Positions 1-64,000 of a DNA stretch of 64,000 bases are shown here, piece by piece. This DNA is from Paraspadella gotoi (Eukaryota > Animalia > Chaetognatha), in contig CM119265.1 of NCBI GenBank assembly GCA_051294375.1, forward strand, positions 6,036,227 to 6,100,226. Reading direction: 5' to 3'. The translations under genes and the position numbers were made by a program. The notes beneath the pieces are model-generated. The model saw only the letters and a list, made by a program, of their open reading frames with translations. It searched no databases and was not told the origin of the DNA. Each line of letters begins with the position of its first letter. Within the stretch, counting starts at the first letter, position 1.

Positions 1-569
1 CAATGGAGGAACCGAGAAAGGTGATAAAGGCAGATTACTTGGGATCCGTTCAAGTGCCCAAACCGACCGGAATGGAAGTATTGTCTCCAGCTATTGAGAA
101 GCTTTCGTCGCGCGTCCCGGTGGAGAGGTGGCAAAAAGTGGAGGTCGCAGTTGCACCCTCTACTGTTCAGGTCATCGACGCCGGGTCGTCGCCGAGCGCG
201 GGCGAAACCATTGCAGAGTGTCGTGTACGTTACTTGTCCTTCATGGGTATAGGGAAAGATGTCTCGATGTACGCCTTTATCATGGACACGTCGGAGGAAG
301 CTTTCATTTGTCACGTATTTCACTGCGCCCCGTCGGCGGCCTTTCTTTGCAAGACGATCGAGGCCGCGTGTAAACTGCGTTTTCAAAAAATTATTGATCG
401 AGAAGCAGGCAAGCGGGGCTCCGGAAAGGAATCCCCCTCGAGTACCGGTAGCTACAGTCTTTTGAGCCCAATCGGAGGATCCAGCCGGTCCGGAATCGGC
501 AGTTCTCTGAAGGAGGGCGTTAGAAGTATGTTTAACAATCTTTCCCAAAAACTTAAGACACCACAGTGA
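1..569 (+). CDS. APBB: 3' end of APBB/FE65-family adaptor (second PTB domain), 5' partial
   Basis: YLGSVQVPKPTGMEVL...ECRVRYLSFMGIGKD...FICHVFHC...IEAACKLRFQK matches the FE65 PID2 domain; stop TGA at 567-569. Confidence 0.85.
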   Translation, partial: MEEPRKVIKADYLGSVQVPKPTGMEVLSPAIEKLSSRVPVERWQKVEVAVAPSTVQVIDAGSSPSAGETIAECRVRYLSFMGIGKDVSMYAFIMDTSEEAFICHVFHCAPSAAFLCKTIEAACKLRFQKIIDREAGKRGSGKESPSSTGSYSLLSPIGGSSRSGIGSSLKEGVRSMFNNLSQKLKTPQ

Positions 570-1914
570 CTTCATTTTAAAGAATTCACTTCATCTCGTT
601 CGGGATGTACTTTAAAATTATAATGCATTATTGCTTGCTATTCGCCTAGTCCTTGATTTAAATGTAAATTTCCGTTTTATCAATGAAAGAATGAAAATAA
701 CAGTATTTTTTTTTTTTGCTATCGTGATTGAGGCGCTTCCTTGTCGCTGCGAGTTATTCATCTGAAAAAAATTGCGTCATCGTATATTATGTGCCTTCTA
801 TCCTATTATCTGTTTCATAAAAGGGCGTGATTTTTCACCGCTTAGGACATTTTTCTTTCAACCGAAGAGATTCCATCAAACCCCAAAAGCAAATCCCTGG
901 CTCTTTTAAATAATACGATGATGATTTGTCTGCTCGCGTTAGTATAGTGTAACCAAATTATTGTTTAAGGTTTTCTAAATCACAGAAATAAATCCCAACT
1001 TTTAACTTTTTAGCTGTGTTTCGACGAAATAATGTCGATCCCAACTAAAAAAATTTACATTGCTTTTAAACTCTTGTTCTTGTGATCTTGTGTTTTTATA
1101 CCTTTGCACACCTCCGTTTCTAATACTGTTTTGTAAAAGGTTTCTAAAATCACTCCCCAGATATTTTTATTAGTATTAGTTCCTGTCTGTCCGGCTAATC
1201 TGCCAAAATATTTTTTTTAATTCAAATTTTCGATCACAACAATCCTCTTACCTAATTAAAATCGCATGGATCTCTTTTTCGTCACCGTATATATGTTTGT
1301 GTCCTTGTAAGACTCAATAGTGTTTATATAAAATACGGTTTGACATCTTATACATTATATATCAGAGATCATTTCTATGTCCACTAACATATACTGTTTT
1401 AATCACAAGCAGATATGATTGAGTGCCCGAAATGGCACCGGCGAAGAACGGACGCTTGAAGCTTCCTTTGAAAAAGACTAACACCAAAAATTATCGATCT
1501 ACGAGGAAAACTTTTTTAAAAAATCAAAGATCTGCCTTTCCCAAAGTCTTTGAAAATTTACTCTAGTCCAACCCGTTTGTACGAGCTAAGAACTCAAATC
1601 TATATAAATTTACCTTCTACTGTATACATTCGTAAGCCGAATAAATCTGCAACAAATCGTAACATATCTCATACCAATTTGCCACGAAATTAAAACCAAA
1701 ATGAAGCATATGAATAGACAATCGAAGATTAAGAGCCCATATATAGTTGTTTTGAACGGTAAGGATTTATATTTTTTAATATATATATTACATAACTACT
1801 GAATGTTTTTGAGAGACCATTAACCAAAAATAATTTACGTCGATGGAACTCGACAAACAATTTTAAATACATTGTACTTTTCAGCATCGCGTCGGTAGCC
1901 AATATCATCCCAAA

Positions 1915-7215
<5,301 letters not shown>

Positions 7216-8678
7216 GAGGGGTACGCCGTCGGCGTAGACTCCGAAACTGCCGTCGTGGGCGCAACGGCTTTGGTATCTTGGCCGGATACTTACGACATTG
7301 AAGTCAAAGATTCGCAGCATCCGCCAGCCGTCAAAACTAGTTCTTTCGAGAGTCAAGGAGAGTCGCGAGGAGCAGTCGCGCTGTCATCCGCTCGTCGAAC
7401 TCACCTTATGCGAGCGCCCCGAGCCGTCAGCTCCGTTGGATCCTTTGGCAGCGCTTCGTCCTGCAGCCTGGATCTGCCCGGAACCTCCGGCACACATCGC
7501 CTCTCCCCCAATTCTCCAACCTCCCCGCGGGGACCTTCTCCCTCTACTCCTTCGACTTCGCCCAGTCACTTAGCCCTCCGCCGCGGCGCTATGCATTTTC
7601 GCAGCTCCTCAACCAACACCACGAGTTCGACAACCTCGGGCATGTGCTCCTTGTCCTCAGTCGACTCACTGGAGGAGGCGGCTGGCTGGCCGACAATCGA
7701 TGAAGGCGGCGATCGGGAAGAATCCTCGGAGAGGATCGACGTTAGGCCAAAGTTTCCCCTGTTGGCGCTTCTTAAGGACGAGGACGGCGGCGGTTCGATC
7801 GATCAAAAAAATAAGCCGACCGACTCTTTGAGTTCGTCAAAAAATAGGGATTTCCAAGATTTGTGAGTTTTATTTTATTTTCCTCCTAGATTCTTCCCAA
7901 TTCTTTTTTGTTTGTGTCAATCCATCCAGTTTTTTAAAAAAACCCAAAAACCGTTGATATTATATCTGGCATGAAAAAAAAACTCTTTTCTCAGTGAAGA
8001 TAGCTTTTGGTGTTAGGTGCCTCTTTCTCTTTTCCCTTTGTTTCCTTTGATGTTGCGAAGTGGACACCTTTCTCTACGATATACTTTGTGCTAAGCTCTA
8101 TGCATACCGCGTACCCAGCTTGTTTTACTATACCTTTTTCTGTCCCTTCTTTTTCTATATCGCTATTGCACATTGTTATAAATGTATTCATGTTAAAAGG
8201 ATACAAAGTTGTTCATATCTATTTTATATTTCCTTCCCCCTTGACAAACTCATCTAGGAATTCAATGTTGCTCATCATACCATGTCCTGGCAATTCTTAT
8301 ATAAGATTTTTTCTAAGTCACGTTTTCATGTGAGAAACCTTTTTTGTTATTTGTGCACACGACGTGTAAATGTGATCGATGAAAACAAAAAAAAATCTTC
8401 TCTTGAATATTTCGAGACGAATCTAGTTTATTCTCCGTCAATTCTCGTGATATTGTTATCCTTTCCTCGCTTTTTTGACCTTCGTTTATCTCGATTATTT
8501 TTTAGATAATGACTCGGTAGCCTTGTTGCAAACTATTACATTATCACCACGAATAAAATTGTTACTGTTACATATTTCGATTTATATTTACTGACGTTAA
8601 ACCTTAAGAGCGTCGAGGTTAATAATAATTTTCAAGTTAGCTATTTTTAGGTTTCCATAAGCTACTATCTTCGTCAAT

Positions 8679-11565
8679 ATGCAATCTAGCGATAAAACGC
8701 TCACCCGTGCTCTTCAACTAGAAAATCGTCTTTCCTCCTTGATAGACATGACGGAAAAAGCTGAGGCCATGGTGAGGACCCGACGAAACGAGGCGTTGAC
8801 GAAGCTCGAAGAGTCCTATGTTGAACTTGCGAAGCGCAGAGGAGCCATGACGACGCAGATCCGAGCTGCGGCCGGGGTTAAGTCTAAGTCTCTAGACCGG
8901 CTCAAATGTTCGCTCGTCGCCAGGAAAATCGAGCTGGAATCGGTAATGGCCAACTGCCAACAACTTCAGCGCGCAAACAACCTCGAGAAAGAATCGCAGG
9001 TCCGATACAAGCTGGACCGATTCCTGCTCTCTTCCGATCTTGATTTCGAGTCCGAGTTGGCCAATATTAATCTTTGGTCTCATCTCGAGTTTTATTCCCA
9101 AAATGTCAGCCTCGGTCGCGTCGAAACGGGATTCATCGACGAGAGCTCTCTTCGTTTTCGCCACCAGCCAGAAGATACCGTGGCTCTAGAGTCTGGCGGT
9201 CGTGTCATATTAGACGTGCTATTCTCGACCCATCCGGTTCCAGCCTCAATGTCGGATTACGACTGGTTACTTGCTGTCAAACAACAGGCCGCCAACAGTT
9301 TAAGCCTTCGTGTGGAATCGAAGTGTCAAGAAGTTGTCGAGTTTGTTTTCTTCAAATTCACCAAAGTCGTCCCCGATGGGTTTCAGGCTTCGTTTTTTGG
9401 CCAGGTTAAAGCGCTTGGGGTACACAAAGTTTTCATTCTTGTAGACGATGAGCCCATAGTCGAAACACCGATTCATTTAAAGTTTGGCGACGCGACAGTG
9501 GATTCGATGGAGCTCGGAATCGTATCGATCGAAAATGGAGTCGCGACTCCCGTTAACGGAGAGTATAAAGTACCGGGTATCTTTCGCAAGTACGGGCCGC
9601 GCGTTTTTAAGGGCAGGGCGAAATTCTTTGACCAATCGCCCACAGAGAAAATTAAGGAAGAGTCTTTTTCGATTTCACAAGCACAAAATACTACAAGTCA
9701 AAAACTTGACAAGTATGTAGGGGGTGTTTAGTTTGAAACGATTATTACAGTTTAAATTTTCAAGTAAACCATTTCGTTATTATGATAGTAGTGAAGGCAC
9801 AAGTTTTAACATGAATCATATTTGATGTTATATTTTTTATACAATGTATAGAATGGAGATAGTCTACTAGCTCTAGTTTTACAGTTAGTCAACCCTTTAA
9901 TCATTTACTTTTTTCATCTGCTTGGACCGTAAATGACAAAGCATATCGCATAAAATGTTTACCCTCTTTTATCCTCCTCGTTTGTATACAATAAAAACTA
10001 ATTATTTAATTTATTGACTATCTGTACAATTATAATAATAAATATAGCTATCCAAATTAAGCACCCCTTCCCCAACTTTAAGTTTGTTTGAAAATGGTTT
10101 AAACGAAACCGATTCACGTTTAGGAAATAGTGATTCCTCGTCAAAAAGTACAGTGATTGGTTTGGAAGCAGAACACGAAGAATTACAAATAGAAAAATCC
10201 CATTCTCCTGGGTACGATAACAAGTGCGAAGCGACTCCCGATAAATTTATGCCTTTTCGACAACAAATTTCAGGGATTTGTATAAAGAAAGATAAGTCAT
10301 CTAATAATCCCAAAGACGTCAATGGTGTCAATGACCTGTTGCAAAAACCGAGCAACCTGACAACAAGGTCAAATGGAAGTATCTTTAAAGAGCAAAGACT
10401 AGAAAACGATAGGACTCAGTGCGATGGCGAAGCAACTGAAATAAATGAAAAATTACCTTTATTTGCCCGAAAAGAAAATGGTGTCGAAGATAAAAAAAAT
10501 AATACAAATAGAAGTCAGCATTCTTCCTCTGAGGGCCGCATAGTCTCCGATGCTCTGAAAACCTACCTTCAAAGATTTCTGAAACATCAGAACAAAGATA
10601 GCGTCCGAAATATAAATCCCTCTTCTCTGGAAGTTTCATCTGGCATCAAAAACGAAAACCTCAACCTCTCTGAGCTATTTCGCGGAAAGCGAGAAATCAT
10701 AGCCACCCGTCGAGGAACCGTCGGCCAAACCGGTGCGGGAAAGTTGGACTATCCCATCGGGATTTGTGTCGACGACGAACCTGACGGAACCGAAAATCTT
10801 TACGTCTGCGACTCGAAGTGTCATAGAGTCGTGGTTTATTCCAAATCCGGACAATACATACGTTACATCGGGAAGCGCTGCCTCGATAAGAGCTCCTGGA
10901 AGCCCGAAGAGTTTCATCGTCCTTCGGGGGTAGTCTGTACTGGCAGATTTGTTTTTGTCAAGGATCTTTATCGTATTCAAAAGTTTGACCGCGAAGGTAA
11001 TTTTCTCCTTTCTTTTGGTGCCGAGGAGCTTACAGAACCCTACGGGCTCATACTTAACAGCTACGGACACTTGGTCACCGTCGACGTTCGGGAAGGTAAA
11101 CCCTTTATCTGTATCTTCAACCAAGACGGGCGCTTGCAGCACAACCGCGTTCTTAAAGCTCTCGACGACAGAGACATCATTGCTCGTCTTGGCATTGATC
11201 CCAAGGGCTCCAAGTGCCGTTTCTTGGGGATTCACTCGGACCAGATTCACGTCGTTGATCTGGGTTTAAATAAAATCTTCGTCTGCGACTACGACGGAAA
11301 TTTCATTTCTGTGTTCGGCTCCGGTGGTCGAGGGGACGGCCAGTTTCAGGACGCCGCCGGAATAGCCTTTGACTCGGCAGGCAATTGTGTCGTAGCGGAT
11401 TCTAGAAACTGCCGACTCAATGCTTTCGACGCAAAGGGAAATTCGCTTGGGGTTGTCAGGACGACTGACAGCGCCAGGCGACCGTCGTCCATCGCGATTT
11501 CCAGAGCCGGCGATTTATTTGTTTGCAGTATTTGGGAAAATTGCGTCAAAAAGTTTTCATTTTAG
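8679..11565 (+). CDS. Coiled-coil + filamin-like + NHL-repeat protein (TRIM2/3/71-like, no RING/B-box seen)
   Basis: The first ORF has an N-terminal coiled coil and a filamin-like end (GVHKVFILVDDEPIVETP). The second ORF has NHL repeats (GKLDYPIGICVD, FHRPSGV, GDGQFQDAAGIAFDSAGNCVVADSRNCR). The linking exon(s) in 9713-10047 are uncertain. Confidence 0.75.
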
Positions 11566-12007
11566 CTTTAATTTAGCACTACCCTAGATTAAATATAAAT
11601 TCAGTTTAGAAAATGAATCAACTGAAGAGATGAGATTATATACCACAAGTCAATGTTTTTTCTGGACGATCCTTTTTGTTGTCTTTTAGACGGAATTCGT
11701 CTTTGAACTTCGAACATCGTAGAGTTATGGAATTTTTTTGGGTTTGCAGGTGTTGCTGTATTAATTACTGTACTTGTTAAAAATTATTTATTCGTGAGAT
11801 AAATTCAATTCATTCATCATGAATCTTTCTGATTACATTTATTGTGCGTTTTGAAGGGACTTAGAGTGATAAGCAAGTGTTTAAGTTTGACGAGAATTTT
11901 CTCTGTAACAATGTCTATAGCCGTAACACATCTAATGGAAATATTTGAATAGATAAGGGAAAAAAAATATTTTACAGAATTTATTGATAGGCCTATGTTC
12001 AATTATT

Positions 12008-12463
12008 CAGTCATGTGCAAAAAAATCGGGCCACTTTACATCTTTGAAAATCAGATTATATACTTAGATTTTTTTTTATTTAAAAGTAAATTTGACTTTA
12101 TTAAAAGATGAACAATTTGGTATAAATTAAAATAAAATTGCTATTATGTAAGTGGGACAGAGCTCTAGACGGACCGACCGACAAGTGAGTGATTGTTGCT
12201 CCGCGAATACTCGCGGCGCTTCTAAAAATATGATGATAGGTTAATGTTTCTGAAGTTTTAAAATAAAATTTGATTTTCTTTTTTGGTTTTGGAACATTCA
12301 AGTTTAAGAAATTATATATTTAAACCATTTGACCGATTGTAATTAATTTATATAAATTATTTTTTTTAAATTTTATTTCTCTTATATAATTTTTTAAAAT
12401 AATTTCATGGAGTGTCTGGAATATTAAGTTAAAAAGTGGCGCGTTTTTTTTTGGACATGAGTG
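12008..12463. mobile_element. Tc1/mariner-type MITE
   Basis: Imperfect ~30 bp TIR: CAGTCATGTGCAAAAAAATCGGGCCACTTT versus the reverse complement of AAAGTGGCGCGTTTTTTTTTGGACATGAGTG; TA on the right flank only. Confidence 0.7.
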
Positions 12464-12689
12464 TACCTTAGAATTTTAGATTTGTTTTTAGATCCAGTTA
12501 TTATTGGCGTGCGGAAATCGATACACTTTTTTCTAATTAAAAGTATTTAAGTATAACTCTTAATTATCCAAATTTTTAGGTCAAATCTATTTAATAATTC
12601 AGATTTATTCATAAATAAATCTCAATCATCATGCCAAAACGAAAAGCTGACGGTTTGATCCGCCAGACAAATATTCGAGATTAGTGTTA

Positions 12690-12807
12690 GGCTAAATTTT
12701 ACTTTCGCCGACCCGCGGTAATTTAATTACCCTAACCTTAACCACCCCTAACCACCCTTAAATTACCCTTAACCCCTCCCTAACCCCGGTCGGTGAAAAT
12801 AAAAGTT
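12690..12807. repeat. Short element with ~17 bp inverted ends enclosing degenerate telomere-like (CCCTAA-like) repeats
   Basis: TTTTACTTTCGCCGACC ... CCTAACCTTAACCACCCCTAACCACCCTTAA ... GGTCGGTGAAAATAAAA; an inverted homolog lies at 16742-16924. Confidence 0.8.
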
Positions 12808-13492
12808 AATAAAATAAAATAAAAGTCTCTTAATTGTTTATACACGTGATGGTTATTCATTATTGTTATATAGGAAAAAAATACAAACATATTTTTTTAA
12901 TAAAATATAATATTTCAGTTTTTGATGATTCACCAAAAAAAGTTAATTGGGTAATTTTACTATTCGACGTCCGCAAACAACCAGCGGTCGGTGGTTTGTT
13001 AATCCATTTAATTTAACGTAATCTCAGTATGCGCAGTAATACAAATTTTATAATTATTAATAAGTTTTAAATTTATTTTAAATGCTATTTTATGTTTGAG
13101 GTAAAAAATTATTTGTTTACGTACAATGAGTTTAAAAATCATAAATTTCGGCTTTAATATGAGCCTTCAAGAGCGCAAAAACAAACTAAATTGTAAAACA
13201 AATATTTTTATACCCTCTTTCTTAAAAGTTCAAAGTCTGTAAAAATAATTGTTTTACAAATATCTGAAATTTATGTTTCTTAATAAAACTTGTTGTATAT
13301 AAACAATTTATTTTTTACTTGCTATAAAATAAAAAACAATTTTAAACAATTAATAATGGTTAGCAATTGGGTTAGGGGTGATGAGGGATTAAGGGTAGTT
13401 AGGTTTAGAGAAGGTTTAAAAATAAAATTTGTAATAAAAAGTTTTTTTACCCTTTTTAGTATCCTTTATTTTTCCGTTGCGATATTTTTATA

Positions 13493-14443
13493 CATGGTGA
13501 CAATTTTACAAGCGCCGGTAGAAATACGCTGTCATTTGCAAACCAGTGGTGATTTCATTGATTTTAAAAATTAGTTAAGTAGAACATATTAAAGTCATTT
13601 ATGTATTCAAATTTTATATTAATCAGTTAAGATATGCCTTGGCAATGAGTGGAGAAAGTTGGCTTGTAAAATCGGGTTTCATTTTCAACTCACTGTTTTT
13701 AAATTCAATTTTTTTTCAACTTCTAGCTTTTTTTAAACAAAGTATTTATTAAGATATTAACAATATTAATATCCTCAGAAAGCCCTTTAAAAATGAAGAG
13801 AATGATATACTTATGAAAGCTCTAACATAAAAATTAAGCTGCCCAGCCTTGGTTCAATTAAGAGAGTCAAAAGTTAATTATCTAAAATTTCAAATCTTTT
13901 TTTAAAATATATGACTTGATTAAATTATTATAACATAAAATATTATTATTAAATAAGTATCATGAAAGAGCCTGAATTTAAGAGATTTAGGATAGCCAAT
14001 CACAATTTGATAAAAATTTTAAATTTACCCTGCAGCTATTGATTTTTGGAAATATGTCTTGTTTTTGAGTATCCTAATTGAATTAAAGCTGGGCCGGTTA
14101 AATTTTATACTACAGTATTTGCAAGTATGTATTCTCTTTAGATTTGAAAGGGCTTTCAAAAGATAATAATATTAATATTATTTTATTTAAAATTTCTTCA
14201 GAAAACTTACTGAAAGTAAAAAAAAAATTGAATCTAAAAAAGTGAGTTAGAAAATAAAACCCGATTTTACAAGCCAACTTTCTCCACTCATTGCCAAGGC
14301 ATATCTTAACTGATCAATATAAAATTTGAACACATAAATGACTTTAATATGTTCTACTCAACTAATTTTTAAAATCAATGAAATAACTACTGGTTTGCAA
14401 ATGACAGCGTATTTCTACCGGCGCTTGTAAAATTGTCACCATG
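13493..14443. mobile_element. Long-TIR (foldback-like) MITE with TA target duplication
   Basis: TA|CATGGTGACAATTTTACAAGCGCCGGTAGAAATACGCTGTCATTTGC... is mirrored at ...GCAAATGACAGCGTATTTCTACCGGCGCTTGTAAAATTGTCACCATG|TA. The arms are near-identical for ~190 bp and recognisably inverted for ~370 bp; no ORF. Confidence 0.93.
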
Positions 14444-14595
14444 TATGTCGCTCATAAGAAGCAAAAAACAAATAACCGACCGCAAAATCCTGGTCGGCGA
14501 ATGTAAAAATAAGCCAGTTATACTAGCGACAACTGCTAGTTGTTAAAATTAAAATTAAAATACAATAATCCCAAAAATTTTGATATAAAAAAAAA

Positions 14596-15339
14596 ATGTC
14601 TGGATGATCAAATCATGATCTCAAAGAAACATTTACCACGACTAAAAAAACAACGGTGGTCACGACAAGTACAACTGCAACTGAACACAGCCAGCTAAAG
14701 AAATCAAAGAAGATTGGTTCTCAGTCGGCTTTCACCGAAAAGATCCAGTCTGTCCAGCATTCCGCTTTTTCTTCGGAAGTCGGAATGAAATCAAAGAAAG
14801 GTCAGGGCGTTCCTGCGATGTCTTTTGCTTCGATCTCCCCGATGGAAATGGTCATTCAGCCTGGGCCTTCCAACACATCAAGGAAAGCTCCTTCAAAGAT
14901 TTCGACCGTCAAAGCTATCAGTCATTTCGGAGATTCGTTGTCATCTTCCAACTTTGCGATAGCACCTTCACTCGCTAAGGCACCGTCAGCTAAATCCAAG
15001 AAGTCTGTCGTAGGAAAGTCGATCTGGCTTGTCTACCATAAAATCGGTCGTCAAGACGCTCGTCTCATGGGAGTTTACACCTCGCCCAAGGGAGCGCTGA
15101 AGAATGCGACCGCTATCATGGATAAGGAAACCGGTTGCGCTTGGCGTCAAATGCCGCAGTTGTTCGAAGACATCAAGGATTATAGCTCCAACATTCGATC
15201 CGAGGAAGGCGTTATCTTTGAAGTAAAGCAGAGAGAGGGGGTTAAAATAGTTGTCTCGTTTAAGCAAATGCGTCTTAACGAAAACCTTTCGGGGATGCGA
15301 GAGGAGGAGGAAGAAGAAGACGACGACGACGACGCTTAG
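14596..15339 (+). CDS. Intronless orphan ORF (S/K-rich N-half, small alpha/beta domain, acidic tail); in-frame TGA at codon 4, so possibly a pseudogene or starting at an internal ATG
   Basis: Open frame 14608-15339 with coding-like composition; the ATG at 14596 is in frame but followed by TCT GGA TGA. Confidence 0.5.
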
Positions 15340-16183
15340 TTGGAAGTAATTTTAGGAGTGGCGACAAAATGGAAATGCGTTTACACGCCGCTCGTAGCAA
15401 AAAGCACTTCATGAAACCCGGTTTTAATGATTTACGGTTTTATAATTGCCCTTTATTTTTATCTTTTTTGTGAACTATTTTGCTTTTTTATTGCCGATTA
15501 TTAAGCTAAAAATTGTGACGAGGCGCCGTTGCAAAAAGTAACATTCATTTCGTGATTTTTATTTCCAATTACTTCGTAGATTTGACTAAGTATTTTTCTT
15601 GCGGATTCCTAGAATGCAACTTTCCTCAAGTTTTAAAGTAATCTTCAAATATTTTTTTGATTGGAATATGCGCGACTCAATTCAATATCAGCGAGTTTGA
15701 CTTAGCATTTTATACTTAATTATAAAGGCTGAATAGTACTTTATTCACGATTATTTATTTTGCCAAACTTTTCTTTTTAGCTCGTTTGTGTAATGACTAA
15801 TTATAAGGACCAAAGGTTGACCTTAATAGTTTTTCAATGTTAAATAAACATCCCTTATGACTATTGTCCATAATTTAATATGCATTATGCAATAAGCGTT
15901 AAAAATCCAATCTAGGTTCCGAATGAATTTATTAAAACGTTTCATACTCCAACATTTTTTGACAGTAGGAAATTGCAAATACGGACCAAGAAATATTTAC
16001 TTGCGTAATAAAAATGTTCAGTGCACACAATGACATCTATAAAACTTGTAAATCGTAAATATGCAAAGACTGAAAGAGTTTCTTGCTTCAGATCCACATG
16101 AAAATAGACTAGATATAAGCCATGTTAGAAAGCATACAATCGCCAATGTATAGAATATTAAAACGAATCATTTCCTATTACTT

Positions 16184-19100
16184 TTATACCTTGGCGCCTG
16201 AGATTCTTTCGCGTTGAAAAGAGGGGACTGCGTAATTCGTGGACGCTCCGTTGAGCCCACCCTCCCCCAAATCACCCGTGCCGAACGGAGGGTCTCCGGC
16301 AGAAGCGACGGGAGTTTCGCCTCCCAAAAGCGACGAGTTTGTTACCGAGTCAGACAAAGTCAAAACTCCAACATCATTAGGAACGTTTGGCCCGGGTGAA
16401 GTGATGTCATTTCCGAGAACGCCTCGAGAACCAACCACTCCGCGTTCTACCCCGAAGTTGACGTCGATCTCCTCCTGATCAACCAAACGGTTCGACATCT
16501 GGGCCTCGGTGGTCAACAGACGGGCCAGAGGTAAACAGCAGGACGGTAGCGTTTCCATCAGTGACGGCTTGTGGTTCGTCAAGAGAGGTTTGAAGAACCG
16601 CGAGTCGATGTGGTACCACTTGGTAGCCGCCCACGATTTTTGAAGATTTTTGGGCTCACGTGTCTAATTTCAGGAAAGAAGCATTTCATGGAAATAAAAT
16701 TGACTTTAACGAATAAATCCAAGATTCGAGCTAAAGGGGTTACTTTTACTTTCACCGACAGGGGTTAGGGTTAAGAGTGGTTTAGGGGTGGTTTAAGGTT
16801 AGGGGTGGTTAGGGTTAAAAGGTTTATGATTAAGGTAGTTAGGTAATATTTTTTAAAAAAAAATTTTTTGAAATAGTTTTTCAAAAGCCGCCAAAACCGC
16901 GGTCGGCGAATGTAAAATTTAGCTCTTTAAAGTTAGTGTATACATCCTACATTCAATTTTTTATCTGAATTTCTTTGTTTTAGCCCTGCACTAAAATTTG
17001 GTAAAAGTAGAGCCAACCTATGTCAATGAGGTGGGTCAGACATTTTATATAGAAACCCGCCAAATGAAACCATGATTTTCTGAAAAACCTTTAAATTAAA
17101 AAAAAAAATTTACAATTTGATTAAATAATTTTACTTTCGCCGACCGGAACCGGGCCGGTCGGTTATTTTTTTATTCGCATATATCATTACCGTAATATAA
17201 TAAAAAAAAAAGTTTGGTCAATGTTAGGGGTATTTAGGGTTAGAGTTAAGGGTGGTTACATACGGTCAAGGGTGGTTGGGGTAATATTCGAAAAAAACAT
17301 TTTTTAAATTTTTTTTATTATTTTTTAAAAGGTGAATATTCAATTTTACCAAATGGGTTTTCATTCTTATTAATTAATAGATAAATTTTTACCTGTTGAT
17401 GTTGATGTATCATCGACGGATCGTTAGGTTGATCATTTGGTGTCCGTGCGCTTATAGAATCAATGCTGCGAAAGCTGTCGGTGGAATTATACGTTCTAGT
17501 ACCCGCCATGCTGTGTTCGTCAAAGAAATCGATTTGATTTTGTTATTTTTAGTCATCGAGGACTCAATAGAGTTAATATAATTAACCTGTGCATAGACAT
17601 GTCTTCGTCGGACACACCGACACGAATTTTTAAAAATGATAGCATTGCCGTCGTCGTTCCACCGCAAAATATAACTGTCAGAATCACAATGATAGAGGTT
17701 GTTGTCATAATTACATATCGTTCGTGCGAATTGGCGTTGCGAATGGAAAGTGCGAATGCAATGGCTCCTCGCAGACCGCTGAATAACATCATGTGCTGAG
17801 GGAAAGAACGACGGAAGTTTATTTACAATTTATTATTAGCTACAATTCTACTCAACTCGCCTGGAAATTCAAAGGAATGGGATTCTTTCGACCACAGTTC
17901 AGCAATATTGCCAAAGGATAGACGACGCAAACTCTGGCCACTACTATGGCAAATAAGGCGGCGAAAAGAAATGCGAGATTAAAGGAATGACGCTGAATAG
18001 TGAACATAGATACGCCTAAAACCAACAAAAACATTTTATCATAATTTCAAAGTATTAAGAATTTCAGCTCACATTACCGATATAAGAGAAAATGAAGTTC
18101 TCCATCAAAAAATTCAACAATTCGAAGAGTTGTTTGGTCCTTTGTTGAGATTCGATTGAAAGATTGTTAAAAGTATAATGAGCCTGAATTTTCAGCTACT
18201 GTTAGCGTCATGCAATAATATATTCATCAAATAATCTTTGTTACCTGGCAAATACCGCAGAATAAAATTGCTACAATACCGGTCATGCCTGCCGACTCGG
18301 CGGCTAAAAATGAAGAATAGCTAAGAAGAAAAAACAATGTAGTTTCCAGCATCGGGTAATCTCTGATCGCGGTAAACTTTGTGCACAAGGCACAGGTAAA
18401 TCCAAATAACACTCCAATTATGAATGACCCAGCGAAAATTCCTAATAAAAAAAATTATATACATTAATTTGTTAAAAATGAAGCAAATTATAAAAAGGTA
18501 TACCTATGAAGTTAAGAACAGAAACGAAAAATGCGGCAGTGTCGAAAGATTGACTTTTCGATTCTGTCGAGTATTCTTCAACTGATTCCGATAAAACCAG
18601 AGCGACGGCGTCATTCATGACCGATTCGCCTTAATTTTTTGCAATTTTAAGTTAGAACAATTTCAATGCCTAAAAATGGGAACCAGATAGTTACCGAATA
18701 CAATGGCGTAAAGATCAACATCCACGTGCAATTCGTTAAAAATCGCCAAAACCGTGACAGGATCGGTGGCCGAAATAATTGCTCCAAAAAATAGACAATC
18801 AGAGAATCCGAAATTGTAAAACATCAGCAACTGGAATATTGAAAATTTTCAATGCAGAACTATAGCTTTATAATCCTAATGGAATTCCAAAAGTCTAGTA
18901 CCTGCATAAAACCATAAACGATTGATCCGACAACAAGACTTGAAATTACCGTCCCAAAAAAGGCGAATGTTAATATAGAACCAATGTTTCGAAAAAAGTG
19001 CCTCTTCTTCATGGAAAATCCAGCATGGAAAATGATAGGTGGTAGCAATACATTAAAAAATATTTCAGGGTCAAAAGTTGCTTTTTCTTCGTACTCGTTA

Positions 19101-20140
19101 AATTCTTTGTCGTTTACTCTCTTGTCGAACCTAAGAGCGGAATAATTTTTAAAATTATAAATGTTAGTCCAACTAGCTCGAAAATTGTATTTACCACAAA
19201 TTTGAAAATCTGCAAAAATTGTTCAGTTTCCTTTTTTAGCTACTAATAGATAGTATGAAAAAAACTACAATCCTGACAGTGATCCAAATTATCTATGTAT
19301 ATGTAGATTAATTTTTATTGATACCTCTATTACCATTCATAAGTAAATGTGGACAATTTTTTTAGTTTTTTTCTATTATCAACGGAATATATTTTAATAT
19401 ATTTTAACCTTGAGTTTTTAAGTTAATTTGGTGAATGAAATAATTATTAGTGAAATCACCAAATTCATTTTTAAAAGAATTAAAAAGATTAACAAATCTA
19501 AAAAATTGTCCAGAAAAGAATTCGTAGGCATTTATTTATTTTCTAAAATTTAAATTGCCAATCACCAAGCTAATTTTGTTGTTTCAACCTTACCTTGGAA
19601 TATATCTGAATAATCAAATGTACTAAAAATTATTAATTTGTTTTGAATAATCACTAATTCATTTTTACTTACTTGTAAAGGTAACTGGTTTTGTTTTCGT
19701 CTTCTTCCGTTAATTTAATTTTCAGTTTTAAATAATCTGGTGGACTATTTACTGTATAATTTTTTTTCGCTAATTGTACAAGTTCAGGAGATGCGCTTGG
19801 TCCATTTGCGGAATATTTAATGATCGCTCCAATTATGAGTCCAAAAACAATAGCTAAACCCGTTTCATGTACGAACCTATAAAAATATTAAAATTTAATT
19901 CGGACAATTTCCGTAGAGAAACGTAACTTAATTTAGCATTAGTTAAGTTAAAAACCTTATAAATTTTAGTTTTTACCGTAAGCGTCGATGCTTAAAACCC
20001 CAAACGAATAGAATGGTGATTATGAGCAAAAAGGAATATGTCAAAAGGTTTAAAGCATCCTGCCGATGATTCGTCCCAGCTTTTTCATCCAGTGCAGCTG
20101 AAACTTCAGCCATTTCTTGCGGCTTTGTTTGATCAACCAT
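16184..20140 (-). CDS. SLC9A6: Endosomal Na+/H+ exchanger (NHE6/7/9, SLC9A6-like), multi-exon
   Basis: MVDQTKP...HRQDALNLL...[69 protein letters not shown]. Confidence 0.93.
16742..16924. repeat. Second copy (inverted) of the telomere-like short element, in the last NHE intron
   Basis: ACTTTTACTTTCACCGAC-GGGGTTAGGGTTAAGAGTGGTTTAGGGGTGG...GGTCGGCGAATGTAAAATTTAGC; both ends are reverse complements of the ends of 12690-12807. Confidence 0.8.
17127..17285. repeat. Related partial element: CCGACC hairpin end plus TTAGGG-like tract
   Basis: AATTTTACTTTCGCCGACCGGAACCGGGCCGGTCGGTTATTT followed by GTTAGGGGTATTTAGGGTTAGAGTTAAGGGTGGTT; the same hairpin end occurs at 12954-12995 (degenerate) and 14470-14515 (inverted). 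Confidence 0.7.
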
Positions 20141-20794
20141 TTTTCATTATTTTAGTAGTATTGGTATTTTATTGGTAAAATAATTTGTCTCATCTGGAAT
20201 GAACACTCAGACTCAGCATTTTGTGACTAACCAAGTTGACTGCAAATAAAAGGGAAACGCAAAAAAGGCGGTTTTGATTAAATCAAATCAACACTAACCT
20301 AAAATTTTAAAAGTTGTCTATATATATACGCTTTTTTGTTTATAAATTTAAACCAAGTTTATATTTTTCTATAGGCAGCTAAGTTTAAACTTTTGTCAAT
20401 TGTTATAATGCCAAGTTGGGTTTTAATATAACTATTTAAACTATGCCATAAATAAATTTGTCTCAAAGGCAACTGTGTCTAAAACTAAAATACAGCTATC
20501 AAGTCAGTGTTCACAAATAAAGATTCAAAATAATTTGAATTCGAACAAATAAAAACAATACTGTTGGAATATAAACCATAACAAGTAACATATATGAACT
20601 AACAAGCTATTGAATATTTTTAACTATCCTCAAATAGATTTTTCAATTCTCATGCAAACCAACAAAGTTTCAATTCACGCCACTTTATAAAAAATGGAAC
20701 TGGAAAAACATCTACATAGATTCTTACGTTCTGTTTTGAAAATGATTCACGAAAAATGCTTTAAAAAAAGTATGTTTTTTCAATCTTCTCATAT

Positions 20795-22025
20795 TTAACC
20801 GTCGTCCTCTTCCTCTTCCCCCTGAAAGCCAAAAATAATCATGATTAGTGTTTATTTAAAGTATTCTAGATAAAATAAATTTACCTCCTCATCATCTTCT
20901 TCTTCGTCTTCAACTTCATCCTCTTCGCTTTCTCCAACTTCCGGGGCGAGATAATATTGAAGAGGATTTGGCCAAATATCATCTTTGATTACTTCACCCA
21001 GTTCATCGGCCCCTACCATCGCAAGGAAAAATTAATATCGAATGGCTTACCAATGACCTAAATTTTTTTTACAATACCCACCCCATCTCACCATTTAACC
21101 ACCCTTTACTTCCATCAACCATTTCCGCTAAACTCTCCTATTAAAATTATAATACTATAACAGCATAACAATAATTTAATGATACCTAGTGTAATTTCAA
21201 AATTTTGAAATTTCTATACCTGCGTCAACGGACTCGGAAAACCATGAGAAGAAGGACACCCGGTCGTGGGAACGCTTTCTCGCCGCCGCTGCTTCGGGAT
21301 TAGGCTTAACGAGACACTAAAATGACATGGACAAGATTTAGATTTAAATCAGCAAACGTAAACAACGTAAACAACGTAAACAACGTAAACAACCTTTCCG
21401 GGCTTCCACTTCAGCTCTGTAGAGTTTGAGGAAGGTTCGCCGGCTTCGTTAAGATGAAATTCTTTTGAGAGCGTTTCGTTCTCAAAGTACGGGTTCGTAT
21501 TGAAATGGAAATTAATTTTATAGCCGCTTTTTATGTCTTCGAACTCTTCCACTTCGAGCTTGGTCAAAAATTGCAACGCCTCTTCGTCTTCCTCGTCCAA
21601 CAGCGCCGATACCTATTCGCCGGAATGATTTGAATCATTATTTTTAAGCATTGCGACGAAGCATTTTTCTTTAAATTTTTCACCTGCGGATGATTGACGA
21701 AAACCGTTACCCAAAAATTGGGTATTCTGCTGATTAGCTCAGATCTTCTGGCGAAATGTGGTTGCCGCAATTTGTTGAACTTTTGCTCCACTTTCAAAAT
21801 TTCTTCAGAGGCTTGTTCGTTGAGTCCGTCGATAGCATTTTGCACTTCGTCGATCTTTTCGATTGCTTCTTGGACGTCTTTGTCTAAAATTTTAAAATTG
21901 ATTATTAAATAAAATATGTGTCACAATTATATCTTGCTTCATTTACCCGGTTCTGCGGCCGCTTCCTCGGCTCCGTTCTGTCCGTTACCTTCGACCCTCG
22001 GAATTTTCGGTGCACTCGACATCAT
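20795..22025 (-). CDS. SET: SET/TAF-I-beta histone chaperone (NAP family), multi-exon
   Basis: [78 protein letters not shown] and an acidic tail. Confidence 0.95.
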
Positions 22026-22029
22026 TCCC

Positions 22030-23015
22030 CAAAGTTCGACGAAATAAGAAAAGAAAACAAAAACCGTTTCTTTTATTTCCGATTATTTTATCTGAAATCT
22101 AAATGAAAAATATTGAAAAATATATATTAATCTTGACAAAGAGAATTCGAATGACTCATTGATCCCAGCCAGTAGGAAGTGACCGTTATTGTGAACAATG
22201 GGCGTCCACGAGCCTCACCAGTCGACTCAACTATCGGGGCGACGCGAACGGAACGAAATCAGTTAGGACGCGACGCTCCGGTTCAAGTCGCGGAATAAAG
22301 AGCCGTCGATAAAGAGAGAGAAACATGAGAAATTTTAACGTTGAGGTTCGACTGCCATGTTACGAAGCGACGAACGCTTCGGACAAAAGAACAGGATTTC
22401 TATAGCGAAAACGGAGCGAGAGACAAGAGTCAGAGAGAGAGAGAGAGAGAGCTGGGGAAGGAGCCCAACAAAAAACCCCTTCTGTCGTGGATATTTTTAT
22501 TGGTACCGCCGAAACTGATCCGACTTCTGATTGGTCGAGGCCGGTCGAATGTGGCTTTATTCATCCGCGAATCCTGCGCCATTAGATTTTCGAGTCGTGT
22601 TTTCCTCGATGCCCTCTTTGCTCATTCTCCGCCCACCGTCGTCTACGAGAGCCACTCCGGCCCGGGATCCGATCGTGGATATCAACCGCTTTGGCAATGG
22701 CCTACACGTTTGATGAAAATAGGACCCGTCGATTATGTACCCCTACAGTATACGTTTTACCATTAATTTATGGAATCGTCACTATCGTATCCCATTTACA
22801 GATAATGAGGCGATGGGTGGAAATCAACCAAAATATTGGTAAAATTTGTACAAAAGACTAAGTTTTGCCACGCTTTTATATTTATTGTTGTTAAAGGGTT
22901 ACTACATGTATAATTCTTAATACTGACTGCATTTCACGGGATTTTCACGATATGAAAACAATTTTTTGTTCGTTAATTAGAGTAATTAATAAATTAAAAA
23001 TCCTTAAAAAAGACT
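22030..23015. promoter_or_regulatory. Putative bidirectional promoter region between SET (-) and GPI (+)
   Basis: This is the only head-to-head junction in the window. It is non-coding but CpG-rich relative to other spacers, has a (GA)n tract at ~22432-22451 and a CCAAT-like ATTGG at ~22530. Confidence 0.5.
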
Positions 23016-24942
23016 ATGGAATCCGCTGAATCCTGTGACGAAAGGGCGTTTTTGACAAAAGAGCCCGCATTTGAAGCATTGCAAGATGCCTGGAGAGAAT
23101 GGGGACATAAACTTAACATGACCCACCTGTTTAATACTGACCCTTGCCGGTTTCACTACTTCAGCTTGACGCTCAATACTCCTGACGGTCCGCTGTTGGT
23201 GGATTTCTCAAAGAATCGACTGGACACTCGCGTGATGAAAATGCTGTTCCACTTGGCCCGGGAACGTCGCATCGAGGCCTTCCGCGACGCCATGTTCGCC
23301 GGAGAGAAGGTTAATTTCGTCGACGGTCGCGCCGCTTTCCACGTGGCTCTGCGGAATCCGTCCACACATTTAGTTGATATCGACGGAGTGGATGTTATGT
23401 ATAACGTCAAGGGCACCTTAAAGAAGATGGAGTGGTTCGTCGGAGAGGTGCTTGAAGGCTCCTGGACGGGATATTCAGGAAAAAAGATAAAGGACGTCGT
23501 AAATATTGGCACCGGAGGATCTCAGCTGGGTTCGTTGATGGTCACCGACGCTTTAAAACCTTATCAGGTTAAACTTAAAGTTGAAGGATGCACTCGAGAA
23601 AAATCAGGGCGGATGGGACAACGTTTTTAAGATCTCTTCGTTCCTCTAGATTGGTCCCGATGTCCATTTTGTTTCAAACGTGGACGGTACTAATTTGGCG
23701 GAGGTTCTCAAGAATGTGCATCCGGAAACTGTCCTATTCGTCATCGCGTCTAAGTCTTTCACAACCCAGGACACTCTCACCAATGCTCTCGCGGCTAAGG
23801 AATGGTTCGTCGCATCGACTAAATCTCCGGGATGTGTCTGGAAGCACTTTGTGGCTGTGTCTACTAACGCTTCCGCTGTCAAGGAATTCGAGCTTCCCGC
23901 CTCCAACCTGTTCGAGTTCTGGGACTGGGTCACTGGTCGCTTTTCTCTTTGGTCTGCCATCGGACTCACCATCGCCCTTCACATCGGCTTCGACAATTAT
24001 CGACTTTTACTCCAAGGTGGCCACCTTATGGACGAGCATTTTTTTTGTACTAAACTAGAAAAGAACATTCCAGTCATACTGGCCCTCATTGGCATTTGGT
24101 ATCACAACATCGCCGGCGCCGAGACCCACAGTCTCTTCCCTTACGATCAAAGTTTGCGCCGCTTCGCCGCCTACGTTCAACAGGCTGACATGGAGTCGAG
24201 CGGCAAGAGCGCCACCAGGCCGGGCGTCGACGTAGACCGGGAACCCGGTGCGTTTCAGGTCAACTACGCCACGGGGCCGGTGGTGTGGGGCGAGGCGGGC
24301 ACCAACTGCCAGCATTCCTTCTTCCAACTTCTACACCAGGGAACTCGCCTCGTGCCCGCCGACTTTCTCGCGCCTGTCATATCTCACAACCCGATTCAAG
24401 AAGGGCTGCACCACAGAATCCTCCTGGCCAATTTTCTCGCTCAGACTGAAGCGTTGATGCGGGGTAAGTCGCGAGCTGAAGCCAGGGAGGAGTTACTCGC
24501 GGAGGGAAAAACAGACGATGAGATCGAAAGGATTCTTCCGCACAAGGTCTTTAAGGGGAACAGGCCAAGCAACACCATCCTCTTCCACAAATTGACTCCA
24601 CTTATGCTCGGCGCCCTCATCGCGATGTATGAACATAAGATCTTCGTTCAAGTTAGTTTTTTTCGACTTAGTTCGCCCAAGGGGCCAGTTTTTAACTTTT
24701 TAATAAAAAATTAGGCCCTATTAATAATAGCGTAAAACTTTTTTAAGGGTGTTATATGGGATATCAACACGTTCGATCGTCGTGGAGTGGATTTGGAAAA
24801 GAAAGAAAAGATCTTCAAAGAGTTGCGGGCTCCACCAGGATTTTATATCAGCACCCATGATTCGTCAACCAACGGACTGATAAACTTTATCCGACAACAA
24901 GACCCGAATAATCAGGGCGAACATTGCAAGTGCAATTTTTAA
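23016..24942 (+). CDS. GPI: Glucose-6-phosphate isomerase, divergent (3 exons)
   Basis: [104 protein letters not shown]. Confidence 0.93.
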
Positions 24943-25188
24943 TTGATTTTCATCTGTGATAATTGTACATTTTTACAGCGTTTCCCATTTGTTCAGCTAG
25001 TCTTCTTGCCGCTTTATTAACGTGTGATTTTTCTCTTCCAAACTACCTCAAATGCCTTCCATATGCCAAAGACTATTTCGAATAACTTTATTTTTTTCCT
25101 AGTTTACAATTTAAAAGATTTTTATAAATTTGTACCTTTTTACAAAATAATCTATTTTTTTACAATCCAGTTTTGAAAGGACTTAACG

Positions 25189-28100
25189 ATGAAGACAAAA
25201 AACAAAAAAACGCCTCACGCAGGCAAAAAAACTGGCCCAAAACCTCAGAACCCGTTTGAAATCAGATTCAACAAAGTGAAACATCAAGTTTTAGGAAAAA
25301 CCAGCAAAGATGGAATCGGAAAACGAAACGAAAATAAACTTAAGGTTACCATCAGTTTTTAATATATAGATTTTGTAGCAGAATGTCTAACAAGAAATAA
25401 ATAATTATCTGTTCTATCATCTCTTCAGGGAATCGACGCTCGAAAATCTTCACTATTAAAAGAATACAAAAACAAAAATAAAACTAATTCTTTGCGGGAC
25501 AAACGACTCGGGGAGTACGATGCTTCCGTTTCTCTGGAAGACAAAATGTTGGCTCGATTCGCCAAGGAGCGCGGGAAAAACGACAAGAAGACAAGGTTCA
25601 ATCTCAACGACGACGACGACGAGCTTACCCATCTTGGTCAATCTGTCGCCGATTTACAGGTATGTGATTTCGTTAGCAATTATTTTAAATCCTTTAAAAT
25701 AAAAACGTCTTTTATCTTCACGTAGGAAATGAAAGACGCTCCTGTCGATTCCGACTTGGATGACGATGGCGACGAAGACTTCGGGAGACTCGGTTCCGAA
25801 CACGTAGAGAAACTCCATTTCGGCGGCGGCGATCCCAATGCCAGCGCTCAATCTACCGGCGGAAAGAAGCACGCCGACATTATAGAAGAAATCATCGCCA
25901 AGTCGAAGCAGATGAAGTATCAGAGAAAAGTGGAGAAGGATCAAGCCGAGGAAATGACCGACAAGCTTGACGAGGATTGGAAGTCGCTGGCCGGAATGCT
26001 CGGTGGGCCAAGGCCTGTAAAAAAGTCAGAGGTAATCGTTTTGGAGGCGTTGACACGTTATTTTATTTCACGATTTTGAATTTTCTCTTGATTTTCAGGA
26101 TCGGAAGACTTTAGAAAAAGGAAAGGCGGATGATTACGACGTTTTGGTTCGGGAATTGATGTTCGAAAAGAAAGGCGTGGCCACGGACAGACTCAAGACT
26201 GAGGAAGAAATCGCCAAAGAAGAACTTGTAAGTCATATGTTAAACATACTACATTTAACAGTTGTTATATTGTTTGCATTCTGAACTCCATTCGAAATTT
26301 CGTCATTCAGGAAGAACTAGCGGCTTTAGAATCTCAGCGCCTCATGCGTATGCGTGGCGACTCATCTGCTAAGATGGACTTGGACAATCACCGCAGCGCC
26401 GACGACCTCGATGACGGCTTTATTTTAGACGGAGACGAGAAAAGAAAGAAGGTCGAGTTTACTCTGACTTACAAAGACGGAAAGGCAGTCTCCGTCAATA
26501 GTGAGGAGCAAGAAATAGAAAATGAGAACGAGGATGATGAGACCCACGCGGATGACTCCGAAAGCGATGAAGATGAATACATGGATGATGAAAATGACGA
26601 TTTGTCGGACATCGAAGATTCTGAAGACGACCACGAGGAAGACAACCTCGAGGTCTCTGCGGAGAAAAAACCGACGTCGAGGGGAATTTTAAAGAAATCC
26701 TCTGCCGACGAAATTCCGTCTCAAAAGACTGAGATTCCCTACACATTTTCGATGCCAACTTCTCTCTCCGAGCTGCAACATCAGTTGCGTCCGTACGAAT
26801 TTCACGAGCAGTTGATCGTCATCGAAAGGATCAAAAAGTGTCACCATCCGAGCCTCGCCGAAGGAAATAAGGACAAGTTGATCGAGCTTTTCGAGCTTCT
26901 TCTCAGATGCTTCTTAGACGCTTGTAATTTATCTCCGCTTCCGATGGAGTTCCTAGGTAAATATTGAGATGCGAACGTTATTTAAAATTATTATTGAAGT
27001 CTTGGTGTCATGGGAATAGCTTCTGTACATAAGTTGTAACCAATTTGTGTCTCGGCGTTTGTTCAAAGGCCCGAATTTGGCAATGGCGAAAAAGCCTAGG
27101 TTCTTAAAAAAAATGGCTGAATTTCAGAATCTTGAAAAAAATTTTAAAAAGGCCACGTCTTTTTAAATAGGCCTTTTCAAGTGACCTTGCCGTGACTCGA
27201 ACGAGAGTTATAAAATGAAAATTTTAAATGTTTCCGTCACTTTGACTCTCGCAGAACTTAAATATTTGAGAGGCTATTTTTTTTTCCGCAGATGGCTTGA
27301 CGCTGCATCTTTACTCTCTGCTTCGGATTGATCATGGCGAAACGGGAAAGCACGTGACTCGTCTCCTTATCTCTTGTCGAGATTCCCAAAACTGGAAAAA
27401 ACCCGCGCCGGTCTCAACTTGTCTTCTTCTCAAACTTGTGTCGGTGCTTTATCCGACGTCCGATCTGTCGCACCCCGTGGTCACTCCGGCTTTTCTACTC
27501 CTCTGCGACTTGCTGCAACGCATCTCCCTCAATTCCTTCGCCGTTGTCGCCTCGGGTCTCATACTTTCCCAAGTCGCCCTCGATTATGTTCGCTTCGCCA
27601 AGCGTCTGGCGCCGGAAGCCTTGAATTTTTTACATGGAGTTCTGTATCTTGGTCACTCGGGCGAAGTTGATCTCGCCATGGTGACTCCGCCCTGTCGCCC
27701 GGTTGGCAAGCATTCGCAGATATTGACGATAGACGCGGAAACTACTGAAGATTTCTCGTCCCTTACGGTCGAGGGCGCGGTTGAGGCGGTTCGTGGCTTT
27801 ACTAGAAAAAACGAGCCGCTGCCGACATCGTCAAAACTATCGGCTCTCTCCGCAGCCGCGCGCTTATTACGAGAGTTCGCTCGCCTCTATAATGATGCCC
27901 CCGCGGCTCGCTCGCTTTTTCAGCGCACTCGATATTTTATCTCGAAACTTTCCGTCGATCTCTTCCCCACTTCGCTTCGTGAAGATTTCGACTCGCTCTC
28001 GGCGGATTGCGAGTTTGTCAAGCGGGTAAGGCGGTTACGTCGCGCCAAGCCTCGCCCGAAACCGCTGCCGCAGTTCGAACCAAAGTTCGAGATGGAGTTC

Positions 28101-28352
28101 GACGGACGCAAGAGATTCGCCGGGGATCAAAAGACGAAAGAGCGTAAGCGATTGGAACGTCAGTACAAGGAAGAATATCGCTCGGCATCGAAAGACTTAC
28201 GCCAGGATGCGCTGTTTTTGGCAAACGTGAAAATTGCCGATCAATTGGCTAAAGATAAAAAGCGCTCGGAAAAAGTCCGGGAAATTTATTCGCACTTGTC
28301 CTCGCAAGAAGGGGAGCACAGAAAGATGGAGAGAATGAAGAAGAAAAAATGA
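25189..28352 (+). CDS. NOP14: Nucleolar protein 14, multi-exon
   Basis: NPFEIRFNKVKH, LTHLGQS, HFGGG, IEEIIAKSK, SADDLDDGF, HPSLAEGNKDKL, YPTSDLSHPVVTPA, LRQDALFLA. Confidence 0.93.
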
Positions 28353-28483
28353 ATTCGGTGACTATTAATAGCAGCTTTGTTACAGATGGATTCGTTTTTA
28401 TAGTTTTTAGTTAATTGTTTGTTAGTTATTTACATCCATGCTTTTGTTTTGTTGACAGTTATTTTATTTAAAAAGAGAATGAA

Positions 28484-31400
28484 ATGTCTTGTACGGACGT
28501 GATCGACTTGATCGACGACGACGATTACGACGCCCATGGAAGGGGTATGTGTTTCTATGAGATATTATTACAATCCCTTACGCTGAGTCCTGAAAATTAT
28601 TTTATTTTTTCTTCTAGGGCCACTTTCTGAAAGCCCACGACCTGTCCCCGTTGGGCTGGTGCGGAACGCTTATGGCGAGCCACCTCCTCAGGTTTTGAAA
28701 TGTTTTGTTCATCTTTATTTCTTTTTAATAGAATTAAAAGTGAAAAATTTCGTCTTAATTCAAATATGTACTCTCGCCATATCGTAATATATGGGCATTA
28801 TTTGCTAGATCAAGCATTGTTTAAGACTAATTTTTTTTTTTTTTTTCAGAGTTGGGTTTCCTACTCAAGCAATCAATGTCCGGTGAAGATCGTTCGTGGT
28901 CCGCCTCCTCAAGAAGTTCGGCGCCTTGCTCCTCCCCCTTCCACGCAATACCGCTCAGCAAGTCACATCGTGTTTCGTGCTGGTCCTCCAAACTTTGCTG
29001 TTCGTCCGAGCCCTAACATTCCTCCACCGACTAGGATTCTTCGCTTGCGCGCTCCTTATCCAAGTCGGCCGGGAGCGGCCCCCGTTCTTTCCCGCCCCGG
29101 ACCCCAAAGACGACCTGTCGACGAACATGTCGCTCCCGGCTACTTTCGCCGACAACCGGTCCCTCGATATGCTACTCAGCCGCTCGAACCCGCTCCTCAA
29201 ACTCCCTACCAACGACGCCGTTTTGCGGGACCAGCGTCCGCCCGACGGAATTCTCATCCGACCGCTCCCGCACCCTCGCGCCTCATCTTGCATGAAGACG
29301 TAGTAATTGACGAAGATCTTCCGCAACCTCTGAGGCCGGAAGACTTTGAGGGCGTTGATATGCAGCCTGAGTTTTCTAGCAAAACAATAGGACCCCCGTC
29401 TCGGAATACTTATTCCGCTCCTTCCAAAAATTTGTCCGCGACACTTTCTCACTCGTCTTCCTCGAGAAATAATAAACCCGTTCGAAGATCTGACACCGCC
29501 TCGCGTAAAGACGTTCGCGTGGATATCGAGTTTTCCGATAGCGAAAAGAGCAACAATGACGATTCGGACAACGACCAAAATTGGAAACCGAAGAAGGGAT
29601 TCGAAACCATTAAAATGCACGAGCGTGACTCGAGCGCTGATCACGGAAGGACACGGACTAGGCGAGAAGCCGCAGTCAGCGCTTCACGCGAGACTGATAA
29701 GAACTCCAAGAAAAGGTTAGTGGAAGAACCCGAGTTTGTTCCGAACCCGCGAGTTTCGCGTGTCAACCACGGCGAGCAGGAATATCCGTCTCGTCTCGTT
29801 GCGAAGAGGCGCAAAGTGGGTTCTGGAGGGTCGCGAGAAAAGGTGGATCTTGTTTCTCTTAGCGAATCTTCGGACGAGGACGAAGTTAGAATCGCTAGGT
29901 CGACAAAAAATACCACGTCTACAGCCGAAAAAACCGTTTTCTCGAACGATGATATGATAAAACTGATAAACCAGTTTTATAACCAGCAACAAATTCACAC
30001 TTCCACAATGAATCAACTCCTCATGAGCCTCTCCAAACCGACCGTGCCTCCCATCACTCCGATCGCTACTCCCGTTACTCAGTTGACTTTTCCCGCCACT
30101 CTTCCCAGCGGAATTTCGACGAACGTCGATTCGAACACCATGCAACTTCTACAGACGCAGCAGCTATTGTCCCAACTCTCCGCAGTTTCCAAAGACCCCG
30201 TACCCACCGACACACAGCAGGTGTTGCTGCAAATGGTGCAAAATCAGGTTCAGCAACTGTCCGAGTCCTTGCTTAAACCCCAGGGAGGTGGCGCTCAAAA
30301 ACCGGCCACTCCAAAAGCGAAGAACTCGAATAAAAACAATGGAAAGTCTGCCGTAAAATCTTCCGTTGCTGGGTCTGACGATGAAATCGAGGAAGTTATT
30401 CCGGTGATGCAGAAGAAGTTCAAAGGCAGGCGACGGATATCGGCTTCCGCTGTCATCGCATCCGACGATGATGGAGAAGCTGATGTAGTTCCCGTGGAAC
30501 CCGACAAAGTTAAAGCCGGATCGACAAGTGCTTCCCCTCAAGAAAAGACGACTCGTCTGGAAGGGGCAATGCTCCAACTCGTTCTTCCTAACGGTCGCGT
30601 GCTAAACGTAGCCCCGCAGGGACCCATGATTGCGTCTCTCTCAGAAATTCCTGCTGTTGAGAAAATGACTAAAGAAGGTCAACGATTGGACCAGCCGGGC
30701 ACAAATCCGCTTAAACAAACTGATGAAAACGAATTTCGAATTCTTGACTCGAGCGACGAAAGTGGCGATAATGAAAATGAGGTGGACCACTCTGCCTCCT
30801 CCCATTTTCAGCCCATTCTCAAGGAGCGGTTACGGGTTAATTCCTCTCCCAGGGAAAAATCTCTTGCGGCGCCGCCTGTAAAAGAGGCCGTGGTTCGATT
30901 AAGCCGGATCGACATTTCAAAGTCGTTTCGATCCTCAGTCAAAAATCCGACGTCAGGGATGGAGATTTCATCAGATGAAAACAAAAAAGATTTGGCCAGT
31001 GGAAGCTATTCCGAGAGCCGCGGGCGAGTTTTAAGCAAACCTCCACCCAAAGTTACCTCCAAGACGGTGATCCCATCGAAGAAGCTTGAACGAACCCGTT
31101 GTAATGATGCCGACAAGCTCAAGAGAGAAGACAAGGCGTCTGGGGCAAGAATCAAACAGAGCTCTCGACCAAAGCCCGGTCCTAAATCTAAGACAAAAAA
31201 ATCAGAAAAAAACTCAGACAAATTATTGAAAGAATTAAGATCTTTGGAGATACCGCAGACCGTTACGCATTTTAGGAGAGAACTTGGAAGTAGAAGGGGG
31301 CAAGAAGATAAAATCGAAGAAGTTCAACGGCAGAAAGATGAGGAAAAGAGACAGGAAGAACTCAGAAAAAAAGAGCAAGAGCAAAAAAAGAGAGAGGCTG

Positions 31401-33939
31401 AAAAAAAGAGGGATTTGGAGGAAAAAAGGAAACTGGAACAACAGAGACGGGAGCAAAAGGAAAGAGAGAAAAAGAAAAGAAGAAAAGAACTGGAGATGAA
31501 GAAACTGGAGGAAGCGGAAAGGAGAAGAAAAGAAGAAAAAAAACGAAAAGAAGAAAAGAGGAGGAAGGAAGAGAATAAAAAACCAAACGAGGAGATTAAA
31601 AAAAGAGATGAAGAAAAACAACGGAGAGAAGAGGCAAAGAAAATTGAAGAGGAACGATTGTATGCACTCGAGAGGCGGAGAAAAAATGAAAATGAACGGC
31701 GAACGATGCAACAACGTAAAAAGAAAAATCAGTTGGAAAAGTTGAAACTAATGCGGGAAGAGAGACGGCGGAAAAAATCGGGTGTCGGCGTCGAAATTAG
31801 TCGTAAAGGAATCCCTTTTGTTTCACCCGCGCGAAAGGAACCACCGATGACCTTAACGACGCCGGAACCTCGAGAGGCACCTCCGAAACGTGCGGCCGCC
31901 AAGTCACTTGACAAAAAGATTTCCAGCGACGAGGACGAAATTATCGTCACCGAGGAAGTTTTCGTTGAAGAGGAACAACCAAAAAAGAATCAACAATCTC
32001 AGGCCAAGACGTTGACCCTACCAATCAACCAATATTATTACGGATTCACGAAAGTTGATCATTCTCGTCAAGACGACGACACTTTGCTCCGCTACAAATG
32101 CCCCGACAAACGCTGCGAGATGAATTCCTTCTACGACAACGTTTCCACGATGCGTCACCTGCTGACTCATTTTAATCTGTCAAACACCGGTCTCGACGAA
32201 GACATCTGGGCCGACGTGACGCGTTGCGAGCGTTGCTTTGCTCCGTTTACCGGCCGCCAGGCAATGCAGTCGCATTTCGAACAAACTCACACCCCTCTCG
32301 TCACTAAGTGCAACGGTCCCCACCGCTGCAAGATTTGCGAAAAGGATTTGAAGGGCGAGATTAAATTCGTTCAGCACATGAGAAGTCACCACGTAGCGAA
32401 CGAGATGCCATTTAGTTGCCCCGTCTGCGGTTACCGCTCCAGCCTATTTAACATGGTCGTCGACCACTTTGTTCAACGTCACAACAACTCCAACTGGGCC
32501 CTTTGTCCATTTTGTTTGGAAGGATTTCAAATGTCGCCCGGCTCAGAGGGACCATCCTGGGGCTCTACCGTCAAATACTACTGTCATCTTAATATCCACA
32601 TGAACCGAAAACGTCACAAATGTCAGCAATGCCGATTGTCTTTCATTCTTGGCCAGCAACTCACTAGTCACATGGAGAGGGATCACCGGAGCATTAAGGG
32701 TGTGATACTTCGCCTCGAAGCCACCTCGCTGGCAGACCTCATCACCGTCTCTGTGTCCGAAGCCGCTTCGGCTACTGCTCGACGACCCTCTTCTGCGGCG
32801 GAGGATCGAACCAAGCTCCTCATGGCTTCCGTTGTAATCAACTTACGAGAAAGAGCCGGTAATCAGATCCGGTCGGAATACGCCGGACCAGCCAGGGTTG
32901 TCTACAACCTCCAATGTATCGAATGCCAGCGACCGCTTAATTTCGCCGGGCACTTTCGCAGTACCGCAACCAGATGTTACATCGAGTGCGACAGATGCTC
33001 TTACGTGACCAGCTGCAGTTTTTCTTTCTCTAAGCATCAAGTTTACTTTCATGGAACTCAGAATGAACCGATCCAAAGTCCGACCCGGTCGAACGACGGA
33101 TCAAGGGACGCGTTTTAGAATGCCTTTCTTGCGACTACTTTTCAAAATACGGAAGAGACATGGCTATTCACATGACGGAATGGGGGCACGAGGTTTGCGA
33201 AGTCGTGGGTGACGAAGGTTACTCTTGCTCGGTTGCCAAAAAAGTTGGACCCGCGTCAAAAACTATCGCCAAACAAGACAGAGTGATGGAGGGAAGGTCT
33301 AGAGAGACGGAAATTAAGACTAACGCCGTTGAAAACTTTGACGAACTCGCAGGACAGGTAGTCGACGCTCTTCTCGAGTATATCGATCCGGTTGGCACAG
33401 TCGTCAAAGAACTCGTGGACGCGATAGAAAAACAAATAATTGAAGAAGAAATTACGAGGCGTTTTCCAGTTTATGTCGAGGGATTGTCGGACGAGGAAGA
33501 AGAAGAAGATGAAAAAGAGTCGGGAATTGACGACGACGGAGAAAAAACCGGAAGTCCAGAAATGATTTGTCTTTCATCTTCGGAAGAGGAAGGCGATGAA
33601 GACTTATCGGAAGACGATCGTTTTTACAAGGAAAACTCCAACAGCGTTGACTTCGAAGAATACGATTCTCCCGCCAACGAGACTATTACCGAGGCGATAG
33701 ACGAAGCCACCGAGTACAACGCCGATAAAACCCTCGAACTCGAGATGATGGACGAAGATGAGGAAGATGCCGTCGCCGTGAACGAGGTGATGGATCGAAT
33801 TTTGAACGAACTCGATCCCGTTTCCGCCGTGCTCAATTACGTCGTCGGCGTCATCGAGGGAAACGAGACCGTCGCCAACGAATTGGCCGACGTCGAAAGA
33901 GATTTAAAAGTGGATTTGGTGTATTCATCCGACGTTTGA
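28484..33939 (+). CDS. POGZ/ZNF280/Row-like C2H2 zinc-finger protein with E/R/K-rich helical tract; frame break near 33065-33118
   Basis: CKICEKDLKGEIKFVQHMRSHHVANEMPFSCPVCGYRSS...HFVQRH...LCPFCL is the POGZ/ZNF280 finger cluster. The first exon is MSCTDVIDLIDDDD (28484). The last finger and acidic tail are in a different frame (33067-33939). Confidence 0.8.
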
Positions 33940-34196
33940 TTTTAAATTCTGCTATTATGAATTGTTTTTTATTTCAAAAGTCTTCACTCCTCAGTTTACT
34001 TTATTTTTTAAGTGGTAATCAACTACCATTTTTGTTATTTCACATGTAGCATAGACTCGAGATGCTTTGGTTATGCAAATACATTCTCTCATAGTTAAAT
34101 GATATTTTTTCTAGTCGAATATTCATCAGTTGTGTCGTTTTAGTTTTTTAGATTGAAAAATGATAATAAAAATGTAGAAAAATACCAATAAACAAA

Positions 34197-37108
34197 ATGG
34201 GGCAAGATTGTTGGTGTTGCGGGGCCTGTAAACCGCGTTACAAACGCCTCGTCGACCTCATATTCCCCGACAATGCCGCCGACGGACTCGTAAAAGGAAA
34301 CATGGAAAAGTTGACTTATTACGCCATGCGTTCGCCGGAAAAGCTGGATCGCATCGGCGCCTACCTCGACGTGCGTTTTCAAAAAGACATTTACCGCCAG
34401 CGAAAAGGCTTCGTCTTCATTACCATGGAGGCTCTTGACCTCCTTTTGTCGGCCTGCCGCGTAGATTCCGTCTCCCTCAACCTTTTCGTCGAGAGTTTTC
34501 TGAAGATGGTACAGCGGTTGCTAGAGTCGGGGGACCCCGAACTTCAGATTCTCGCCTCACAGTCTTTCAAGAACTTCGCCAACATCGAAGAAGACACGCC
34601 CTCCTACCACCGCCACTACGACTTTTTTGTCTCCAAATTCTCCTCGCTCTGCCACGACGACAACGCGGACGCTAAGGTTCGTCTGAGACTTCGCTGCGCC
34701 GGACTCCGCGGTATCCGCGGAGTCGTGCGTAAGACAGTCAGCGACGAACTCACCGTCAACATCTGGCAGAACACACATATGGGCAAGATAATCCCTTCGC
34801 TGCTCTTTAATATGCACGACACATCGACCCAGCGAGCCGTAGAGGAAGCCGAACGCCGACGCCTCGGCGGCCGGTCGGATTTCGAATCGGCTGGCTCCGA
34901 CGGGTCCGACGCCGGGGAGGACGCGCTTCTGCCGGCCAAAGACGCCGAGACTGCTCTCCGTGATCTTGTCTGTCGTGCCGCATTCAACAACATCAAGGCC
35001 GTCATCAAACCCGTCCTCGATCACTTCGACAGCCACGAGCTGTGGACGGCGCCCGGCGATTTCGAGCTGAAGATCTTCGATATTATCATGTTCAGCGTAC
35101 AGATGCAATATTCTCATGTGGTGGTGACGGAGTTGATTGCTCATCTGGACCGTCACATTAAAAGTGACCCCTGCGTCAAGGCCAAGATAATAAATGTGGT
35201 GTCCAAGGTGGTGCTGATTGCCGCCGGGGGTTCCATAGGCCCTTCCGTCCTGGAAATTTTTAACACTCTTCTCCGTCATCTGCGCATTTCTGTGGACGTC
35301 TCGTCGTCGAAATCCAAACCCCCGCAGTATATGCTGCAAATGGCTAACGAGCACAAATTACAAGAATCCATTATTACCACTATTGGGGAATTTGCCAATA
35401 ATTTACCGGATTTTCAAAAAATTCAAGTTTTGGAGTTTATCATCGCCAAAGTTCCTCGGCCAGTGGAAGACGAGTTTTCAGGTAAGATATTTTAATTTTT
35501 TTTTTTTTTTTGTTTTGTTTTGTTTTAGGGATTTATAGAAATACTTTTTACTAATAATTAATTTTTGATTTTTGATCCAACATTTAGCAAAAGTTTGTCC
35601 AACAATTATCCAAAATTCGAATAGAAAATAAGAACACTTACTACAATTGGTCCTATCTTTTTTTAAAAGGCAACATTAATGGCGGCGCCAGCGACGTTCT
35701 TCTTCAAACCATGTTACTAAAAACCTTGTTGAAGGTCGCCACCAAGTACAAAACTGTTCACTACTCACAAACCTTCACGTCCTCCTTCCTGGATCCTTTG
35801 CTCCGCATTTCACTTGCTCCTCATCCGAATATCCGATTGATCGTCCAAGAGATTTTCCACACCCTCATCGACAGGCACGACAACCTTGGAAAGTTAAAGG
35901 GCATTCGTCTGACGACGGACGTCCGGCGAATGGGTCTCGCTATCGAAAAGTGTCCCCGTCAGGACGTTGTCTTTATGAAAAAGACCGGGCAGCAGCTCTA
36001 CTGGAACCTCTCCGAGAGCATCACCAAAGAAAATAATTCCAGCACAAATTTGGAAGCTATTTTCACGACCCTCGCTCTCTTGGCCCTGGAATTGGGCGCG
36101 GAGGAGTTCCAAGTAGATCTCATTCGAGTTTGTCTCGGGCTGCAAAATCTGGCTCACGATTCCGAGTCCCTTCTGCCGGTGTTGCAGCGTTATCAAATCC
36201 AAGCAATGATCGCCTCGTTGTTAAACCTCGTGGCTCAATTGTCGGGGAAGGATGACCTCCATTCCCACGTTCAAGAGGTCGTGGAAAATCGTAAAAGATC
36301 CGCGCCATCATTGCTGCCGCAACTGATCTTCCCGAGGCAAACCTCTAAGGAGGAGGCCGACCCGCTCGGCGTCGTCGCCACAATTGCTGACGACGACGGG
36401 TGGATCGACAGCGTCGAGAGGTTTGACGGGGAAGACAGCGTGGACACTCCGAGAGCGATGGAGTTTCCCGTTGAGATTCTTCCCTCCGTGTACGAGGTTG
36501 ACGAAGAAGAAGGACTTTTGTTTTCGGAGGCCCGCATCTCCGATGCCATGGGTTGCGCCGTTACGCCGCTGCAGCCGCTGCAGCCAATCCAAAAGTCCCC
36601 GCGCAGCCTAAGCGACATCCAGTCCATCATATCGGACTCGTCGGAGGTTTCCGACCGACGTCTGTCCGTCTTCGCCCGGCAACAGGAGGACACCTCCTTC
36701 GACGCCCTCAAGAAGATCATGATGGGCGTTCAGTCGGAGGAGGCGAAGGCGGCGGCAGAGCAAAAGCGCCTCGAAGTTCTGGAAAAGTTTCGAACTTCGC
36801 CCTTCGAGGATCTCGTCGCCGCCAACGATGAGCATTCCAAAGCAAAGAGCCACCAACTTCGAGACATCTTAGACCGCATAACCACTGATTCGTTGGAGAA
36901 GGAAGCGACTCCACCCCCGGTTCCCCCGCCGCCGGATCCCGTAGCCATGACGATGCAGGACGGTGGAGGATTGGAAGATCATCTAAGGCTCTTCCTTCCC
37001 ATCATAATGGAGAGAACGACAGAGCCGAAGGCAAAGTTGTTCCAGGTTCCCGAATACAAACCTCCGTCGTTTTTCGAAATGAAATTTCCAGATTTGATGA
37101 TTTATTGA
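34197..37108 (+). CDS. EFR3: EFR3 homolog (PI4KA scaffold), 2 exons
   Basis: N-terminal Cys cluster CWCCGACKPRYKRLVDLIFP, EKLDRIG, FANIEEDTPSYHRHYDFFVSKFS, C-terminal FEMKFPDLMIY; intron ~35482-35669. Confidence 0.95.
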
Positions 37109-37677
37109 TCAATATATCTTTTTTTTCTCTTCGCCATATTAGACCTAGCTTTTCGAGCTATATTTTTTCATATTGGAAACAGCTATATTTCTAGTCGTCT
37201 TTGTGATTCGTTACATGAATACAATATACTTTTAGCAAGTCATGTAATTTAAATTTTTGACTCCCACATGCAAATATTACGGTGGATGTAATCAAGCACC
37301 AAATCATTTATTATTAATCTGTAACTAAGTTAATAATAATGTGATGATTATACACTGAAATCTAATATTCCAGTGCAATTACGAGTTTTAAATATAATAA
37401 TGTTAATGATTTAAAATATTTTTTTCTTGGCCTATCGTCTGGTTTTTAAATTATTTGCGTTTAAGAAACATACGATCTCAATATCATAATAAATTAAAAC
37501 CAATTAATTCTTAGTGTTATTTTTATTTAGCTAAACGTATTTATTTAGCGAACACAAAAATTTATTTTTTAAATGTTTCGAGCCAAAGTTTAAGCTCGGT
37601 CAAATTGTCATATTCCGACTCTTCACGATAATCCGCAGATGAGTGTATTTAACTAACATGAAAACTATAAAGTAACT

Positions 37678-39905
37678 ATGGATGAAAATCTCGCTCAACT
37701 GAATTCAAAATTCGAACATCAAAGTTACGTGTCGGGACACACGCTGAGCTCCACAGATTTTCGTCTCCATTCAACTATAAAAAAGTCTTATTCCCGCGAC
37801 TGGGAATCGTCTTTGCCTCACTTGCTTCGTTGGTGGCGCCACATTTCTTCCTTCAGTGCGTCCGAGGCGGCCTTCTTCGTCGACCCCATGGAAATATCTG
37901 GGGACGTGTCAATCAAAGACGGCGCGATCGATTGCCTCGATGCTCCGAACGGCGTAATCCAGGAAGATGTCGTCGATCCGTGGAACGTGCAAAGCGCCTC
38001 GGAAAAGGGCGTCGACTATGACAAGCTTATAGTCAGATTCGGTGTCTCCAAGATCGAGGAGGCGACAATCAATCGATTCCGAAAAGTCACCGGAGTAGAA
38101 CCCCACCACTTTATCAAGAGGGGAATTTTCTTCTCACACAGGTTCGTTTGTTAGTTTGAATGACTGAATTTATCATAACTTTCATCAATATTCCTTTACT
38201 TTTTCCAGAGATCTGCATTCCATTCTGGACCGGAAAGAGCGGGGCCAGCCGTTTTTTCTTTACACTGGACGAGGACCTTCTTCCGACTCCATGCACGTGG
38301 GTCATCTGATTCCCTTCGTTCTCTGCAAGTGGCTGCAAGATGTTTTCGACTGCCCTCTCGTCATTCAAATGACAGACGACGAAAAGTTTTTGTGGAAGGA
38401 TCTCTCCATCGAAGACGCCCATAGGTATATGAAATTGGTACAACCAATATAAAATTATCCATTCATTTAATAAATAAGCTATCTTGCCCCTGACTTTGGA
38501 CAGGCTTTGGTGGTTTAAGGCCTCCATCACTCTTACAAGATAATGACATAGCAGGTCCCTGCAAGCTTTCAATCAAGACTCTCTCACAGTCTCGTTTATT
38601 CACTCCCAGAGTATTTTACAAATATTTATAAAAATGATGTCGTAGCCCTATCGTTTTACTTTCCTCGTCCCTAATAGAATGTGCCTAGAAAACATCAAGG
38701 ACGTGATCGCTTGCGGGTTCGACGTCGAAAAGACGTTTATATTTTCCAACATGGAATTCTTTGGCCAATGCCCAGCCTTCTACCGCACCGTGCTTCGAGT
38801 TCAAAAGTGCGTCACTTACAACCAAGTTAAGGGAATCTTCGGCTTCGATGACTCCGACTGCATTGGAAAAATTTCCTTTCCAGCCATTCAAGCCGCGCCT
38901 TGCTTTAGGTGAATTTTTGAGAAATGTTTTACTCTGGTCGATCGAGGAAAATCATTGCGTATTTTTTATGTCACTTGATAACTATAAAAAATATAATTCT
39001 TAATCCCGACAGCGGATCATTTCCTTTCATCTTTAACGGTCGTCAGGACATTCCCTGCTTGATTCCTTGCGCCATCGATCAAGACCCTTACTTCCGCATG
39101 GCACGGGACGTGGCACCCCGCATAGATCTTCCTAAACCCGCGCTCATTCTTTCCGTCTTCTTTCCGGCGTTGCAGGGCGCTCATACGAAGATGAGCGCTA
39201 GCGATCCCACCACCTGCATTACGCTCACTGGTAAAGAATTCTGTCGACGGATCCGGATCAAATATTCTCGGGGTTTCACCGATGATTACATTCTCTATAG
39301 ATTCTGCTGCTACGATCAAGAAAAAAATCAACAAGTACGCGTTTTCGGGAGGCGGCGCCACGACGGAAGAGCACGTGGAGAAGGGTGGAAACTGCGAAGT
39401 GGACATTTCTTTTCAGGTCGATCCGTCTTTCAAAATATACCCGAGTCGGGTTAAATTTTATGGGTCAAAAATATTAACGTAAACCATTTTTTCCCTCCGT
39501 ACATAGTACCTTCGATTCTTCCTCGAGGATGACGAGAGACTGGAAGAGATTCGACGTACTTACACGTCTGGACAGCTTCTATCCGGCTATTTGAAAAAAG
39601 AATTGATTGAAATTTTACAACCGATTGTCAAAGATTTTCAGGTTATATATTCTGCAATGTTTATTGTTGAACATAAGTTGAAGGAAGGGGAGTGACTGAC
39701 GTTAAATTTTTGTTAATCGCAGGACCGTCGAGCGACGGTGACGGATGAAGTAGTCAAATCTTTCACGACGCCTCGAAAACTCAAGTTCACTTTCGACCCA
39801 CCGAAAGATAATGAGTCAGGGAAGAAGAAAAAAAAGAAAGACAAGAGTGACCGCCGTGATCAGTGGGCCGCTCAAGCTCTCTCAAAAGTACAATCTCCGT
39901 CTTGA
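37678..39905 (+). CDS. WARS1: Cytoplasmic tryptophanyl-tRNA synthetase with N-terminal GST-C-like domain and basic C-terminal extension
   Basis: [73 protein letters not shown]. Confidence 0.95.
38428..38613. repeat. 186-bp interspersed repeat (copy 1, WARS intron)
   Basis: Identical to 56506-56692 except for one A indel; a 24-bp terminal piece also occurs inverted at 49133-49156. Confidence 0.95.
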
Positions 39906-40077
39906 TGAAGAAAAAAACTTTTATAATAGTCGCTTATTAAGTTGTATTTTGCGTGGCTAACTTATTTTTTTTGTTAGTAAAATTTTACAATTTTGATCTC
40001 TTTCGATAATTGTTTTTAAGAGTAAACATGTGATCTGCATTTCGGATTCAATTGGTTTTAAAACTTTTAGAGGAAAC

Positions 40078-43000
40078 ATGGCTACGGCCGGTGGCGATTT
40101 GGCTGCTAAGTATCAGCGCTTAGCCACGGAATACGCCAAATTGAAGGCTCAAATCCCAGTGCTCAAAAAAGCCGTTATAGATGAACAGACAAAGGTAACT
40201 TATGATTTATTAGTATGAAGTATTTATTTGATAAACTGTTTGATTATCATCCTTTCATTTCAGACGAACGATTTAAACAACGTTCTGAAGGATAGTCAAC
40301 AACAGAATCGCCGCTTTGAGCAGGAGATTGAAAGTCTTAACTTCCGCAACCAGCAACTGACAAAACGGGTGACAGTGTTGCAAGAGGAGGCGGAGCAGCA
40401 GCAACTCAACAGCAAGAAAAAACATAAAAAAGGGGCGACGTCGCACAACGACTCCTCGACGAGAGGAGGCGTCAGCAGCATTGAGGAGAGCGTACTCGAG
40501 AACGAACTTCATTCCAAGATTCAGGAGAACGCGTCCCTTCATCAGAGGATCTACGATTTAGAAGAAGAAAACAGACGAGGTATGTTTTTAAATTTTCTTT
40601 TCAAACATGTACTTAATGAATCTTTCCATCTTTTCATTCTTGTTTCGCAATTTCTAGCGTTGGCGGATTTGGAAGCCCGCGTGGCCGAGGCCGAGCGCGA
40701 AGTCTCCCAATCACGAGCCAGCCTCAACGCGGCGCTTGAAGAAAAGGCGGAGGCGACAAAAGTTTTTCGTCAAGAGCGGGCCGTACTCGAAGGAAAGAAC
40801 TACACTCTGGAGCGAGACTACGCCGTCGCCTTACAACGCACCTCTGACCTGGAATCGGAGGTCCAATCCATGAAAGACACTCTGCAGATGCACATCGAAT
40901 CGACGGTAATCCCGGCCGGGCGTTCTTCGGCCAAGACGCCCTTCGATGACACGGCCGATTCCCACCTCAACGCGCTCAACGTTCCCACGCAAGACTTCGC
41001 TCATTTGAGTCGCCAACGACAGCTACTCTCCACCGCCGGAACAATCGTCGGCGACTTCGTCGCTCACGTGTCCAACTTTTACACCTACTTCGACCAAAGA
41101 ATAAACAATCTCGTTAAGATGGACGTTTACGGATTTAATTCTGGTGAGAAACTCTGGTTTTTTAGCAGTAATGTGGGAATCCGGAATCCCAGTCAATCAA
41201 ATTTATAATTATGTTTTTAAGTCCACAAAGAGACCTCTGTGATCTTGCGTGACCATTCCAAACACGTCCGTCCGTTGGAAGCCTCATTCCAAAACCTGCA
41301 ACAAGCTGCTGCCAAGAGCGATACTCTTCTTCTCGGTCTCGAAGGGAGCATTCTGATGAAGAGTTTCGTTGATGCCTTCAAAAAGTATTCGGACTACGCC
41401 GTGACCGCGAGCGAGTCACTTTCCAAAAACCTTGAAGGCGAACTGGCAGGACTGGGTAACATCTCTTCTATCGGTCCTAAGACCAAGTCGGTCTGTGCTT
41501 CTTTACCGAAGTGGACAGAAGCCGTCCGGAAAATTCAGTCTTGTCTTTCACTTTTGGTTTCCGGTGCCGATCGGAGCGCCGGAGACGAACGAAAAGACCA
41601 AAAAATGAATGGGGACGTTGTTACGAGCAAACGACATATTTTGTTCTCCGAGTTGTTGGAAGGCTGTCAGCAAGTGAGTTATATCAATTGATGGCTCATA
41701 TAAAAACCAACTCACGATTTGTTTTTCATTTCCTTTTGCTCTTTTATAGTTAAATCACCACACGAAAGAAATTTCCAAATTTCTCAGCGCCAAAATCACT
41801 TTAGAGCATCAGCTCCCGACGACGTCCTCGGATCTGAGGTCCACGAACGATTGCATCGTCTCGACGCTCGTCGCCCTCGTCGCATGTACGGCCAAAGCCT
41901 CCAAGTTTCTCGCCGACAACCTCAATGCCTTTGCCAAGCCTTTAGGGTTCAAGACCAGAGGATCCTCGATTTCGCTCGTCGGTAGAAACGGTGAGACTGA
42001 AGGCGAAAAGCTCTTTTTTGTCTCGGGCAGAACAAGATCTTCGGCTGACGATTTCCAGTCAGATTGTGAGAGGAACCTTTCTGCCAGATTAAATTTCGTC
42101 TATTCGTTTTTTCTCAAAAAAAAAGTGTGTCGGTCCATCGGCAAAAAAAATGGGGACGAACAAAATTTTTATTGAATAAATGTTTTAAAATATTTGATTA
42201 TTATATGTTGTTTGACCAACTCTTTTCAACCCTAATCAGGACCTCCATCGGTAAATCCAGTGGTGGAAGAGTTTTGCCAGCGAGCGGCCGATTACATCGC
42301 TCTGGTTAACAGCCGACAACCAGCCGAGTCTGTACCCTACGCCATCGCCGTCGCGCGCAACAAAGAAGCGGCCGAAGTCAACGACGACCGGGAGGCGCTG
42401 CTCGATCAGATCGTCTCGTTGAAGGAAAAGGTTGACAAGGATAAGAATTGCTTTCAGAAGTTTTAGTTTTGCTGATCTCAAACGTTTAATAAATTTTCCA
42501 GATATTAAAATTAGAACACGATCGGGAACATTGGATGCTGGAAGCTCAACTCAATCGAATGAAGTCAGAAAGAGAGAACAAAAAACGCGAACTGATCAAA
42601 GCTGACGACGAACAAGTAACGCCAGACGGGTTGGGCGTTGTCTCGGCTCATCCGTGCGACGACGAAGCCGGCGAAGACGTTCAAAGGAGGGAGGCGGTGA
42701 TCAAGGAGCATTACATGGCGCGAATCCAGGAACTTGCCTCTCAGCTGCAAGTCGCCGATAGCAAGAGCTTGCACTTTTACAATGATTCCATGACGTTACA
42801 GGTTTGAAGCTAATCGTTTTGGACTGAAGAGAAAAAATTTCGTTTTAAACTTATTGAATTACAATAAAAAAAGGAGTTTGCTTTCTTTCGACATTCCAGA
42901 ATCGCCTCGCCATGTTGGAAAAAGCAAAGAAAAAAGTGGAAGGAGATTTGAGTTCTGCCTTGGAAACGGTTTCTCAACTCAAGGACGAATTGATGACGAC

Positions 43001-43208
43001 CGCCCGAAGTTACGAGGATCAACTCAGGTTTGGTTGAACATTTTTGGTGAAAATTTATTTTGAGAAACTTTATTTATGATTAACTTTTCCCAGCATGATG
43101 TCGGAACATTTGGCGGGCATGAACGATAAACTGACTGGGCAAAAGGACGAGATCGACTCGCTTAAAATTCAACTCAAAGGAGCTGACAAGGGCAAGAAGA
43201 AAAAGTAA
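40078..43208 (+). CDS. PPP1R21: PPP1R21 (KLRAQ) coiled-coil protein, multi-exon
   Basis: KYQRLATEYAKLKAQIPVLKKAVIDEQ, SLNFRNQQLTKRV, PFDDT..LNALNVP, LQVADSKSLHFY, SYEDQLSMMSEHLAGMND. Confidence 0.92.
42026..42165 (+). ncRNA. Candidate intronic box H/ACA snoRNA in PPP1R21
   Basis: Hairpin 1 is closed by GGCAGAA/TTCTGCC and followed by H box AGATTA (42086-91). Hairpin 2 is closed by TTCGTC/GACGAA, with ACA at 42160-62. The 5' pocket (ACAAGA / GAACC) fits 18S rRNA GGUUC-UA-UUUUGU. Confidence 0.7.
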
Positions 43209-43721
43209 CAAAGATACCCCCATTTTAATAGCCTGCCAAGAGCGAGAAACCGTTCTTAATTCTTGTGACCTCTTTAAAATAGTTCGCCTATCAACCCAGG
43301 CAATTCTTTAAAATTTGTTCTTGAACAATCATCGGTGTTATTTTTTATTTTTTCGCTTATATTTTTTAATAAATTTTTTCCGGTGATTACGTTTTTTGCA
43401 ACTTCGTCGACCGATACCTATGTGGTTTTTTTTTTTGTCTAAAAAAAAAACCAGCAGGGGATTAGAAAAAAAATGACCCAAGTTGCAATTCCCCTTCTCT
43501 TATTCTAGTCCACATTTTATAGAAATTCATTTATTTTGGGACAGTGACGTCGATATTTTTGTCTTGCTGGGCAAGATCGTCTCTGGACCCATTTATATCC
43601 TACTTGCAAAAGATGCGTGTATTTTTGATCGTGTTTCTTTTACATTGATCTTTGCGCACCTTTATTCAGGTTTTCTTAACGTTTTTTCGAGACTCAATTT
43701 TGTTCTTTATTTGGAGTGAAA

Positions 43722-44387
43722 ATGGACGACCCAGATCTTAATGCCATTCGGGCCAAACGTATGGCGGAGTTGAACGCCATGGGGGGAGGGCCCGGAGGAG
43801 GACAAAATCAACAGGAAGCGATGCAAAAACAACAGGAAGCCAAGTCCATGATGTTGTCTCAGGTAACATTTAGTTTCCGCGCGTCCGTCTTCAGATAATA
43901 TTTTAGAAATTTAAATTAAAACTGCTACGCATTTTATTTTTTATAACAAAACGTATGAATCATCGTGTTAACGAGAAATGCCATAATCTAAAATATTCTT
44001 TGTACCAATTTGATTATAGCTTATAAAGAGTGATAAAAAGTTTTTCACACTAAAAAAATCTCATAATCGCAAGGTTTTGGACCAAACAGCCCGAGCAAGA
44101 CTCAATACTTTGGCGCTCACAAAGCCAGAAAAAGCGCAAATGGTGGAGAATATGATTTTACAGGTATGTAATGCTTTTTCATGATAAAAAAATTGAAATG
44201 AAAAAATAACAATTCTTCGTTTTCGTTGTATATTTGCCAGTCGGCGCAAATGGGCCAACTTCCTGGTAAAATCGGCGAAGAAGAACTGAAAGGACTCTTG
44301 GAACGTGTCAGCAGTCAAACATCTCAAAGAACTAGCGTCAAATTCGACCGAAGGCGCAATAATCTAGATTCTGACGACGATGATTAA
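43722..44387 (+). CDS. PDCD5: Programmed cell death protein 5, 3 exons
   Basis: MDDPDLNAIRAKRMAEL, MLSQVLDQTARARLNTLALTKPEKAQMVE, KIGEEELKGLLE, VKFDRRRNNLDSDDDD. Confidence 0.95.
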
Positions 44388-45255
44388 CTCCTCAATTGAA
44401 GAATTACCCATTCTCAAAATCTTAGCGTTGCTATGCTTCTAGTCATCGCCGATCCTCGCGATGTCTACCCTCATCCCCTTTTTTGCTGTTCTGTACTAGT
44501 GGTTTTTTTTTATTTTTTTTTTTTATGATGAACCTATCTGCCTTACACATGTAATTTTCATCAAGTTTTCGCTTTGATAGATTAAATTAACTTTTTCGAG
44601 TCAACTATTAAAATGGTTTAGATCATTAAAGTTAGTTCGTTATTTTGAATTATTTACTCATCCAATTTCTGGTTTCTTGGTTTAACCAGGTGTCTAAATG
44701 TAACCTACTGTTAAGTTGACTGTTTTTATCAGTTAATATTTAAAGAGAAGTTATTTTGCCGAAATTATGTGAAAAGGGTCAATTTTCTAACTACACTAGT
44801 CTACAGCAATACTTCTTTTTCAGCTAAAAACCTGTAAGGAAATACATATTCTTTCTAAAAGTATTAAAAGAGGGCTTGACGAGCCACTTTCTGATTCACC
44901 CTTCTTCTTCGTGTCATGATTTGAAACAAAATTTTCCGCGGCGTCCGTTGGGGCTTCTCCGCCAGGCAGCGCGAGTGTCGCGTCCCTCTCTTGCTCCATC
45001 TCCAAGCTTGGTGTAAACTGCCACCTCGCATACCGCGCTCCCTGACAGGACAAAGGTAACCAGAAAATTAAATCCCCGGCCGGGTTTAAAACAAATTACG
45101 ATTCGCGGCGGGTGCGTGCAACTGGTTTTTCATTCGCGATTCTTCGATTGAAATGACAAAAGACTTTGCGGCCTGGGTCGCGCGAAACTCTCACTGATTT
45201 ATCGACGACGCTCGGGAAGCCGTCCTTCCTATTAATTGCCAATTTCGGGAAGAAT

Positions 45256-48200
45256 ATGGCTTTACAAGGGGTTGAAGAGATGAAGGTTCCGCCGAACTGT
45301 AAGGTAGTATGAATTGTATTTTGACATATTTTTACTATTTATTATTATTGTATTTTATGATCTAACGTTCTTCTCGTCAGTCCCTTCTCGAAGACGACAT
45401 ATCCAAGGATGAAATCATCAGGAGGCTCAAACTCATCGCCAAGGCCTTCCAGGAAATGGGCCAGGATGATACGGAAAAGTACCCCGACCTCGCTCATCAC
45501 TTGGCCACAGAATTTTACATGGATCATCATTCGAAAGATGTCAAGCTTTTGGTCGCTTGTTGCATCGCTGATATTTTTCGGTTGGTCAAATTTCTATCTA
45601 TGATAAGATTTCCCGATCGTATTATTTATTCAAAACATCCATATACCTAAATGGTATATCTAACTTGATAGTTTTTTAATTCTGTCTTGTCTTTTAAATA
45701 ATATTTCTTTATCAGTATCAACGCGCCTGAGGCCCCCTACGTTGATCCTCTCCACTTGAAGCACATTTTCATGTTCATCATTTCGCAATTGCGCGGACTG
45801 GAGCACACGCAGAGTCCGCTATACAACCGATACTTCTACCTTTTGGAGAATCTCGCTTGGGTCAAGTCCTTTAACATCTGTCTGGACTTGGAGGACAACC
45901 AGGAGATATTCTGCAATCTCTACAAACTTATCTTCTCAATCGTCGGAGACTCTCACAGCGTCAAAGTCAAGAACTTTATGCTTGACATGATGTGTCCCTT
46001 GATTACAGAAGCAGATATGGTCTCCCAAGAACTTCTCGACGTTATTTTGTCCCAGGTGGTTCAAAGATCATACTTATTAGTTAATGTATCATCGTCTTAT
46101 TCTCTCGTTTTACACCATTTTCAAATCCAAAAAAAAGATTGTGGTTTTAAAATGTATTTATTAATATTTTGTGCAGATCGTCGGCCCGGCTAAAAAGGCC
46201 AACAAACACGCTTGCGCGCTCAGCAAAGAATTACTAAAGAGAACTGCGAACGCTATCGAACCCTACATCCAGGGTTTTTTCAACAACGTACTAATTTTGG
46301 GAAAAACTTCTGAATCTGAAGTCTCCGATTATTTGTACGACTTGATCTATGAGCTGTATCAAGTATGTTATTAACGATTTAAAACAATTTTTGGAGATTC
46401 CTCATCAGCGTAACTTTTGTTTCGCCTTGATATTTACAGATAGCTCCCACCGTCTTGAACGCAGTTCTTCCACAGCTTGAATTCAAGCTCAAATCCAGTG
46501 AAGACAGCGAGCGGAGGTAAAAACGAATAAAAAATACTAATTTGTTAATGTTTTCTTTAAAGGTTTAATATAAATACCTTTGTTGACATTGTTTCTAATA
46601 GTAACTAAAACCAAAAAAACTTGAACCATAGATCGGTGACGAAATTATTGGCGCGCATGTTTTCCGATTTGGGATCGCAGTTAGCTACCCAGAATCCTCC
46701 TTTGTGGTATTGTTTTCTTGGTCGCTTCAACGACATTTCTCCAGGTAATAAGCACGTCAAAATTTTATTATTTAATAAGATAAATTTTAGAGGATGAATT
46801 GTTAAGATTTGTTACCTGTTGTGTTGCGTGTTTATAGTTGATAATTGATAAATGATGACAAACTGCGCAAAATCTGAGCGCTCCGTTGTTTTTTTCGCCC
46901 GCTTGGGCTTGAGAAAAATCACGTCGAGCTCATGATCTTATCTTTCTCTGAATTCTTCCGCAGCACGTAATTTCCTCTTTGATTATTTTTGCTCAAATCG
47001 TTTCATGAATTAATTTCTCTCGTTCAGCCGTACGTATTATCTGCATCCAGTTTTCACTCCATTTTTTGCTGAATCAACCGGAGTTAGTCAAAGAGATCGC
47101 AGAACCCTTGAAGGTAAATCCCACCCGCCCTGTTTACAAACGAAAATACAATCCACGATCAAGTACTTCATCGACTTATGGTTTTAGGCTCGTGGTCACG
47201 ATGCGGAAGAAAACGTACGCTGGGAGGCGGTCTTGTCGATCGTCGCCGCCGCCAAAAAGGATTTCAAGTGCGTCCCCGACGAGATTCTGCAGGTCATCAA
47301 AGAGAGAACTCTCGACAAGCGTTTCAAGATTAGAAAGGAGGCGTTGCAAGGCTTGGGTATGTCGCCCTTATCGTAATGAAAAGAAATTTCCATTACTGAC
47401 ATGCCCTGAATGTTTTGTTCGCGATGGATGGATAGGTCATGTCTACAGACGTGTCGTTCATGCCGACGAGCCCGATGCCAAAGATCAGAAAAGGGTCTCC
47501 TGGATCCGAAACAAAATCATGCATCATTATTATCAGGTTGTTTGAATTAAATAATAAATACGTATTGATTTATATTTTCTCCGTCGATACATAAGCATTA
47601 TTGCAAACTAATTTTGTTTAATAGGTTAACATCGAGGATAAACTTTTGGTGGAACGATTGGTCACTACTTGCCTCGTTCCTTACAATTTCCCGCCCGAAG
47701 AGAAACAAAAAAAGCTCTTTGAACTCTATGTCAGCCTCGATGAAAACGCTCGTAAGGCCTTCGGCGAGATGTTCAGGTATTGTCTCGGTTTGTGGTTGCC
47801 GTTTATACTTACTACGAAATTATTCCCACCTCCTTTGTCAGATGTCAGCACATGATGCGCGAATACACAAAGCAGTTGTTGGAAGACGCCGCCGATACTT
47901 CGCAGTCGGCGACGGAGGAAGAAAAAGTCGAGAACGAAAAGACCCTTACGAGAACCTTTATCTCCATCGCGCGCAACCTGGCAGACCCCATGCGCACTCA
48001 AGATCACATGAAAAAGTATGACTCAAAAGAAGATACTATTGAATTAGTTTTGCGCCAAGTAATACTAATATTTTTTTTTCGAGGTTCCACGAATTACTGC
48101 GCTCAGACACCCAAATGCAGAATCATCTCCACACCATACTTGCTCTCGAGTGCACAGTACGACTGGCAGAAGAATGCGGGAGAGAGATATTGCGCAAGAT

Positions 48201-51200
48201 GGGAAATCCCACCACTACCAATCTCTTTTATCACTGCATAAAGTAAGACCTTACGAGCGGAAGTGTTTATCAACGCGAATTGAACGCTGTTAATTCTTTT
48301 TTTTTTTTTTTCAGAGCTCTTTTGGAACGAATCTCTCCCGTGCTCGTCGACAAGCCCAATTTGTTGGCTCTTCTTCGCCTCGTTGACAACGAAATTCGCG
48401 GAAATCGTGAATTGAACGCTGTTTCATCTCCCGGCAACCATGGTCTGCTGGGAATGCAACTTTTACTGGCTCTGGCCACGCCCTATCCGGGCGCCTTCCG
48501 AAACGAAGAGTCCTTTGGGTGAGTCAATTTTCAGCATTTAACCACAAACGAGGTTCGCGTTTGGGGAGTTTGCTTAAAGCCAATATAAAAATTATTTGAC
48601 TCAGGATTCTCCTCGGAATTCTCAAACAGAAGCAATCGGAGTTGCAAGATTACTCTTTACAAATCATCAGCCTCGTCGGAACCCAGTTGCAACTTATTTT
48701 CCCGAACGTCTCTTCGCAGATGTTTCCTATCCTTCAAGATAAGATCAAAAATGGAACTCCGAGAGGTGATGATAAAGCTTTTTTTTCCGAAAAAGTTTAA
48801 TTCCAACTGTTTCTTACTCAACCTCTCGACAGCTTCCAAGTTCTCCATTCGCGCCTTTGCCCAAATCTACGAAGGCCTGGCAGAAACGATGTTAGAACCT
48901 ATTTTCGCGCTGGTCAAAGACTCCCTTTCCCACGACAACCCCAATTTGGAGACGCTTATTTGCGCTCTTGGACATCTCACTCTTGCCTGCCCTGAAAAGT
49001 TTGGGCCCGACATGAAAGGCATAGTCGCCAGATTCATCGTCAAGGAGATACTCATGCAAGACAGGTTAGGCGATCTAATTTGTTTCTTGTGAACTCCCAG
49101 GTGTTTACAGATTTATTATCGAGGAAAAAATATATATTGGTTGTACCAATTTCATAACACGAAACTATTTTTAGAACCCCCGCCAATCCCGAAGACCCGA
49201 AGAACACTCAGTCCTTCGTTCAGCCCGAAAACCTTTCTCGAGAGACGAAACTTAAGATTCAATCCATGAAGATGCTCGCGCGATGGTTGTTGGCCATCAA
49301 GGGCATGCACGGGGCCAGGCAGTCTGGTAAATAAATAAAAATGTTTCTCGTGTTGTTATTGATTAATATTAACAACAATCTCGGCATTCCTGAATCCAGG
49401 CCAATCTACTCTTCGTCTGCTTCACACCATGATTCTCCACGAGGGTGACCTTATGGAGCGAAAGCGAATTCCCAAGGGCGAGTTGGCGGCCCTGCGTCTC
49501 GTCGCCGGCCAGACCGTTTTAAAGCTCGCTACCGAAAAAATATACGAGCATCTTATTGATCACGTGAGTATTACGGCTAAAATCGGTGTAGAAAAGTATT
49601 GATGATGGTCGCCTGATGACATCACTGCGCAAATCTGATACCGCCGACGTTCTTTTGTTTTCATCCTCGTCTTCCGTTTTCGACGTCATCGGTGTGCGTT
49701 TTGATTTTTCGCGATTCTGCGGATTGTTGACGCGATCCAGATGTCGTCGATTTTGAAGTGACAGGATAGAATCGAAGAACTCCGGTCATGATCTCGCTCT
49801 TTTATTTGAAACTGAGTACATTTTTTGCTCTTATGTCATTTGTCATTTTCTTAACTTTTTTTAATTGGAAAGATTTCTTTCTTAAAATTAGGACAAATTC
49901 CAAGTGATGGCGCTTCTCATCAACGATCCGTCGAACGACGTCAGAACTCGCTTCATGAGCAAACTCCACAAGGGCCTCATGTCTCTTAAGCTGCCGCTTC
50001 AGTACCTTTCCATATTCTCTCTGTCCGCTAACGACCCTGTCAAGGAGAACAAAATCCACGCCAAACGTTGTCTAATTCAGGTAACGGGACATATTGTACT
50101 TTTAAGCTGTATGCTCTTACGACTCAAGAATTAACGAAATATTCTTTTATTTTGAAGAACATCACCAAACGACGGGAGATGATCAAGATGAACAACTCGG
50201 CGGCGACATCGATGCCACACATCCTCCCTGATTACGTTCTCCCCTACACCATCTTCCTCCTCGCCCACGACCCCGATCTGACGCATCATCGCGATGTCAA
50301 CGCTCTCAAAAACATTCAGGACTGCCTCTGGTTCATGCTCGAGCCTCTCATGAAGAACGAGAGTTACTCTTACAATTTTTTCAGGTTGCTTGTCTTAAAA
50401 TAAGAAGCTTAGCATTTCGTCAGCTACAAGTAACCTATTCCAAAAAACTATTCTAGAAAAATGATCGAGAACATAAAGCAGTGTCGGGATGCCACGAAAC
50501 CGAATGACGTCGAGGCAAACAACAAACTCTACTGCGTGTGCGACTTGGCGCTTCACCTCATTATGAACAAACCCCACTCCATTGTTTTAAAGGTTAGATT
50601 TTTTTATAAGTCACTTGTAGTTTGTTTGTTTCTTGTAGTTGCGATAGATGAGTGTAATATATGTAACTCTACTTTTAGGATCATCCGGTCGATCCAATCT
50701 TGCCTAAGAGACTCTATACTAGAAGCGATAGCGACATTCCCAACACCAAAATGTATCTGCCGACGGATTTCATGGGTAATTAATAATTATTTACGTATTT
50801 TTGGGATGGGATTTTATGATTGTGAACATAGGAATTTTTTATTTTTATATATTTTTATTTACCAATGGCAATGTATTATTTTTCTAATTAGGCGGAACGA
50901 AAACCCCAATTTCTCGGTCAACGAGAAGAGATGAGGACAAAAACTGGCAAGGGCTCAGGGTTAATCAAGGCTCTGTTCTAGCGAACACGAAAGTAAGAGC
51001 TGTTCGAAAGTCAATAGATGTAGATGTTTTTTTTATTTTTTTATTTACATAGATAATTATTGCGTAATTTATATATCTATTTTACAGGAAAGCGCCGCTT
51101 TTAGTTACACCGGTTCTTCAAAGACTTATGGCAAATTGCTAAAGGAAGAGAACGAGAGTAAGTTGGAAAGTGGAATTAGGAAACTCTTGCTTCTTAACAA

Positions 51201-52485
51201 GAAAGTTTTCTCCCATCAGGCAATACTTCTCTCATCGCGAAAAACGGCGTTAGTGAAAAATTCGAGGTGGAGACCGTTTCTTTCGACGCGGCCAAAAACA
51301 AAGAGGATCGAACCTTCGTGCGAAAACGACCCTTTTTGGACACCATTGAGTCGAGCCAGTCCAGTCAGTCGAGTTAGTAGCGAAACTTCTTCCCCTCCCC
51401 GGTTCGATTTACGCAGTTGGTAATTTTCAGCAATGTTATATTCTTTTTCCAGGTTCCTCAAGCCAGGCCGCAGTCTCCGAGACTCCTCCCTCTCCCAAAA
51501 AAGTGCGTGAGGCAGACGCGGCCGCGGCGGCGACGCTGGCGGGCATGGCCCCGACTTCAACGGTTGTCATGACCTCCGATGGGATCATGACTAACAATCC
51601 GTTAATCGCGACGGACGCGTCGCCGGAGAAGGTAATTATAAGTCAGTATTTTGGGGCGTGATAATTTTCACATCTGTTTCTTATTATTTATGCACAGCCA
51701 CAAGTCTCGGATGGTCAGGAGCAACTTATCATGGTCCCCAACACTCACGCCATAATCCAGGGCGATGAATCCACCATACATCATATCGACGCCGAACAGC
51801 TCCAACAACTGATTCAGCAGCAGCAACTGCAGCAACAGGCGACGGGTGGAGAGGGCGGTCAAATGACGGTGGTGGAGATGCAAATCGACGTGGGCAACGG
51901 GCAGACTTCCACCGTGGGGATCCCCGTTGATCCTAATACGCACCAAGCGGTTGTGTCGCAAGGTGGCGTTATGACCACTTTGGCTGGGCTCAGCGCAGTA
52001 GACCTATTGACGCAGGTCAGTCCCGATAAGTCCCTTTGGTTTCTTTCTGGACTCAAAATAGAATGTAAAGATTATTTATGTTTTTACCCTCCCTTTTCCA
52101 ATTTCAGCAGGCGGCCAGCACCATCGTGACTTCCGGCACCGAGGCCACCATGGAGGCCCAAAACCCCTCGGAGCTCGTGTTCACGACGATGACGGACGCC
52201 AACGGCATGGAGGCCATGACCCTTGGCCCGGACACTCAGATCATTACCACCGTAGACGGAAGGCAACTCGCCGTGCGCAACGGAGTTATTCAGGGCGAGG
52301 TGCAACTGGCCACTGCGGCCGACGGCGCCGGACTTCACTCGGGAATGACCACAGTCATACTCAAGGATCCCGAGGAGATGGAGCCCATCGTTTCCTCGGC
52401 CGAGGGGCACACCATCTTGACTAACGAGGAAGGAATTCCCGTGGCGGTGACGACGGCGGACAACGGACAAACCCTGACGCAATAG
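45256..52485 (+). CDS. PDS5: Cohesin regulator PDS5, many exons, with long atypical C-terminal extension
   Basis: [98 protein letters not shown]; splice phases continue into the Q/T/V-rich exons ending at 52485. Confidence 0.93.
46848..46955 (+). ncRNA. Candidate intronic box C/D sno/scaRNA (anti-U4 guide), copy 1
   Basis: C box ATGATGA 46852, guide ACTGCGCAAA, D' CTGA 46874, hairpin, CATGATC, D box CTGA 46948-51, which is 76 nt upstream of the 3' splice site. Confidence 0.75.
49595..49820 (+). ncRNA. Candidate intronic box C/D sno/scaRNA (anti-U4 guide), copy 2 with long hairpin
   Basis: TGATGA 49600 (second TGATGA 49614), guide CACTGCGCAAA 49623-33, D' CTGA 49635, ~145-nt hairpin, CATGATC, D box CTGA 49812-15, GTAT/GTAC closing stem; D box is 76 nt upstream of the 3' splice site. 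Confidence 0.75.
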
Positions 52486-53242
52486 GGTGGGGGGGGGGGA
52501 AATAGCCCGAGACTGGATGCTCCGTAGGAACTAGAAAGTCATCGAATGCATTTTTTTTAAATCCGTACTTTCCGACAATTTCTTAATTTTCATATTTTTT
52601 CTTTTGCTTCCGTATTATTGTTTTCGTGTCAATGCGTTTTTTAAAATCTTTCGTTATGTACGTGTAATAAGTGCAGATGTACATTGGGCGAATCCAGTCT
52701 TGTATTCCATGATACGCCCGACTTCGAAATTGTTTAAAAAAATCACGTTACTATTCTATTACATTGTGAATACATACAGGTTAGATAATAGCGATCAATT
52801 GTAGCCGGTGTTCTAGTAGACGTGTAAAATTTTCTCCCATTTCGAAGTCTCGTTCCACTTGTTTACGGTAATGTCTTTTTGATTGCCACGGATTTTGAAT
52901 TTGTTTCACATTTTATCATCACTATTTACATTCGTAAAAATTTAAAGAATTGTTTGTATGGGCCTTCCGCATTAAAATCTGTCTACAAATGAGCAACAGT
53001 CACATATGTAAAAGCCTTTGGATCTATTTATTAATCAGGGAAGATGCTAATCGATGCGTAGCTTGCTAAAACTGCACATTGGACTTTTGACAGAACGTCT
53101 TTGAAGCAGCACTTACAATGTTATCATGAATTAAGCTTTTTTGATTCCATTACTAGCAGTTTTGGCTGACTTTTAACGTTTTACATCATACAGACAGCTT
53201 GTTAATTTTGGTTCATCTCAGCTTTCCTAATTTACACGAGTC

Positions 53243-53935
53243 ATGGCGACCTTAGGATTGCCGGTTCCCGAAGCCAACGTTCTTTCTACTGAGCCTGAGG
53301 CGTCCATCTCGATGGACGGGTCTCCCTTCTACAAGGGCCGCCTCGTTGTCGCGGAAAGTCGTCTCATCTTTGTCGTCCCCCCCGGCGAGACTCTCTCCGT
53401 CGACTACAACAACATTTGCCTTCATGCCGTCGAATCCGCCAATGAGACATTCTCCAAGTGTATTTTTCTTCTTCTCAATTCGAACCATGGCGAGACCGAG
53501 GAAGAAGATGATACAGAGGAAGAGGATGAGGCGGAAAACCCACTCGAGAAAATTATTAAAGATAAATCTTCCGAGTCTTCGCCTCACCATGGATTGCGCG
53601 AGAATGTCACGTCGATTCGTATTCTCGTGCCGGAATCCCACTTGATTAAGATTTACGCCGACATCACCGATTGTGCGGTTTGGCACAACCAGGAAGACGA
53701 TGTCAGCGATGAAGAAGAAGACGAGGAACAAGACGAATTCGATTCTGAGGAAAACGAGGATGAATTGGGCGAGAGCGAAGATTCGATGGAATTAGGTCAC
53801 GTGAACGTCGCAATGTCCAACTCTTTTCCCGCCGACGAAGACATGACTTCGAGCGGAAGGCGAATCCTGCGTCATCTCGAGTCCATCATGGTTCGCGCCG
53901 AAAGTAATTTGCCCGACCTTGGACTGCAACACTGA
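53243..53935 (+). CDS. CLNS1A: Methylosome subunit pICln-like, intronless
   Basis: GRLVVAESRLIF, SVDYNNICLHAV, IRILVP, IYADITDCAVWH, acidic tracts, MTSSGRRILRHLESIM. Confidence 0.8.
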   Translation: MATLGLPVPEANVLSTEPEASISMDGSPFYKGRLVVAESRLIFVVPPGETLSVDYNNICLHAVESANETFSKCIFLLLNSNHGETEEEDDTEEEDEAENPLEKIIKDKSSESSPHHGLRENVTSIRILVPESHLIKIYADITDCAVWHNQEDDVSDEEEDEEQDEFDSEENEDELGESEDSMELGHVNVAMSNSFPADEDMTSSGRRILRHLESIMVRAESNLPDLGLQH

Positions 53936-54030
53936 TCAAGTTGCACCAACAAGGATCTTTATTTTATTCCGTTTTATCTTTGGATTAAATATTACTGCTT
54001 TTAATTTTTAAAAATTACACAAGAGAACTA

Positions 54031-54744
54031 CAGGGGTGGAACTCTATATCTAGACAAAACTTAACGTTCTGCCCAGTCTGAACGATTTGAGATACAATAA
54101 TAAAATGAGTGGCAAAAGTTTTTTCTGTTATATACATGGAAACCAAATAAATTTTTAAGCTATGACAGTATTATATCTTATCTTCAATTCACCTGATTTT
54201 AAACTTTTCTTCACTATCCAAATTAAACCTATTTAATTGTTTTCAGGTAAGTAAAACAAAATTTTAGGAAGATTTCTTACCGTTTTGACCCTTTTATGAT
54301 GCATTCAGAAATCTTATATGATTAATTTAATTATCTGACAATATCGTTAATAATTTCTTAAATTAAATTAAGTTTTAATAAAAATTAAACTATAACAGTA
54401 ACTTACCCGAACCTTACATGCTTACTTCAATTTTTTTTAAACCAAAATGCAATGTACACCTTGCTAGAAGCATTTTATACTACAAAGAAGTACTTTCATA
54501 AATATTTTTAACTCTTATGTCTTAGAATGAGATTAAACAATAAGCATTCAAACATTTTTTTTCCAAACCGCGCTGTTGCCTTTGCTGCTTTAAAAAAAGC
54601 ATATCAGAGAATTTCAAAAGAATTAATATATCGTCTAAAAGCTAAGAAATATAATACGAATATTTATTCGGATTTTAAGAATGAATAAGTATTTTACTGT
54701 AATGATTTTTTAAGATTTTGTCTAGATATATGGACCCACCCCTG
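54031..54744. mobile_element. Tc1/mariner-type MITE with TA duplication
   Basis: TA|CAGGGGTGGAACTCTATATCTAGACAAAACTTAA ... TTAAGATTTTGTCTAGATATATGGACCCACCCCTG|TA. Confidence 0.88.
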
Positions 54745-54781
54745 TATATCTATCTGTTCCTCTTTACTTTCTTTTACAGCC

Positions 54782-56272
54782 ATGGGGATCAAAGGATTAT
54801 GGCCCCTTTTAAAATCGGCAGGTCGACCAGTTCAACTCTCGGACCTCAGCGGTCTGATTTTGGGTGTTGACGCTCCCGTCTGGGTTTTGCAAGCGAAGCG
54901 AAACTTTCATCCTGTTTTGCGCCTGTTTATTTGGCGCATTTCTAAGTTGCTCAGAGTCGGGGCTCGTGTCGTCGTCGTTTTCGACGGACGAAAACCAGAT
55001 TTGAAATCGGAAACGATCGAAACGCGAATGTTAAATGCGCGACGTTACTATTCCATCAAGCCGAAAAGCATTCGTCCCGATCTCAAAGACGATGCTTTGT
55101 CGAAGACGAGTTTAAACTTGATGAGACTCTTGGATAGCATGGGCATACCCTGGTTGCGAAGCGAGGGCGAGAGCGAAGCCTGTCTCGCCAAAATGAACGC
55201 GAGCGGAGTTGTGGACGTCGTCCTCACCGGTTTTTTTTTTTTTTTTTGTTTTGTTTTTTTTTTTTTTTTTTACATTCTAGAACAGAAGATTTTTTTTTCT
55301 CGAAGTTGGCCGTGGACGGAGGGGTGGGGGGGTGAGTGACAATCTTTAATAACTTATAGATAAAAAAAATAACGATCGTTGAAAATGAAATCGACATCTA
55401 TTGGCCAAGATATAACAGTTATATTAATGAGACTTAGAACGTAGTAACTTATGAAAAATTTCCTTAGTGAAAAAATCTCCTGTTTCTTTAATTAAAAAGA
55501 GGACATTGATGCCTTTCTTTTTGGCGCAAACCGGGTTTTACGAGGATTTACCGTCGACGAAAAAAAAAACCAAATGCTTTTATTTGACGCGTGCGATCTC
55601 AAAGCTCGTCTCTCTATCAATCGCAAAAAGCTCGTCGCTCTCGCTCTCTTAACTGGATGCGACTATCTGCCTCGCGGAGTGCCGGGGGTAGGGCTCTCGA
55701 GGGCATTTCGGTTCTTAAGCTCTTTATCGAATGACGTCGACTCTTTAGAACGGTTGCGCCAATGGAGATCGCTGACTACGACGGAGGAAGAGGCGCCCGT
55801 GGTGGAGCGTAGATCCGCTCGTTTGAGAATTGCTAATAAGCCGAAAAATAATTTTCGGCGATGGTCAGCGACTGACACTCAAACGCGATCCAATCTCGAG
55901 ATATCAATTGCCAAGTTGGCGTTGCTCGACCCTCGCTTCCCCGACGAAAACGTGATCGTCGCCTTTATGGGCGACAATCGCGGCGTGGAAAGTGAAACTG
56001 ATCTCGCGCGTCGCCCGGTTTGGCACGAACCCAATTTTGGTGCTTTTCTCGATATAGTGACGAAAAAACTGCGTTGGAGTGAGGTGGAAATTAGGCGAGT
56101 CTTCGCGCCTCTTCGTCTTAAGTGGAAAAAGGAAAATGGTGAAACTCGCGGAGGCTGGAGACGATGCGAAATTTGCGACGCCAGGCTATGGTTTTCTGAT
56201 TATAGGGAGCACGTTAAGGAGAAACATTTGTTGGATTGCGAGGTCGTTGTCGAAAAGAATATGACTATATGA
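54782..56272 (+). CDS. GEN1: XPG/Rad2-family nuclease, GEN1-like (2 exons), short, with C-terminal C2H2-like motif
   Basis: MGIKGLWPLL, LGVDAPVW, VVVFDG, EGESEACLA, spliced TEDIDAFLFGA, H2TH ALLTGCDYLPRGVPGVG, FPDENVI; intron 55230-55499. Confidence 0.85.
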
Positions 56273-56505
56273 GTATGACCTCAGAAGTATGAGTGTCTTT
56301 TGTTTTTCCAAGAGTTTTCCGACGGTGTTTTGTCATTATTAAGTTGAAGAAAAAAAACTGTCTGTTCATTTTGTCACCAAATGCGGATGTTAAGAATTAT
56401 ATAATTTCTCTAGAAAAAGTAATTTTAACCTTAAAGTTATTAGTATTATGAACATATAATAAAAATACAGTAGCATCCGTCAAGAATTTCTCAGAGGGCA
56501 AGCTC

Positions 56506-56692
56506 TATGAAATTGGTACAACCAATATAAAAATTATCCATTCATTTAATAAATAAGCTATCTTGCCCCTGACTTTGGACAGGCTTTGGTGGTTTAAGGC
56601 CTCCATCACTCTTACAAGATAATGACATAGCAGGTCCCTGCAAGCTTTCAATCAAGACTCTCTCACAGTCTCGTTTATTCACTCCCAGAGTA
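56506..56692. repeat. 187-bp interspersed repeat (copy 2)
   Basis: Matches 38428-38613 and begins at the inner edge of the left TIR of the 56468-58255 element. Confidence 0.95.
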
Positions 56693-57420
56693 CCTGGCTT
56701 CCCTATCAATGAAGTGGAAAATATTTCAAAGAATGTTTCAATTGTATGAAAAGACCACTCCCTTAAGTATTCTATAATATAGGAGTTAGTCTATAACTCC
56801 TATAGTTAGTTATTTGGGTGGGGTTTTTTGATAAATAAATAAATAAATAAATACTAGGGCGTAGAGATTCCTTAACCGTTAATAAAGGTGAAAAGAAAAG
56901 TTTAACTTTACCGTTATCTTTATTTTAACGGTTAAAATCGGTTAAATTGTATTTTTTCTTATTTTGATATTTTTGTAAAGAATATATTGTTTTCTTTAAC
57001 TTATTATGTTTTTAAATCAATTTTTCTTTAAGTGAAGCGCTCAAATCAGACTCGCGTTTTTTGGAATACGAATAAAAGTTTTTATATTTTTACTTAGTAA
57101 AAATGTCCAATGATTTGAAAAAAGACGGACGGCTTCTCTCCTGTCTGGAATCATTTTGAGAAAAAGGTTGTGAGAAAAAATTTGTCTAGTCAAATTTTTT
57201 TCGGAAAATTTTTGGGCTGAAATGAGTTGTGAATAAGGCGCTAATTTTTTATCATTATATAGTAATATTGTAATTTTAATAGCAACAATAAATCATTAAA
57301 ATCGAACTTTTTAAAAAAAATTATTTTTTTACCTAAAAGTAGACCTTGAAGACTAAAGTTTTGAACCCCCGCCCCTATTGAATTTTGGGCTGAAGATGAC
57401 TATCCATAACTTTTATAACC

Positions 57421-57596
57421 TCCTCTAGCAGCCATGGAACGGGTCCTGGGCTTGGAACCAGGCTTGAGGGTTTGCCACACCCCCAAGGCGGCTTACGGCC
57501 GTCCTCACGCTTCTCGCAGGTTAGGTACTGGGTTGGGATTGAACCCGGTACCTCGTGGTCATGAGCTGGTGGCTTTACTCAATGAGCCACCGGGTC
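57421..57596 (-). mobile_element. tRNA-derived SINE (head 57526-57596)
   Basis: Minus strand reads GACCCGG-TGGCTCATTGA (A box)...CTCATGA...GGTTCAATCCC (B box). The acceptor stem does not pair, and a GC-rich body follows. The 3' limit is approximate. Confidence 0.7.
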
Positions 57597-58143
57597 ACAA
57601 CTGAAAGTGTCATGCTTATAGGCGGGGTGAGCCTAGGTAATGCCCGACTACAGTGTAAAAGAAAATAAATAATTTTAAGAAAAAACATAAAAAGGACTCC
57701 CCGGTTACTTGTATTCCAAAGCTGTAAAGTATCTGTTGAATATATTGTTAAATCTTTAAGCCAAACATCAAAGAAATGGGACGCGGGTATTGGAGAAAGC
57801 CTCTTTAATACCACCAATTTTAAAAAATGAAAGAATTAAAAAGCTTTCTTCTTAAGAAAAACAACTTTAAAACGCCTCATAATGACACGAAGAGGAGAGA
57901 TGAAGTTTAAGAGAGAAACAGTCACCTCATTAGAATCTTTTTTAATTTAAGAATCGTGCAAACGCTTCTCTCATTAACATGAAAAAATACAATTTAAGTT
58001 TTAAAATTGATATTTCTACTTAAATAATTGCTGATTTTTTTTTTTTAAGTAAATGCCATTTTTGAAGCGGGGAACAAACTAGTTATGTTCCGGTGTTCTT
58101 TTAATTCATTATTACTTTTAAAATAGATTTTTAAAAGTATATA

Positions 58144-58187
58144 TATATATATATGTGGGATTTGATCAAATCCCACATATATATATA
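58144..58187. repeat. Perfect 44-bp palindrome
   Basis: TATATATATATGTGGGATTTGA|TCAAATCCCACATATATATATA. Confidence 0.95.
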
Positions 58188-58405
58188 AATACCCAATTTA
58201 CCCATACTTTTCGATTAGAGCTTGCTGTCTCAGAAATTCCTGACGGATGCTAATGTACATTAGTAGATGTAACATATTAGTGCAGAAATTTCAATAAAAA
58301 TACTTTTTGACCTGCTCGATCGGGTTTTTTTTTTCCACGTTTTATTTTTAAATGTTATTGAATTATTAAAAGGTGCAGTTCATTTTTATTCTTAAACGTT
58401 GCGAT

Positions 58406-59536
58406 ATGTTTTCTGTTGTATCTGTGCTCCGCCAAACTCGACATTGTCGCTTTTGCCGATTGTCTCTCCGTCCGACTTCCGCCGTCCCGACTACGGTCCA
58501 CTCGCGTTCTGCCTCTGTCGAAGTCATCGACTCAATAACCGTCATCCCCGGCGACGGAGCCCACCCGGAAATCATCGATCATTGCAAGAACATCCTTCGC
58601 CACATGAAGATCCCAGTCAAGATAGAAGAGTTCAAGTTTTCTTATCAGCAGAATAAGAGGAACGAAAACGACGATGTTAAGGCTATCCATCAATCCATTA
58701 GAAAGAACAAGATCTCACTCGTCGGCCACATTAGTCCTCCACCGGTTGACTATCAGGGCGAGAGCTTACACCTCATAAACGTCTTCAACCTTTTTGCCAA
58801 TGTGACCTGGATCAAAAGTCTTCCTGGCATTGAGTACAAGCACGGAGAAGTTGACTTTGTCATCGTCAGAGAGCAATTAGAGGGAGAGTACAAGAAGAAA
58901 GAGCATGCCGTTTGGTCCAAGGATTCCGGCACGGCTGTGGAGTCTCTCAAGGTGATCTCCCGGCAAAACTCGGAGCGCATCGCCCGGTTCGCCTTCGATT
59001 ACGCCACAAAATGGGGACGCAGCAAAGTTACTGCCATCCACAAGGCCAATATAATGAAACAGGGGGACGGTATGTTCCTGCACACCTGCCAGAGAGTAGC
59101 CAAGCTGTATCCGGACATCGAGTTTTCCGATATGATCATTGACAACGCGTCCATGCAGATGGTGTCCAACCCTCAGCAGTTCGACGTAATCGTCACCACA
59201 AATTTGTATGGAAACATCCTGGAGAATCTTGGTGCCGGCCTCATCGGTGGAGTAGGCGTGGTTGCCGGCGAAGATTGGAGTCACGAAGAGATCATGTACG
59301 GAATGGGGGCGCGGCATCCCTATTGGAAAGCCGCGGGAAAAGATATCGCCAATCCGACTTTTATGCTGCTGTCGACCTCGAACATGCTTAGAAAGCTCTA
59401 CTTTTACGACGAATCCGCCGCCTTGAGAGAGGCCATTTATAACGTTTACAGGGAAGGAAAGACTTTGACGGAAGATTTTAAGGGGACCGCCACAGGAGCT
59501 CAGTTCCTGGAAGCCGTGAAAAAGCACTTGGGATAA
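58406..59536 (+). CDS. IDH3B: NAD-dependent isocitrate dehydrogenase regulatory subunit (beta-like), intronless, divergent
   Basis: R/S-rich transit-peptide-like N-terminus, IPGDG, IVREQLEGEY, RIARFAFDYATK, HKANIMK, MIIDN..MQ, NLYGNI, GARHP, IANPT. Confidence 0.85.
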   Translation: MFSVVSVLRQTRHCRFCRLSLRPTSAVPTTVHSRSASVEVIDSITVIPGDGAHPEIIDHCKNILRHMKIPVKIEEFKFSYQQNKRNENDDVKAIHQSIRKNKISLVGHISPPPVDYQGESLHLINVFNLFANVTWIKSLPGIEYKHGEVDFVIVREQLEGEYKKKEHAVWSKDSGTAVESLKVISRQNSERIARFAFDYATKWGRSKVTAIHKANIMKQGDGMFLHTCQRVAKLYPDIEFSDMIIDNASMQMVSNPQQFDVIVTTNLYGNILENLGAGLIGGVGVVAGEDWSHEEIMYGMGARHPYWKAAGKDIANPTFMLLSTSNMLRKLYFYDESAALREAIYNVYREGKTLTEDFKGTATGAQFLEAVKKHLG

Positions 59537-59941
59537 TTTTATTTTTGTATGCTGGGGACAACCATGTTATTTTCTTTTATTGATCAATCATATTTATTAA
59601 CTAGTACCTTTCTAACGAAAAACATTTCGGGACCTTTGGTTTGGATTGTATATGGCATTTCCTGCAAACCAAAGTTTTTTTCGAATTCGAGTAAAAATAT
59701 TAATGACACCAAATTTATTATAAATATCATCACATTTACATACAACGTTGGATTGTTGGCTCTTGAAATATGAAAATAAATATAATTCTAACTTATAGTA
59801 TGTTACTTAATTGTTTCGTCTGAATCATTTTTGCTATTATGAAATAAGACCAATTTTTTGAAATTTTTCACCCTTTAATCTGTGAAAATTTTACTATTAA
59901 TGTAACTGACCAAAATATTGCTCGACTTAGGTAAAAATGGG

Positions 59942-60511
59942 ATGGGGTCCAACGTGAATAGCGATGATTATTATGAAATTTTAGGCATCCAGAGGACTGC
60001 CACCCAGGACGAAATTAGAAAAGCTTACAGAAAATCCGCTTTGCAATGGCATCCCGACAAGAACCCCGGCAACGAGGAGAGAGCGCAAGCGGTTTTCAAA
60101 AAAATTTCCGAAGCTTACGAGGTTCTTTCAGACCCGGCTCGTAAACGTCAATACGATAATGCGGGAAAAAACCTGGCTAAGAAGCGGTCGCCGAGAAACC
60201 GGCCCAAATTTGGATTTGGAAATTTTCGTTTTCAGTTTCCAGATCCGTTCGAGGTTTTCCAAGACGTTTTTGTTTCTGGGGGCGACGTTAGGATTAATGT
60301 CTCCTCGGGAGGTGGGCGCGCTGCAGGGCGAAATTCTCAGTCGACTACTACAAAGGTTTTGAACGGTAAAGTTACAACTACGACTACCACACAAACCGGA
60401 ACCACGACGTCAAAAAAGACGACGACGATGCACAACGGTCACGTCGACGTCATCGTCGAGCGCAACGGGAGGGTCGTGTCGCACACGGTGGACGGAGTGG
60501 AGAAAATTTGA
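59942..60511 (+). CDS. DnaJ class B (DNAJB6-like) co-chaperone, no intron in CDS
   Basis: DYYEILG...[18 protein letters not shown]...[13 protein letters not shown]...YD, F-rich DPFEVF linker, [13 protein letters not shown] beta-rich C-terminus. Confidence 0.88.
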
Positions 60512-60647
60512 AGATATTTAGGCTTGTGTGTGTGGGATGGCGAGGGGTTGTTCCAGCGCTAGACAAAAAATAACTCATTAATCATACTGAGCATTTCAAT
60601 TTATGAAGATATACTGAGACGCCAGGAGCTACTAAAAATTATATATA

Positions 60648-61608
60648 CACGGATTTAAAATAGGAGTGAAATGAAAGGATCAAATACTGTGGATAAATTA
60701 GCCTGTTGCCTAACTATTAATAAGAATTTTTTTACAATGAGTTTAAAATTGAATTAACAAATAAGAGAGGAAAAATGTTGCAAGAAAAGCTGCTGGAAGG
60801 CAAGCGCACCAGTTGCTATGTCTGATGTAAAGTGTAAAGTGTAAATGTAACATGTAAAGTATTCTCAATTTGCTTTATAGTTGGGGTCGCCCCACTCAAT
60901 GGGGTGAGTCAAAAATTTAGAATGATTTTATGCTCAAACGAAAATTTATACATTTTGAAGTATACTTTCAATGGACAAAACATTTCTTATATGGCTCTAT
61001 ACCCAAATAATTAATTTTTTAATATTTATTTATAAATAGGAAAGGCCAAAATTTTTTTTTATAATTTTTAAATTTTAAGACTAGATTCAGATAGCTCATA
61101 AAAAGTTGTCTACACAAAGTATAATTCTTTTTTAAATATTTTTATGATAAGTGAGTCAAAAATAAGAAAAACCGTAAAAAATCATCATCATCTTTCGATG
61201 ATTTTATCATTTTTTTAATATTTTCACATAAAAAACGTAAGAATTTTTAAAAGCTGTAATTATATTTCTTGTTTAACTTTTTATGCTCTTGCAGAATCCA
61301 TCAAAAAATTTTAAGATTTCAAAAAAAAAAGTTTATAATGTAAAAAAAGACAAGTAATATTTAATGTATTAATCAAGATGTATAATGTAAATTTTTTTTG
61401 AAAATGATTGCTTAAATATTTAGTCAAGACAACTAAAAATACTTTGCTAATAGTCGAAATTTTATATTATCTCTGGAGTTGGTCCCTATTTATAGGAACA
61501 TAAACGTCAGGGACTTTTCAAACTAATGAAATAAACAAATATTAATCACAGTCAGTCAGTTAAGATTTATAACAACTCTTTTCATTTCAATCCCATTTGA
61601 AATCCGTG
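60648..61608. mobile_element. MITE family A, second copy (inverted relative to 6108-6708)
   Basis: TA|CACGGATTTAAAATAGGAGTGAAATG ... CATTTCAATCCCATTTGAAATCCGTG; the ~80 bp right end is the reverse complement of 6108-6185. Confidence 0.85.
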
Positions 61609-61750
61609 AAATGTAATAAGGTAATAATATTTACAATTATACTTACATGTAAACATTTAATAATGTATATATAAGTGCTAATATATCTTGCTCCTTTCTG
61701 AGTACCTTCCAGCTATCGCATTTAACACATCGAATCGATCAAAGTGCAAA

Positions 61751-63288
61751 ATGCCTCCCAAGAAGAAAAATGGATTTTACTGCTTCATGGAGGAGTTGTT
61801 GCGAGCCAAGCAATCTCGCGGGGAGAGCGTCACCATGGCACAGATGACGGGAATCGCCAGTCCTATCTGGAAGACGATGGGGCCCGATGAGAGGGCCAAG
61901 TACGTCGCTCTGGCTAAGGGCGGTGGAGCGGAAGACTTTTCGTCGGCTGCTCCGGTTGTCGACAGACGCAAGAATAACCAGCGTCAATTCATGGCCGACA
62001 AGGACGAAGAGATTCGTCAAAAGCACGATCTTTTCAAAAGTCGTGAGAACGAGATTAAGGCAATGACTTTATCCTGGCCCCCGGGTAACGCTCTCATTCA
62101 CGAGCGCTTCTACGTCATCAGCTTCGAGTACTTTGTCAAGACGCAGGAAAACGTTTACTTCCCCTGTGAAGTGGCTGCTGCGCAGTTTTCGCTGCGCGAG
62201 GGAATCGTCCGCTGCTTTCATTCCTTCATCGATCCAGGATCGGTGCCCCTTGGATACACTGGCGCGGAGAGGAGCCGTTCCGAAGAGCGTCATCATATTT
62301 GCCCGTTTGATCGCTTCTCGGATTCGGTGTTCAATTCAGAAGACCCAGACGACGTGGACAAATTGCGGAGAAATTACGCGAATCACGTCGACGTTTACTC
62401 GCGCCTTCTCCGCTTTTTTACTGACGAAGGAGGAAAACGAGAGCGAAATGTTTTCACTTTTTCCGAGGAGGTCGTCGTCGTCGAAGCCTGCTTGGATTGG
62501 CTCTACCAGAGGGCCCGGCCCGAGCTGGGGCTTCGGGAAAATGTGATGCCTCGGCCGCTGCGTCTCTCCGGCCTAGTGCAACAGATGTATAGTCACTCAA
62601 AATCCGAACTCGTCACAGAAGTTCCCGGCATCAACTCGATTCAACTCTTGCTGACTCAATCCGTATGGGACTACACGCCAAAGATTCGCTGCTTCTTTCA
62701 CGAAGAAAAGGACGTTAAGTTTTGCACGTTGGCTCAGGTCAAACGCTGGTGCTACGCAATCTTCGACGGCATGAAGACGGAAAGTCAATGGTATCGCTTC
62801 CAGTTGACAGCCAACCACGTGCCGCCCACAAGCAAGGACGTATTTACCGTCGTCGCTATGGCCGAGCCCGACAAATCCTTCGGCATCAGTCGATTCGAGG
62901 ATTTTGGCGCCGCCTCCGCTAACTTTTGTCGCACAGATCAGCGTCCAGAATATCGGGACACGAAGGTCGTGTACCAAGAAGGAAGTAAAGCTGAACAGAA
63001 CGAAGTGGAACCAGCAGACCCTTGGCCGTCCCTACGACAGGTGCCTATAGTGGTTTTAGAGCCATGGATTTCTAATTTTCCTTTTCTTTTCCTACTTACT
63101 TTTCATCTCAGAGCACAGAGCCAAAGTCTCCTCTATGGGTTAGCGGCGCTAATGGCGGCGTCCCTGCACCCACGAGACCTGCGTTCGGGCGAGGCGTTGG
63201 GAGAGGCTTGTATCAACCGCCGAACAAGCGCGAAGAAGACAAAGTTGCCAGACATGGCAGGGGCAGGGGAATTTACCCTGCCCCATAG
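61751..63288 (+). CDS. mael: Maelstrom (piRNA pathway; HMG box + MAEL domain), 2 exons
   Basis: HMG box KNGFYCFM...ASPIWKTMGPDERAKY; MAEL domain YFPCEVAAAQFSLREGI...FHSFIDPG...WDY...CFFHEE...FC (ECHC Zn ligands); intron 63041-63111; last exon carries GRG motifs. Confidence 0.92.
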
Positions 63289-64000
63289 CGTTTTGTTAGC
63301 TGGAAAACGTTCAGACATTAAATTTTTCTCTTTCTACTTTTTATTATCCCATTGGTCCACAATACCATTAAAAAACACCTTTTGTTTCTGATCGGATTTC
63401 GCTGGTGATTTCAAATCATTTTTTCTTTCATTTTGATTTTCTAGGTACATGCATTTCGACAAACTCTGTATGTTCCCTGTGTATTTATGTAACTAAACGT
63501 AAACATCACATTGAAGACTTTCTAAAGTGAAAAAAATGCCAGCTGACTATGAGCGCTTACCGATTTATTGCCTAATAGAAGATGAGGGGAACTGAAATCA
63601 GTTTACTCGGGATGCGATTGACGAGTGCGCGGAAGAAATTAAGGGAGCGTGATAATGTGAGAGCACCACTACAAGCCGAGATCTTGACGATCAAGAAGGA
63701 ATTACGATCTAATCAGACTGATCAGTGCGGAAGCGACGCCGACCTCTCCAAGGAAATACCCGCTCGTAGGGCTTGGTAATAATTTCAATCTTGATATATG
63801 TTGATTGCTGAAATTATATAATCGGGAACTGGAACCTAACCACTGTAGTAACCAGTCAGTTATTTTATTTTTGCTTTTTAAAAGTGAAGTTTTCGAATGT
63901 TCTGTTTTTTTACAATAAATAATATTATATAATATTAAATAATTTTTTACGTGCTCCCTAAACTCCATCCCATAATCTCTCATTCTATCCCGGGACGCCG

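What the first reader, a model, noticed from the sequence alone, without database searches (positions are those of the whole stretch)
7213..7866. Stop-codon readthrough candidate in klumpfuss: UAG-G, stem-loop and 216 further open codons
Seen: the zinc-finger frame stops at TAG 7213-7215, but the same frame stays open for 216 codons to TGA 7864-7866. This stretch is GC-rich and S/P-rich like the gene's other exons; AT-rich 3'UTR-like sequence starts only after 7866. The context is UAG-GAGGGG, a 6-nt purine spacer, then the hairpin TACGCC-GTC-GGCGTA (7222-7236), extendable by GGGG/CTCC. Known: UAG-G plus purine spacer plus 3' structure is the gammaretroviral readthrough arrangement, and I recall Drosophila klu among reported readthrough genes (needs verifying). 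Inference: programmed readthrough yields a long disordered C-terminal isoform, possibly an old feature of this TF family. No AT-rich intron spans the stop.
Basis: partly seen in the sequence, partly recalled or inferred. Interest (0 to 1): 0.85.

Follow-up and report, generated by a model that had tools for sequence, protein, structure and literature searches.

The report
Stop codon splitting a regulator's tail
An animal zinc-finger regulator gene carries a stop codon in its spliced messenger RNA, followed by 216 more codons that still look protein-coding, so ribosomes likely read through the stop at times and make a longer form, although a recent truncating mutation is not excluded.

Summary
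TAG 7213-7215 is followed by 216 open codons to TGA 7864-7866. A spliced RNA contig from another study carries the TAG with no intron over it, and four DNA runs keep it. The stretch looks coding: GC stays 58% and falls only near the TGA, unlike 12 of 12 control ends. Both SNPs in it are synonymous; the two indels lie after the TGA.

The hairpin is small, a pseudoknot on it is impossible, and the structure signal vanishes beyond +7. Fly klu readthrough differs (UAA-C, 15 codons; mosquito orthologue not read through). None of 46 relatives has a long second ORF. Lophotrochozoan-type orthologues, which this gene resembles, encode a 131-334 aa serine-rich tail with no stop.

Best reading (0.5): a lineage-specific stop arose inside the old tail and is read through. 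Rivals: recent fixed nonsense (0.3), A-to-I editing (0.1), minor splicing (0.07). There is no ribosome or protein evidence. The scan noted readthrough in other C2H2 genes, but not this one.

The parts
2286..6896 (+). Eleven upstream coding exons of the klumpfuss-like gene (2286-2897, 2961-3142, 3349-3525, 3610-3716, 3798-4256, 4342-4511, 4732-4957, 5029-5099, 5176-5386, 5470-5991, 6769-6896). They include the divergent first C2H2 finger and finger 2. The 5' end lies further upstream and was not mapped.
   Evidence: 11 GT..AG joints in one RNA contig; spliced frame open for 1036 codons to the TAG; Pfam zf-C2H2_4, weak
6970..7212 (+). Last exon before the stop: end of finger 3, finger 4 and a 41-aa tail
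7213..7215 (+). In-frame TAG (context GGT-TAG-GAG-GGG), the candidate leaky stop
   Evidence: unchanged in the RNA contig of X9 and in DNA runs X5, X6, X7, X8
7216..7223 (+). Purine-rich spacer (6 nt to the local hairpin, 8 nt to the long-range stem)
   Evidence: sequence
7222..7236 (+). Predicted local hairpin, 6 bp, 3-nt loop, -6.7 kcal/mol; extendable to -12.6 or -15.0 only by pairing spacer or stop bases
   Evidence: null tests
7579..7618 (+). Predicted distant pairing partner: 7579-7588 pairs with 7224-7234 (10 G-C pairs, one bulge, 344-nt loop); 7604-7618 pairs with 7206-7222, covering the UAG
   Evidence: dominant in folds of 7150-7700 and 7200-7640, absent in the three longer folds; p = 0.09-0.15 for the +9 stem and 0.011-0.015 for the post-hoc 29-nt duplex
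7216..7863 (+). 216-codon serine-rich extension with no Pfam domain; two S-hydrophobic-acidic-S motifs like those in lophotrochozoan tails; synonymous SNPs at 7488 and 7812
7864..7866 (+). Second stop, TGA, at the GC-to-AT transition
7867..8600 (+). AT-rich 3' UTR with a single AATAAA near 8552; two indel polymorphisms (7904, 7973)
   Evidence: the RNA contig covers it to at least 8200

Best explanation
The gene's spliced mRNA holds a UAG 41 codons after the last zinc finger and then 216 open codons, and a minority of ribosomes likely read through the UAG, which would give a short main protein and a longer form with a serine-rich tail. Shown: the stop, its presence in mRNA and in five samples, and the coding-like character of what follows. 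Inferred: the tail is the family's old constitutive C-terminus, and the stop arose inside it in this lineage, independently of the 15-codon readthrough of fly klu. A near-cognate tRNA would decode the UAG (Gln in MuLV), perhaps helped by the purine spacer and a G-C stem starting at +7 to +9. Both forms keep all four fingers, so the tail would tune stability or co-factor binding through its many serine phosphorylation sites and not DNA recognition. This last step is inference only.
For: TAG in the spliced contig with no second contig over 7024-8200. TAG kept in 4 of 4 DNA runs laid. Frame open in only 7 of 20,000 shuffles; GC does not drop after the TAG (0.58 to 0.55) but drops after 12 of 12 other probable ORF ends in the window (0.39-0.54 to 0.25-0.36) and after the TGA. 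2 of 2 SNPs in the extension are synonymous (chance 0.066) and 0 of 2 indels lie in it. Read-through tail length is 258 aa against 131-334 aa in 20 lophotrochozoan-type proteins. The motif S[FLIVM][DE]S is in 27 of 27 such tails, 0 of 32 other (shorter) tails, twice in the extension and never in the upstream 1036 aa (shuffle p = 0.015, motif chosen after seeing the data). A stem after an 8-nt spacer with a long loop is the layout reported for Drosophila kelch (PMC3159437). Transcription factors, klu among them, are known readthrough genes.
Against: No ribosome, peptide or reporter data. No close relative's sequence past the stop could be read (one search gave only 30 letters of a related species). 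A profile built from relatives' tails does not recognise the extension (19-51% of shuffles score as well). The reading-frame score is not significant against stop-free shuffles (p = 0.16). Structure outside the ribosome footprint is not above null. UAG-G is not the UGA-C context that dominates insect readthrough, and TAG readthrough is lost more often (PMC5100048). The fingers place the gene outside the pancrustacean-type cluster, where abundant readthrough was not found.
Confidence: 0.5

Rival explanations
1. Recent fixed nonsense mutation. A single base change put a TAG in the last exon, where nonsense-mediated decay is weak (established knowledge). The protein simply lost a disordered tail, and the 648 nt are an undecayed relic.
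For: Relatives translate such a tail with no stop. Diversity is very low (2 SNPs in 2.1 kb over 4 samples), so fixation in all samples says little about age. All fingers lie upstream, and arthropod-type orthologues manage with 8-128 aa tails. About 17 such cases were estimated for D. melanogaster (PMC5100048). The open frame and the GC level are explained equally well.
Against: Both SNPs are synonymous and there are no indels in the extension (p about 0.07). The stop is not polymorphic in 5 of 5 runs from 2 studies. By my estimate the frame would stay open for only about 1-2% neutral divergence, a short window. The sequence around the stop folds better than synonymous nulls (p about 0.01-0.03).
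Confidence: 0.3
2. A-to-I editing. A long-range duplex over the stop lets ADAR change UAG to UIG (read as Trp) in part of the mRNA, restoring the long form.
For: U-A-G is the preferred ADAR triplet (recalled). The predicted duplex 7206-7234 with 7579-7618 covers the stop (-37.5 kcal/mol, top 1% of 197 windows; p = 0.011-0.015). Lophotrochozoan tails are dotted with Trp. Stop-loss editing is documented in Fusarium DBF2 (PMC13123824, abstract).
Against: The RNA contig reads A at 7214, so editing is not the majority form. The duplex vanishes in longer folds, was found post hoc, and has only 5 bp on one side of the A. ADAR genes could not be checked because no genome is held.
Confidence: 0.1
3. 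Minor splice form or separate start. The TAG doubles as a 3' splice site (donor 6896 joined to 7216 is in frame and would drop one and a half fingers), or a small intron skips the stop, or translation restarts at ATG 7408.
For: TTAG|G is a legal acceptor in the right phase. Assembled contigs drop rare forms.
Against: The 40 nt before the TAG are 60% GC against 15-42% for the 11 real acceptors; the score is -15.3 against -0.6 to +20.1, and 79% of 82 exonic decoys score as well. Every in-frame intron over the stop would be 53-62% GC against 17-35% for real introns. All 11 real donors have a purine at +3, whereas 7211 has T. No such joint appears among those listed (9 lesser joints were not shown). 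GC stays high from 7216, 64 codons before the first ATG.
Confidence: 0.07
4. Chance GC-rich UTR, assembly error, or a changed genetic code.
For: The frame-specific codon score alone is not significant.
Against: Five independent assemblies show the TAG. Three other ORFs in the window end in TAG with an immediate GC drop, so TAG is a normal stop. 7 of 20,000 shuffles are open.
Confidence: 0.03

Closest known systems
Drosophila klumpfuss readthrough (FBtr0076247 / klu-RB; PMC5100048 Supplemental Data S1, PMC9226519)
   Same: Same gene family (the klu label is recalled; no hit in my calls is named klu). In-frame stop after the zinc fingers followed by a candidate extension; moderate readthrough measured in S2 cells.
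   Different: Fly: UAA-C and 15 codons, with the mosquito orthologue not read through. Here: UAG-G and 216 codons, in a gene with non-pancrustacean-type fingers.
Drosophila kelch and headcase, alphavirus-type readthrough with an extended 3' stem (PMC3159437)
   Same: Predicted stem after an 8-nt spacer with a central bulge and a loop of hundreds of bases (kelch: 14 bp, 268-nt loop; here 10 bp, 344-nt loop).
   Different: kelch uses UGA and its stem is conserved in 12 species. Here there is no conservation data and the stem is not above null (p = 0.09-0.15).
Gammaretroviral (MuLV) gag-pol readthrough (PMC4178896)
   Same: UAG followed by G and a purine-rich spacer.
   Different: MuLV needs a two-stem pseudoknot; here there is a 6-bp hairpin with a 3-nt loop, in a cellular gene.
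Lophotrochozoan klu-like proteins (Owenia, Lingula, Lineus, Watersipora, Bugula, Octopus)
   Same: 68-71 of 82 identities over fingers 2-4; a long serine-rich C-terminal tail of similar length.
   Different: Their tails have no internal stop, and alignment-level homology to the extension could not be shown.
Platynereis FVa/EFLGa neuropeptide precursor (PMC3890597)
   Same: Proposed stop-codon readthrough in a lophotrochozoan gene.
   Different: A neuropeptide precursor supported by antibody staining, not a transcription factor.

Membership tests
klumpfuss-like C2H2 transcription factors | Three tandem conserved fingers plus a divergent upstream finger (definition recalled) | tested here: met
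   64-71 of 82 identities to arthropod-type and lophotrochozoan-type orthologues; finger 1 lies 106 aa upstream
klumpfuss-like C2H2 transcription factors | Direct match to a protein named klumpfuss | not tested
   No hit carried that name; the label rests on recall
Programmed stop-codon readthrough (Jungreis criteria) | Stop present in genome and mature mRNA, not removed by splicing | tested here: met
   (majority form only)
Programmed stop-codon readthrough (Jungreis criteria) | Protein-coding signature between the two stops | tested here: inconclusive
   For: open frame, GC level, 2 of 2 synonymous SNPs. Against: frame score p = 0.16. No cross-species alignment.
Programmed stop-codon readthrough (Jungreis criteria) | First stop conserved beyond close relatives (excludes recent nonsense) | tested here: inconclusive
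   Absent from distant orthologues; close relatives not readable past the fingers
Programmed stop-codon readthrough (Jungreis criteria) | Ribosomes or peptides beyond the stop | not testable with these tools
   Only assembled contigs were available
Gammaretrovirus-type signal | UAG-G with a purine-rich 8-nt spacer | tested here: met
   7 of 8 bases at 7216-7223 are purines; definition
Gammaretrovirus-type signal | H-type pseudoknot after the spacer | tested here: not met
   The hairpin loop is 3 nt, too short for a second stem; no Rfam match at E <= 1. No pseudoknot predictor was run.
Selenocysteine recoding | UGA codon plus SECIS element | tested here: not met
   The codon is UAG; no Rfam match in 6900-8700
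A-to-I stop-loss editing | G at the stop's A in RNA but not in DNA | tested here: inconclusive
   The contig reads A; minority editing is invisible in contigs

The most novel reading that the evidence does not exclude
In an animal outside the insect-crustacean group, a stop codon landed inside the family's old constitutive tail and was domesticated. Readthrough or editing, steered by a switch between a local hairpin and a 344-nt-range duplex, now makes the tail conditional. That would be readthrough born by interrupting coding sequence and not by growing into the UTR, and a second, independent origin of recoding in klumpfuss.
Probability: 0.35. Interest if true: 0.68.

Novelty: new member of a known kind. 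Interest (0 to 1): 0.45.

Why it matters
Abundant readthrough was reported as confined to Pancrustacea (PMC5100048), and my searches found only one proposed lophotrochozoan case. A 216-codon case in a developmental regulator from another lineage would widen that range. It would also offer a testable example of how readthrough begins: a stop inserted in old coding sequence. Either way, annotation will cut this gene at the TAG or invent an intron there. If the nonsense rival is right, it is a freshly truncated conserved transcription factor, which is mildly interesting but ordinary.

Tried and rejected
No whole genome is held, so genome-wide second-ORF counts, suppressor tRNA and ADAR checks were impossible; the window has no tRNA. 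A search with the extension alone against longer proteins gave 0 hits among 7,616 candidates (weak evidence). The HMMER scan of last exon plus extension was swamped by multi-finger proteins and gave nothing on the extension. No Pfam family for the extension, no Rfam match. Tail profiles did not recognise the extension. A three-periodic Markov score favoured the frame by 26-47 log units but lost significance against stop-free shuffles, so I do not count it. A duplex search with 20-30 nt windows centred on the stop was not significant (7-41% of controls as good). The CAGCAGCA 8-mer enriched in insect readthrough genes is absent near the stop. Atlas searches and exact look-ups (0 of 6 found) did not place the organism. 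The finger tree is mostly unresolved; two divergent rows (L001, P0169) were left out of the later tree. Runs X10 and X11 of other organisms gave only 139 and 41 matching bases. No raw-read RNA run was listed. Earlier-finding look-ups by place and by sequence were empty. A six-term literature search on readthrough arising inside ancestral coding sequence found 0 papers, which does not show that the idea is unpublished.

Full report
Observation. The last zinc-finger frame ends at TAG 7213-7215 and stays open for 216 codons to TGA 7864-7866. Only 7 of 20,000 base shuffles of the stretch are fully open, and the other five frames hold 3-9 stops each. GC is 0.57 before the TAG, 0.58 in the extension and 0.33 after the TGA. 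As a control I took 12 other probable ORF ends on the plus strand, chosen by me and not confirmed by RNA. In all 12, GC fell from 0.39-0.54 to 0.25-0.36 right after the stop, and the next open stretch was 1-78 codons. Three of them end in TAG, so TAG is an ordinary stop in this organism.

The stop is real and is in the mRNA. Eleven public runs were listed, nine holding the stretch, all as assembled contigs. Run X9, from a different study, has a 5,505-nt contig that skips 11 GT..AG introns and then matches 6968-8200 in one piece with no difference. Its depth is flat over 7024-8200, so no second contig was laid there. Joining those exons gives one frame of at least 1,036 codons ending at the TAG. 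DNA runs X5, X6, X7 and X8, which may include the source of the window, all keep the TAG. Over 2.1 kb they differ at only two bases, 7488 and 7812, both synonymous in the extension frame, and by two indels, both after the TGA. Two synonymous changes out of two has a chance of 0.066 without selection. Contigs drop rare forms, so minor splicing or editing is not excluded. Splicing is unlikely on composition: real introns are 17-35% GC, any in-frame intron over the stop would be 53-62%, and the TAG scores as a worse acceptor than all 11 real ones.

The proposed signal is weak. The hairpin at 7222-7236 exists but is worth -6.7 kcal/mol; eight such perfect hairpins occur in the 3,762-nt mRNA. The first 30 nt after the stop do fold better than synonymous nulls (p = 0.006-0.025). 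That depends on pairing the spacer, which a ribosome at the stop would cover (established knowledge); from +7 onward p is 0.43-0.50. The MuLV signal needs a pseudoknot after an 8-nt spacer (PMC4178896, passages), and a 3-nt loop cannot form one. I found a different possibility: 7224-7234 can pair with 7579-7588, giving 10 G-C pairs after an 8-nt spacer with a 344-nt loop. This is the layout reported for Drosophila kelch (PMC3159437, passages). Neighbouring pairs extend over the UAG itself. This duplex dominates two shorter folds and is absent from three longer ones. The +9 stem alone is not significant (p = 0.09-0.15), and the 29-nt version (p about 0.01) was chosen after the fact. It is a lead, not a finding.

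Relatives change the interpretation. A motif scan of metagenomes gave 47 loci. Of the 46 with a stop (38 distinct tails), the second ORF has median 15 and maximum 89 codons. Fly klu readthrough is UAA-C with 15 codons, and the Anopheles orthologue is listed as Non-RT (PMC5100048 supplement row; PMC9226519 section 17 and supplement row). Readthrough here is therefore not a shared old feature. The window's fingers match lophotrochozoan-type proteins at 5 of 8 diagnostic columns, arthropod-type proteins at 1 and neither at 2. They fall outside the 19-row arthropod-type cluster with support 98 (two divergent rows left out; several mite-like loci lacked a recoverable finger 1 and were not included). 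These may be ancestral states, and the 21 hits were biased by shared words, so the phylum remains unknown. The 20 lophotrochozoan-type proteins all carry a 131-334 aa serine-rich tail with no stop. The window's tail is 41 aa to the TAG and 258 aa if read through. A short motif, S[FLIVM][DE]S, is in 27 of 27 such tails, 0 of 32 shorter tails of other type, twice in the extension and never in the upstream 1,036 aa (p = 0.015, post hoc). Profiles of those tails do not recognise the extension. Homology is therefore plausible but not shown.

Mechanism. The extension is or recently was coding; that much is well supported. The simplest history is that a stop arose inside the old tail. Either it is now bypassed part of the time, or the tail was lost and has not yet decayed. 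I put translational readthrough at 0.5 because of the synonymous-only variation, the absence of indels, fixation across two studies, the modest folding signal, and the known tendency of transcription-factor genes to be read through. Recent nonsense gets 0.3: diversity is low, the context is not UGA-C, abundant readthrough was not seen outside Pancrustacea (PMC5100048 section 17), and that paper excludes candidates whose stop is seen only in close relatives for exactly this reason (passages). A-to-I editing gets 0.1 (precedent in Fusarium, PMC13123824 abstract), minor splicing or restart 0.07, and chance 0.03. Both protein forms keep all four fingers, so any function of the tail would be in stability or co-factor binding; this is inference.

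Novelty. It is a candidate new member of a known kind. Papers: PMC9226519 (passages, section 17, supplement rows), PMC5100048 (abstract, sections 8 and 17, first parts of 3 and 7, passages, supplement row; one supplement file was not searchable), PMC4178896, PMC3159437 and PMC3890597 (passages), PMC13123824 (abstract). Searches listed no report of klu readthrough outside Drosophila; the library lacks most subscription papers. Earlier scan notes describe readthrough in other C2H2 genes of arthropods and fungi, none on this gene.

Noticed in passing
window 22998-63391: Strong strand bias: twelve consecutive genes (PGI, Nop14, POGZ-like, EFR3, TrpRS, PPP1R21, PDS5, pICln, XPG/GEN1-like, IDH, DnaJ, Maelstrom) lie on the plus strand with short gaps. 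Of 75 minus-strand ORFs of 85 aa or more, only 4 hit Pfam, all from two genes (Na/H exchanger, NAP) at 17.5-21.9 kb. Operon-like organisation is possible.
   Followed up: partly
window 8552-8679: The klu-like poly(A) signal lies only about 100 nt before a T-rich AG acceptor, which sits about 28 nt before the next gene's ATG. This spacing resembles trans-spliced operons (recalled).
   Followed up: no
window 5992-6768: The one long intron (777 nt) holds a high-copy repeat with summed contig depth up to about 4,900 against 62 for the gene; possibly a small transposon.
   Followed up: no
window 5697-5765: Finger 1 is strongly diverged (6-9 of 23 identities to relatives) and lies 106 aa from finger 2, much further than in orthologues.
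   Followed up: partly
window 7224-7234 and 7579-7588: Two near-identical self-complementary GC motifs in different codon phases, able to pair with themselves or with each other.
   Followed up: partly
window 8661-11565: An NHL-repeat gene with a coiled-coil-like N-terminal ORF lacking any Pfam hit.
   Followed up: no
L005, L010, L021, L026, L029: Insect-type klu tails contain a 24-aa unit repeated four times, against one copy in L018, L020 and L035.
   Followed up: no
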